Shown here: in pieces, positions 1-64,000 of the stretch
Layout: each line of letters opens with the position of its first letter
How positions within the stretch are numbered: position 1 is the first letter of the stretch
Assembly: GCA_964016885.1 (NCBI GenBank)
Contig: OZ024746.1
Span: 88,908,001 to 88,972,000 of the forward strand
Direction: 5' to 3'
DNA from: Eledone cirrhosa
Lineage: Eukaryota
Length of the DNA stretch: 64,000 nt
The notes under the pieces: generated by a model
What the model was told of the DNA's origin: nothing
Seen by the model: only the letters and a program-made list of their open reading frames with translations
The model's database searches: none
Translations under genes and position numbers: made by a program

Positions 1-44
1 CGATCTCTAGACCTACCAGTTCAGAGAAACAATTGTCAACAATG
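1..44 (+). ncRNA. 3' part of a type I hammerhead ribozyme, cut by the window edge
   Basis: CGA (possible end of CUGACGA) - stem II TCT..AGA - GAAA (26-29) - palindromic CAATTG - TC cleavage site (36-37). The 5' core lies outside the window. Confidence 0.55.
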
Positions 45-93
45 AGATTAAAAACCTTTTTTGTATAGCAAACCGTGTTACTCTTCTTTCCTG

Positions 94-96
<3 letters not shown>

Positions 97-130
<34 letters not shown>

Positions 131-132
131 TA

Positions 133-218
<86 letters not shown>

Positions 219-229
219 TGTGTGTGTGT

Positions 230-306
<77 letters not shown>

Positions 307-358
307 GCTGCGTGTGCGGCTGCGTGTGCGTTTGTGTGTAAGTATGGTTGTGTGTGTA
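97..358. repeat. (TA)n/(TG)n compound microsatellite
   Basis: Direct read of dinucleotide runs; explains the CV/YI ORFs. Confidence 0.99.
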
Positions 359-1756
359 TTGGAATTTCTTATTTCTGAAGAAATAGGGTATGTTTCAAAT
401 AAACATTTAGATAGCCGTGGCTATGCCAAAACAACACCAGCTAACGCCATCTGGCGGTGTTAAGCAGAAACAAGGGGGACTATCCTCGATACGCATATCG
501 AATTGAACTAGTCCTCATCAGGACGATTCCTCCCACTCTTGCAACTGTTCTCAAAGTCCAACACAGGAGGAGGTGGAGGTGGTGAATGAGATTACTAAAT
601 GTGATGGGCTCCAGTCTTATAAAAAAAAAACAATGTAAAAGATGTTTTGCATGGAACTGATATAATAAATGCACATATTTCTCTATAATTTAGTCTACTC
701 TACGAATTCCATGGTTTGAAGTACTAAATATTCTATATTATTTTTCTATAAGCGTGACAATAGTATACTCATTCGCTGGAAATATTTCCCAATAATTCTC
801 GTATATCAAATATTAGATAATGCATAAACAACATGTAAGAATTAAATAATACAATAACTATCTACAAAGAAGCACAAATCGGTTATGTTATATTGAATAT
901 ATTTATAAATGATATACAAATGAATATTTTAAATGTTGCAATATTATATTACATTGCTATATACACCGTAAGTGTACATTTAATGTGAAGCATTCAATAA
1001 AATACATAAGAAACAAATTAATCAGTGTCTTATTCTTTTGCAATTGTTCAATAGTTTGCGTGTTTTCACTCTCCAGCGCACTTCACTTCTCTTCCGCTGT
1101 TTTTTTCATTCCTTATGTATCCTATTTAATTTAATTAGAGTGATAAGTAAGATGCATCTAATAATTTACTTTCTGTCCGTTTTCAGATTCTTTATTGATG
1201 AGATTGAATTTTGTACCTTCATTTTTATCGTTATCAAGTCGTTTAATTTCATGCAGTTTATTTTCAACCAATATATTCGATATTTCGATATTTCTTCTCC
1301 ATTCGTTTGATATAACGTTAAGGTTTCCTATGACATAGTCTTTGAGTAGGCGACACCTCGTGTTCGAGCGATTCAAATTATCAAGTAGGTCAGACGCTCC
1401 TCTTTATATAGGTTAAATAATTAGCCTGAATAATTTCATTATTTATTTAGTGAAGCTGCAGGCGCCGTATTCCTATTCCATAGAGGTTCTCAAATTTATT
1501 GGTGGTGTATATTGGGGTGAGGCTGCATGTAGGTGGAAAGGCTGAAGTATATAGCGATTATGGTGGCCTTGAGTTCTAGGTTTAATAAAAGATGTGTTCA
1601 TTCACGGACACGCGTACACGTACATATGAACACACCTATATAAGCACACAAACACACACACATATACACACATACACACATACACACACACACACATACA
1701 CACATGGGAATGGGTGAGCATTGATATATGCATGCGAATACACCACAATAGCCGGC

Positions 1757-1910
1757 GAATTGGCAATGTTATTAAACGTAGGATAGAATGCTTTGTGGAT
1801 TTCATTTGGCCTCTCTGATCTCTGAGTTCAAGTCCCACCGAAGTCAAATGCGCCTTTCATCCATTCAAGCTCGATAAACTAAGTACTAGTAGTGAAGTAC
1901 CTGGGTCGAT
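1757..1910 (+). mobile_element. Old diverged tRNA-derived SINE (Nin-domain-like)
   Basis: B-box GAGTTCAAGTCCC followed by GCCTTTCATCC..TCGATAAA..AAGTAC, as in the younger copies. Confidence 0.75.
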
Positions 1911-1942
1911 TTTTACTATATATATATATATATATATATATT

Positions 1943-2355
1943 TATTCGAAACAAAAGGGAAAGAATGACTTCACTTGTAGTGTTGTAGTGTTAAAAAATG
2001 TCATGATTCAATGTTATAATACAATATTATAATATTATGAGTTGTAGATCCAGTAGGTTCTTTGTTAACTTCGGTGGGAAGAATTTTAGAGATTCCTTAT
2101 TACCTTGGGTTGGAGAACTTTCTCGCATTTGTCTGTCTGTGGCGACTGTCAAACTGAGATCGCCATAGACAGACGAATGCGAGAAAGTTCTCCAACCCAA
2201 GATAACCATGAATCTCTAAAATTCTTCTCACCAAAGTTAACGAAGAAATTACTGGATCTTCCAACTCATAATATTATAATATTATATTAAAATATTTAAT
2301 CATGAAATTTGTTAACACTACATGTAAAGTCATTCATTCCATTTTTTTTCAAATA
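1943..2355. repeat. Fold-back inverted repeat (about 200-bp arms) of a Penelope pLTR-like sequence with a decayed HHR at the axis
   Basis: 1943-2145 is the reverse complement of 2160-2355. At the axis: CTGA-GA TCGC..GCGA GAAA GTTC TC (2154-2192). A related motif lies at 60432-60470. Confidence 0.85.
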
Positions 2356-4344
2356 TACCTAACTCTATCAAGGATCTCACACATTCTAACTCTAATCCTT
2401 CCATAAGACCTATATACCCTTCCAAATCTGACATTGGCATCATTAGTAAAAAGTGTTTAGATAGAGTCATCCCACAATTAAGAAAACATGTTAATTTACC
2501 ACTCTGGGAAAACACATCCCAGGTAATTAACTGGTTTACTAATATTAGAAATAAATCATCTGCTTCATTTCTACAATTCAATATAGATGCTTATTATCCC
2601 TCTATATCACCCATACTCCTCAACAAAGCCTTGATATTTGCCATAAATAGATCAAACTTAACTATGGATGACATTAATATTATCACGCACGCTAGACAAA
2701 CATTACTGGAATTTCAGAAGGAATACTGGACCAGAAATACATATAGTAATCTATTCGACATTACTATGGGCTCTAGTTATTCTGCCCAAATTACAGATCT
2801 TGTGGGCCTCTATCTTCTATTTAACATAAATACTTCTTTTCCCCACCTTAAAGGTGGTTTATATCGTGATGAATGTCTTCTTCTTTTCACTAACCTTAGC
2901 CTATCAGAAATTGAAAAAATAAAAAAAACCTATTAAAACTTTCCTCAAAGACTATTATAGTATAACTATTACATTTGAAAACACCAGTAAAGTAGTTAAT
3001 TTCCTTGATATAACTTTAGACTTATCTACGGATATCTACCAACCTTACCATAAACCTAACCAAAACTCACATTACATACACTCACAATCCAATCACTCTA
3101 GATCTATCCTTAAAAACCTGGCGTATAATATCTCACTCAGAATTTCTAACCGTTCATCTAAGCAGGATATATTCGATAAAAATGCGACCTTTTATAACGA
3201 AGCTTTAGCTAGAAGCGGCCACAAAAACAAATTAATATATATACCTTGTTCCAATAATACTACAAACATACAACCCAATATTACCAACAAACACCAAATG
3301 AAAAATACACACCTAAATTCCACTCACACTATACCCACAAATACCAACTTAAAATGTATTTCACTACCTCTTCTCACATACAATATAATAACTTTCAAAA
3401 AACCATTCATCCTAATACTCCAATATATCTTAACAAAATTACTAACAAAATTCCTAATAATCAGACTAAAACAGCTAAATCAGTGAATCTAACTAAACAT
3501 ATGTATAATAATTTCACTAATACTAACTCTCTTAGTAAACATCAGGATGCATCGTATAAAAATAAAAATCAGCATCGAAACCGTAATAGACGAGTTACTT
3601 GGTATAATGCTCCATTTAATCTACAAATTAAAGATAATATCCCTAAAAAATGTTTTACTATCCTAGAGAAAAACTTCCCGCCAAACCATAAGTACCATCA
3701 CATTTTAAATAGATCAACGGTCAAATTTTCCTACTCCACTACCAAAATATACAACAAAATAAAAGTGCCTACAATGCATATGAATGTACAAAAACTATGA
3801 ATATACCACCAACACATCAAACTAACCATAATATTAAAATAAACCGCAGCAAACCACCATCGCCTTCATATACAAGTTGAATAAATTCCACACCAAATTT
3901 TACTAACTCCCCTGATATAATATTTACGAATGGTTGTAACTCTAGAAACAAAGCAAATTGCCCATTAAAAGGACATTGCCTTATTAATAACATAGTATAT
4001 AAATGTAAAATTAGCACTAAGAACTCAACTTATACCTATATATAGGAGCTACTTCTAACCAATTTAAAGTAAGATTTAATACCCACAAACACAGTTTTAA
4101 AAATGCCGCATTGGCTGAAATAATTAATAATTATAGAAAAAAGAATATCGATTATAACCTGACCTGGAGTGTGCTCAAAAGGGCCATCCCTTATCAAAAT
4201 AACAGATATGAGTGTAGATTATGTTCCCAGGAACTTTTTGAAATAATGAAATCTAAGGATATCCTATTAAATAAGAGACAAGAATTAATTATATCGTGCA
4301 ATCATAGAATTAGAAGAACTTTCAAATATTATAAACCTAATTAA
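2356..4344 (+). pseudogene. Frameshifted PLE reverse transcriptase-GIY-YIG endonuclease ORF
   Basis: ORF pieces 2631-2936, 3354-3800 and 4111-4344 plus intervening frames. Expected catalytic Asp positions read N (QFNI) and E (YRDE). Confidence 0.93.
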
Positions 4345-5064
4345 TATACACTTTTGTTTTACAAATTATTATAATTAGTTCTTTTTTTAAATTTAGTTAA
4401 CCTATAATTAGTATGTTACTACTGAGAACTTCATAATTTTATTTCCCTATTACAGCTATATTTTCCTAAAATTAACACCTATAAGTATACATATAAACTA
4501 TTTTAATATCCTGTTATGAATCTAAATTCCTTGTAGTCTATATAAGATTCTTAATTCTCACTAATACATTTATCCCCCCGCAAAAAAATCTTTTTCCTTC
4601 GTTTTTAACAACATTCCTTAATAACATCTAACTCTTATTTATTACATCTATATGAATTAATATAAATTTATCCTTATAAGTATACCTGTCAATTAAATTA
4701 ATTTAATTTCTTTTTATAGATCTAAATTCCTTATTTTTAATAAGATTGGTATTTCTCACTAACACATTTATCCTAAAATTGTATTCTCCTTCGATTTTAA
4801 CATTAGCATTATTCTTTAATAACATTAAATTTCCGTGTACCTTTCACCGGCTTGACCTCTTTTCATCCCCAAAGTAATCTTTTCATTCAAAGTATTATTT
4901 CCATTCACAGCTGAAATCTGCATTCCTCTACCCCTAAATTAAATTTCTACTACTACTATTCTATCAACTTGACCACTTACTACTCTTCTATTGGTCAATT
5001 CAAAACCTGTTCCAAAACAGACCTATTATATTAAGATTTTGTTGGTGTTTTTCAATAAACAAAT

Positions 5065-5202
5065 ATCATTATTTCTGAAGACAGCATATATATGTGTAGG
5101 TATGTATATTCCCTCTGATAGTTTGTAAAATTTGTACATAGATCTATATGATATACATACGAACACATACATATATCCTAGAAACGATCGTAAAATGATG
5201 AT
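5065..5202 (+). ncRNA. Type I hammerhead ribozyme with long stem II
   Basis: Stem I ATCATTATTT/AAATGATGAT (10 bp), core CTGAAGA (5075-5081), about 99-nt imperfect stem II, GAAA (5181-5184), palindromic CGATCG, TA cleavage site (5191-5192). Confidence 0.85.
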
Positions 5203-8004
5203 TTTTTTATATAAGGAACTGTTTCTTTGTTTTTATTCATTGTTTTTATTAATTTATCTTGACTTTGTTTTCCTGTGATTTTCATCGAAACAATATTTGA
5301 ATACATCTATTCTTTTCATGATATTTGGATTATATTGAGTTTTTCATACGGATTGGACACTACGGTATATTTTGGTAGATTTATCTATAAATATATATAC
5401 ATGTATTCTTTTATATATTGTTTCGTTTACGAGTTATCTTTCACCTACGTACGCTGAACCGAATTTGACCTGTGTTTTACAAGTGTTACGAACATGTTGA
5501 TCAATGTGATCACGTGCATGGTTAATGTTTTATGAGGCAAAAAGAACAATACATTTTACAAGTAAATTTGAATATTAATTTTAAATTTTACGGTATTTGT
5601 CTTCCGCAATATCCGTTGTATTTAAAGACATTTTTTTAATAATACTTAACAATTATTATTCGGTACAACTTGATTCAATACATGTCTCATTAAAATTTGA
5701 AGAGAAGTTAGAATTTGTTTTCATACATAGCCATAAACAGTTTTCAATTTTGTGTATGATTATGGTTATCAAATCTTAGTAGATCACTTCCTGACATACA
5801 TAGAGTATAATAAACAATTCTTCTAAGGTTGAGACGGAAGAGATGATAGTAGATTTTCTTGATCTGGAAATTCGAACCCCGATCTTGCAGTTCTAGATTT
5901 CCTCTTCATGGTCATGTTATGTCTATTTATGGTTAGTTATCTCTCTATATAGTAATATGTACACGTTGGAAAAGGAATGTGTGGACTAAATTATATATTG
6001 AAATATGTAAATTTTATTTAGACGCATTACAATATTCTATGCTAGAGAAATATGAAAATGACATCTGAACTTCTTTACGGTATAAAATGCCTATGCGACA
6101 TCATTAAGGAACAATACACAAACAAGTATTAAAATATGTTCGGTGCAGACGAACCTTTCAATCGAATTATATACTTTAATCTGACGAATAAGTTATTTGC
6201 CATAATTATATTACATATATTGAATTACTTATCAAATATATATTCAGAGATCTATTCTTTATTTATGTGTACTTCCAATAAATAATGGTGGAGATGGAGA
6301 TCTGTCAGCAAAAACATACATTTTTTTTATTAATTCCAACTCAGTTGTTCATAATTTCATATCGATAAAACAAAAACCTCTAGTGATATTTCCAATATAC
6401 GTGATATTATTTCCATCACTATGTGAACAACATATCGACACTTTCCAATATTCTATGAGACCAAAGTATAACTACCCTGTGACCTAACCTATTTAGAACT
6501 GTGAATACTAAATTCGAATTATATTTCGTATAAAACATACCTGTGCTTTTTATACTTGGAAAACATTTGCTTAAGCCAAAATTAAATAAGAATAGATTAC
6601 TCAATTGAAATATATTTGTATATATTTACATTCCAATTCAGTTTTTAACAGTGGCGTATTTTTCTGACAACTTCAAAAATGATCGTTTAAATATATTGTT
6701 TAAGGCGTATGGATGAGAAATTTTCTTTTAGATCCAGTAAATTTAGTGCCAACACAAGGTTCATTATATGTAGATTACATCATATTTAACTCCACATAAA
6801 CCATTTTATGTGAATAAATATCACACATATATGTAAAGCGTTATCTGCTTATCTCCTGATGTTATCATGAGGTCACTTAATATTTATTTTTGGTATATAT
6901 TAATCAGAATTGAAAACCATCCCATAATATGTTTCCCAGTTACTGTAAAACGGGAGCTAGGTATGACTGACTGAAAGGGTTGTTACCCATATTCGTAGAT
7001 CGAATCATTACCAAGGACTGGAATCTGATAATGACAAACGTACAAATTCATTTATAAGGCTGGTAGTAGAAGCCATTGACTAAGATCCATCGCATTCGGA
7101 TCAAAGCACAATCCTTTCGAAATTACGTAAAGTCAAAGTGAATCATTTTAAACAGACAGCCATGAGAAATAATCAGCACAGCGGACATGGATCGGTGTGT
7201 CTTGAAACTATATGAAGTAAGAAGATTGGGTGTAACGTACGCAATTTAGGAATGCAATTCAAGTAATCATTGTAAAATATTTGGAAGTTATGCACGTTGA
7301 CTATTGAATTATATAACGTTATTCGTTTCTATAATATTTGTTGCTCACTCAGCTAAATCAAGATGAAGACGTTTAAGATGCGTATTGTAACCAAATGAAC
7401 AGTTTTACATTAGCTCATTTGTTGTTCCAGACTTCAAGTAAATGTATATAGAACTTTTAAAAATAAACAGGCAATTATACATAAGTCTAACTCCATTAAT
7501 AAGAATATAGGAAGTTTAAGCAGATCCTCTAATTACGTTTTACTAATATACAAACATTATCAAAACAATGCGTACTAAATTATAATGATACAGCTATTTT
7601 CATATATAAGTTAACAGAAGAAATATGTTTCAGAATCAATTTTACTAAGAAAACATGACCTGCTTCCATATGTTTTATAGGACATAGACACAAATATAAT
7701 CTTTCTTAATTATACCATTTTCATTAACAGAATGAAGCTATCATCATTCCTTCATTTTCCCATATATTTATTTCCCCGATTTTCAACTGTGTTATTGTAT
7801 TTAATGGTTTATTTATTGAGTACTAATTCATACAGCTATGGAACATGAAACAACGTATTCCCTTAATTTGTAATGCAATTTCAACTACACATGTTTCTAC
7901 ATTATTTTCGTTATACACATCTGCGCATTCTTGGTTGTGAATGTGTATGGGCATATTTAGGAATATATAGAATTTTTTGTTTATTTCGTTTTATTTTACA
8001 TGTT

Positions 8005-8830
8005 CCAGGCATCCGACTGAGGTAATGCTGGGCTACCGTCCTTGTTGCTAAACGTTCTATATCCAGCTTACGTTGGCTGGCCAGTGATGTAGGGAGAAGT
8101 GCGTTGTTGGTGCCCTTAGGTTTCCTTCGTTCCCTGTCACCACACAGTGACGTTCTTTTCTGGCGTTGGTCCAGCTCACAATGCCAACATTTGGTGCTAG
8201 TCTTTCCAGGATCTCCCAAATGTATATCACTGCTCACCACTCCCACCTTCGTTCCAAGGAACATATGTTTAGTTCTTTCAGCCTATCCCATAGCTCATCT
8301 CCTTCATCGTTGTAATCCATTTTGTGTAGCTTCGATCGATTGCTTCAAGCGCCCTGGTTAGTTTGACTCTCTGGAGTGACCAGGTTTGGGAGTAATAGCC
8401 CAGTCGTCGACTAACATGGTCTCTCAGTCTCTTGTCCTGAAAGTCCTCAAGATCCAGCCACATAGTCTTCCGCACATTATCCCCCACCCTCATGATATAT
8501 GAAGAAAATTATGCATGGTTTCTCATGTCTATACCCACGACACATATCGATTTTGACACGGAGATTTCGATCCTGCCTGCTCTGGTGTAACTTTGTTGTA
8601 CTGACCTTGTATTAGTTGGTCTATATAGTAGGCTTAACATTTTCGAGCATCAAGTGTTGTTATCTTCAGCCCATTTGTATTTGGTATCCAGATCTTGTAA
8701 AAGAATAGCGTCAGTCGGATTCTTGCCTGTGCTACCTTTGTGCTATTAGCATACTATTGAGGGATCTTGCATGTGCCTCAGGGGACACATCAGAGGAAGC
8801 CACATCAAAAACAGCAGTATTGCGACGACT
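8005..8830 (-). mobile_element. Decayed RTE-clade LINE, 3' end
   Basis: Minus-strand remnants RLRDHVSR (cf. RLRWLGHV.R) and RRKPK, with higher GC than the flanks and many stops. Confidence 0.65.
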
Positions 8831-8835
8831 TTACC

Positions 8836-8889
8836 CACACAGACACACACACACACACATATATATATACACACACACATTCACACACG

Positions 8890-8923
<34 letters not shown>

Positions 8924-8943
8924 CACACACACATTCACACACG

Positions 8944-9001
<58 letters not shown>
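8836..9001. repeat. (CA)n/(TA)n microsatellite with an internal about 52-bp duplication
   Basis: ACACACACATTCACACACGCACACAC occurs twice. Confidence 0.95.
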
Positions 9002-9002
<1 letters not shown>

Positions 9003-9600
9003 GTTATTCCGGGTTGAATCGGAGGTAACCACAGTAAGTAAGGTACTCAATACATAGCAGAGTATAAAAGTTTTAATATAGATGAGATTCTACAGGACTA
9101 GAACTGTTTCATTCATTAGAAATCATCAGGAATCTGGGTATCAAAAAATAAAAATGGTATTTATAGGTCTCTACAAGTGGTAGGAGAGGGTGGGGAGTGG
9201 GATGGGTGCAGGTCATTGGTTGATAGAAAAGGGAATTCATTAAAAGCTAATTCTACAAAGCTATAGTTTATTTTTATTTATTTATGTTTTTAGAGTAACA
9301 AGGGCAGACAGAATTCTATAAACAGGTTCCGGATGGCATACCATTCCTTGTCATTAAGTTTCTCTTAAGCTAACAGATGTCTATAAAATCAGTGGGGGCT
9401 CAGTCATGGTCGATAGAATTAAAGAAAAGGGAGATTCTTTAAAAGCTAAAATCATTAAGGTTCTACTAAGTGACAAAGGTCTAGAGAATTCTGTAGACAG
9501 ATTCAAAATACTGAGTGCATATCTTACAATTATCTTCGAACTTCTCTTAAACTAATCAACTATATGCCAAAAATCAACAGACACATTCACAAAAAAACAA
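9002..9600 (-). mobile_element. PLE 3'-region/pLTR-derived element, family A (other copies 15785-15910, 21568-21620, 25981-26075, 60840-61025)
   Basis: Shared TTCTACAGGACTAGAACTGTTTC motif, abuts (TA)n and contains an HHR. Confidence 0.7.
9085..9135 (-). ncRNA. Type I hammerhead ribozyme with intact core
   Basis: Minus strand: AGATTC CTGATGA TTTC TAAT GAAT GAAA CAG TTCTAGTC CTG TA GAATCT. Stem I is 6 bp and the cleavage triplet is GUA. Confidence 0.85.
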
Positions 9601-10944
9601 AAAAACAAAAAAACATACTCACTCACACACTTACGCGCAACCATAAACACACACACAAACACATATACACAAATATATGTATATATATAATATTAGGAAA
9701 CAGTACGATTTCATAGGTTTTACAGACGGAGAATTTTATAAATGTGTCATATAATATGCAGAAAAAACAAGAATATTGACCGATATAAGGATATATTTTA
9801 ATGCCTATATAATAGTGAATATTATATGTTTTGTAGAGAAACTTAACCCTTATTATAATATGTGTGACACCGAATAGAAGTAGGCCTGACAAACTGACAT
9901 GATTCATAGAAACATTTATAAGATTGAGCCAATACAAAACATGATGCTATATTGTTGCGTATTTGCGTGTCGGTGGGAGACAAGTGTAATATAATTTTAA
10001 AAAATGGAGAAATTTTGTGAGTTAGAGATTCGTATCCAACCTGTGTAGTTAGGAACATTTTCTCAAATGCGTAAGCGTGAATAATCAATTATGTCGTCTG
10101 AAGGAAATGAATGTCTATGATTTTATTGACAGCAGTAGAATGAATGTTTATAGTGATAAAGACGGAAATGTAACAGTGAACGCACAAAACCGTAATTAAA
10201 TACTGCAGAGTAGCTTAAGAAACGCTCTACTTATTGTCTTAAATGATCATCATGATAAACGATGTATTATAAAATAATTGATCATTAATTAGCAGAAGAA
10301 CTGACAAAAAAAAGGCCAAACTTTATATATAAAAATCATGTTCAGTTTGCCTTTATGAGAAATTGAATACTTATATTTCTGATAGATCTAATTCTCCTGC
10401 ATACTTCAATTGAACATAATTTATTAACACACAGAACGAAAACAGGAAAGAAGAAGCAGGATTTATGAAATGTGTGAAGAAAATATATATTGGAATATAA
10501 AGAGGTAAAGATTTGAGAAATAATAGGATAATGTTATGAGGAAGAGATGAAATATATTTTTCTTGCTGTATATAACAAACGTTAATATGTATATGAACAG
10601 CTAAGAGATATTTTCGTTACTGTACATGGTATATCAATTAATAATAGTAATTAAGTCAATTATTGTAGAGGTGTACATGATTAATTTTCTAGATGGGTTG
10701 ATTTTCTATATTTGCATAAAAAAAGAAGTGACGAGAGAGTTTCAATGTTAAATAGATATGAACACTTTTCTTTTACTAGTTTTTTTATATTTTTATATTT
10801 TTTTTTGTTTACGAACTGGACGACCGAAATTGCGTTCCAGTATATATATTTGGGTGTGGCGGGGGGTATATGTGTGTGTATGGGTGTGCGCGTGTATGTG
10901 TAAACTATTATGTATGCATGTATACTCATATGCAAAGAAAAGCA

Positions 10945-11057
<113 letters not shown>

Positions 11058-11660
11058 TAAAGGGGGTTGGGATAGGGTGATAGAGAGAGGGAAATAGAGG
11101 GGGAGATATATGGATGGGGGAGAGAGGCGAAAGAGGTAGAAGTAGGGATGTATACGAGGTAGAATGAGAGAGGGAGAGAGGCAGAGGGAGAAAGGGCGTG
11201 ACAGAGGGAGGGCCGATAGAGAACAAGTGGCTGAACAATGATATCAGAAAGACCAGTTTCAATGCTTAATTAATGCATTGGTTTACTATCGTTTAAAATG
11301 GTGAATTGAATCATGAAATTTACGATATATTGATTAACCACAAGTAATTATGTAACTACATAGTATTGGCCTAGATGGAACACAATATTCCGCAGTTTAT
11401 CCTCCGAAAACATACATAATAAATAGACAATCTTTGGGAATAAATGCAGCAAATGAAGGTCAGTCTCCATATTAATACATTAAGTTGCCTATCATATGTA
11501 TCCTATATGGATAATCTAATGGATCATTTGAAGAAGACGCGTCGTAGGGTGACTCATGGTATGATGATGTAACGATTTTACCACATAAATACGTATTATG
11601 CATATTGGATAATTAAAGCAATTATGTAATTTACCATTTGTATGGTATTATTGCTTATAT

Positions 11661-11835
11661 ATATAGGAAAAGAGTCAGGACGCCGAAGGCTGAGCTCCGG
11701 CCGTTTTGACAGCTACATCCAAACTACGCCACTAGTATGGTGGCTTAGTTTGGATATATCTGTCGAATGGCCGCAGCTCAGCCGTCGGAAACCTGACTCT
11801 TATCCTATTACCCAATCTATTAACTTAAGTATTAA
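11661..11835. mobile_element. Family B hairpin element (half-HHR fold-back)
   Basis: ATAGGAAAAGAGTCAGG..GCTGAGCT and its reverse complement AGCTCAGCCGTCGG..CTGACTCTTATCCTAT, with the axis near 11735. Confidence 0.85.
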
Positions 11836-11865
11836 GGTCCACCTGGTATCTTAACATGTCATCTT

Positions 11866-11913
<48 letters not shown>

Positions 11914-11915
<2 letters not shown>

Positions 11916-12112
11916 TTAGGGAATTGGATTCGCAATCGTAAGGTTGTGAGTTCGATTCCTGGACCATGTGATGCGTTGTGTCCTTGAGCAAGACACTTTA
12001 TTTCACGTTGTTCCTTCTACCTGGAGTTGCGACCGATAGATAGTATTAGCAATTGGAAAGACCAACGGAAACATTGTTCCCTGGGTCCGATTTGACAAAA
12101 GTCTATCGCTCC
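11914..12112 (+). mobile_element. tRNA-derived CORE-type SINE (second copy 62896-63085)
   Basis: B-box GAGTTCGATTCC and CORE-like TGTGTCCTTGAGCAAGACACTT. The tail is nearly identical at 62970-63080. Confidence 0.8.
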
Positions 12113-12554
12113 TATAATATATATATATATATCGGGGCTTTGGGTGGGCCCCATCGCGTACCGTTGTAGTTGTTGTATACAAATATGAACTCATCAATCC
12201 AATTGTCCTAATCCAAAAGTCTAAATAATTTACGCTTGTATAAATTTAACACCTTAACATGGAAAGAGACGTAGTTCAAATTTTAGTAGAGAAGAACATT
12301 TTTGTACATTCAAATAGTTTCATCAAAGATTGAAAATATTTACGGAGAATTATTAATTTAACTGAATTACATAGAATTTACTATATATACTTTGTTACGA
12401 AACATGTCTATGTTTGCTCCATTATTAATTCCAATATTAGTTGTTAAACTATTAACGTTAGATTTATCTTATATTTTAGAATTTACTTAGAAAATGCGGA
12501 ATGTATGTAGTGTAAGATTATAAGGTATTTTATATTACATGTTTTCAATGATGA

Positions 12555-14290
12555 GAATAAGACATAACCCTTTATATCTAGAAAACCGAAGATTAATTTG
12601 AAAGCCCACAAAAGGAATGTTGAAGTAGAACTACCAGTCAGACTCATCGCACTATCTAAACCTGACCTAGGCATAATTAGCAAACTAAATAGGATGATAC
12701 CAGTACTTAAGTAAAAATCACACCTATGGATCGGTAAAAATGAAGTAATAGATTGGTTTGCAGACATTAGATTAAAACATAGGAACAAACTTATTGAAAT
12801 GGATATTGCAAATTACTACTCCTCTATGACCCCTAGCTTACTTAATAAGGCACTTATTTACGCTTCTAAATATACAGACCTATCTAATGCAGAAATGAAT
12901 ATCATTTGAACCTGCACGTAAATACCTAATATAATTTAATAACCATCTCTGGACAATGGCTGATAGACAAAACAATGTTGATATCATTATAGGATCATCT
13001 GATTCAGCTCAAGTAATAGTCTTCGTTGGATTATTTATTATTAATGTACTACATAGAAAAATGCCAGAGTTGGCCGGAGGTTTATATCGCGACGATATGT
13101 TACTTTTAATCGAAAACCATAGCAATAGTGAACTTAATGGAAAAAAGAAATCCATCATAGAGTTTTTCAACAACTACAACATTAAATTAGAAATTGAGAA
13201 TAATAATAAAATTGTTAACTTCTTAGATGTAACTTTAAACCTTAGCTCAGGTCTATATTATCCTTTCCATAAAATTAATGAAAAGCTAAGTTACGTAAGT
13301 TTCAGTTCTAACCATCCTAGATATAGAATAAATACTATTGTCAATAGTGTCCAGCAACGAATCTCACGCAACTCACGCATTTCAGCTAATAAAAACATTT
13401 TTGATAATGAGGCGTGGTAATATGATGAGGCTTTACATGGAGCTGGATACTTGAATATAATTAAATAGTTAGATAACAATAGCATGCACAATCATCCTAA
13501 AATTCACTATAATAATAATAAGCAATTCAACATAAATAGTAAATCAAACAAAAAACACTAGAACTAGAAATATTATTTGGTACTCTCCCCCATTCTCATT
13601 AGGGGTTAACACACCTGTAGCAAAACTACTTTTAAAAGCACTAGATAAATGTTTTCCTAAATCCCACCGATACCATTCTATTTTTAACAGACATACTATT
13701 AAACTATCTTATTCTACTACTATGAACATATCACAAAATATAAATATAATTAATAATAGAAACTTAAATTTAAACCCAAACCAAACAAAGCAAGATAACA
13801 ATAATAATATTTCAAATAACAATATTTATACTAATAATAATAGTACCGTTCCTAGTAAAAATAACTCTCGAAAATGTAACTGTAGAATTGAATCTAACTG
13901 CCCTTTACAGAATAATTGCCTAGATAAAAACTTAATATACAAATGCACAGTAAAAAATAGAGACAACATATTCAACTATATAGGAGCCACTTCTACAAAA
14001 TTCAAAGAACGCTGGTAAAATCACAAACATACATTTAATAGATCCAATAGAAAATCTTTCACATCGCTTTCACATCTAATTTGGTATTTAAGGGACAATA
14101 ATATAGACTAATCAATCTCTTGGTGAACAATTTCGAAAGCACCGGCATACCGAAATACGGTTCTTTCAAGAATTTGTCATTTCTGTATTGAAGAAATTTT
14201 TATATACTTAACTACCAAAATTCTATAAATTTAAAAAATTAGTTATTCAGTTTTTGCAGGCATCGCCAACATACGACTTTCCTTAATCTA
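12555..14290 (+). pseudogene. Disrupted PLE RT-GIY-YIG ORF
   Basis: ORF pieces 12956-13420 and 13722-14018, with several stops and frameshifts. Confidence 0.92.
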
Positions 14291-15023
14291 TAATATTCAT
14301 TTCACTTTACAGCATCTTATATGTCTTTACATTGCTTATGGCGATGTTTAGTGGTGTTTTTTTAATGGTTTCTTCCCTAGTCTTCTTAAATTAATATGTT
14401 TACCAATGATATTCTTTTCCAAATGATACTCTTCTTAATGTGTTTTTTTAGATTGTTAATTTTTTATTTATATTTTCAATGATATCCACTTTTTAGTATA
14501 GTTTACTAAATACACTCATGACGTCCCTAATAATATTTTGTTCTTCCTTTAAACTTTGAACACATGTATCGACGTAGATAGTATCTAAATACATATATAA
14601 TTTAAATTATCATCCTTGAAAACATGTAATATAAAATACCTCATAATATTACACTACATGAAATTAGCATTTTCTAAGTAAATTCTAAAATATATGACAA
14701 ATCTACCGTTAATAGTTTAACAACTAATATTGGAGATATTTTTCCCTTTATAATGGAGCAAACATAGACATTCTTCGTAACAAAGTATATATAATAAATT
14801 CTATGTAATTACGTTGAATGTACAAAATGTTCTTCGCTACTAAACTTTGAACTACGTCTCTGTCTTAACTATTTATTTAAAATGTAAACACATCCTTCGT
14901 AATATATATGGAAAATGTAAACAAATTAATATGTGTGTTTTATATCTATTACAAATAACAGAATATATAATCACCAATAATATTTATTTTACATATATAG
15001 ATATTTATATATTTATGACCTGG

Positions 15024-15423
15024 TGGAGAAAGAGAAACTTATATTAAAATGTACGTGAATTTACAAATTAAAACGTTAAAAATTAAAATTTTGTTGAGTG
15101 GTAGAATGTCAATCCAGAAATTTAAAATGTAACTAAAGCATGAGTTATGATATTATATATATAATCATTATAATTGGATTATATGAAGAATTATGGTTGT
15201 AAGTACACTTTATCTTATTATAATAATAATAAGATAAAGTGTAATTACAACCATAATTTGTCATACAATCTAATTATATTGATTATATATATAATATTAT
15301 AACTCCTGCTTTAGTTACATTTTATATTTCTGGATTGATATTTTACCATTTCAACAAACTTTTAATTTTTAACGTTTTAATTTGTAAATTCACGTACATT
15401 TTAATATAAGCTTCTCTTTCTCC
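15024..15423. repeat. 400-bp near-perfect palindrome
   Basis: GGAGAAAGAGAAACTTATATTAAAATGTACGTG... versus ...CACGTACATTTTAATATAAGCTTCTCTTTCTCC, with the axis near 15223. Confidence 0.95.
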
Positions 15424-15663
15424 TTCCTATTTATATATGCCTAATAATTAATTATTTAATTCTACGTAAATAACGATTATTTCAGTCCTACGCTTGAACT
15501 CCATTTGGATATTTATCAAAATAATTTGAAATATTTGTTCTTCTTTCCTCTCTTCCTCTTTTTTTCTTAATTTTTCCTCTTTCCTCTCACTATCCAAACA
15601 GAACCTGAACCGTTAAGGTCTGATTCCTGGGAATGTCACTATTTATGAAACACATTTTGTATG

Positions 15664-15716
15664 TTATCTGATGAGGGTTTACCAAAGTGTTGGTACCCCT
15701 GAAATATATATAATAG
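15664..15716 (+). ncRNA. Minimal type I hammerhead ribozyme
   Basis: TTAT CTGATGA GGGTTTACCAA AGTG TTGGTACCCCT GAAA TATATA TA ATAG. Stem III is palindromic and stem II has 2 mismatches. Confidence 0.75.
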
Positions 15717-16039
15717 AAGAAATATGGTTTTATAAATATAGTTTCCATTGATTAATATCATTGATATATATATATATATATATACATGTATCCCGATTTC
15801 AATGGGGGGGGGGGTACCACAGTAAGTAATGTACTCAATACATACAGTATATCCAATATTTAATATAGAAATGGCTTCTACAGGACTGGAACTGTTTCAT
15901 TCGAAGGAAATATATATATTTGTATATAGCCTAGCTGTAAACGATTTGATAAATTTCATAGATTACGACCAGTATTAGTTCAAGCCAAGAATAACTCATT
16001 AGCAGCAACTCTTTACGTTCTTTAGATGATCATTTACTA

Positions 16040-17500
16040 CACAGGTACTACTTGTAAAAACGGCCCCGAAATATTGGAACTTCACCACCTCTTTCATTGG
16101 TTCTGCACGTCTATTTGGAACCCTTCTGTTTGCTTTGAGAGAACGAGTCGTGTCTCTATATTAACAGTAGTGATTTTCAAAGCTGGTGTGCAGCACTCAG
16201 CAGGAAAGCTGTTAAGTGCGTATCGGGAGAAACCTTTCAATAGTTTAAACTATAGCATGTCCTCTGCAAATTCTCCCACCTATCTTGATATCACAGCCAA
16301 CCTGACTGCACATGTCAATCATGTTCATGATCATCATGACAAAAAAGCTAAGTGTTCGCTTCCTACATTCAATATTTTCCAGTAAGGAAGGTCTATATTA
16401 GCGCATTGGTATAGAGATTTCAGCGCAACAAAAAGTTGTCTATCAACGCCCTACGCATGCTAAACCTACAACTGGTCTTCTAGAATTTTCTCATATGCTT
16501 TTTGCGTTCTGCGAAACAAGCGTAAATATATTTGTAATACTCTCAGGATGTCATAAATAACAGTCACAGTGTGAATATTGGTTCGGATATGCTGCAACTG
16601 GAGGGTAAACTGCACTTGCCATCAGCTACCTCGAACACGAGAATATCGCTACATCTATAGCCCAGTAACTAATAGGCTTTACCTGGGATGCGTTACAAGG
16701 AAATCGCTCTATAATTCGAGAAATCTCGTTTTTCTCCCTTTTCGAAAATTAAGGTTATTATACCTAATTACCATTGCTTAGGTGCCTTTCACATATCCAG
16801 ATCACCCCGCTAAACGCGAATCAGCAATATGATACCTTCTTTAATAAGTGCGTTTAACATCACGAGCGGAAAATCTTCAGTACAAGCGGCTCAACGACAC
16901 TTGAGATTTACAATTACTATTGTGATCTCAGCCTGCGAGTAGTTATAATTCAGCCCCAGATACACCTCCTTTCCATCGGAATATCCTATTGGTGGATTTA
17001 GGAGAATGCGCCTCACTGAAGACAGTTGAACTCCGGACATACCTGCAAAGAAGAGGAATTCAAATTATGATGATATACCAGAATACTTAATTTGCGGATC
17101 CGAAGTGGGCCTTCAACCTAACCTCAAAGCCCTACATGTCTTAACTTTGGACACCTTTATTGTCTCTGCTGCAACATTTCGCGACGTCTTATGCCCCAAG
17201 TGCAAAAGGAGGCCTTATTTCCAAGACCATGTATGTAAACCTCTTTCTAACCTCTGATAGCGTATCTAACTACCGGGATTGAATCAATGGGTCCGCCTAT
17301 GACGTGGTGTCACACCAAACCACATTCAGCCGTGACATTTCATAGCCGAAGCAGTTTCAATCCATTTCAATCCGTTCAGCATCCCCAATTTTCTCAGTTC
17401 CACAAGGATTTCTCAGAATTTGGATGCAATTTCCCCGCAAACATGCTCATTATTCATTATCTGGCAGGTCCTCTAGGACAGTTATATATAATAGTTTCGC
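16040..17500 (-). mobile_element. Decayed RTE-clade LINE reverse transcriptase region
   Basis: Minus strand: W*LGIITLIFEKGEKRDFSNYRAISL*RIPGKAY, GVDRQLFVALKSLY, EFAEDML (FADD), ALNSFPAEC, KEVVKFQYFGAVFTS. Confidence 0.88.
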
Positions 17501-17623
17501 AGAGGTTTTTACTACAATAATGAGTAGGTTATTGTTAGAATAAGTGCCTGCAAACTATAGTTACAAGTAATCATATCTAGCGTACGAAAAGAGTGGCAGT
17601 TATAGTCAAATCATGAGTCAGGG

Positions 17624-17662
<39 letters not shown>

Positions 17663-17675
17663 TATTATATTATAT

Positions 17676-17765
<90 letters not shown>

Positions 17766-17768
17766 GAC

Positions 17769-18155
17769 TGAATATATACTTGGGGAGGGTCATATTTGTG
17801 TAATAATATTGCCAGAATGAATAACAGAACACACTCACTATTTGGTTGGTTTTCGGCTCTGTATCTTTATAAAAGATGGCGTAGGCATACAATACAACAG
17901 GACGAAACATAATAGCACCCCTAGCGGAGTTGCAGATGTGCAACGAAAGAACTTTCTAAGACTATATATATGTGTTTGTGTCTATATTATATCTGTATTT
18001 TTGACCGTTGGTCAGTCAATGGTAACATTGAGGAACGAATAAATTAAATTAACCGATATAAAAGACACAGAAGTGAAAACCAACCAAACAGTGAGTGTGT
18101 TCTGTTATTAATTCTGGCAATATTATTACACAAATATGACCCTCCCCAAGTATAC
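17769..18155 (+). mobile_element. Solo pLTR of the Neptune-type PLE with an inverted 5' arm
   Basis: 17875-18155 matches 39040-39320, and 17769-17870 is the reverse complement of 18055-18155. Confidence 0.85.
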
Positions 18156-18214
18156 CAATATTTGTTTTGACACGATTTCATATCAAATGCCTCGCAAAAC
18201 TAATTCATCGGCGT

Positions 18215-18245
<31 letters not shown>

Positions 18246-20561
18246 CATATTGATAACTGTATCGAAATTAATATCGAACACATTTCCAATTATATTAAAT
18301 TCCCGCGCCAGTCAATTAATTAAGTTTCTCATAATAATCTCCGAAACACTTCAAAAACGTATATGTCAAAAAGGAAGCTAATTTGAAAATAACATGCGAT
18401 TAAAATTATTTGTAGATAATGAAAAATATAATCGGGTAATAAGTATAGAAGTCTCATAATCAAATTTGTAAAATGTTTTTAATTGTCGTATGGTCGAATG
18501 AGTGGACCTCGTTAGAATTCTCACGTTTAGTGGAGCATGATGTTTTTCAAAAAATTAATTACGCACTAGTAGATATGCACGTGCCAGAAAAGCGAACATG
18601 TTCTTTATGGCTGCATCTTATCTTTCGTGGTATCAATTGATTTAACAACGATGAACACCAATTCAATGTCTGATCAGCATTAGACGAAATTACTGCTTTA
18701 TTTGCCAACCCATATTAGGCAGCTTGAACACATTATGAAACTGATATTTGTTCAATCAATAGTTACATTGTGTATTCATTTTATCAAGTTAATAAGGTTA
18801 TAACGTTCCGCTTTATAAATTTCATCTTAAGTGTTCCTAATAATTATAAATTTGTAATTACAATAATTTTGAATCGATGTGAACAATGGTCATCATTATT
18901 AGACTTATATGCTATTATATATCCAGAAATAGCAGCTCACCAAAATAGTCGCGGATTCCAAATGTAAGTAAACTTTCTAAAGAATTTGTAAATATAATAC
19001 CAACAAAGTAACTAGCAATACTTTAATTCAAACTTTCATATACAACTGTATATATTGATAAACATGAAGGGAGGATTTTCCTTTTTAAGAAATAAGGGGA
19101 AAAGAAAAACCAATGAATAGAAATTAGTGAAAGCCAATGACGTGTATATGATGATGGTGATAAAAAGCATTTTTGTCTGGAATAGAAATTTATAAGGGCT
19201 GAATAAATAATTCCAAATCATTAGGGAGGGATGACAAGAGAGACACTCTCCTATGGACACGTCGAGGATAGACAGCCGTGGTCTAGATGAACATTTTCAC
19301 AAAAAGGTGAATGACCAGTCAAAACCATAATTTTTTTCATAATGTGTTCCTCTGTCTTGCAAGATTTTAAATCTGCATTCATATTTCTGGTATTACAATT
19401 TATTTTAAAGAGCAGGGAACGTCATGGTATTATTTTATCAATACTCATACTTGAATTCACAAAGATTTAACTAACCACTCTTCTGATTTCACAACTCATT
19501 GTACAATCACGCATATTCACTGAAAGGAATTGAATTACCACGTATATTGACCATTTAGAGGTCACTTCCTACAATTTATGTGAGCATCTGATAGGGATAA
19601 TTTAAAAATGTACACGAATACACCTAAATGTATTTTTTATAGTTTCCTACAATATTCTTTTTCAAAATTGTATTATAAAAAATGATAATTCCCTTTTCAT
19701 AAAGAACTACTGGACATACTTTCTAATTCTCGTCAAAGTCTGTCATGCAACACCTCTTCTGTATTTAGAATTGTGTACATTCTTAATCGAAGGCGCAAAT
19801 CAATGATAATTGTGCTTCATCGTTTCGAGACAAGCGCCAACATTGTGCAATTCTATTTAATAATTAAAAACCAAATGCATAGACTAAAATATAGATTATA
19901 AACTGTTCATATTTTTGCAACTCGATTTTGTTACAATATCTTCCTGGAGCATAAAATGATAACGAAAAGTCAACGGCCTTTCTATTTCCTATCCATAACG
20001 ACAACCTAACAAGTCCAATACAATGAGAGATAATTTAGGCTAAACATATAATTGAGTCTTAATCGGTTCATATTTCTTTCACGTGAGATTACAAATGGGG
20101 AATAGCCATTTGGCCCAAAGCAATCTACCCAATACACGCGATATATTTAATAAGTTTGCTATTAAGCCACAGTGCTAGAAATAGAAAAGCATTCCCTAAG
20201 ATAGCAAAGGTTGAAGAAAGAACACTTCAAAATGGATGAAGATTCAGTCCGGTATAGTTTATGTTAAACCATTTTACTTCTCTTATTAGAAATCAGTTCC
20301 ACAACAGTGGTTTGCATGTGTGTAAGTGTGTGTGGAAAAGGCTAATGTAAAGACAATTGGATAACTAGAAATTACGATAAAGATATATATTAACTTAACG
20401 CTTGGATAGTTGGAGAATTGTCTGCAATGTTGTTATGTAATTCCTACACCGAACAAATAGTAAGATAGACAATGGTAAGAAAAAGAAGAACTGGAAATAA
20501 TCATTTTCGGTCGGAGAAGAGCATATGATTCTATAGTAAGCCATTTCCGAGAAGTCAAATG

Positions 20562-20673
<112 letters not shown>

Positions 20674-20676
20674 ACC

Positions 20677-21560
20677 ATATCATAGATTGAGTTAGAAACT
20701 CAAAATATTCTTTTACAATTAAATAGCTCAAAGAAGGGAATCTTTCCGAGCCGTGTAATATAATTGGATATATGAGAGGAATTAACACAGATATAAGTGT
20801 TCATGTGTTCCAATTGCAAATGACCAAGTTAGCTAGGTTGAAAAATACTAATTTAAAACAATATAGTTTGCCTGACTCGATTTAAAGTAATAAATCAATA
20901 AAAATTACAAACCTATATCGGGCAATAGCCTTTGATACCCGGACAGACGCAAATCTGTTTCACAAGAATTATTAAGTGAAAGCCATAATTCCTGTGCTCT
21001 TCTGCGAAAACACATGTACACTTGTATCTGTGTTCATCGCTCTCATATATCCAATTATATTGCGGCTCGGAAAGATTCCCTTCCTTGAACTATTTAATTG
21101 TAAAAGACTATTTTGAGTTTCTAACTCAATCTATGATATTCTCGGCTCCTTTTGTAGAGCTAACTTTAGTCTCATAAACCCAGCTGCTATTTTAGCGGTA
21201 TGAGTATGAGCCTCGCTAAGCGCTGCGACATGTGCGTTTATATCAACGCTTCGTTCAGTCGTCTTAGATCCTTTGAAGTGAAATGTACAATTTTCCTGGA
21301 TACCCGCAGAAGAACACGGGAAATCTGGCTTTCAATTAATAATTCTTGCGGAACAGATTCGCGTCTGTCCAGGTATCGAAGGCTATTGCTAGATATAGGT
21401 TTGTTATTTTTATTGATTTATTAATTTAAATCGAATCAGGCAAACTATATTGTTTTAAATTAGTATGTATTCAACCATGCTAACTTGGTCATTTCCAATT
21501 GGAACACATGTATACGTATCTCGGTGTTCATCCCTCTCATATATCCAATTATATTATATA
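20677..21560. mobile_element. ORF-less HHR-bearing tandem-unit element (family C, about 494-nt unit) plus an inverted copy
   Basis: 21009-21060 repeats at 21503-21557, and 20677-21006 is an inverted copy that crosses the unit junction. The element is flanked by (TA)n. Confidence 0.85.
21299..21377 (+). ncRNA. Hammerhead-like motif with a variant or decayed core
   Basis: Stem I GATACCCG/CAGGTATC, core CAGAAGA, GGAA (GAAA in the inverted copy), stem III CAGA..TCTG, GUC triplet. Confidence 0.7.
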
Positions 21561-21619
21561 TATATATTTAATATAGAAATGGCTTCTACAGGATTAGAAT
21601 TGTTTCGTGCGGGAGAATT

Positions 21620-21680
<61 letters not shown>

Positions 21681-21681
<1 letters not shown>

Positions 21682-21867
21682 AGGAAAGAGTCAGGAACCC
21701 GTCGGTTGAGCTCCAGCCACTTCGACAGCAAGTTCTGAACGTTGTTGCAACGGCCGGAGCTCAGCCATCGGAGTCCTGATTCTTTTCCTATTACACAAAC
21801 TAATACCCATAGTATCGAGTACTCTGGGGCGTTATGCTCCACCAGGTACCTTACCCCACTTCCTTCG

Positions 21868-21870
<3 letters not shown>
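21681..21870. mobile_element. Family B hairpin element
   Basis: Same arms as 11661, 41771 and 56090; ends CCTTCGTTA(TA)n. Confidence 0.85.
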
Positions 21871-21950
<80 letters not shown>

Positions 21951-22340
21951 GATATAACGAAGGAAGTATATATATATATATATAACCGGGGAGTGTAACA
22001 TGAAGTAACTCTAGGTGAGCACTCAACGTTTATATTCACGTCAGTAGCGAGGTGTAGAGCTAAAGAGTGTAAATATAATAATACAAGGACAATTTGTTAT
22101 GCCTTCATCCCCACAACCCACATCAACCATCGCTCCTTACCACCACCTCGTCACTATGAAGCCCCCCGCCCACCTATCGCACATGCCCTAACATTCCTCA
22201 CAGCTAAACCACCAATTAAAAAAACATAAACTGACCACCATATGAACACGAAACTATACAGACTTTTCTATGCTTTATATGTTCATTCTCTCATTACAAC
22301 AGCAGAGGTCCGCCGAGCCTTTGACTCCAGAATCGGACCA

Positions 22341-22383
22341 GTTCAAAGCTTGAGCGGATTAATAGCGAAACGCGCGTATGAAC
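22341..22383 (+). ncRNA. Decayed type I hammerhead
   Basis: GTTCA [AAGCTTGA, decayed core] GC..GC GAAA CGCGCG TA TGAAC. Stem I is 5 bp and stem III is palindromic. Confidence 0.6.
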
Positions 22384-22504
22384 GTAATGAAATCATAACA
22401 AATCGTCCTTGTATCATTATATATATACCAGTAATGCACTGGATAATTGCTGGCCTTGTGCCTAACGTAGAAACGATTATATACACACACACACACAAAC
22501 ACAC

Positions 22505-22653
<149 letters not shown>

Positions 22654-22833
22654 AATATATATATATACGTATATATTTAGAAACACACAGATACATGCGG
22701 ACACACACATATACATGAATGCATCCGCACCCAACCGTGAGTTAAGGGTGCCAACTTCACCGATGTTGCTCAATGAATGACTGGGACAGACCAATCCGGT
22801 TGAACTAGACTGAACCAGTATCAGAGTTAAAAA

Positions 22834-23004
22834 TACATTATGAAGAGAGAAGAAACATTTAGATATAAGGACTCTATATCTTTATGATGTATTGTTTTTG
22901 TTTATGCCACGAAACTACGTAGTCGAGGAATCTAGGAGCAGTTTAGGTATGATACATTTTATTACTAATTATATCTAAATGTTTCTTCTCTCTTCATAAT
23001 GTAT
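22834..23004. repeat. 35-bp inverted arms enclosing a decayed hammerhead
   Basis: TACATTATGAAGAGAGAAGAAACATTTAGATATAA and its reverse complement. Inside: TTTATGA..GAAA CTACGTAG TC (22881-22924). Confidence 0.7.
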
Positions 23005-23932
23005 ATACGTATATATATATATGTGTGTGTGTCGGTGTGGGTGTGTGTGTGTGTGTGTGTGATGTGTGTGCAGGTATTTGTACATGTCTTTGTGTGTGCG
23101 TGTCTGCGTGCGTATTTCAAAGGAGATATGATTAAATCTATGCTAATATACTATCTAATAAAATACAATTCTTATTTTCTTTCAGGTATTTCATGAGTGA
23201 TGAAATGTTTCTTGTTTCAGGTGATAGCAAATGTATTCATCTTTGATTATCTTGATTTTTTACCTCTGTATTATCCATCATGGCAGATGGCAATTCCATG
23301 AAATTGTGCTACGGCTCTTATTCGGAGTCTGTTATTTTCATTTTTCTTTTTTGCTTTTAATCTGTTACCTGCTAGGATTCACGTTCATATCCTCTAGCTC
23401 CCCAGGAAAATTTGCTGAAACAATGAATTTAAACTAATGCAGATAGTAAAGAATGAATGAAATTAAAAGGTGAAGGTAAAAAAAGATGAGGAATATGAGA
23501 AAAAATCACTGAGTAATAGAATAAATAATTGGGGTTTGGGAGATTTTTATGTATTTCTATACATTTGTATATCGTTTTATATAGCATTGCGAGTGTTGTG
23601 TTAGTTAATGTTTGCATGAATAGAATTGATTGACTGAACGCATGGCTATATATAAGAAATTAGATAATAAACGTAACGAGTTTGAATAATACAAGTAAAC
23701 AAAAATATGTATATTAAGGTAATTGAATACTGGTTCTGTAATTTGCCCTAACTAAGTAAGAGCGGTGTGGAAAGGTGTGCAGAATAAAAATACAGATATA
23801 TAGCAAGCCTTCCCAAAAAATATGTTCGACACAGATAAGCGTATAGCTTCATTAAGAGAAACGTGCATGTATATATTTTGCTCACAGCTAAATAGACCAA
23901 TATATTTCAACACGCCTTCACATACACCCAGA

Positions 23933-23990
<58 letters not shown>

Positions 23991-24045
23991 GGTGTGCGTA
24001 TGTATATATATATATATATATATTTACATATACACATACTCACAT

Positions 24046-24113
<68 letters not shown>

Positions 24114-24173
24114 GAATGTATGTATGTAAGTATATATGTACATATAAATATATATATATACATATATATATGT

Positions 24174-24253
<80 letters not shown>

Positions 24254-25182
24254 ACCAATTCTGATGTGATGTTCACCACGGGATAAATTGCCCTGTTAAT
24301 GGATCCCGAATTAATAGAATAAGGGAGCGCCTACGTACTGCGTCGAAAAAGTTTATATTTGCCACCACAAATATATTATTTTCACTAAATTAGAAACAGT
24401 TATAGTCTTTACGTCCGTGCAATTAACATACTATATCTCCATAAAAAGGGATCGATGAAATTATTTATTAAATTCGGGGACATTCTGTTTAGTAAATATT
24501 TCTAATAGTTTTTAACTTTCTAATATTTGCATCTTGAAACTTAGAATTAATAAAACCAAAAATAGGAATATGTATGTACTGCATAAGTAACACCGTCAGT
24601 ATCCTTTAAAAAAAATAGGTTCGCTGCAGGTGTATATATAATAGATTAATTAAACTACAGCTGTCACAAATTTGCACGATGACTCATTATTTTTTATGTA
24701 GATATATTCTGTAACCTAGTACATATCTTGTATTTATTTTATCGACCACGGAATACTGGATGTGTAATGTGTGTTCAGCATGACCTGAACACAGAACGAC
24801 CCCCATACTAAACACTGCTAAACATTCTAGGCCACTACTTTCAGCCAAAACCTTGTGACATTGCAATCATCTCAAACTTTTTCAAAAGAATATTAATTCA
24901 ATTGTCTGTGAAATTAATTCTTAACGTATTTAAATTATTTTGCAATTTCTTTGAAATACCCTATCAGCTACCTCCAGGATTTTAATTTTTTGTTATCTAA
25001 ATCTTAAATTTAATTACGCTATTCATCTTGTAAACCAGCAGTTACAGCATTATATAATTTGTAACATAATTTATTCGGATTTTAGCATGTTTTCACATTG
25101 GAATCACTACATGAATTACTCTGACGGAAATATAATATATGAACATATTAGTGCATTTAGATTGTATACACACACACGCAGA

Positions 25183-25323
<141 letters not shown>

Positions 25324-25457
25324 TTATATATATATATATATATATAAATGAAAGTATAGAAATTATTGTGAGCGTGAAGCCAACAGTATTTCACACACAT
25401 ATATATATATATATATATATGTGTATATATGTGTGTGTGTATATATATATGTATGTC

Positions 25458-25960
25458 AGGTGGGTGACTTTGGACATCCTGCAACACTAAAACCAAAACC
25501 TGTCAAAAGGGCAAATGATCTCTTAAGCGTCAATGGCCATCCAAAATCACCGGGAGAGATGAGCCCTTAGCCTTTGACAAGGCAGCATTTTAGGAGAAGG
25601 AAAACTCTGATATAACACCTGCAACCCCGATGGTATCCAATGATGTTGACTTGTTCTTCTTTTTGGTAAATATCATCTTGGTTAAGAGAGTGGGACTGGT
25701 TTTATGCAGTGCCTTTGTTCACTTTAAAAGCTTCACGGCACAGGCATTGCTATATATCTGGAGCTCTCTCTCTGCACTTGTCGTCACATGGTACCATGGG
25801 CCCAGCACTATGTGTCAATAATTGTCACAAGTGTAGTGTTTGTACTAGAGTTTTCAAGTCGCTGGCTGGACTAAAAAGTCATATTCGTTCAGCGCATAAG
25901 TAGGGCTTCTACATGGATATAAAGTAGTGGCCGTACTCGAAAACCAGTTGGCATCCACCA
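25458..25960 (+). mobile_element. Internally deleted (bipartite) RTE-derived element
   Basis: RTE-like 5' UTR motif TAGGAGAAGGAAAACTCTGA, then a C-terminal C2H2 finger CSVCTRVFKSLAGLKSHIRSAH*, a short 3' UTR and (TA)n. Confidence 0.7.
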
Positions 25961-26492
25961 TATATATATATATATAAGTAATATAGAAATGGCTTCTACA
26001 GGACTAGACATTTTAATTCGGGAGAAATCATCTGGACGCTCTTATACTCTGCTCTATTACCCTGTGGTTACCCCATATATATATAAGTGTGTGTGTGAAA
26101 TATATATATATTTATAATTACGCATGTCTACATGTTTGTGTGTTCCTATATATTTTCAAGTTTCCAGATATTGCAGCTATTTGTAGGTTAAGAATTAAGT
26201 AGATGAATTTTTCTCCACAACTCTAAGTTCACTAATACATGAGTCAGGGCTGCTTGGTCTATACATTGTACGTTTAATATAAATTGGGAGGAAACAAGAC
26301 GTTTTCATGGATGCTGGATCTCCAAACAATTCAGCAATTATACCTAGGTATCCTCCGTCTCTTGAATTTTTCTTACCCAAACTGATATCAAGTGGGCAGC
26401 TGAATTCTAAATCGTAAAGATTTCAGGTGTTATCCCAACAAAAATATAAGTGTGGTTGTGCATTAATTTATTGGCGATCATTTTTATGATCA

Positions 26493-27100
26493 ACTAGCAG
26501 TGGTACCCGGCGTTACACGGGATAAGTTATTTTGGAACGCGGGCCGCCAACAGAGCTAATCGTGGAAAAACTGCATGCCTGGACAATATATAAAGAAAAT
26601 AAACCGAATACTCTAATGGCTGGATAATCTTTAAGATTTTCCTCCATGAAGCAGGAAAAATGCAGGTTTTCCCCTAATGCGGCCCCTGGGGGGATCAAGA
26701 AAATGAATTTTGGTTATGTGCATAATATGCCTTGAAATTTCGGGATATTCGGCTGGACGTAACCCCTCCGAAAAGCCCTAAGAAGCTGAAAACATGAAGA
26801 TTTTCACCTAATGGGCCCTAGGCCATAAAGAAGTTGGATTTTTCTTTGCCTACTGTATGAAAAAGAGACTGACTAATAGATAGTTACAATTTTAAGGAAA
26901 TCGGTTTGGCGTAACCCTTCAAAAACACATAGAAACCTGAAACAATTCAGTTTTTCAACTAATGCGGGCCCTAGGAGATAAACAAATTGAATGTTTTATG
27001 TGCATAACACTCCCTGAAACATAAGTAACACACATGTAAAGTCTGAAAAAAATTGGTTGGGTACTTTTCGGGTTTTAGGGATTCAAACTCACAGACACAG

Positions 27101-27178
<78 letters not shown>

Positions 27179-27483
27179 CCATCCTCAGGGAAGTGACGTA
27201 ATGCAGACAGTCAGACATATCCACAGATATTATAAGGGCGCCACGTTATATGTATGTATCTATCTAAAAAGAGAAAGACTAAGAATTATAGAGCGAGATC
27301 GCTAAATCGCCCATGAGGTCCCTAGGGCATTGACAATTTGAAATTCCTTCTGCTTAGAACACTCCCTGAAACAGAAGTATTACATGTGTAAATTACAAAA
27401 CAGTCGATTTGGTGGTTCTCGATTTTTAGGAATTCGAACTCACACACCCACAGACAGACATCCCCAGTTTTATATATATAGAT
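26493..27483 (+). mobile_element. Helentron/HINE-like non-autonomous rolling-circle element
   Basis: 5' ACTAG..ACCCGGCGTTACACGGG hairpin, internal degenerate tandem units, ACAGACAGACA and 3' TTTTATATATATAGAT. Confidence 0.75.
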
Positions 27484-27489
27484 AAATAT

Positions 27490-28310
27490 TACCTTGGCCC
27501 ACCAGTCTCAACATAGTCCTCTCTATTTGATTTGATTTTGATTTCTGTAATGTATTCTACATCGATCCTCCTATCATAGTGTGTCCCACGGGGAGGTTTT
27601 AACGATAACATTCTTTAACAGCAATCACGTGGCTAACATGTTTGGCCTTGGTTTTGCATAGTCTATATTCATTGTCAATGGATGTCCTTCCTCTTCTTAA
27701 AGTAAGTGCAGTGTGTGGCTTACTATCCCTCGATTACATGGTGAAATCCATCAATGTGGCATGTTATGAGTTACTCAGTATTTTAGTATGGTTTTTCCAC
27801 TATGGTCTGTTGCTTCTCTCAAATATCCATGTAAAATCCTTTGGTGAATTATTTATTCATTTCATTTTGTTCGCGCCTTAGATCTTCAAATGTTCCTGCG
27901 AGAGAGACTGGTATCAGCTATTGTTTCATATATCACTTCTATTTCAATGTATATCCTTAAAATATGATTTTCATGAACAGGGCGAAATGTCTGCTGATTT
28001 TCTTTTCGCGTTGAATGTATTTCTTCAGTGTGAGTCGTGGCTCGTATAACGTTAATACGGATTATAGGCAACCGTCACCCCTCTCGCGATAGTAACATTG
28101 CCTATCCATATCATTATTCATGTTAGCAATTCCAGTAGCATTGAGCACCTTGCGAACATTTATACCCATCATACTCGCTCCTTGCATTAAGTAGTTCAGC
28201 AGGCCAAAAGTCGGCGTTTTGAATTGCTACAATACATGTAGTATGGACATTGTTCTTGTAAACGGAAAATTATGTTGACTAATGTTTTAGTCGCATACGA
28301 TATTCATTAC
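27490..28310 (-). pseudogene. Possible highly decayed Pif1/Helitron helicase remnant
   Basis: Only a weak TMQNQGQT resemblance to the SQGQT motif, next to the Helentron-like element. Confidence 0.25.
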
Positions 28311-30156
28311 TGGTCCACTCCGCATTTATAACTCCATACTATTTGACATTCTCATTCTGTTTAAATTATAGATACTTTTCGGACAGCTTATTTATGTAAA
28401 GAATATTGAGCATTCAACATGTAATTGTTTGATATGCGGCAATGTGGCAACGCATATTTTCTCTTAACTATGAGGTTAAACTAGATGATGTCTTCTCAAT
28501 ATATTTACAACCAGCTAACCAATTAAATGTGCTATATCATATTTTAACAGTGGCATTATTTGTCATAGTATATTTATTATATGAGTATATAAGTTACAAT
28601 TAAATAACAGACTATCCCTATCACCAGCCTTGTAAAATAAATTGACGACCGAAATGAAATTGTAGCAGGCATTGTGTAATATTGTTTTTCGTCAATGCAT
28701 ATTAATTCCAGCCTGTTAATTGAGGCTGGCTATATTAGATGTGTTACGATTTAAAAAATAGAGTAGATTGCTACCCTTCTAGATAATGTGAATGAATGTC
28801 AGATGAAAGCGGCATATAGGAACTGTGAAAATATATTTTCATGTTAGTATTCCTCGATTAGCATGATTTGTAGCTACATATTCACTAAAAGAAACATATA
28901 TGTGTGTACATGACGACCGACACAATGAATTACTTTTTCATGCATGTGTTATTAATAAGTATAGGAAAGAATAGTCAATAAACTTAAATGTTTCATGAGA
29001 TTAATCTATAGAAGAGAAAAGCAAACCGGAATAAGTAAGTAAATATTTAAATATTTTAGCACAATTTAGAAACTAAGGAGAAAAAAATTGATTCATTACA
29101 AGATAAAACGAAAACTATTTCATCATTCTAACTTTCAAGAAGTTAATTTGCTTTAGAAAAACATTTCATTCTCTAACTTGAATCTACCGTTTCTTCCCGT
29201 CTGTGTGATTATTTATCATCACTGCTTACACAGGTGTACTGTATGTTGCCGTCGGTAGACCTTTAGTTAATTTGATAATACAGATTAACTAGAAGATATG
29301 CGGAGCCTTGTCTGGCAAAAAGTGAAAAGAATACAAGATTGTTCTTCACTAATCTTGACTAGAGATCTCATAGCAGACAAAGTATTTAGCGCCAGTCTTC
29401 TAATGATTCAATTCTGCAGTCTTAAATAATTTATATGGAGACTTTCAATATCAAATATAAATACTGATATGTAGAATTCAACAACATGATCAAATGCCTG
29501 TCTAAACTGGTGAGACGTTTCAGTCATTAGCAAAATACTTAATCTGTGGCCCCTAACTAGATAATATTTTGCTGTAGTTGCATATAATAAATTATATAAA
29601 TGATTAAATAGATATAAGAGATTCGTCGACTGGATTCAAAGTATCAAATGTTGTTTTTTTTTCTTTATATATTAGCGATTTTCATTTAAACGTGTCATTC
29701 ACATTTTAATCATACATATCTTTCATTATATACAAATATCGGCAGTAATATTTAAAAAAAAAATATTATATTGACAATAATAAATTATATACATTTCCGT
29801 TACCGAAAGTAAAAACAAATAGCGATTGGATGACAAGAGAAAATATAATACATCATAAGGTTTGTAAAATAAATACTGGGAGAAAATTACTTATCAAAGT
29901 AGCCTTCAATACAGTGCCGACACAGTATCATGCCATATATCTATATATATAATATAGAACATGGTAAAAATACCGAATATCAAAGATCACCTACAAAAAT
30001 ATCACTTCACAGCTATGATATGCTTGAACGCAAACAGGAAATGCGATGCTTCACATAAAACACGCCGATTATTTTTTTCTTTTTAAATAGATAATTGATA
30101 TTTTATAATAAACTTGTTTCGTTCAAATGATACTACTCATCGGATCAAGAAAGTTC

Positions 30157-30214
<58 letters not shown>

Positions 30215-30841
30215 AAAACCTTAGCATGGTGCTTTCAGTCTGCCATTACGGAGTCGTACAGGCAATATGTTTTAATATATATTTTCGGGAGAGTCATGGA
30301 ACCAAAGCCCTCCTTTTTCCAGAAGTTCCTTTAAGAGGCTACCCAGTCTAGATCGTAAGTCTGGATTCACAAAGGTGCCCATTCGCGTTCAGGGGTGTTA
30401 TCTAAATATCTTCTACGTGGAATACTTCTAGTTGTAACGAATATATTTGTTCATAAACCCTGTCAAGGGATTCTTTTCTTACTTATTTTAACCACATGTA
30501 ATGAAACTGAGCCTTCGAATAGGAGAAGGAGCAGTTCTATCCGATGCGCTTCCCTGAGCTCCAGAGTATGTACGGTATCGAGAAAAAGTTATTCTAAAGA
30601 CGTTTAGGAAATATTCCATTTATTGTGATTCACTTTGTGATTGTGTTCTCTCTTTCAATACGCAAGATTTATTAGTTTAGGTATGGGTAGGCACAAACAT
30701 CTAAATTAATATATCTAGCTTTGCTTTCAGAGAAAGGTTATCAAGAGCAGAAAGATAAACATGCAGTATGGAATGTCTTGTCACGGTTGCAAGATCTCAA
30801 CTGTTGGGCACTAACTGCTTATTACTCACACACACACACAC

Positions 30842-30971
<130 letters not shown>

Positions 30972-31020
30972 ATTATAAAATAAGAGAAAATAATAGTCAC
31001 GGATGTATACCTATTTTTCT

Positions 31021-31061
<41 letters not shown>

Positions 31062-32279
31062 GGGGGGTATATGTGTGCGTGTGGCTGGGTGTGTGGGAGG
31101 GTGGATATGCGTGTGTGTGTGTTTGTGTGTCTGTGATTTTGTGTGTCTGTGTGGAGCGGGAAAGAGAGAGGGAATAACGAAATGTGAAGTATGGTGTAGA
31201 TGATTAAAACATGCATTATTAATATAGTAGTGAAACATATTTTAATGGCTCTCGTGGTTATATGATGGCTTAATTGTGATGTCATCTGACAGTATCTGAT
31301 GCAATACGGTTAAGTTATATTCATATCTATTATCCATAGATACGGCTAAAGAAATACAATTGGGAAAAGGCTCACTATATACTGACAATTTCTTGAACCT
31401 AGAACTGTTTCCACCAATTAAAAGGGAAACGGTTAGAGATATTGAGAGTGCTCTGCTAACAATAGATAACTTTCTCCCCAAAACTAATACATAAATGACG
31501 TTTGTTTATATGTCACATATTAAATCTATTATAGGATATAGAAAACAGATGAAACAGAAAATGAGGGTGTACACAGTGAAATACTCGATATGAAATAAAT
31601 TCAAAATCTCTCCCATATAAATTATTTAGAAAAAATATGAATAATCGAAAGCGTAAAACATTTTTGGAAAGATCTGTATTTAAGTCCTCAAATTTTAAAC
31701 TTCCACTTTCTGAATCAGATCTGTCAACATTCCAAATATATCAGGCACTGAGCTATGTTAATACAAATATGTTATACTTAATTATAACTGAACATATATC
31801 ATTGAATTACATTTTATCACGAGTGGGTTGTAGAGAATAACATCTATATTCTTGTGGTTAATGCACTGATAAACCTTGGCACTATTTGTTCCAAGGTAAA
31901 AACTGCGTGTGTGTTAGAGAGGACAGCTGGACGCCAATCATTGAAAAAATATCAAGACTGGAGAAAAATATATGTGAAAGTTCCATCAACAATTATGAAA
32001 ATCTTTGAATAACATACATGGAGAGCACGAACAGATTCAGCAACGGTATCTCAATCTGCTTTCCCGCTTTCCCTGCTTGGCATTTGCTTTGTTTTTCACG
32101 GTTATTTTGCTTCCATTTGACATTCTGAATTTAATTTATTTTATTTTATTTTTAAATTGTATTTTGGTTTTTTTTACTTTCCATATTCCATATTCTCTGT
32201 CTCTCTTCATTTTGTTTCTCACCAGTAAGGCGTACTTCATACTCTCGTATGACTGTCATGGATTCAAAATACAACCTCT

Positions 32280-32520
32280 GTCTATCCATCTAGGGCGGGT
32301 AAAATTCCCGAGATCCATGGGCGAGTTCTCTACAGCGGTCTCTGTCACTCATTATCGCTGCCATGTCCTGCGTCCCCAACAGACCAGTGTCTGTTCTTAG
32401 GGCATCAACATATGTTAACCGCGCTCTCCCTCTTCCAGTGTGTCCATGGAAGGTGCAGTATGTTTTATGGTAAATATCTAACTCCATACCATTAGGCATG
32501 AAGAGGCACATATATCCTAC
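32280..32520 (-). mobile_element. RTE/RTE-X LINE 3' end fragment
   Basis: GRGRARLTYVDALRTDTGL..MSDRDRCR matches the RGRP..TY.D.L..DTG..M.DR..WR C-terminus. Confidence 0.8.
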
Positions 32521-32819
32521 AGACCTACTTCAGAAAAGCACAAACAAAAGTGTAAATATATGTATATATACTTTCAAGTCTTTAGCAAATTATTATTTTG
32601 ATATTTTACATATTCAAATCAAATATTAGTATTGAATTTAGAACTTAAATTTCAGCACGGACTAAGAACTAAGTTTAGTTTTTATAAAACACCGAATTAT
32701 GAAAACATTCAATTCTGCTAATTTTCCACTTTATATATGTTTGTGTGTGGTCTGTGTGTGTGTGCGTGTCCGTGTGTGTGCGGGTGTGTATGTGTATATA
32801 TATATATATACATATATAT

Positions 32820-32925
32820 TAATAATAATAAATTTGAAGACTAAAATCCAAAGCGCGCTCGATAAGGATAAATATATATCAAATATATAAGAACCCTAGA
32901 GCAAATATTTATTAAAACTATTAAT
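32820..32925. mobile_element. Family E short element in (TA)n (copies 37629-37822, 59768-59856, 62123-62275)
   Basis: Shared ATAATAATAAATTTGAAGACTAAAATCCAAAG..ATAAGAACCCTAGAG and/or GATCCCGTTAAGGGTGAAAG segments. Confidence 0.75.
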
Positions 32926-33061
32926 ATATATATATAATATATATATATAATATCTATATATATAATATATATATAAAATATATAAAATATATAAATATAT
33001 ATATAATTTATATAAAATATATAATATATATATATATAATATATATATATAATATATATAT

Positions 33062-33115
<54 letters not shown>

Positions 33116-33157
33116 CATGGCTCTGTCTAGTTTATGTATATGTAAACCTATATATTT

Positions 33158-33188
<31 letters not shown>

Positions 33189-33371
33189 CATACGTATACA
33201 CATACACACGCATACATGCACATAAATATACACAATATAAGGAAGAGGACAAAACACATGTACATACACACACACACGTATAGATACGCATACATGCATA
33301 TATATATATATGTGTGTGTGTGTGTTTGTGTGTGTTTGTGTGGGTGTGTGTTTGTGTGTGTGTGTCTGTGT

Positions 33372-35110
33372 GTGTGTACATCCATACGTACCCACACGTA
33401 CGTGCACACACACGTATACGCATGCATACATATGCATGTATCGGTATAGACATACTTAAGACAAACAATAATACCAACTTCCTCGATATAAATCTTTTAA
33501 AACCTATCATAAACCCAATGAAAATATAAGATATATGCAAAAAGAGTCTTGCCGTCCCACTATAGTCTTTAAAAATCTTATTGCTAACATTAGTCGTAGG
33601 ATCTGTACCTCATCTTCGTCTATAGATATGTTTAATAGAGCTGTCCCTTATTATAATAAGACCGTCAAAAACAACGGCTTCACCGAACAAATAAAATATT
33701 TACGTAGTACTCTTTCTAACATTAAAAGACATTAACAGGAAAAGAAAGATTATATGGTTTACACCTCCTTTCATTCTAACAGTTAAAACCAATGTAGGAA
33801 GAAAACTCCTCGAACTCATAGACAAACATTTTCCCAAAAATCATAGAGATAATAACATATTTAATAGAAATTTAGTTAAAATCAGCTACCCTTGCTACCC
33901 ATCATTGGAAACCAAAATCACCAACTCAAATGTAACTAGAGGAAACCCAGGATGCAGCTGCAGGAAACCTGAATAATGCCATTTACAGAGCAAATGTAAT
34001 ACCAAATCGATTGTATATGAGGTCAACTTGACACCGATCATAAATAACCAGGTAGCCAGAAGTGAGCGATATCTTGGCAAGACACAGGGAAAATGTAAAA
34101 CTAGGTATTATGCACACGTCGCTTCATGCAAATATCCTGAAAGAAGAACATCCACGGCGCTGGCAAATAAAGTGTGGGAGTTTAAAGACAGAAACATTCC
34201 ATACTCTATTGATTGGTCAATTTTACACCACTGAAACGAATATCAAAGGGGCACAAAGAAATGTTCTTTGTGTATAACGGAACAATTTAGAATTCTCCAA
34301 AATCTGAAACCCCTCCCACTTGACTCAACTCTAAAACTGAGATCTGTAGAAGTTGTCCGCACCTGAAATCGCATCTTCTTTTTAGCTGGATTAATATACC
34401 AACAATCACTCAACTACCCTGAGCTCCCTCTTTACATATTAACCCTCCTATTCACTACCAATATCATCACTTTACGAACACCATACCTTACCCAGTTCAT
34501 CATATAAACACATACCTTCTACCAATATATGCACTTTTCCCTCATGTTTATTTATTTATTCCATTTGATTTATACCCCCCCCCCCATTTTGTTCTGCCAT
34601 ACTTTTAACACATACACACCCACCACCTTCATTCTGTCCTCTTATGATAACCCCCCCCTTTACACAGATCACTTTATAACCACATACCTTTAACCAGATC
34701 TATTTACAAACATTTACTTTCCAACACAACTCATAATTTATACCCCTTTTTTCTCCCTCACCTGTTCATTTTATATTATATTATTTTAGTTATACTCCAC
34801 CATGTGCTTACTCACCCACCCTGTTTTAAGTATTTATACGTTTTTATTTTTATATAATTTTTATAATTGAGTGTTTTTTCTCACTTAGTTCCATTATATT
34901 GTTTGTCTTAAGTATGTCTATACCTATACATACATATGTATGCATGCGTATACGTGTGGGTACATATGGATGTACACACAATGTCCCTCTGCTTTCAGGT
35001 TCAGTTGTTTGTATTTGGGATCGTATTCCTTCTGAAAGTACCCATGAGTCATGATTTTATATGGAGGTAGTTTGATTTTTCACCCATCGACTTTCCTTTT
35101 TTCTAATCAA
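33372..35110 (+). mobile_element. Penelope-like element, Naiad-type, 5'-truncated, with an inverted 3'-derived arm
   Basis: NFLDINL, LIANISRRI, KRKIIWFTPPF, IDKHFP, GCSCRKPE*CHLQSKC, IVYEV..YLGKTQGKCKTRYYAH, IDWSIL, CSLCITE, CPH. 33372-33472 is the reverse complement of 34898-34980. Confidence 0.92.
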
Positions 35111-35153
35111 CGATTGCAGAATTTGGCATATTATTGCATAACCCCCAGAAATT

Positions 35154-35325
35154 AATTGTTTCTACTTTTGGCACAAGGCCAGCAATATCCAGTACATTAC
35201 TGATACCTTATTTTATCGACCCCGAAAGGCAAAGTTAACCTCGGTGGGATTTGAACTCATATCGTAAATGGACGTAACTCTATGTCGGAGAGCATGTCCG
35301 ACCCTGTACCGATACTGCCAACTCA
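35154..35325 (-). mobile_element. tRNA-derived Nin-domain-like SINE with a 14-bp TSD
   Basis: Family sequence on the minus strand. TSD CCCCAGAAATTAAT at 35143 and 35326. Confidence 0.92.
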
Positions 35326-35749
35326 CCCCAGAAATTAATGCATTCTAATCAGTACCCTTAAAAGCAGCACAGAGACACTTGAATATCTCCAGCAACTTCA
35401 GTTTATCTCCGCTCATGTAGAGCGCACTGGACAGGCATTCTCAAGAGAACGAAAGTCTAAGTCTACGCTGCTCTGATGTTCCTTTCCATCGGCCAGCCGT
35501 CAGCATCAAACATATACAATGCAAGCTGTATAACACTCTAAAATATGTTAAATAGCCCAATGCTCTCTACAAATATCAGCTGACTGATTCATCATTCGTA
35601 GCTTTCGATACATTTTCAAACTCGGCTGCGTATGTTTATCCTGTTTCTGAAGTTGATGCTCGCTGAGGTGACAATACGCACAGTTTCTGGAGTCAGACAC
35701 TTAGAGTGAATGGCTTGATGTCAGCATTATTTATATAAAAAGGGCGGGG

Positions 35750-35930
35750 GATTGGCAGTATCGGTAGAGGGTCGGACGCCATGCTTTGCAGCATAGAGTT
35801 ATGACCCTTTGCAGTCTGAGTTCAAATCCCGCCGAGGTTACTTTGCCTTTCATCCTTACAGGGTCGTTAAAATAAAGTACCAATAATTCGCTGTCATAAT
35901 TGCTGACCTTGAGTCAAAAGTAGAAACAAT
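35750..35930 (+). mobile_element. tRNA-derived SINE (same family)
   Basis: A-box TGGCAGTATCGG, B-box GAGTTCAAATCCC, GCCTTTCATCC..GGGTCG, tail AAAGTAGAAACAATT. Confidence 0.92.
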
Positions 35931-37815
35931 TATTTATACGAAAATTGTAAAGTGCGATATTCGTATAGGGTATTCATGGCAACAATTATTTGTCACACGA
36001 TCTCCGTCCGTTTTCTCGCAGGACAATTCACAACAATGTTATTCTAATTTAAATTTACCAATAATGGATCGCGTTCTAAGAAGGAATACACTCACTTATG
36101 GTCTCAGGATCATAGACACACTAGAGTCCTAACATCTCAGTAACTGCACATTAAATCATATAAATATAGGCCGGGTGTTAATACTTCTTAAGATTATTAT
36201 GAACATGCAAAACATAATTGCCAGTATTAATGCCTTCTCGAGCGGAACACGGTTTGCCACGTGTTAATCTTCTACCTCTGTGGCAATGTATTAAACTAAT
36301 TATTAAAACCGCTGCATATCTGTTGAAAGCTTCCCTATTGTTTTGAATGTATTTGATTATTTAAACAAATGAGATGTATAATGTTTGAATGATACAGAAA
36401 GAAACCTGTTTAGAATTGAAGAAATATATGTTTATGTGCTGTAGTTTACAATAGTTTTGAGTTTGAATAAGAAATGTTACATACGTAGATATATAGAAGT
36501 ATATATAGATAGACGGATAGATAGTAAGACCAACAAACATGTATATAGATAAGTAGATAGAGGATAGGTAGATAGGTATATCAATAGATAAGGATATATA
36601 TAGGTAGATAGATACGGATAGAGAGTTAGGTAGATAGAAAGAGAGGAATTTCAACGGATACTGAGATATAGATCGAAAGATATGTTACAATACTGTATGC
36701 ATAACAATATGCGAGCAAAGAACAATGTTATGCCAGCAGGTGACAGTATGTCTACATTAAACTTTCAGAGACTAGGACAGCTAAAATGTCTGGTAATGTA
36801 AATGAAAGCTGTACGTTGACTATTGATAAATAGATTGAATCAAATGAATAATTAGCTGATAAACAAACAAGTTTACACACACGCTGAGGTATCATACGGA
36901 CAATGTTAAAATAAAAAGGAGAATTACACAATAGTGTGTCTCCTCATTAGATTTGTTGGCTTCGGGAAATGCGTGCACGTGATACATGGCCATATACAAC
37001 TTGAATTATTTAAGACGACTACCAGCATGGTTGCAGCCAAATAACTTGAGCCGACGAAACTTATTCAATATTCAATTAATAAAGTGTACATTCTGCACAA
37101 ACATCATTACCAGTGATTTCATCCCATTACATGATACAATTTTTATTTTTATTATATCATGGTTTGGAAAATTAAGTGTGATAATTAAAAGGTCTTGTAC
37201 TGTTTGTCGATTATCAAAAGGTATCTTCGACAGATGTCATTTTTTTAAAGTGGGAATGCGGGGCTACACAAAGTATATTTTAAAAGGAAATCCATTATAA
37301 GCTTTCCTGAAGTATATGACCTACATAATAATGGGTATCACCACAACACCACAATACTTAGCAGCACAAAATAGCAAACCGTTTTAACAAAACATCTCAA
37401 ACCTATCCGAAAATTAATCCAAACCGCTACGAAAACACCCAACACCACTCACACGACACATGTACAGAAAGCACAGGTATGGAATATTTAGAACAACTAC
37501 ATAAACGCTGTCACACACACAGACGCACACACACTTATACACACACATAGACACACGCACACTCACACACACGAACCCCCCCACACACACACACACACAA
37601 ACACACATATATATATATATATATAGTTATAATAATAAATGTGAGGGCTAAAATTCAAAGGCTCAATAAGGATGAATATATATCAGATATATAAGAACCA
37701 TAGAGCACATATTTATTAAAATATCAACTTAAAGTTTAAGCAAAGAATCGCTGCTTTCACCCTTAACGGGATCTTCTGAAACTCAGCGGTTCTTTGCTTA
37801 AACTTTAATCTGTTA

Positions 37816-37864
<49 letters not shown>

Positions 37865-37880
37865 CGGCGATGAATTAGTT

Positions 37881-38840
37881 TTGCGAGGCTTCCCTTCCAA
37901 ACACCCTAACAATAGACTACCTGTATTAGACACGGAACTCTGGATTAACACTATAGACGAGAGAGCCCAAATTCTCCACTCACACTATGCTAAACCCATG
38001 GCCTCCAAATACCTGATACTCAAAAACTCACCAATGTCCAGTAGTGCTAAGTTTAATATTCTGATCGCAGATTTGGTACGAGTGATGAGGAATGTGTCCC
38101 GCATGTGCGACCCAACAGAAATGGAAAGACACATCCAACACTTCATCAACCGCATGCAGTTCTCTGGCTACAACCAAAGAGACAGTGTCAGAGTATACGA
38201 AGGAGCCATGGAGAAGTATAAGACCCTCATAGAACTGGACAAGAAAGGAATTTGCCCATTATACAGGAGCAAATCACGGAATAGCTTAGATAGGGCTAGA
38301 CATAAGATACGGAAAGCCACCTCATGGTACGACAACCAGAGATACGAGAGTGTCATGTTTGTGGACGCTACCCCTGGAGGGAAATTAGCTAATCAGTGTA
38401 GAAAGGCCCTGAGAAAGACCCACTTAAAAATAAAGGTGGTAGAAAAGCCAGGAACCACCATAAAATCCCTGATCAGCAAAACCTACCCTTTTAAGAAAAC
38501 CCACTGTACCAATAGGAAATGTATCATATGTAAGGTGAACCCCCGGATAAACTGTAAAACTAGAAACGTAGTCTATAGCATAAGATGTACAGAGGGTACT
38601 TGCAGAAACATGACAACAACATACATAGGTGAGACAGCTCGTAGCATAGGTGAAAGGATAGAGCAACACTGGGGGGAAGTAAAAGGACGAAAAAACGGGT
38701 CAGTACTATATGAACATGCTAGACAACAACATGACGGTAACATAGACAGCATAGAAATTAGAAGACCAAGGCAAAACAGAAAGAATGAATGGAATAACAA
38801 CAACACCCAAACAAACAACACCGACCTAAGAGAAGTATAA
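37881..38840 (+). CDS. PLE RT thumb + CCCC linker + GIY-YIG endonuclease fragment (no RT catalytic core)
   Basis: RLPVLDTELW, HYAKPMAS, RMQFSGY, FVDATPGGKLA, CTNRKCIICK..CKTRNVVYSIRC..C..YIGETARSIGERIEQH. Open for 319 codons; similarity is lost after about 38760. Confidence 0.85.
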   Translation: MRGFPSKHPNNRLPVLDTELWINTIDERAQILHSHYAKPMASKYLILKNSPMSSSAKFNILIADLVRVMRNVSRMCDPTEMERHIQHFINRMQFSGYNQRDSVRVYEGAMEKYKTLIELDKKGICPLYRSKSRNSLDRARHKIRKATSWYDNQRYESVMFVDATPGGKLANQCRKALRKTHLKIKVVEKPGTTIKSLISKTYPFKKTHCTNRKCIICKVNPRINCKTRNVVYSIRCTEGTCRNMTTTYIGETARSIGERIEQHWGEVKGRKNGSVLYEHARQQHDGNIDSIEIRRPRQNRKNEWNNNNTQTNNTDLREV

Positions 38841-39074
38841 ATAAGTAAATAAAAGGAAATAAATAAATAAATAAATACATACACAAGCACAATAACAACA
38901 AGCACATAAACACACACTAGTCACCCATCACACAGCAAACAAAACACTATACACACACGCAAACGCATGCGCAAAGAAGACAAAATAAAATAAACAAACA
39001 AGCAAATAAATAAATAAATATATAGACAGACTGAATAAAAATGGCGTAGACATAGAATACAACAGGAGGAAAAT

Positions 39075-39130
39075 ATAGCACCCCTGACGATGTTGCAGAT
39101 GTACAACGAAAGATTTATGATAAACTATAT
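39075..39130 (+). ncRNA. Decayed hammerhead in the Neptune pLTR
   Basis: CTGACGA (39084-39090) T GTTG..CAAC GAAA GATT TA. Stem I no longer pairs. Confidence 0.5.
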
Positions 39131-39317
39131 ATATGTGTTTGTGTCTATATTGTATCTGTATTATTTTTGACCGTCGGTCAGTCAATGGCAACATTGAGGA
39201 CCGAGTAAGTTAGATTACCGATATAAAAGACAGCGAGAAGCGAAAACCAACCAAACAGTGAGTGTGTTCTGTTATTAATTCTGGTAATATTACACAAATA
39301 TGACTCTCCCCAAGTAT

Positions 39318-39364
<47 letters not shown>

Positions 39365-39596
39365 TTACATATATACAAATATACAAATATACATAGGGAT
39401 CGTCTATTGCCTCAATAGTTACAGGACATACTTGCCCCCCCCCCCCTTCTCTTCTGTCTCGCTATGGGCTATCATCCATCCTTTAATCTTAGCAACACCC
39501 CCTTCACATCACCACATTCTCACCAACCTCTCTACTATTGAGATGACAGACACCTTCCCGATCCCGACCTTTCTTATCCACCACCATTATTTCGGA

Positions 39597-39900
39597 TTGG
39601 CAGTCAAATCCCGCCGAGGTTAACTTTGCCTTATATCCTTACGGGGTCGATAAAATAAAGTACCAGTAATGCACTGGGATAATTGCTGGCCTTGTGCCTA
39701 AAGTAGAAACAATTATTTCGGATTGGCAGTATCAGTAGAGGGTCGGACGCAATGTTTTCCAGCATAGTTACGTCCCTTTACGATCTGAGTTCAAATCCCG
39801 CCGAGGTTGACTTTGCCTTTAATCCTTACGGGGTCGATAAAATAAAGTACAAGTAATGCTCTGGGTAATTGCTGGCCTTGTGCCTAAAGTAGAAACAATT
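39597..39900 (+). mobile_element. Tandem pair of tRNA-derived SINEs (first copy internally deleted)
   Basis: Two head-to-tail family copies separated by ATTATTTC. Confidence 0.92.
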
Positions 39901-40208
39901 ATTTCATCTTCTCAATCGCTTTTTTACTTCTACATATTTCTAACCCCTTACCTGCGTCTTCACATATTCTTCTTCCTAAAACAATAAATCAAAACAAAGA
40001 ACAACTGACTACCCAAAATAAATGAGAACGGATATATTGTTTAAAGCTGTATGCGAATGATTCCTTTATTAAGCAAACACAGGGCTGATGAGTTTTTATT
40101 CCACTTTCTAACCCAATCGATAGAGACAGAAACTTGGGTTGATCATCGCGAAATTAGGGGTCACACCTGAATAAACTTAATGTAAATTCGACACCTCGTT
40201 CATACTCA

Positions 40209-40363
40209 TTGGTACTATTGGTATAGGCTCGGACGCCATGCTTTGCAGCATAGAGTTTACGGTCTGAGTACAAATTGCCTTTCATCCTTACGGAATCAAT
40301 ATAATAAAGTACCAGTAATGCACTGTTATAGTTACTGGCCCTATGCCAAAAGTAGAAACAATT
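40209..40363 (+). mobile_element. tRNA-derived SINE with deletions
   Basis: Family body and tail present. Confidence 0.85.
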
Positions 40364-40540
40364 ATGACTATATATATTAAAATTCCGTTTGTATGATCAA
40401 TTAAATTGAGTGTTCAACAAGACTTATATTTATTACATATGATGAAACATGTAAGGGTTACGCAATAAAAGCTATTCACACTAATTTTGGTTAAGGTGTT
40501 TATAATAATATTTTTTGTCATTTTCTATATGTATTTAAAC

Positions 40541-40610
40541 CAGGTGGACTATGTAGCTGTCGAAACGGCCGGGGCTCAGCCGTTGGAGTCCTGACTTGTT
40601 TCAGTTATAT
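40541..40610 (+). mobile_element. Family B fragment
   Basis: AGCTGTCGAAACGGCCGGGGCTCAGCCGTTGG, followed by (TA)n. Confidence 0.75.
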
Positions 40611-40632
40611 ATATATAGTTATATATATAGTT

Positions 40633-40744
<112 letters not shown>

Positions 40745-41148
40745 TATATATATATAGATAATTTAATATATCAACTAACATAAGCGCACAGATGCACGCC
40801 TATGCCAGCAAATACACAGGTTATGTCATAGTACCTAGGTGGTTCAATGCAGGAGGATGCAGAACAATAATATAAAAGACGTAAAATAAGAAAATCTTTT
40901 TCAAAAATATTTTTTTTTTTATTTTTTTACTTACTTACTTAAATTTTCACTCCAACTAATTAGTTTCTGCAATGGGATAAAGACAGTTACGTAATCTAAC
41001 TGTCGAGAATTCATTGCGTCATCAGGGAGTCTATTCTCAGCTAAGTTTCCAGGCAATGCGCGGACACTGGCGGCTCATATAAAAATAATAATAATTCGGT
41101 AAATAGAACAGCTGGCGAGGACTGAATTCTAGATTTTCTTATTTTACG

Positions 41149-41267
<119 letters not shown>

Positions 41268-41652
41268 TAATTAGAAAGCACATGGACAGCAATACACAGG
41301 CCAGTAGTTTATGTACAAAGTTTGCAATGTTAATTCGATATGCATGTGGAAAGTATGAGCTACACACGTTTCCATTACCAGACAAATATCGGCTTAGGAC
41401 AACACGCCCCACTTATACCAGCATGGTAAATTTGCGCTCATGATTATGTTGATGAAACGATAAAGTGAAAGGCTTGCAACGTGAGCATACACACAGACAC
41501 AGAAACACACACAGATATAATATATGTATAGGTATATGTGTGCATGTTGTGTGCGCGTGCGTGTACTTATCTCACTTATATATCGCATGAAATGTATGTA
41601 AATCATGACACCTATATATAACTCATATTAACCATGTTTCATATCTACGCAT

Positions 41653-41733
<81 letters not shown>

Positions 41734-41738
41734 CGTAT

Positions 41739-41770
<32 letters not shown>

Positions 41771-41777
<7 letters not shown>

Positions 41778-41968
41778 ATCAAGTAAGACCCCGACGGCTG
41801 AGCTCAAGCCGTTTCGACGGCTAATTCTGGACTGAATTAGCCGTCGAAACGGCTTGAGCTCAGCCGTCGGGGTCTTACTTGTTCCTATTACCCACTCTAC
41901 TATCCTAAGTATTGAGTACTTTGGTGCGTTATGGTCCACCTGGTTCCTTACCACATTTCCTTCGTTAT
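41771..41968. mobile_element. Family B hairpin element (young)
   Basis: Near-perfect arms GACCCCGACGGCTGAGCTCAAGCCGTTTCGACGGCTAATTC and reverse complement, inside (TA)n. Confidence 0.9.
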
Positions 41969-42532
41969 ATATATATATATATATATATATAAACATACAC
42001 TCATATGTGTGCGTATGTTTGTGTGTATGTGATTTCGCATATATACACTGAGAATGTCACGCCTCTTGCACTACATCACCAGTTAAGCTGCATCAAAATA
42101 TTTTTATTTGATTGCTATTAGCTATATAATCCGCTGAACCATAGACGTGCACAGTATAAAATAGTAGCTTATTCACTGGAGTTGAACAGAATAATAAAAA
42201 TAAACATTCGTTTAGGTTGAATAGAGTATGCACGTTAGTTGAGGTAGAATATAAAAAACAGAAACATAGAAAAAATAACCAGAAATAGATGTTTACTCAC
42301 AGTAATAAATAATATAAATAATAATAATACTTATAACTATAACTACTAATGTATAATAAAAAACATTTTGAATAAATTTTTAAAAGTGTTTTGCATTTTG
42401 GTCAGCTTCCTTATCTCAACAAAATTTTGGGTTATTTTGATATCATTTATATTAGAAAAATATTTTCGTTCCGTCCATTAATACTGCTTGGTGTTTTTGA
42501 TTATGTGGTAAAATTTTATAAATATGAAATAC

Positions 42533-42740
42533 GTGAATTTGTATATCTGTCGATATCCGGTATTTTTATAAATAAACATTTTGAAATCTTTCAGCTATGA
42601 ATTTGAAAAATGATTGCGTGGCGCAATCTAGTGTGTTCTAAAAGAAGCTAGATAGTGCGATCTTTTTCAAATTCATAACAGAAAGCTTTAAAAATCTTTA
42701 TTTATAAATTTACCGTATATAGACATATCTATAAATTCAA
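42533..42740. repeat. Degenerate inverted repeat, about 90-bp arms
   Basis: TTATAAATAAACATTTTGAAATCTTTCAGCTATGAATTTGAAAAA versus TTTTTCAAATTCATAACAGAAAGCTTTAAAAATCTTTATTTATAA. Confidence 0.8.
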
Positions 42741-42919
42741 CTCTTTCATATCTATAAATTCGAGATGTATAAATTTAAGTTAGAGTTGATGCTCTTATTA
42801 TATTTTAGAAATAATTGTGTGTTCTCTTTATCGAAAACTAAAGTATTATTTTAGAATTTTAATCAATCTCTCAATGTTGGAAAACAGGTTGAATTTTACG
42901 GTGAATGTTTTTGTGAGAT

Positions 42920-43215
42920 TCAAAATTTAACCAGTCTAACAACCTCGTTCAAATTCTGACGAAACGGCCTTTCACCGATAAAACAATTTTACCAGTAATA
43001 ATTGTTTCTTCTTTTGGCACAAGGCCAGCAATTATTCCAGTATACTACATGTACTTAATTTTATCGACCACGTAAGGACGAAAGGCAAAGATAACCTCGG
43101 CAGGATTTGAACTCAGATCATAAAGGGCCGTAACTCTATGATCTAAGTTGAAATCACGCCGAGGCTAAATTTGCCTTTCATCCTTACGGGGTCGATAAAA
43201 TAAAGTACCAGTAAT
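42920..43215. mobile_element. Cluster of three SINE pieces in opposite orientations
   Basis: Plus-strand decayed piece 42920-42995, minus-strand piece 42998-43140, plus-strand piece 43146-43215. Confidence 0.85.
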
Positions 43216-45795
43216 ATTTACCGGTAATAATATGGAGAAAAAATAATTATGTTACTTACCAACATGCTCATGAAAACACATTTCCATTGCTGGATTGACG
43301 GTAAATAACAATAAGCATATACCTAAGAGAGTGAAGGCATTGGATATGTTTAACAGCTGTTCTATAACTTTCACATTAAACGTAAATTACGAGCGACTTG
43401 AAGAGACACATAAACACAATAAAATCACACGTTGGCGCAACATCTGCTGGGCACTAATACGATGGTGTATTAGGATATACAAGTACGTTATTCATGATGT
43501 GTTTCTGCCCATCGCTTTGACTCCATATCACAGTACATGAAATTATAACGAAATTTATAGAATATATAAAACTTTCCACTTTGCTTAATCACAAACTGAG
43601 CACACATGTTGCTGGAATAGATGTATTTAAACATTCACATTCCTTTGACACAGTTGTTAATATAAACGTTCAATCATATTTACGTATGGAGGCTAAACTG
43701 AAATACACCCAAAATCTTCTAAAACGAAATCCCATCAACACTATTGGGGCTATAATCCCAATAACCATATTATATATGTTTAAAGTTTTAAAATGGTTAT
43801 ATACAATAGAAAATGGTAACCTAAGTAAACATGAAAGAACAGCCGAACTACCACTGTCATCGCCTCCATCTATCTGGCACTCCCAATTTCTCCGTATGGT
43901 GAGCAAATGGGGTCCCACGTGCTGGCTTCCCCACAGCCCCGGCGCACAGAATGGAGAAGACGTTTACTCGGAGGATGGTAAGTGAGAGACGCTGTTTAAA
44001 GTATATACTGCTTTTAAATCAGCATTAGAAAATATTTGACCTCATTTACAACGTATTGGATGTTTTAGAAATAGGGAGGATATTATATTTCTAACAATTT
44101 TAAAACATTCGATACCAACACGCCTAAAGCCCTCTCTCATTTCATGATGCATAACCATTTGTTGATGTGTTCCTGTTCAAATTTAAACTTTTCACTACAC
44201 ATTTTAAAGGACATTTTCCAATGGATAGTCGTAATAATGAGACTGTTAATTACGTTACGAAACTCATCCACATTTTCTAATTAATTAAACAATTAATTGA
44301 AAATCTGCAGGATTTTCATTAAAGTGTTGTTACGAATATGTTAAACTATTCTATTCTCGTTTCATTTTCTTCTGATGTTTACCATTAAAATCAATATGGA
44401 ATTTATTTCCCCTGCTAGGTAAATTTGTAGTAACAAATCAGTAATTAGAAATTATGTCCATTACGATATTGTGACAGAGGGTAGACACATGTTTAAAAGT
44501 GTGTGACAGTTTATATTCTTGCGTGAAATTGAAGAATGTAAACATGCTGGTGGCAGTGTTAGGTGATATTTTGTAACACCCATATATATTAGCAGATAAA
44601 CCATAAAGCATTTAACATTATCATTTACACATTATAGATCAAATGCTGGAAAATTGCTAGAGGAATAATTCTTGCAATTTCGATAGGAATATTTTAATAA
44701 AAGAGATAGAAATAATTGGTAGCTTATTCTCAGTATCACTTTCCAGCAATTTCTATTTCAATACATATAAAGGAAAACAATTATTCTGACATTGTATCCC
44801 GGTTTAAAATTGATTACGTTTGTCTATTTGTCTATTTCAAACAAAATGCTTGGCAAGTTTAGCTTAGTAAGCTGATGGAAGATTTGTTGAAGTAGTTGAC
44901 AACGGAAAAATAATCAGTTATAGTATAAAATTACTGATTATAATATAAATATGTTGTACTTAATAGGGCTATGTATATTGCTGCAATAGACGACAGATAG
45001 TCTAGTAGAACAGAGAAAAGTTTCTTACGTAATATATCTATTCGTGTAATCTGAAGTATGGCTGAGGTGAGTTACACATCTGTGGCAAGTAAATCAAGCA
45101 GAATTAAAGCTACAACAGATTATTGGTTAAACATAAAAACATATGTAGCGAAATCGTGCATTGTTACGTTGATATCTACATATTAATGATTATGCCCAAT
45201 CGATGTTACATAATGTCAGGTGTGGTAATTTAATTTCGTGTCTGACACTTACACTACGTTTGTGAAATAGAACTGTTAATGTCTACTCTGGCCTCTTGAC
45301 TTGCAAAACAGAACACCTATCAACCTTTACAATATTTCCCTCACATATTCAAATTATGTCTCTATTTCCCACATAATGTGCAAACTCTGTCTATGTATAC
45401 CTACATTTAAAAATGACGATCCTTCTATCAATCAATTAATTTCTTTCTGCCAAAACCTGTCAGGAAGACCGATTGTAAACATGCAATCTCATAAATATTG
45501 TCATAGCACCACCAGGTTGGTTATTAACTTAAACTTAAAACACTATTTTCAATATAATAAGATGCACTTATTCATTATTTACTCTGATATATCGTACGCC
45601 ATGTAGACATGTAGCCAGACTAAAACAGCGTGCGTTTTAATTTATGGAACATGCTAGACACATCACTACTTACTTCCAGCCAAACACATTGCAGCACATA
45701 TTCTAGGAACATGAATGTTTTTTTTATTCCTGAGTCAAAGTCGATGCGTACACTAGAGATTTACATCAGGAATATTTCCTGTTTGAACCACCAAT

Positions 45796-45995
45796 ATTGC
45801 CAAAAGTAGAAACAATTGTTTCTACTTTTGGCACAAGGCCAGCAATTACTCAGTGCATTAGTGGTACTTTATTTTGTCGACGCCCGTAAGGATGAAAAGC
45901 AAAGTTAACCTCGGCGGGATTTGAACTCAGAATGGCAAAGGCCGTAACTCTATGCTTCAAAGCAGAGCGTCCGAACCTCTACCAATACTGCCAAT
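45796..45995 (-). mobile_element. tRNA-derived SINE (minus) joined tail-to-tail to a plus-strand tail
   Basis: Perfect palindrome CCAAAAGTAGAAACAATTGTTTCTACTTTTGG at 45801-45832 (approximate), then a full minus-strand copy. Confidence 0.92.
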
Positions 45996-46847
45996 CCAGT
46001 GCATACGACTAGTTAGGAATATCTTGAAATCATTTACAAGATGAGAAATATTATGACGTTCAAGAGGGGGACATTGCTCCTCAACGCTTGAATTATCTTC
46101 TCAGCGGCAGGATTTGAAGCATTAGAATGATGTTAGAACAAGATTGCTTGATGAAACGGATGAACTACGGAGAGATGATGTATGAGGTGAGATACTGCTA
46201 CCTTCACCAAGACCTGTAATACTAATATACATGTAGAAAATCCTGGAGGTGCTAGGCGCAAATTTGAGATTGAAATCTACATTAAACCCCGAACAGAAAC
46301 CCTATGCCTAGTGACGAAATTCCACACCGCCGAAATCTAGAATGAGAAGTATATATTGCAAGAATAGGTTTTTGAAGTACGAAGGGAATTTAATATGCCA
46401 CCCGCATCATCTGGCACAGATACAGGTACTGGCAACTGCTGAATAATCTATCTAAAATAACAAATGAGAATGAGCGATCGACCTCAGACACGCTATCCAT
46501 CAATGGCAAACGAGAGATGTGTGGTTGTATTGGAAGTGGTAAAGCAATAGAAATACCTGTAGAAACATGAGTGTGTATGTATATAAATATATATATATTT
46601 ATGTATATGCGTGTGTGTTGGTACGTGTGTTGGGGGGGGGGGGGGGGGCATGTGTGTAGGTGTGTGTGTGTGCGAGTATAATGTTACGATTACGCTGTTC
46701 CGTTGATCGCATCAACTGGAAGCCACGTCCGCGTAACAGACGGAGATCATGTTCATATACCACTGCATATGTGAAACTACATTTATTTATACATGAATGT
46801 ATGAATATATATATGGATAAATACACAGACACAGAAGTAAGCTTATA

Positions 46848-46999
<152 letters not shown>

Positions 47000-47001
47000 T
47001 A

Positions 47002-47139
47002 TAACGACGGAAGTGTGGTAAGGAAACAGATCGACCATAACGCACCAGAGTACTCAATACTTAGGGTAGTAGCGTGGGTAATAAGAACATGTCTAACCCC
47101 GACGGCAGAGCTCAAGCCGTTTCGACAGCTATTTCTTCC

Positions 47140-47142
<3 letters not shown>
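47002..47142 (-). mobile_element. Family B single arm (another at 49646-49775)
   Basis: TAACGACGGAAGTGTGGTAAGG..GAGCTCAAGCCGTTTCGACAGCT between (TA)n tracts. Confidence 0.85.
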
Positions 47143-47975
<833 letters not shown>

Positions 47976-48482
47976 TATAACATCGTCCATATATTATTAT
48001 TAATGATTAGCCAAGAAACTAAACGAAATTGTGCAGATATATCAAGTTATATATGGCAATGGAGTGTATTAGGCCGAAGCACAATACATGCACGTATATA
48101 AATGATGTTTGGAATGAAGATATATATTGATGTGACGTTTGGAATTCTTTTTAATATTCCACAATTATTTCACTTGTTACCACTCAGTAGATGAATTAAT
48201 ATCCAACAATATCCTGGCAGGCCCTCAAAGATATTGCTGCGTTTCTATTGACTATTTCAATTTGTGGGACTTTCGCAATTCTTGATTGTCAAAAGTTTGG
48301 CAATCGGCCAAGTGGATATATCTCTCATTCTTATAAAACCTTTTAAAAGACAAAGTTTATTCCAAGAAGATTAATTGTTATTTCCTTAATGTATACACGT
48401 GTGTCTATGTTTGTATATATGTGTGATTTTCTGTCAGTGAAAGTATATGTATTTCTGTGTTTGCGTTTATGTGCGTGTCTGG

Positions 48483-48527
<45 letters not shown>

Positions 48528-48570
48528 CTATATCCATACAAACCAGCACACAAACATATTCACACATATC

Positions 48571-48630
<60 letters not shown>

Positions 48631-48685
48631 CGTGTGTGTGTATAAGGATATATACTAATATATATACACACACAGACATATACTC

Positions 48686-48717
<32 letters not shown>

Positions 48718-49895
48718 AGAAAGAAAGAGAAAGGTATATGAAAAAATGGAAATAGTAATTTTACACGAAGAATGCAGAGGAATTTGTGGATATATAAAGT
48801 TAAAGGTTCAGGCATACACCGAAAACTAAAGTACAATTTGATAGAGCGATAAAGATAATGCTTTAGAAAATAAAATCAAAAGTAATCTTTACTTTTCAAA
48901 TACTTTTCGTGCGATAAGATCTCATATGCATAATTTCAATACATAAGAGATGGCTGAGCTCATTGGAGCTTTCCTAAAACTAGCATTAGTGACTGTGATT
49001 GCGATTACGCGCGGTAAGAAGGTTTGAAAAGGCATAATGAATTGAAGGAGCATAGATTTAATTGAGTGTAATGTATAACATGTTTCGGTGGGACAGTTTT
49101 CTCTCTCCTTCTACCTACCTATTTCGATACTATCTACTCTTACCCCTCTTCCTTCCTCTCCCTTTCTCCATCCCATTTTCACTCATGCTCTCTTTCTCCC
49201 AGCCACTTCATTGTTTCCCTCGCATGACCCTCTAGCAATCTTTTTCTCAATTACACTCTCTGGGGTCAGGCGTGCCTTTTCGTTCACCCACACGCTCTTG
49301 AACTTAAGTTATGTTATCGCTGTAGACTGTGATGTTCTTACCTTAAGTTGCTCCCACATTGCTCGGTTTGTTGTTGTTTATTCGGTGTTTTCTTTTGTCT
49401 TCCCCTTTCCCTTCAATTTTCCATCCATCCTCAGTTTTCCCAATAACTTACCCAGTCATTGAACGCTCTGGGGTAGATATCATCTCTTTAAAGTGTTGAA
49501 ATATCTGACATCCTCAGCAGACAACTGATAAGGAACCCCCACCCCAAGGTCTTGCTTTCTTCTTATTCTCATACCATTTTAAGCTACTAGCAACTACACA
49601 GCCACTCGTATTCTCCATATATTTGATATGTATATATATATATATGATAAAGAAAGTGTGGTGACGAACAAGGTGGACCATAACGCACCAGAATACTCGA
49701 TACTGAGGCTACTAGAGTGGGTATTAGGAAAAGAGTCAACACCCGATGGTTGAGCTCCGGCTGTTTCGACAGCTAAATGCGGCTATAAAATTGAGGCTTG
49801 TTTGTATAATTGCAAACAAATTCAATGTTATTAATAGTATTCGAAAAACTCAGTTTACATTTATTGTATTCAGCCATGTAGAGCGAAAACTTTCT

Positions 49896-49923
<28 letters not shown>

Positions 49924-49929
<6 letters not shown>

Positions 49930-50699
49930 TATGTATACGTACATACATATATGTATACATCCGTACAGTAGTATGTATACATATACATACATGCAACATA
50001 TATATATATATGTACATATGGGTTTAGCGAACAAAGGAACGATAAACTAGTGTCTAGCTTATTAGCTGTCATGGACACCGTATACCTTCCTGTCAGTCGA
50101 TTGAACGTTTAAAAGTATGTACTTTCCTTATGCGTATTAACGGCTGAGCAGCCTAATTTGCATATCGAGTGAGTTAGTCAGCCGGGAGTACCGAAAATAA
50201 TAAATGGAAAAAATGGAAATTCATTTCTCACTCTTAGTATGGCTGATACTTAAATATAAGTATGTATACGTACATACATATATGTATACAGTCGTACAGT
50301 AGTATGTATGTACATACATTCACACATATATATATATATATATATATATGTACGTATGTGTTCACCGAATATTTATTATAATGTTCGGTTTGTTTGTAAA
50401 CAAACAGCCCGAATTAAGCCATACAGTGTTCAGCAACCATCGTTTCCCTTTTGTTTAACACTGGCAATGGAACGATGAACTAGTTTCTAGCTTATTAGAT
50501 GTCATCAGCACCGTATACAATGGTTGCCGAACACTTTACGGCTTAATTCGGGCTGTTTGTTCCCCAAAAAAACGAGCATTATAATAAATGTTTGCATGTA
50601 TGTATGTATATACATACTATTGTATGTCTGTACGTATACATACTTATATTTAATTATCAGCCGTACTAAGAGTGAGAAATGAAATTTCATTTGTTCCAT
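49924..50699 (-). mobile_element. ORF-less tandem HHR element (433-nt unit) with an inverted arm, in (TA)n
   Basis: HHR copies at 50039-50081 and 50472-50514. 50519-50699 is the reverse complement of about 50204-50442. Confidence 0.85.
50472..50514 (-). ncRNA. Minimal type I hammerhead ribozyme with intact core
   Basis: ACGGTG CTGATGA CATCT AATA AGCTA GAAA CTAG TT CATCGT. Stem I is 6 bp, stem III is the palindrome AACTAGTT, and the triplet is GUU. Confidence 0.85.
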
Positions 50700-50701
50700 A
50701 T

Positions 50702-50766
<65 letters not shown>

Positions 50767-51554
50767 CTGGTAATGATTTTTCTCTATTTGGGTATCTTAT
50801 CTGTCACTAAAATTATACACCTCCAAATTCTCCTAACATATAATTTGTATTGACACCAGATGTCCTGGGTCAGACAGTCTCTGGAAATCATGCCAGGAAA
50901 ATGGGAATAGAGTAGCAGGTCTTGTTTACCCCGTATTGAATATGAAATTAATTTGCTGGTATTACTGTCTTAAGTTTATTTAATTTCCATAATACGAATT
51001 TCCATTAAAAGTGAAAAAACAAAAGATGTCTTTACTTTATTCTCCGACCAAGATATTTAATACTAAACATGTTTGTATATCAACAGAACCACAAGGAAAC
51101 ACGAATTTCACGTATTTACTTGAATATGAATATATATCCATATACACCAGCAGAAAACCTACCCGAAAGGTGGTTTTCTGCTAGCATGTGCATTGTCCAT
51201 ATTGATATTATACGCACGTATATATGCATGCAGATATGATACATCAAATAAAATCGTAATTTTCAATATACTCAGAAATTGAACGAAGACTCCGTTACAC
51301 TGTCTTCAGTTACGCAATCCATGATACATTAAAAAAATACCGTATTATATATAAACTGCATTAGGCGAAAATTAGTGACGGAAATAACGAATGCTTACTT
51401 AAGTGATCGCTAACCGGAAGTGTTGACATTTGAAAATTTTAAAGATGTGAATCTTAAAATAAGCACCAACATTATTTATATTTAATCAAGAATAACGAAA
51501 TGTAGTAGATAAATAATGTAAAATTGATTCATTATTTATTCAAAGTGATCTTTG

Positions 51555-51668
51555 TTCAAATACCGCCGAGGTTAACTCAGCCTATCGTGCTTACGGGGTC
51601 GATAAAATAAAGTACCAGTAACGTACTGGAATAATTGCTGGTCTTGTGCCAAAAGTAGAAACAATTAT
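51555..51668 (+). mobile_element. 5'-truncated SINE with TSD
   Basis: ATTATTTATTCAAAGT on both sides (51531 and 51664). Confidence 0.9.
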
Positions 51669-51957
51669 TTATTCAAAGTAATCCAACTTATTTTACAAAC
51701 GGGATTAAAAAATATATATTCTGGACGCAGTCCCGCACTCCTTACTTTATTATAGTTTAGATATTGCGCAATCCCAATGTGTCATTCCGTATATATGCGG
51801 GTATAATATTATTGTACATTTTAGCTTCTTATCGGAACATTTATTATCATAATTAACCATTTACACGTGCACCAATGTTATGCAAATTAGCAATTCCTTT
51901 TCAGATACAACTGTGAGCCAATGGGTGTATAATACACCCCAATAAGTAACCAATGAT

Positions 51958-52136
51958 AATTGTTTCAACATTTGGCACAAGGCCAGCAATTACTCCAGTG
52001 TATTACTGGTACTTTAGGTTATCGACCCCGTAAGGATGAAATGCAAAGTTAACCTCGGCGGGATTTGAACTCAGTCCGTAAATGGACGTAACTGCGCTGC
52101 AAAGCATGGCGTCCGACCCTCTACCGATACTGCCAA
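51958..52136 (-). mobile_element. tRNA-derived SINE with a 17-bp TSD
   Basis: AAGTAAC(C/G)AATGATAAT at 51944 and 52135. Confidence 0.92.
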
Positions 52137-52149
52137 GTAACGAATGATA

Positions 52150-53000
52150 ATGGGAGGTTCACAGATATTTCCCCTCCGATGAACAAATTCGCTCAGGGCA
52201 TTCTCTGTGGGAGATCAGCAGCCGTTCATGCATACCGATCACTCCTCTACACGCCACATGTTTTCTAAATTTAAGGAATGTTGATACAATTTGGCACTAT
52301 TATATATTGCAAACCCTTTCTCCAACAGAGAAAAATAAAGCAACTGGAAATCAGTCACACCACATCGCCCATCATGTACGTATAAGTGCCAACTCAAATA
52401 ATGGTTCCTATTTTCTATATCAGAATGTTTGCCTGCAACATAAGCGGGAATTCAACGCGCCTCACTATTAATATCAGCACAAGCAGCCAATATTTGCATT
52501 TTCTCCCACAGTATTGTGGTTCGGGAATCATTTCACGCCACTGGAAAGTATAATTTATCCTGCTACAACAATATACAAGGCCACAGCCCATATGATATCC
52601 GGCACTGCAACTACACATATGCCAGGCACCACCTATTCCCTAACCAGGAAAAACACTACAAACTATGAGCTATTAATCATACCCAACGTTTTCAGTTATA
52701 CCAATGCAGTATCCCCTTCCTTTGCTAACATTAATTAACAAGCAAATTGCAAGGCTTCTCTATTCAAGCCTCTACCCCAAATCTCGATATATCTATTGAT
52801 AACAAAATGCATCATCCAATCCATAAATGAACAATTTGGAAGATCCAATTCATTGAGACTTGCGTAGGAGTCGGCTCAGACCATATATTTTCATAGTAAC
52901 TGAGACCCAGCTCAAACGATCCAGTCCCAAACTGAAATGAGAGTGAATATTTAAAACCTGGTGGAGCATACAGAGAACGTTGTTGGGTGAGAGAAATAGG
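52150..53000 (-). mobile_element. Probable highly decayed LINE fragment
   Basis: Higher GC and strand bias, with only faint APE-endonuclease-like peptides. Confidence 0.3.
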
Positions 53001-53827
53001 CTAACTTAGACAAATCACTCGAATGACTGTTTATTTACTAAATATGAAAAATGAAGACAAGTTTTTTAACCTCATGAGATCTGATATTTATTCCATGTCA
53101 TTAAGACTCTGCCTATTTGACACCTTGTCATATATAAACGTCTACATCTAGATACGATAAATGTTGCTAACATTATATAGAGGGCGTATATATATATATG
53201 TGTGTGTGTTTCAGAGAAAAGGAAAAAAATCATCGTATGGATATATAGATATATGGAATCATGAGAATAAATATCATGAGAATATAAGAATGACATAGAA
53301 ATCTAAAATTATATGTGTGCGTGTGTGTGTGTATGTGCGTGTGTGTGTTTATGTGTGAGTATGTGCGATTACGTGTGTGTGTGAGGAATGAGGCAAACAC
53401 GAAAAGAAAACATAAAATTGAGATGAAGGATATAAAAATGAACGGAATTATGTGGAGAAGTAAAGTGAAGGTGTATAATTACATGAATGACAAATAAAGA
53501 ATGATGCATATATGTGTGCATAGACAGATATTATTTAAAACTAATGTCATAGAATCTAAGGAAGTAGAAAATTAATCATTTTAAATTATAATGAAATCGA
53601 GTAAATAAAAGATTGCACGAGAGAATGAAAGAAACAGAAAAATGTGGAAATCATAAATATATTAATAGTACAGAGGGAATCAGCTCATCAGTACTAACAT
53701 AAATTTGTTATGAAGGAGTTGCCTCTATTTCATAGTCTGCAATAAACAGATATTTCTTTAATATCCCATAAGGTAAAACAGTTCAATGAAGAAATAGAGT
53801 GACTAATTATTTTTCTTTATTTTACTA

Positions 53828-54239
53828 ACTAGCCAAATTACCCGCACCTTGCTGCGTTTCGCACTTTTTTTTTTGTAACAAAATGATGATTGATTTTAAA
53901 TCAGTGATATAATTTATGGAGAAAAACTCTATAAGGGTTTCTTAACGTTATTGAAATTTGCTGAAATTTGGTGAATATGCATCATATCTTCTCATTTACC
54001 TTTGGTTTAAATTTCATATGAATCGAAGCGACAACTTTTCAGCGAGGATTTTTACCCCCGGGGAACCCTTTCATTAACATTAAATATACTTATCCAAGTG
54101 CCCTGGGCAGTATAGTTTGAGAATATAAATCGTTATGGGGGGGGGGGGGCTATCTCGAAAAACATAGGAGGCGTTCGTGAACAAACAGACAAACATGCAA
54201 ACAAGCAGTCATGAGCTACAAGTTTATATATATATAGAT
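53828..54239 (+). mobile_element. Helentron/HINE-like element
   Basis: 5' ACTAG..ACCCGCACCTTGCTGCG, subterminal ACAAACAGACAAAC, 3' TTTATATATATATAGAT. Confidence 0.7.
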
Positions 54240-54668
54240 GTTAATATTTCAGGCGTTGGAAAATATAGGCTATATATGTTTATGTATGCAAACCTAAATA
54301 TACCTTCGAAGTTCTAAAATCTCACATTTAGAAGAGAAAAAATAAAAACGTACTATAACATATAGAATATTTATCTTCAGCTTCTAACAGCTTTTATGAT
54401 AACTTCAATTAAAGCTTACGTTTTTGCAAACTTCGAAGGTTAGCCAGCGCTAAAATGTTACCTAGCCCCTAAACGATTTAGATACACTTCTCATTTTCTG
54501 TCACATACCCCCACATTCACACCCTTCATACCCAATGCGCGAAGATCAAACTAGCTTGACACAATGACAAGTTTAACCACAACATTGACATACTAGCCAG
54601 AGACCTTTATTTACAAACATTGCAAAAAATTCATGCACCATCGGAAAGCTTATTGCACAGTATAGAAG

Positions 54669-54704
<36 letters not shown>

Positions 54705-54708
<4 letters not shown>

Positions 54709-55235
54709 GAATATAAAAGCTAAGCGAACACAGATATAAAGATATATGTGTTCAAATCGTAAGGGACATGGTTCGCTAAGGTGAAAAGAATACTAACTAT
54801 AGACAATTCGGTTCGCTTGTCTCAGTTTAAGAAAAAATTAAGAAAATAAATACAACCCGGAATTGTGGTAACTACCAATCACACAGACAACTTGTTGTTG
54901 TTTCGCAAAATTAATTGTGAATAGAAATACTAATCCAAGCTCATCAGTAGGTGATGATTAGTATCCTAGTCACATCTCTGTATGCTATATATAAAAAATA
55001 ATAAAACAGCGTACATGGCATCCTGGCGAGTCTCACACACCCACACCACTAGAAATAGCAGGCTTATTCGACATATATTTTATATATAATATGCTATTAT
55101 ATATATTCTATTATAAAATACGGTTCAGAAATTTCCCTTTCTTAGAGCTATTTCAAATGTCGAGTAAGCCTGGCTGCTATTTTTAGTGGTGTGGGTTTGT
55201 GAGACTCGCTAGGATGTCATGTGGGCTGTTTAAAT
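54705..55235 (-). mobile_element. Diverged relative of family C with an inverted arm
   Basis: 54720-54950 resembles 20780-21006. 55005-55072 and 55157-55231 are inverted copies of each other and resemble 21180-21240. Confidence 0.75.
54878..54955 (-). ncRNA. Type I hammerhead ribozyme with canonical core
   Basis: ATCACCTA CTGATGA GC..GC GAAA CAAC AACAA GTTG TC TGTGTGAT. The triplet is GUC and stem II is weakened. Confidence 0.78.
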
Positions 55236-55269
55236 GATAAATAGATATTTCAGTATGTGTCACAATTCC

Positions 55270-55360
55270 TGCCTTTCATCCTTACGGGGTCGATACAATA
55301 AAGTACCAGTAATGTACTGGTGTATTTGCTGGCCTTGTACCTAAAGTAGAAACAATTATA
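55270..55360 (+). mobile_element. SINE 3' half
   Basis: GCCTTTCATCCTTACGGGGTCGAT..GTAGAAACAATT. Confidence 0.9.
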
Positions 55361-55413
55361 TATATATATATATTAAAATACAAATATTAATAAAATAGAT
55401 GTTCTTTTTATGA

Positions 55414-55476
55414 ATTACATTTTATTAGACATATTTCGGACGTACAATAGTACGTCCTGATCAGACAAAATATAAT
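55414..55476 (-). ncRNA. Type I hammerhead with a G8C core change
   Basis: ATTATATTTTGT CTGATCA GGACGTAC TATT GTACGTCC GAAA TATGTC TA ATAAAATGTAAT. Stem I is 12 bp and stem II is a perfect 8 bp. Confidence 0.8.
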
Positions 55477-55479
55477 GAT

Positions 55480-57310
55480 ATATGACATACCCTGAGAGGT
55501 TAAATGGTTAAGATTTAATCAAGGTAGTGATTAACCTAAGAGAAAGTTTAACATTTATACCCTAATAATGAGAAAATTCGAAATCGTAATAAATTCAATA
55601 GAGAATGTGTGAGTAAGAAAAACGTTGCTTAATGTTAGTTATAGAGATTTTAAAATGTATGATACTACAATTTATCACGGAAAGCGGTCAATGAAAGCCG
55701 TTGAGATAATATATATAGAGAGAGGGAATATATGTAGAAGGAGATTTTCCGAAAGTTAAACGGTTAAGTTTGAAAATATTTAGTTTATGCTATTTTAGGG
55801 TGAAGAATCAAGATTTTATGGGGTTTTTTTTTTAAATTGCAGGTTATTTATTAGTTTTGTGAATACAATAAATGTTTTAACATTTTTAAACTTTGAAATT
55901 TTATGATGATAACTTTTAAAGGACTTAGCTGTCCAGCGGAAAATAAAGTTTACACTGTCGAATATAATTCTACCGGAGATATTCATTGTCAACATATATA
56001 GTATGTAAATCTTATGAAGTTTTTATTGTTATAAATATTAAAATAACTAATATGTATATATACATATACATATCTATATATATATATATATAGGAACCAG
56101 TACGACCCCGACAGCTGAGCTCAAGCCGTTTCGACGGCTAATTCTGGACTAATTTAGTCCAGAATTAGCCGTCGAAACGGCTTGAGCTCAGCTGTCGGGG
56201 TCTTACTGGTTCCTATTACCCACTCTACTACCTTAAGTATTGAGTACTTTGGTGCGTTATGGTCCACCTGGTTCCTTACCACATTTCCTTCGTTATATAT
56301 ATATATATATATATTAATGTGCCTGCATGCTTTAGGTAAATGATAACGAAAATAAAAATAAGGTAATAGATTTAGGCATGCTAAAGTTAAATATATACGT
56401 ATATATAAAAGGGTGTATATGCATTGATTATTCATAGTTCAAAATAAATGAAAATCAATAAATTTAACTGTAAATTATGTATAGAATGATACATGGAGGT
56501 TTATATGGATATAAATTAGGTATTATTGATACAGTATACTTTAGGTAAATGATAACAGTTATAAAATATATATATATATATAAGAAAAGCAAGGAAAGTT
56601 TACACTGTTGAATATTTTCCTAAATATAAAGTTTACCGAAGATAATGAATTGTCAACTTATGGTATGTAAATGTTATGAAGTACTTATTTTTAGAAATAT
56701 TTAATTAACGGTTATGTATATAGATATGTATTAATGAGCCATTATATTTTAGGTAAATGATAACGAAAAAATATAATAGATTGAGGCATGCAAAATTAAA
56801 TATATACCAATATAACAAGATGTAAATGCATTAATTATTCATAGTTCGAAATAAATAATAATCAAAAACACATGAAACATTCACAATTAAAAATAAGTTC
56901 CATAAAAATGTATGGGTTGAATATTAAACTAAAATTTAAACCTTAGATAGGAAGATAACGATAGTGAAATAAAGAAATAATGGTATGGATCAAAATTAAG
57001 AATTATAATATTATGTTATGTATATCAATGTTCGGGCATGTTATTGAACATGTGATTTTCATTCAAGCGTTATTTCTCCTATAGATATATTATAAGATAA
57101 TGCCATTAATGTTTTTACCTGTTGATTATAACGTCTGACAACCAAGTTTTTAATGGTTAAGTGTTTCACTCTCTTTTTTTCTCGTTTTGTGGGAGGCTAA
57201 GAATTACAATTGTATTTTAATATTAATAACTCTGGAAAATTATTTTTCATAGAGTGCTTCCAATCTACTGTAAAACGCATCATTTGATATACTCATTGAA
57301 TATTGTTTAA
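55480..57310 (-). mobile_element. Probable long AT-rich PLE 3' region with an internal about 650-bp-spaced duplication
   Basis: Ends in the HHR at 55414. 55945-56060 resembles 56595-56725 and 56320-56460 resembles 56735-56865. It is interrupted by a family B insertion. Confidence 0.5.
56090..56295. mobile_element. Family B hairpin element (young, about 62-bp near-perfect arms)
   Basis: TAGGAACCAGTACGACCCCGACAGCTGAGCTCAAGCCGTTTCGACGGCTAATTCTGGACTA, a short loop, then the reverse complement. Confidence 0.92.
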
Positions 57311-58411
57311 CTTGTTAATATATATATATATATATATATATACTAGTGGGTAATTTATATCTATGTGTTGCCAGAAGTACAGAATCCAACTCAAAATACG
57401 GATCTTGCCTTCTATGGAATTGCTCAACGTATACGATGACAGGTGCTTGGATTATACGTTTCGAAATTCACCTATAGTGATCTGATTCGTTCAGAAAAAA
57501 GCAGCAACAAAAAATAGGCTGATAACAATCAACGAATTTTAAGAATTCGAACAGTAGGCCTCAGAAACTGATTTTATACACGTCCATTATCTGGACAAAA
57601 TTTGGTTTCGGACACCGAAAATATTTTTTAAATATAATTGTTGGAATTTTGGGTTTGGTAAATTAGGTTTGGGATATAATTCTGAACCGGAATTTTTTCT
57701 GATAGACGAAAGTTGTCATGTCTACACTTTCGCGTTTGTCAGTTATCTGATACAAAATGGTGTATCAATGTATTTGGTAGAAATATGCTAAAAGTAGCAG
57801 CATCTCACCTGCCCGATCTGAGTAACTCAACCGCTGAATTTATTGATTAGTGGTGATGCTGTATTCGTAATGACTCAGGAGAGTACATAGTAAATAATCA
57901 TATACTACAGATCTAATCATATTTACGTTATGCAATATCGTGTTTACCGATAGCTTTCAAAAACAATATTTTTATTGATAGTTCCGACACTTTACGGTCT
58001 TATCATAGATTCTATATTTTTCTGAATTGTATTCTATGATAGATTATGTAATTACTATAGTGGAACCTTATTTCCTGTCATGCTCAACAACACGCTTTGT
58101 TCGATTTCATGTTTGTATTGTATCCGTTTTCCCTACTTCATTGTTGTAAATGTTTGGTTCAGAAGTTGAGGCGATGTATATCACTGTGTATTTCGTTTTC
58201 TTTTCAATTTCTTTTACAGTTCATAGATAAAGCACAGCGATAACTCAAATAATACATACAATTAATGTATAATATATGAATGTTTCGCACTGCATATTAT
58301 TTTTTTTTAAATTCCAATGGTAAGTTACATTTTGAAATATAACTAATGGTCACTTGATTGTTGCTGGGGATAGAAGATCGTCATTAATTATATAATCAAA
58401 TATAATCATGA

Positions 58412-58592
58412 ATTGGCAGTATCGGTAGAGGGTTGGACGCCATGCTTTGCAGCAAAGAGTTACGGCCCTTGCTTTTCTGAGTTCAAATCCTGCCGAGGTT
58501 AACTTTGCATTTCATCCTTACGGGGTCGATAAAATAAAGTGCCGGTAATACACTGGGTAATTGCTGGCGTTGTGCCAAAAGTAGAAACAATT
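58412..58592 (+). mobile_element. Full-length tRNA-derived SINE
   Basis: A and B boxes, body and tail, with a flanking ATTATATAATCAAAT duplication. Confidence 0.93.
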
Positions 58593-59100
58593 TATTATAT
58601 AATCAAATTCTACGAAATAATAAACTTGTCGAATTTTTAATTTTCCTGAATGCGACGCAAGTTTTTCCATAATATTCTCGACGAAAATGACTTTGTAATA
58701 GTTATATTTTTATACAAATTTATATCTTTAATTTCAAATGGTCTAGTAGTGTCGACAATCCATAAAAATGGCCATGTTTCAAATGTTGTAACTGTGTGGT
58801 TAGCAAACAATGGTAAAAATGGAATTACCATTTATGCCAAATATTCCTGAAAGCGAAACATAGCGGTATAGCAATCAATAAATAGCCAAATATAAATAAA
58901 TATAAAATAACCCTGAAACAAATCTATTCAATGATGTTTGAATATTGAACAGTGAGCTACGCTTTGGTATTATATGCTGGTGGCTAGTTGTATAAATTTG
59001 AATATCAATATTTTCACAGATGTTCCCTCTGTTGTAGGAAAATTTGCAATATCATTTTCAAACATATTTATTTACTGAAATATACATTATAAATGTATAG

Positions 59101-59194
<94 letters not shown>

Positions 59195-59204
59195 GTATAT
59201 ATAA

Positions 59205-59250
<46 letters not shown>

Positions 59251-59251
59251 G

Positions 59252-59302
<51 letters not shown>

Positions 59303-59317
59303 GTATATATATATATG

Positions 59318-59355
<38 letters not shown>

Positions 59356-59587
59356 TAGATAGATATACTCGTGTCTGTGTATTTTATTTATTTATTATAC
59401 TTTTCTTCTTTAAAATACACAATGATGTAATCGAAATTTACCATGGAATTTACCTCTAGGTATGCTCTACCTTCTGATAATTGAAAATATTTATGAAATA
59501 CAAACATTTGGTCAATTAGTGCATTAACACTTTATAATATTATTCAAATGGCCATAAGCAATTGCCATTGCTCACTATATATATATA

Positions 59588-59729
59588 CCATAAGGCACCA
59601 GAGTACTCGATACGTAGGGTTGTAGAGGAAGTAATAGGAAAAGAGTCAGGATACCGACAGCTGAGCTGCGGCCGTTTCGACACCTAGATCTGTACTCGCA
59701 TTCAGATCTAGCTCTCGAAACGGCCGGAG

Positions 59730-59732
<3 letters not shown>
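59588..59732. mobile_element. Family B hairpin element (opposite orientation)
   Basis: CGGCCGTTTCGACACCTAGATCTG..CAGATCTAGCTCTCGAAACGGCCG. Confidence 0.85.
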
Positions 59733-59770
<38 letters not shown>

Positions 59771-60029
59771 TTATTTTTTTTTTTATATTAAAATGACAGA
59801 TGAAAGTTTAAGTAAAGGATCGCTACTTTCACCCTTAACGGGATTTTCTGAAACTAAAAAAATCAAGCTGTGAACGCAGAGTTAAATATTTCGAAAAACG
59901 TTGCAGCCGAAGGAAAACAGGAAGGCGATACTTTGGTTCGTGAAGACGTTACCTGGCAATGAACGGAAAAAATCGAAGATAATACTTCATTATATGAACC
60001 ATTGAGAACAATTACACGCAAACACAAAA

Positions 60030-60575
60030 CCACGTTTATGGAATAAAGGAAGTCGTAGACTAATATTCGATTTAGGAAACACGGATCTTACACCTCGTTA
60101 CAGTCAGCCCACACACACACATCCATCTTTAATATAGGAAATTCTTATACTTCATAAATTCAAAATACTCGATACAGCCATAAGATAAGAATTTGAAAAA
60201 CATCTGGCTATTATATTCAGCAAAGGTCGTTTATTAAAGTCGAACCAGCAGGAGGGCAGTTTAACAATCAATTATCTTGCTCATACCAATCCCTACTTTC
60301 TGTATATATATATAATTACTCTAAATGTTCATCAACACTCCTTCACTCCCACGCTCATTAAACCACCCCCATCCCAGGCACACCCAAACCTCTTATATAT
60401 AAAGTGACACATCAGAACACAACCTCATATCAGTTTGATAATCGCCAAAACCAATGTGAGAAAGTTCTCCAGGAAAGTTAGCCAATAATTTTTAAAGTTA
60501 AAGAAATTAATTCATCTAGCAAACAAAATTGTAAAATGATAACGTTATAAATTAAATAAATTGTTTACAACTACA
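60030..60575 (+). mobile_element. Decayed PLE GIY-YIG C-terminus and 3' region with a decayed HHR
   Basis: IRFRKH..SAH, KFKILDTA..E..I..NQQEG. TTGATAA TCGC..GTGA GAAA GTTC TC at 60432-60470 resembles 2154-2192. Confidence 0.5.
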
Positions 60576-60583
60576 ATGAGTCA

Positions 60584-60762
60584 TTGGCAGTATCGGTAGA
60601 GGGTTGGACGCCATGCTTTCTAGCATAGTTACGTCCCTTTACAGTCTGAGTTCAAATCCCGCCGAGGTTAACTTTGCCTTTCATCCTTACGGGGTCGATA
60701 AAATAAAGTACCAGTAATGTACTGGGTATTTGCTGGCCTTGTGCCTAAAGTAGAAACAATTA
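60584..60762 (+). mobile_element. Full-length tRNA-derived SINE
   Basis: Closely matches the 39718 and 58412 copies. Confidence 0.93.
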
Positions 60763-61121
60763 TTTTCCTTTTTTGCATATATATATATGTCTGTGTGAGT
60801 GTGTGTATGGGAGAGAGAGAGAGCGGGGGAGAGAGAGATAGGTTTAATCCCCGATTGAATCGCTGGAACATGAGGAGGTAAGATAATCAGTACTTTAGTA
60901 GAGTGTAAATGTGAAATTTAAAACAGAAATGGCTTCTACAGGACTAGAAATGTTTCATCAGGACTTTCCAGATGATTTCCTTCGAATTAAAAATGCCAGT
61001 CATGTAGATGTCATTTCTATATTATATATATATATATATAATATATGTCTAATGGTAGCTAAGATGCTTCCACAGGTGGTATGCCGGTGGAGCACTCTAT
61101 GTTCCTACGGAGTTAGTATGA

Positions 61122-61378
61122 TAGAATGGAAAACGAAAAATCAGTGGTACATCGGAACTGAATTTATTGCGTGTTACAATTGTTTTCCCGGGGAACAGCT
61201 CGAAGTGCAATCCATGTGTGGATCGACCTGACGTTGGATTCACAGGCTCCTCGGACAGATCTATTGAATCAGGTCGATCCACGCACACATCGCACCTCGA
61301 ACTTTACGCCGGTGAAACAATTGTAATACGCAACAAATTGAGTTCCGATGCATCACTGATTTTTCGTTTTCCATTCTA
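61122..61378. repeat. Fold-back inverted repeat (about 110-bp arms) carrying an HHR 3' half
   Basis: TAGAATGGAAAACGAAAAATCAGTG.. versus ..CACTGATTTTTCGTTTTCCATTCTA. GAAA CAATTG TA near 61314-61325. Confidence 0.85.
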
Positions 61379-61474
61379 TATATATATAAACATTTTCTAA
61401 CCCAGAAAAAGGAGAAAAAAATAAAAGGAAAAAAAATATATTTTTGTTCATAATAATCGTCTTGTTCTCCCTAT

Positions 61475-61554
<80 letters not shown>

Positions 61555-61998
61555 ATATGGGGGGGGGGGGCATCTGCGTGAGTGTGTCTCTGTCTCTGCC
61601 TGTTTGTTTGTGTTTATACATACATAAACGCATACTCTCAATCTCTTTTTGTGCATATTTGCATGTTTGCATTTTAAATTCTTTATGAGTATTTACCCCG
61701 AGGCGAATACATACAAAGTGACTGATAAATTGGGGTTGTAAGCAGCAATACGTATCGTATGCCTACCAGCAAAATTATTTTCTAAAACATCAATAATCAA
61801 TATAAGGATTATATTTAAGACGCTTAGAAGAAGGAAAACATATATGACAGCTAACAAACATATATATATCACCGAACCATATATATATATATATACATAT
61901 GCACACATACACGCAAACACACACATATACATGTGTTTGTAAATAGATATATATGTGTGCATATATATATACATACATATACACACACACATACACAC

Positions 61999-62066
<68 letters not shown>

Positions 62067-62090
62067 TAAAGGTATAGAAAGTATTGTAGC

Positions 62091-62122
<32 letters not shown>

Positions 62123-62895
62123 TAATAATAATAAATTTGAAGACTAAAATCCAAAGAGTGCTCAATAAGGATAAATATATATCAAATATATAAGAACCCT
62201 AGAGTAAATATTTTAAGATCCCGTTAATGGTGAAAGCAGCCATTCTTTTCTTAAACTTTAATCTGTTATTTTAAAAAATATATATATATATATATTTATA
62301 TACATGTGTGTGTACGTGTGTGTGTTTGTACAAACATACATACACATGTTTGCCGGTGTTTTTGTGAAAGGGAGATACATATATTTCCACTATGACGATT
62401 ACCTTGACTGATATACGCCTGGAAAACCAACGCCGTTTTAATATATTCGAGTCAAAGAAAGCTCCAAGTTGAAATTATACTCGACTTTTATGACAAACCA
62501 CTATGTTTTAAATTAACACTGTACCTGCTAAAACAGTCTTACATATCTATTGAATTGTTAGATAAAGTAAATAAACTTCACTAAAATTACAATCTATAAA
62601 CATAAAATATATTAAAATACGTACTGGATAAAGTACTTCTAGATATGCAGAAAGACGAAAGTTGTCTATGTATGCATTTAACATAATGCACTACAATATG
62701 TGAATCCTGTTCAACATTCGCATGTAAATGTTTAAGCTTGGCAGAAAACCCCGAAACTATTCATTGTAGTAAGTTATTTTAACTATAAGGTAACTAGCTA
62801 ACTTAAATCAACTTATCAGTAACAACAAATCCTGATTATCAAAAGTAAAAATATATTTCCAACGCTTTTAATCTATTTATGTACGTGTAGCTGAG

Positions 62896-63085
62896 TTGTT
62901 AGAGAATTGGATTCGCAATCGTGAGACTGTGCGTTCCATTACTGGACCGGGCGATGCGTTATGTCCTTTATTTCACCTTGCTCCTTCTACCTGGAGTTGC
63001 GACCGACAGATATTATTAGCAATTGGAAAGACCAAGGGAAACATTGTTTCCACAGTCCGATTTGACGAAAGTCGATCGTTCCCTT
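62896..63085 (+). mobile_element. CORE-type tRNA SINE with a deletion in the CORE segment
   Basis: Matches 11914-12112. Confidence 0.8.
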
Positions 63086-64000
63086 TTAGTAAGGACTCGT
63101 ATATCGCCGTATATTTCCAATTATTTTGATGAAGCCCATGTATTTGGAAATATCTTCAGTGATATCTGAAAGACTTCTGCTCAAGCTGTGCGTAGGATAC
63201 TCGGGATAATAATCCATCTTGTACTGTGTGAACGAAAATATTTCGATTGTCTGTTTCAGACATTGTTAAATGAATCAGTACTTAAATTTTTAGTTTACAT
63301 TTTTGCAATACTTTACCCGTGCTTTAAATTTCTTGATTTCTCATAGCATAATGTAATTCCACTCAATATTCCACTAATCTCTTAATCTCGTAACTTTCTG
63401 TTCCATTATAACAAATTCTTCTGTTTAACTCTTGTTTATAATTGTTGATTACAATTCAGCATGCAATATATTTCTAATACTTGTATTCATTTAATTGTTA
63501 TAAAACTATTTAATACTAAAGGCGTTAATACGTAATTATGTAATTGCATGTAGCCCCTATGTGCTTGTGGTAACGTAATCACGTTTGGGTTGCTGAATTT
63601 TAAATCATGTCATTATTTTTACATTTATTTAATTTTTACTAATTCAATTAGTTTCCTCTTAATATGAAATTAGTTAATAATTGAAATTCCAATATTACTG
63701 AGATCCAATACTTTATTTTTAACATTTATTGTTTGCAAATCACTTCAGAAATATTATTAGCTGATTTGTCAAAATTTTCCTTGATGTTCCACCACATAAT
63801 TAATACCAAACATTTGCAAATGTATGCATAAATTATGTGCGTCATCATTGACATGTAAACGGAAGGAGATTCAGGTTTTAAAACGTCTATTAATAGTTAA
63901 AATGAAGAAAAAAGTTGAATTCGGAAAAGCTTTTGCGTTGCAGAGAATCTTCCAGATTCTTCATCTACTTTCTAAGTTCAATCCCAACACGACAAACGCT

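Follow-up and report, generated by a model that had tools for sequence, protein, structure and literature searches.

The locus at positions 20677..21560 of a 64,000-nt stretch of the Eledone cirrhosa genome (the window) raises the question of whether a short repeat without a reading frame was copied from a circular or from a linear RNA, and by which enzyme. A first-pass annotation had described an ORF-less, retrozyme-like unit of about 494 nt with one hammerhead, and much of that outline stood up when re-measured. The direct repeat placed at 21009-21060 and 21503-21557 comprises 53 nt at 21009-21061 and 21503-21555, with 89% identity at a spacing of 494. The inverted arm at 20677-21006 matches 21305-21556 (89%, 252 nt) and then, as claimed, crosses the junction into 21009-21139 (92%, 133 nt). 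Stop-free frames in 20677-21555 reach 84 codons at most, in agreement with the absence of an ORF. The length of about 494 nt holds in the window, where the copy has lost 2 nt at the junction, and other copies measure 495-497 nt. The single hammerhead is of type I, but its core reads CAGAAGA and not CUGAnGA; likewise, the relative reported at 54705-55235 has the CUGAUGA core ascribed to it (54947-54941, minus strand) but belongs to a separate family, B, with 68-69% identity to the window unit over 160-171 nt (E about 1e-9).

Table 1. Parts of the window insertion, its target flanks and the family B copy of the same window.
Feature	Position	Strand	Remark or basis
(TA)n tract, left target flank	20566..20674	none	sequence
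Inverted 5'-truncated arm, 330 nt	20677..21006	-	ends at long 3' end (...CTATGATAT)
Inverted-arm hammerhead	cleavage C at 20942	-	most of stem I 5' strand absent
Forward arm, 547 nt (one unit + 53 nt)	21009..21555	+	ends at short 3' end (...ATTATAT)
Twice-copied 53 nt, upstream copy	21009..21061	+	89% to 21503-21555
Twice-copied 53 nt, downstream copy	21503..21555	+	89% to 21009-21061
Optional tail between short and long 3' ends	21061..21139	+	about 81 nt in family A
GGCUC...GAGCU hairpin just 3' of short start site	21064..21091	+	GAACU in window forward copy; intact in inverted arm, from 20753 downward
Second GGCUC...GAGCU hairpin just 3' of long start site	21144..21161	+	sequence
Type I hammerhead, forward arm	21299..21377	+	stem I 21299-21306/21370-21377
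Forward hammerhead core CAGAAGA	21307-21313	+	U4A, family-wide in A; GUC cleavage C at 21369
Extra forward core changes	G10.1>A at 21314, A13>G at 21351	+	not family A majority
Short (TA)n, right target flank	21556..21568	none	sequence
Sister family B copy	54701..55235	-	minus arm 54701-55063 ends at family B short end; plus-strand fragments 55100-55235
Family B copy core CUGAUGA	54947-54941	-	canonical; cleavage C 54886

A direct repeat together with an inverted arm is the ordinary pattern of a PLE insertion and, alone, is not proof of a circle; the accessible portion of PMC8557442 counts among PLE features partial tandems, a truncated copy in inverse orientation, a tail that is often confined to one end and a bias towards microsatellites. 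The window locus is one two-armed insertion of a dispersed ORF-less family, which we term family A. A one-off local duplication is excluded by 2,226 genome candidates for the unit, 40 of which were scored, and by 737 exact matches to a family A 19-mer. As 53 of 99 sampled segments carry that 19-mer exactly, scaling gives at least about 1,400 segments, a lower bound because the sample favours well-kept copies. Regular attachment to an RT/GIY-YIG ORF, the other outcome that would have spoken against the annotation, was not seen in the loci sampled: PLE protein matches occurred in 1 of 85 and 11 of 200 loci, and those inspected had no in-register continuation into an ORF. The unit of 495-497 nt has a GC content of 37%, its majority sequence set in tandem has no stop-free frame above 108 codons, and copies diverge from the majority by a median of 3.6% at non-diagnostic sites.

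Family A is one of five related ORF-less families (A, B, C, D and E) in this 3.0-Gb genome. Family B yielded 1,648 candidates and 1,407 exact 20-mer matches, and family C, with a unit of 557 nt, 3,454 candidates. Families C, D and E were first met beside PLE loci, and searches with C and E gave further ORF-less copies. Family E (531 nt) is young, with best copies 98-99% alike; its copies (L314-L343) combine a canonical core with a long stem III and a GUA site, and it is the best candidate for current activity.

To map the insertions, we took 65 family A and 66 family B loci on contig C1, chosen by a short motif alone (for A, the 19-mer), leaving out five (A) and four (B) overlapping fetches. 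The 132 family A arms have variable 5' ends and two preferred 3' ends: a long site terminates 54 arms and a short site, 81 nt upstream of it, another 47, while 31 end elsewhere. TA-rich DNA follows 87 of 101 defined family A ends and 71 of 92 defined family B ends. The 65 family A loci contain 47 two-armed clusters, 34 of them with both ends defined, and 33 of these 34 pair one long with one short end. The same pairing was found in 23 of 24 scorable family B insertions (from 41 clusters) and, in the best-scoring loci, in 10 of 11 for family C and 14 of 15 for family E, giving 80 of 84 scorable insertions over four families. The window insertion obeys this rule, with its long end at 20677 and its short end at 21555. 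In their (TA)n targets, truncated 5' ends, partial tandems and inverted arms, and in having a choice of two 3' ends, copies of the unit bear the signature of PLEs. Target-site duplications are mostly hidden by (TA)n; flank repeats, nearly all TA-like, occurred in 3 of 62 loci in A and in 4 of 66 in B; locus L019 has a clear duplication of 13 bp.

Twelve of the 132 family A arms exceed one unit, the longest reaching 877 nt (1.8 units), and the cut site is crossed twice in 4 of 132 family A and 1 of 116 family B arms; in families C and E, maximum arm length is 3.3-3.45 units. The joins are seamless and head-to-tail. Family A consists of dispersed partial tandems, and no long array of it was seen among 100 of the 280 exact-match places listed. 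A candidate array at G000:C2:121.1 Mb was rejected as two separate insertions.

In families A, B, C and E, a copy of a GCUC...GAGC hairpin follows each of the two ends at a distance of 3-5 nt, although one local fold of the family A long site gave a different structure. The ends themselves have sequences such as UAUAU and GAUAU, which could allow pairing with a nicked (TA)n primer. We infer from these positions that the hairpins set the start sites of reverse transcription. GGCUC hairpins were absent from the ends of the sampled autonomous PLEs.

The majority sequence of family A folds as a three-stem type I hammerhead. All eight of the eight stem-I pairs change on both sides across 17 real copies from the five families, a covariation score reached by none of 500 shuffles (the shuffle ignores relatedness), and the fold is thereby supported. 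The canonical core occurs in families B, D and E and not in A, where position 4 is A in 82 of 92 rounds and exact genome matches to the core number 280 for CAGA vs 4 for CUGA. Seven family A rounds have T at this position, most of them from loci fetched for T, in a listing that includes one family D copy and one misaligned row. In a sequence tree, which is weakly resolved and has B on a long branch, the U4-bearing copies stand apart from one another among A4 copies. Family B reads CUGAUGA in 26 of 31 motif matches (a few of which are unrelated) and family E CUGAGGA in 25 of 26, while family C carries a U3:A8 swap in 31 of 31. Such a swap is described as a natural, active covariation in the accessible part of PMC3088659, which also reports U4C to be slow in vitro and sufficient in a viroid; single mutants of the CUGA turn had low activity in the portion of PMC9901934 available. 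By analogy, the U4A hammerhead of family A is predicted to cleave poorly, and yet the family spread. A search for canonical cores would miss family A because its core is U4A. We found no report of a natural U4A hammerhead in the literature searched, which lay outside most subscription journals. One pair of stem III reads A-U in one A4 subfamily but has been replaced by G-C, or the reverse, in others, a hint that selection still acted on the fold.

In the window itself both hammerheads are likely dead, since two further changes mark the core of the forward one and most of stem I is missing from the inverted one. Folded as single sequences they do no better than shuffles (z -1.5 and -0.7), and an Rfam scan of the window gave no hammerhead among 150 of the 172 matches listed at E<=1; the ribozyme call rests on our own motif, folding and covariation tests. 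A Pfam scan of 28 window frames gave nothing above the cut-off. Autonomous Neptune PLEs of this genome also carry hammerheads in their pseudo-LTRs (L081:452 and 5431, minus strand; L085 about 1320, minus strand), one family having a U3:A8 core. These are minimal, whereas the family A hammerhead is full-size with a stem I of 7-8 bp.

The genome holds long RT-CxxxxCxxC-GIY-YIG frames, in which the CxxxxCxxC linker denotes Neptune (PMC8557442, accessible portion), and the eukaryote-named relatives of its PLE proteins come from bivalve molluscs. GIY-YIG candidates number 10,596, of which 150 were scored and 50 loci examined. Three chimeras point to machinery common to Neptune PLEs and the ORF-less families. 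Locus L224 has a Neptune 3' arm and a family A arm in head-to-head arrangement, about 8 nt apart and flanked by TA tracts; L261/L344 joins a Neptune arm of 1.4 kb to a family B arm; and in L294, the long end of family C lies directly against a Neptune endonuclease that is truncated. All three are single cases, at a frequency of 1 in 227 A arm flanks and 1 in 116 B arm flanks, and each could alternatively stem from two insertions and a deletion. Pairing of a long with a short end also occurs in an autonomous Neptune family, whose tail measures 68 nt.

We consider it likely that family A is a non-autonomous PLE, copied into (TA)n by Neptune-type enzymes from two internal sites of one, probably circular, RNA. 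Transposition would begin with transcription of a partial-tandem copy that has two hammerheads, and cleavage and ligation would then yield a unit-length circle. For the sister families with intact cores this circle step is somewhat more probable than not; for family A it is finely balanced and leans slightly towards the alternative, an uncut read-through RNA, because reduced cleavage is predicted for U4A. A Neptune RT/GIY-YIG protein, probably a dimer, as predicted for the PLE protein in the accessible part of PMC11167929, would next bind the two GCUC...GAGC hairpins and cut (TA)n DNA. Each DNA end would pair with the UAUAU/GAUAU just 5' of one hairpin and prime synthesis, and with each end primed at a different hairpin, the long site would give rise to one arm and the short site to its partner. 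Such pairing runs contrary to the priming without target homology described in the available text of PMC11167929. Two truncated cDNAs joined head to head would finally give the inverted structure, and synthesis past a full turn the direct repeat. A more specific form of this scheme, which we put forward tentatively and regard as possible though doubtful, has the dimer dock on both hairpins of a single circular RNA and prime each broken (TA)n end at a different one. It would account for tail, inverted arm and pseudo-LTR in one step, and would make family A either the bearer of a working U4A hammerhead or a retrozyme lineage spreading after the loss of self-cleavage.

The nature of the template can be approached through variants shared by the pieces of one insertion. 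At 51 diagnostic sites, agreement within an insertion was 397/459 between rounds and 674/771 between arms, against 52% and 51%, respectively, for random partners, so that arms and rounds of one insertion come from the same template. Substitutions private to a locus among those sampled were common to the pieces of one insertion in 8 of 62 cases in family E, 14 of 132 in C and 11 of 131 in A. As a mutation arises in one unit, the sharing of variants between rounds implies a recent step that reads one unit twice, which a circle would explain simply and which template re-entry or gene conversion would explain too.

The same insertion mechanism could instead have used a linear template throughout, an uncut read-through of a tandem source, with the family A hammerhead vestigial and homogeneity arising by template re-entry, jumps between sister RNAs or gene conversion. 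We judge this unlikely, though it draws on several observations: U4A is fixed in family A (280 vs 4), family A arms never exceed 1.8 units, and in the accessible portion of PMC11167929 hammerhead mutants still insert in vitro and RNA left unprocessed serves as the main substrate. In addition, agreement at diagnostic sites within an insertion is 87% and not about 95%, and some tandems look mixed (L029, 4/9; L216, 4/7; the window copy, 3/6); these mixed tandems, the window's included, count against a strict rule of one circle per insertion. Linear copying alone, however, shortens tandems and should transmit position-specific differences, and none recurs in family E among 46 differences in 21 tandem pairs; an apparent one at site 384 was rejected as a gap-placement artefact. 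Families A and C do have some recurrent differences between tandem rounds. Arm 5' ends show no excess at the cut site (3 of 41 in A, against 2.65 expected; 0 of 21 in B, where subfamily divergence blurs the mapping of ends), and the three family A arms that start 2-3 nt past it are as many as chance gives. The 5' ends of family A spread round the whole unit, whereas short Neptune copies have a single stop point, and the stem-III difference between A4-bearing subfamilies suggests a selected fold rather than a vestige. Taken together, the shared rare variants, the sister arms of up to 3.4 units and the lack of a pile-up at the cut site favour the re-reading of one unit, probably a circle.

A second alternative holds that the units are truncated pseudo-LTR ends of an autonomous PLE family outside our sample. 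The sample, with 150 of 10,596 GIY-YIG candidates scored and 50 loci examined, leaves room for such a family, and short copies consisting of a pseudo-LTR only do exist for one Neptune family in this genome. Past the long end, however, sequence returns seamlessly to the unit start, for up to 3.45 turns and without an ORF, and the 108-codon maximum for a stop-free frame in the majority-unit tandem likewise speaks against this alternative. By blastn and nhmmer over the sampled GIY-YIG loci we found no homologous autonomous partner, only separate neighbouring ORF-less insertions; the sampled PLE loci, a small part of the 10,596 candidates, gave no match at the 3' end either, and the Neptune pseudo-LTRs are unlike the ORF-less unit. 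We regard this alternative as improbable. A DNA-level repeat (satellite, MITE or fold-back) or local duplication with a chance hammerhead-like motif, suggested by palindromic-looking copies and by the silence of Rfam among the matches listed, is scarcely credible and largely refuted by arm-end mapping and stem-I covariation, given the variable inner breakpoints beside outer ends confined to two sites, the single orientation that defines every 3' end, the dispersal of copies over many contigs and the exchange of C3:G8 for U3:A8.

With a non-autonomous PLE copied from a probably circular RNA as the preferred reading, family A can be set beside known systems, as far as the accessible portions of the sources describe them. 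Like the animal non-LTR retrozymes (PMC7229834; bioRxiv 10.64898/2026.07.22.740005), it is ORF-less and low in GC, bears one full-size type I hammerhead, forms seamless tandem copies, is well paired as a circle (z -3.3 for a real copy) and coexists with PLEs. Its unit of 495-497 nt exceeds the range of 150-450 bp given in PMC7229834 and falls within that of 51-972 bp in bioRxiv 10.64898/2026.07.22.740005. At least two hammerheads in tandem occur in some family A and B arms, and C and E exceed three units. Unlike those retrozymes, family A has a U4A core, forms dispersed partial tandems with inverted arms rather than long arrays, and has no homologous pseudo-LTR of an autonomous element among the sampled PLE loci. 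Its description as retrozyme-like can be kept for its ORF-less, seamless head-to-tail, genome-wide, hammerhead-bearing and PLE-like copies, and has to be qualified for its noncanonical core. As family A lacks the canonical core, we file it as a non-autonomous PLE and retrozyme-like variant, while families B, D and E carry the sequence hallmarks of retrozymes. The annotation had thought the family possibly undescribed; the kind is already known, because bioRxiv 10.64898/2026.07.22.740005 argues that such units derive from PLE pseudo-LTRs. In the literature we searched, which lay outside most subscription journals, Dfam and Repbase, we found no description of family A itself, nor any count of how long and short ends are paired that goes further than remarking that the tail is frequently at one end.

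With Neptune PLEs and their non-autonomous forms, such as the Chlamys-linked MRC1 (PMC8557442), family A shares 5' truncation, partial tandems, an inverted 5'-truncated copy, a tail at one end, (TA)n targets and a hammerhead near the 3' end. It differs in lacking an RT or GIY-YIG frame and in a tail of about 81 nt, not 30-40. For the green anole's Poseidon PAc (PMC11167929), two internal RT start sites bound the tail and both DNA strands are cut and extended, much as we propose here, and the hammerhead is no barrier to copying: mutants in it were without effect on insertion in vitro. PAc starts in an AC-rich stem-loop without target homology, whereas family A starts at AU-rich sites that can pair with (TA)n, each followed immediately on its 3' side by a GC-rich hairpin that is repeated.

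The enzyme that mobilises animal retrozymes and the origin of the tails and inverted arms of PLEs are left open in the accessible portions of PMC7229834, PMC8557442, PMC11167929 and bioRxiv 10.64898/2026.07.22.740005. This genome offers thousands of short copies in five families, with a near-strict rule of one long and one short end and a candidate RNA signal for each start, together with Neptune chimeras and a natural series of hammerhead cores (canonical, U3:A8 and U4A). The priming mechanism of PLEs and the role of the ribozyme are thus directly testable with the existing in vitro PLE assay. Family A itself is of an ordinary type, one more noncoding retroparasite of a described kind, with no sign of a host function.

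Several further observations were made alongside. By tblastn, positions 38532-38687 and 2959-3171 of the window weakly resemble the endonuclease and RT regions of Neptune (E about 1e-4 to 1e-5) and are probably decayed PLE remnants, and 61387-61479 matches the 3' end of another Neptune family over 93 nt at 82%. The repeats flanking the insertion at 20290-20565 and 21570-21620 are similar to the palindromic sequences on either side of L003 and may belong to another element that targets TA. In L230:1394-1607, a 36-nt piece of the family A unit is repeated at least six times at the join of the two arms, as if the reverse transcriptase had slipped repeatedly. The Neptune family at L081:4950-5700 (minus strand) has many short palindromic copies (L033, L124, L131, L132, L278, L286, L338-L340), in which both arms start at almost the same place; this place lies upstream of the hammerhead, about 220 nt away from the long end, and may mark the transcript start in the pseudo-LTR. 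Lastly, another short repeat, with an AT-rich stem I and a motif (CUGAUGA...GAAA) that is hammerhead-like, occurs at L093:6462 and in the flanks of L012, L033, L189 and L200.

What the first reader, a model, noticed from the sequence alone, without database searches (positions are those of the whole stretch)
49924..50699. Second tandem HHR element: two minimal hammerheads 433 nt apart
Seen: an intact-core HHR at 50472-50514(-) and a decayed twin at 50039-50081(-), with no ORF between them. Stem III is the palindrome AACUAGUU. The twin preserves the better stem II (AGCT/AGCT). Established: minimal HHRs with a palindromic stem III can cleave as dimers. Inference: tandem copies paired through stem III would release a 433-nt monomer. 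The family is unrelated in sequence to the 494-nt one.
Basis: partly seen in the sequence, partly recalled or inferred. Interest (0 to 1): 0.75.

Follow-up and report, generated by a model that had tools for sequence, protein, structure and literature searches.

The report
Decayed hammerhead retrozyme insertion
This is an old, partly broken copy of a very abundant non-coding jumping repeat of an animal genome whose roughly 430-base unit carries a hammerhead motif predicted to cut its own RNA; it is a known kind of element (a retrozyme), and this copy would probably no longer release its RNA.

Summary
A hammerhead (HHR) motif with an intact core lies at 50472-50514(-). A twin lies 433 nt downstream at 50039-50081(-), and only ORFs of 56 aa or less lie wholly between them.

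It is not chance. The 36-nt core occurs 644 times in the 3.0-Gb genome. A pattern that frees only the tolerated positions occurs 26,639 times. Reversed controls gave 0 in both cases.

The motif is a canonical type I HHR:
- helix I is 6 bp plus a long extension;
- helix II is 4 bp over a non-Watson-Crick 10.1/11.1 pair;
- helix III is 2 bp within the palindrome ACUAGU.

The unit is a 420-500-nt, AT-rich, non-coding tandem repeat with three subfamilies (A, B, C). All three keep the core, and their stems differ by compensatory changes.

Insertions are partial tandems with variable 5' ends. About half carry an inverted second arm, and fixed 3' ends abut (TA)n. This is the published footprint of Penelope-like elements.

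So this is a new member of the known animal non-LTR retrozymes. The scan has noted the same kind before on other DNA of this genome.

The window locus is an old two-armed insertion. Its twin has four substitutions at invariant core positions, so release of a 433-nt RNA here is unlikely. Cleavage, circles and the mobilising enzyme are inferred; no RNA data could be obtained.

The parts
49899..49927 (.). (TA)n microsatellite flanking the 3' end of the left (minus-strand) arm; presumed target
   Evidence: sequence and D1/D3 rows
49928..50085 (-). Second, partial unit of the left arm: unit positions 1-54, an internal deletion of roughly 100 nt, then about u160-267. It ends at ...CTTATAT next to (TA)n, the second common 3' end of the family
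   Evidence: (D2, D6)
50026..50097 (-). Decayed twin hammerhead with full helix I 5' strand. Core CUGAUGA is UCCAUGA and GAAAC is GACAC; helix II AGCU/AGCU is intact
   Evidence: R1 79.7 bits
50086..50518 (-). One complete 433-nt unit (u1 = 50518), alignable end to end with a 434-nt unit taken from an intact tandem dimer elsewhere (L034)
50459..50531 (-). Predicted cleavage between 50478 and 50477. Helix II is weakened (AUCU/AGCU), and the distal helix I 5' strand is replaced by the inverted arm
   Evidence: HH9 16.5 bits; R1 74.9 bits
50519..50700 (+). Right arm: an inverted, 5'-truncated copy (unit positions about 76-320) joined head to head with the left arm. It ends ...TTCCATAT next to (TA)n
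   Evidence: (I1, I2)
50701..50762 (.). (TA)n microsatellite flanking the 3' end of the right arm

Best explanation
The stretch 49928-50700 is an old two-armed insertion, inside a (TA)n microsatellite, of a non-coding repeat family with a tandem unit of about 433 nt (a retrozyme-type element); the unit carries a type I hammerhead motif that is predicted, not shown, to self-cleave after GUU. Shown here: the motif, its copy number, its conservation with compensatory changes across three subfamilies, the tandem unit, and the shape of the insertions. Inferred from published work on such elements: (1) tandem copies are transcribed into multimeric RNA; (2) because helix III is only 2 bp within the palindrome ACUAGU, two neighbouring hammerheads would pair through it and cut as a double hammerhead, releasing 420-500-nt monomers with 5'-OH and 2',3'-cyclic phosphate ends; (3) a host tRNA ligase would likely circularise them; (4) a Penelope-like reverse transcriptase/endonuclease acting in trans would likely copy the RNA into nicked (TA)n DNA. 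Step 4 would give more-than-unit copies with random 5' truncation, a frequent inverted second arm, and 3' ends at UAU-type microhomologies. At this locus the downstream hammerhead is dead and the upstream one is weakened, so the copy is most likely a relic that no longer yields a monomer.
For: Motif. Rfam's nearest family is Hammerhead_HH9 with the same layout (16.5 bits on the window; 20.7 bits, E 0.0033, on a family-majority copy). Abundance: 2029 first-look candidates; 644 exact 36-mers, control 0; 26,639 matches to CTGANGANAGCTAANAAGCTNGAAACTAGTH, control 0; 12,458 of subfamily B. Structure: 94.2% of 1265 cells paired in 55 distinct heads, against 28-45% when the partners are slid; pair 20-56 is GU 46, AU 5, UG 4 and never unpaired. 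The subfamily majority sequences differ by G.U to U.G (pair 20-56), A-U to U.G (pair 10-64) and two one-sided wobble changes, and otherwise only at N7, 10.1/11.1, loop 2, loop 1, H17 and the outermost helix I pair. Tandem unit: 35 exact-anchor dimers with units of 420-447 nt; arrays of 420-424, 466 and 478-502 nt with 99.4-100% identity within the array in four of five arrays. Non-coding, GC 34-38%. Helix III cannot form in cis (probability 0), and the palindrome duplex is -8.0 kcal/mol. The 434-nt monomer folds with its two ends in helix I, z = -3.9. Insertion footprint: 34 of 39 junctions at u310-328 run straight into TA-rich microsatellite, and a second class ends at u266-270. 5' ends are spread over the unit. 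9 of 20 loci chosen only by an exact core are two-armed, always 5' to 5'. Close pairs are 8 (-,+) against 0 (+,-) among the first 100 places. Literature: PMC7229834, PMC4209133 and PMC8557442 (passages read); preprint 10.64898/2026.07.22.740005 (abstract and section 14 read).
Against: No Rfam family reaches its gathering score (HH9 at most 20.7 bits against 52). The 10.1/11.1 pair is C.A (subfamily A) or U.U (B, C) instead of the usual G-C. The cited paper reports only weak single-motif cleavage for an axolotl ribozyme with U.U there. In the monomer the minimum-energy fold prefers a competing hairpin (AGCUAG/CUAGUU, -21.7 against -19.2 kcal/mol; helix II probability about 0.35). No autonomous Penelope-like partner sharing sequence was found. 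Among copies the core is only slightly better kept than the rest (3.5% against 5.5% mismatches, in a sample partly chosen for an exact core), so selection is visible only between subfamilies. Covariation rests on few events.
Confidence: 0.85

Rival explanations
1. A plain DNA satellite: the units multiply only by unequal crossing-over or replication slippage, and the hammerhead-like motif is carried along with no RNA life cycle.
For: Young arrays are 99.4-100% identical within an array and show ABAB dimer periodicity (L067, L068), which DNA-level duplication can also produce. The unit contains microsatellite-like stretches.
Against: Copies are dispersed on many chromosomes. They have fixed 3' ends at (TA)n, scattered 5' truncations and inverted 5'-5' arms; this is a retrotransposition footprint, not one of array expansion. 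The hammerhead core is invariant across subfamilies that are 84-88% identical.
Confidence: 0.06
2. The motif folds like a hammerhead but is catalytically dead because of the non-canonical 10.1/11.1 pair. It would be kept for another reason, for example as a structure recognised by the reverse transcriptase.
For: C.A or U.U replaces G10.1-C11.1 in all three subfamilies. The match to Rfam is below threshold. A competing hairpin exists in the monomer.
Against: Every base known to be required for catalysis is kept in 26,639 copies, while the tolerated positions (N7, H17, loops) vary. PMC7229834 (passage read) reports an axolotl retrozyme hammerhead with a U.U mismatch at the base of helix II that cleaves, and cleaves better as a dimer.
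Confidence: 0.07
3. A foldback DNA transposon or MITE: the long inverted repeats 50200-50280/50623-50703 and 50368-50443/50517-50592 are terminal or subterminal inverted repeats.
For: Inverted repeats of 81 nt (91%) and 76 nt (86%) surround the upstream motif.
Against: The palindrome is two copies of the same unit joined at different 5' truncation points (u1 and u76). In other loci the junction points differ, and 11 of the 20 exact-core loci have a single arm. The ends of the insertion are unit 3' ends, not inverted termini.
Confidence: 0.02

Closest known systems
Animal non-LTR retrozymes (Cervera and de la Pena 2020, PMC7229834; passages read)
   Same: A type I hammerhead in short, AT-rich, non-coding tandem repeats, from dimers to long multimers, in thousands of dispersed copies. 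Helix III is weak with a palindromic loop, so dimeric action is expected. A U.U mismatch at the base of helix II is described for axolotl HHR_Amex2.
   Different: Units of 420-502 nt are at or above the top of the reported range (RNAs of about 170-400 nt; repeats of 150-450 bp). The sequence is unrelated to the described families as far as I could test. No RNA, cleavage or circle data here.
Hammerheads and insertion architecture of Penelope-like elements (Cervera and de la Pena 2014, PMC4209133; Craig et al. 2021, PMC8557442; Li, Clavereau and Pollet 2026 preprint 10.64898/2026.07.22.740005)
   Same: Partial tandems, high 5' truncation, an inverted 5'-truncated copy at the 5' end, and insertion into (TA)n microsatellites. 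Paired hammerheads lie 100-700 bp apart on opposite strands. The preprint argues that retrozymes derive from the pseudo-LTRs of these elements.
   Different: No RT/GIY-YIG ORF. Helix I of 6 bp and helix II of 4 bp are the canonical layout, not the min-HHR layout (helix II 7-8 bp, helix I 4-5 bp, G10.1-C11.1 kept). No autonomous element sharing sequence was found.
Rfam Hammerhead_HH9 (RF02275), the canonical metazoan type I hammerhead
   Same: Same order of strands: 6-bp helix I followed by an internal loop and a distal stem, 4-bp helix II, and the core CUGAUGA...GAAAC (alignment).
   Different: Score of 16.5-20.7 bits against a gathering score of 52. Helix III is reduced to 2 bp with a 2-nt loop. 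There is no G10.1-C11.1 pair.

Membership tests
Hammerhead ribozyme, type I | Invariant core bases C3 U4 G5 A6 G8 A9, G12 A13 A14, A15.1-U16.1 and a non-G base at 17 | tested here: met
   Upstream copy 50472-50514(-) and the family-majority sequence have all of them. 41 of 55 distinct heads keep them. The twin at 50039-50081 does not (four substitutions).
Hammerhead ribozyme, type I | Helices I and II closing the core, with both RNA ends in helix I | tested here: met
   Helix I is 6 bp plus 4 bp plus 7 bp in the family. Helix II is 4 bp (3 of 4 in the window copy). 91.9-97.3% of cells are paired per helix. Compensatory changes occur between subfamilies.
Hammerhead ribozyme, type I | Helix III | tested here: inconclusive
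   Only A-U and C-G around a 2-nt loop. Pair probability is 0 in cis. The palindrome can pair between two copies, -8.0 kcal/mol.
Hammerhead ribozyme, type I | Reaches the curated score of an Rfam hammerhead model | tested here: not met
   No match at gathering score in the window. HH9 scores 16.5 and 20.7 bits against 52.
Hammerhead ribozyme, type I | Site-specific self-cleavage | not testable with these tools
   Needs transcription of monomer and dimer constructs.
Animal non-LTR retrozyme | Type I hammerhead in head-to-tail repeats of a few hundred bp, non-coding, low GC, without LTR | tested here: met
   Units of 420-447 nt, and 420-424, 466 and 478-502 nt. GC 34-38%. Only ORFs of 56 aa or less between the motifs.
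Animal non-LTR retrozyme | Many dispersed genomic copies | tested here: met
   644 exact cores of subfamily A and 26,639 of the whole family, controls 0.
Animal non-LTR retrozyme | Expressed as linear and circular RNA of unit length | not testable with these tools
Non-autonomous derivative of a Penelope-like element | Insertion footprint: partial tandem, 5' truncation, inverted 5' arm, microsatellite target | tested here: met
   9 of 20 loci are two-armed. 34 of 39 u310-328 junctions abut TA-rich repeats.
Non-autonomous derivative of a Penelope-like element | Sequence shared with the pseudo-LTR of an autonomous element | tested here: inconclusive
   30 GIY-YIG loci (98 kb) gave one family hit, on the opposite strand, where about 0.9 is expected by chance. 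The PLE ORF next to a copy in L051 and the element in L104 share nothing with the unit. Only 30 of 10,596 candidates were looked at.

The most novel reading that the evidence does not exclude
The insertion footprints record how the element is copied. They are: two fixed 3' ends at UAU-type microhomologies abutting (TA)n; uninterrupted read-through of the hammerhead cleavage site, which lies 279 nt upstream of the main 3' end; arms from a fraction of a unit to more than six units; and ABAB dimer periodicity in young arrays. On this reading they are the genomic trace of rolling-circle reverse transcription of religated circular RNA (monomer or dimer circles), primed by the nicked (TA)n target. 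The linear self-cleaved monomer is then not the template.
Probability: 0.3. Interest if true: 0.5.

Novelty: new member of a known kind. Interest (0 to 1): 0.25.

Why it matters
By itself little: hammerhead-bearing tandem repeats (retrozymes) and their dimer-dependent helix III are published, and other notes of this scan describe several such families in this same genome. Two points have some value. First, the family is very large (at least 26,639 intact cores), and its young arrays are up to 100% identical, which makes it a good candidate for testing retrozyme cleavage, circularisation and mobilisation in this animal. Second, its clean junctions at (TA)n tie a canonical-type hammerhead retrozyme to the insertion footprint of Penelope-like elements. 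That supports, from genome anatomy alone, the recent proposal that animal retrozymes ride on those elements.

Tried and rejected
Exact and degenerate patterns were used instead.
- Rfam matches to mir-297, mir-466, mir-3149 and similar families in and around the element fall on TA/TG microsatellite. I rejected them as low-complexity artefacts; all are far below gathering scores.
- Autonomous partner, first lead: the PLE-like ORF (467 + 303 aa, weak RVT_1) 470 nt downstream of a copy in L042/L051 is a separate two-armed element in the same (TA)n. It has no similarity to the unit and no shared hammerhead.
- Autonomous partner, second lead: 30 of 10,596 GIY-YIG candidates gave one subfamily-B hit on the opposite strand (L098), as expected by chance. 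They also gave three unrelated hammerheads. L104 shares nothing with the unit.
- Pfam on five window ORFs of 154-319 aa: no family.
- Earlier notes looked up by sequence (window unit, B unit, C unit): no look-alike other than microsatellite words.
- A 5'-end hot spot at the cleavage site or at u1 was considered. Upstream homology lengths spread from 10 to more than 200 nt, with 3 of 78 at zero, so there is no hot spot.
- RNAcofold of two heads gave a helix I swap rather than the double hammerhead. The double-hammerhead topology crosses helix I and could not be scored as a whole; only the palindrome duplex was scored.
- Organism: not established here.
- A search of the held library for 'hammerhead ribozyme', cephalopod, octopus and retrozyme (listing only) showed no paper on such elements in cephalopods among the 15 listed of 2,601.

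Full report
**What is in the window.**
On the minus strand the upstream motif reads, from 50514 to 50472, ACGGUG CUGAUGA C AUCU AAUA AGCU A GAAAC UAGUU|CAUCGU.
- All invariant hammerhead core bases are present.
- ACGGUG/CAUCGU gives a 6-bp helix I.
- Helix II is AUCU/AGCU (3 of 4 pairs) over a C.A apposition at 10.1/11.1.
- Helix III is only A-U and C-G around a 2-nt loop, inside the palindrome ACUAGU.
- The cut is predicted after GUU, between 50478 and 50477.

The twin lies 433 nt downstream (D6: 50032-50085 against 50465-50518, 87%). It has a perfect AGCU/AGCU helix II. Its core reads UCCAUGA and GACAC, which is four substitutions at invariant positions. Only ORFs of 56 aa or less lie between the motifs. 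One correction: the outer A and U of 'AACUAGUU' are core A14 and site U17, not helix III.

**More than chance.**
- CTGATGA-N8-30-GAAAC occurs twice in the window against 0.18 expected.
- Rfam finds nothing at gathering score. Its best relaxed match at the site is Hammerhead_HH9: 16.5 bits on the window and 20.7 bits, E 0.0033, on a family-majority copy, against a gathering score of 52. The HH9 alignment shows the same layout: a 6-bp helix I followed by an internal loop and a distal stem, a 4-bp helix II, and the core.
- The window lies in a 3.0-Gb assembly of 1796 contigs. A 225-nt query gave 2029 first-look candidates, and most scored copies matched 50518->50368 at 93-95%.
- The 36-nt core of the commonest sequence occurs 644 times (335 + 309), reversed control 0.
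- A pattern that fixes the core and both strands of helices II and III, and frees only N7, 10.1, 11.1, one loop base and H17, occurs 26,639 times, control 0.
- 12,458 of these are one subfamily, B.

**The hammerhead of the family.**
The commonest head is identical in 13 of 77 heads from 50 loci. It extends helix I to 17 bp: ACGGUG/CAUCGU, then an internal loop UAU/U, then AAGG/CCUU, then a GG bulge, then ACUGACA/UGUCAGU.

On 55 distinct heads, 94.2% of 1265 cells are standard pairs, against 28-45% when the 3' partners are slid. Pair 20-56 is G.U in 46, A-U in 5 and U.G in 4, and is never unpaired. That alignment is 95% identical per column and the structure was derived from it, so this count is weak on its own.

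Better evidence comes from three subfamilies whose whole units are 84-88% identical:
- A: CUGAUGA-C-AGCU-AAUA-AGCU-A, site GUU.
- B: CUGACGA-U-AGCU-AAUA or AACA-AGCU-U, site GUA.
- C: CUGAUGA-U-AGCU-AACA-AGCU-U, site GUA.

Their majority heads differ only at positions a hammerhead tolerates (N7, 10.1/11.1, loops 1 and 2, H17, and the outermost pair of helix I) or by pair-preserving changes in helix I. The pair-preserving changes are G.U to U.G at pair 20-56, A-U to U.G at pair 10-64, and A-U to G.U at pairs 5-67 and 11-63.

Among individual copies the core decays about like the rest. 41 of 55 distinct heads keep it, with 3.5% against 5.5% mismatches, in a sample partly chosen for an exact core. 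This is expected if only source copies are under selection.

**Monomer against dimer.**
Folding one 72-nt head gives helix III a probability of 0. It also favours a competing hairpin (AGCUAG with CUAGUU) over helix II: -21.7 against -19.2 kcal/mol, with helix II pair probabilities of about 0.35. Two copies can pair through the palindrome (-8.0 kcal/mol for the flanked duplex).

This is the published design. Metazoan type I hammerheads have a 1-2-bp helix III capped by a small palindromic loop, and fold into an active dimer when a second copy is near (PMC4209133, passages). Axolotl retrozyme ribozymes, one of them with a U.U mismatch at the base of helix II, cut weakly alone and much better in dimeric constructs (PMC7229834, passages).

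The 434-nt monomer defined by two cleavage sites (L034:2011-2444, minus strand) folds with its ends in helix I. Its energy is -117.6 kcal/mol, z = -3.9 against 100 shuffles.

**The repeat unit.**
The window unit 50518->50086 aligns end to end with a 434-nt unit lying between two exact cores elsewhere.
- In the genome, 35 places have both anchors exact with units of 420-447 nt.
- Subfamily B forms arrays of 420-424 nt. Subfamily C forms arrays of 466 or 478-502 nt.
- Identity within an array is 99.4-100% in four of five arrays, against 95-97% between arrays. Two arrays show ABAB dimer periodicity.
- GC is 34-38%.

The spacing is the family's unit.

**How copies sit in the genome.**
I mapped 50 loci to the unit. 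Twenty of them were chosen only by an exact core. A typical insertion is a 5'-truncated unit followed by unit positions 1-320.
- The 3' end is fixed. 39 arms end at u310-328, and by my reading of the printed junctions 34 of them run straight into TA-rich microsatellite (...CCATTTAT|ATAT...).
- A second class ends at u266-270 (...CTTATAT|ATAT...), at least 17 of the 43 arms listed.
- 5' ends are scattered. Upstream homology before u1 ranges from 10 to more than 200 nt, and is absent in 3 of 78.
- 9 of the 20 exact-core loci are two-armed, always with the 5' ends facing each other.
- Among the first 100 exact-core places, close pairs are 8 (-,+), 1 tandem and 0 (+,-).

Craig et al. (PMC8557442, passages) describe the same set for Penelope-like elements. 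The set is high 5' truncation, partial tandems forming pseudo-LTRs, an inverted 5'-truncated copy at the 5' end, and a bias for microsatellites, with (TA)n named as a preferred target of the Naiad clade. PMC4209133 notes paired hammerheads 100-700 bp apart on opposite strands. The 2026 preprint (abstract and section 14 read) argues from Xenopus that retrozymes derive from Penelope pseudo-LTRs.

**The window locus re-read.**
- The right arm (50519-50700, plus strand) is an inverted copy of u76-320.
- The left arm (minus strand) is one full unit (50518-50086) plus a second unit with an internal deletion of about 100 nt. That second unit ends at the u267-type 3' end.
- The inverted repeats I1 and I2 are these two arms, not transposon termini.
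- The left arm starts at u1. The upstream hammerhead has therefore lost the distal 5' strand of helix I, and it carries a G-to-U change in helix II that it shares with two other copies (L009, L022).
- The two units of the arm differ by 13% over the 54 nt that align, so the insertion is old.
- With the downstream ribozyme dead, this locus should not release a 433-nt RNA.

**What could not be shown.**
Cleavage, circular RNA and expression are untested.

The mobilising element is not identified:
- A Penelope-like ORF beside one copy is an independent insertion.
- 30 of 10,596 GIY-YIG candidates gave one family hit on the wrong strand, where about 0.9 is expected by chance. They also gave unrelated hammerheads, one of which (L075/L104) shares the U...U frame around helix II.

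The organism is not established here.

**Verdict.**
This is a real hammerhead in a real 433-nt tandem unit, and a new family of a known kind (animal non-LTR retrozymes with a Penelope-type insertion footprint). Earlier notes of this scan describe the same kind, including an ACUAGU helix III in a 474-nt repeat and the Penelope footprint, on other DNA of this genome. The particular locus is a decayed relic.

The least ordinary reading left open is that the junction anatomy records rolling-circle copying of religated RNA circles primed at (TA)n.

Noticed in passing
window 15668-15704 (+): Another hammerhead-like core (CUGAUGA, an imperfect 10-bp helix II, GAAA) running straight into a TA run that could serve as a palindromic helix III. 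Possibly a Penelope-type minimal hammerhead.
   Followed up: no
window 21009-21061 and 21503-21555: A 53-nt direct repeat, 89% identical, spaced 494 nt. No blastn similarity to the 433-nt unit.
   Followed up: partly
L067:1530-4200 and L068:500-2300 (G000 C1:9968000-9972600 and C1:19314600-19317300): Young subfamily B arrays with ABAB periodicity. Alternate units are 99-100% identical, while adjacent units are 96.2-96.7% (L068) or 99.5% (L067) identical, and lengths alternate 420/422 or 422/424 nt. This looks like the copying of a dimer.
   Followed up: partly
L051 (G000 C1:105504800-105513200), minus strand positions about 740-4600: A Penelope-like ORF in two frames (467 + 303 aa, weak RVT_1 match) with an inverted copy of its own 5' region at its far end. 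It sits in the same (TA)n tract as a retrozyme copy and has no canonical hammerhead within it.
   Followed up: partly
L104:6160-6184 (+) (also L075:2687-2766): A hammerhead about 900 nt downstream of a GIY-YIG remnant. It has the same U ... U frame around helix II and an AACA-type loop as subfamilies B and C, but no other similarity to the unit.
   Followed up: partly
L084:8-74 (+) and L104:1507-1532 (+): Two further, unrelated hammerhead motifs near Penelope-like endonuclease remnants. One has the canonical G10.1-C11.1 pair (GUCC/GGAC helix II).
   Followed up: no
window 49892-50019, 50250-50380, 50585-50770: Relaxed Rfam matches to mir-297, mir-466, mir-3149 and similar families fall on TA/TG microsatellite inside and beside the element. 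All are far below gathering scores and are most likely artefacts.
   Followed up: yes
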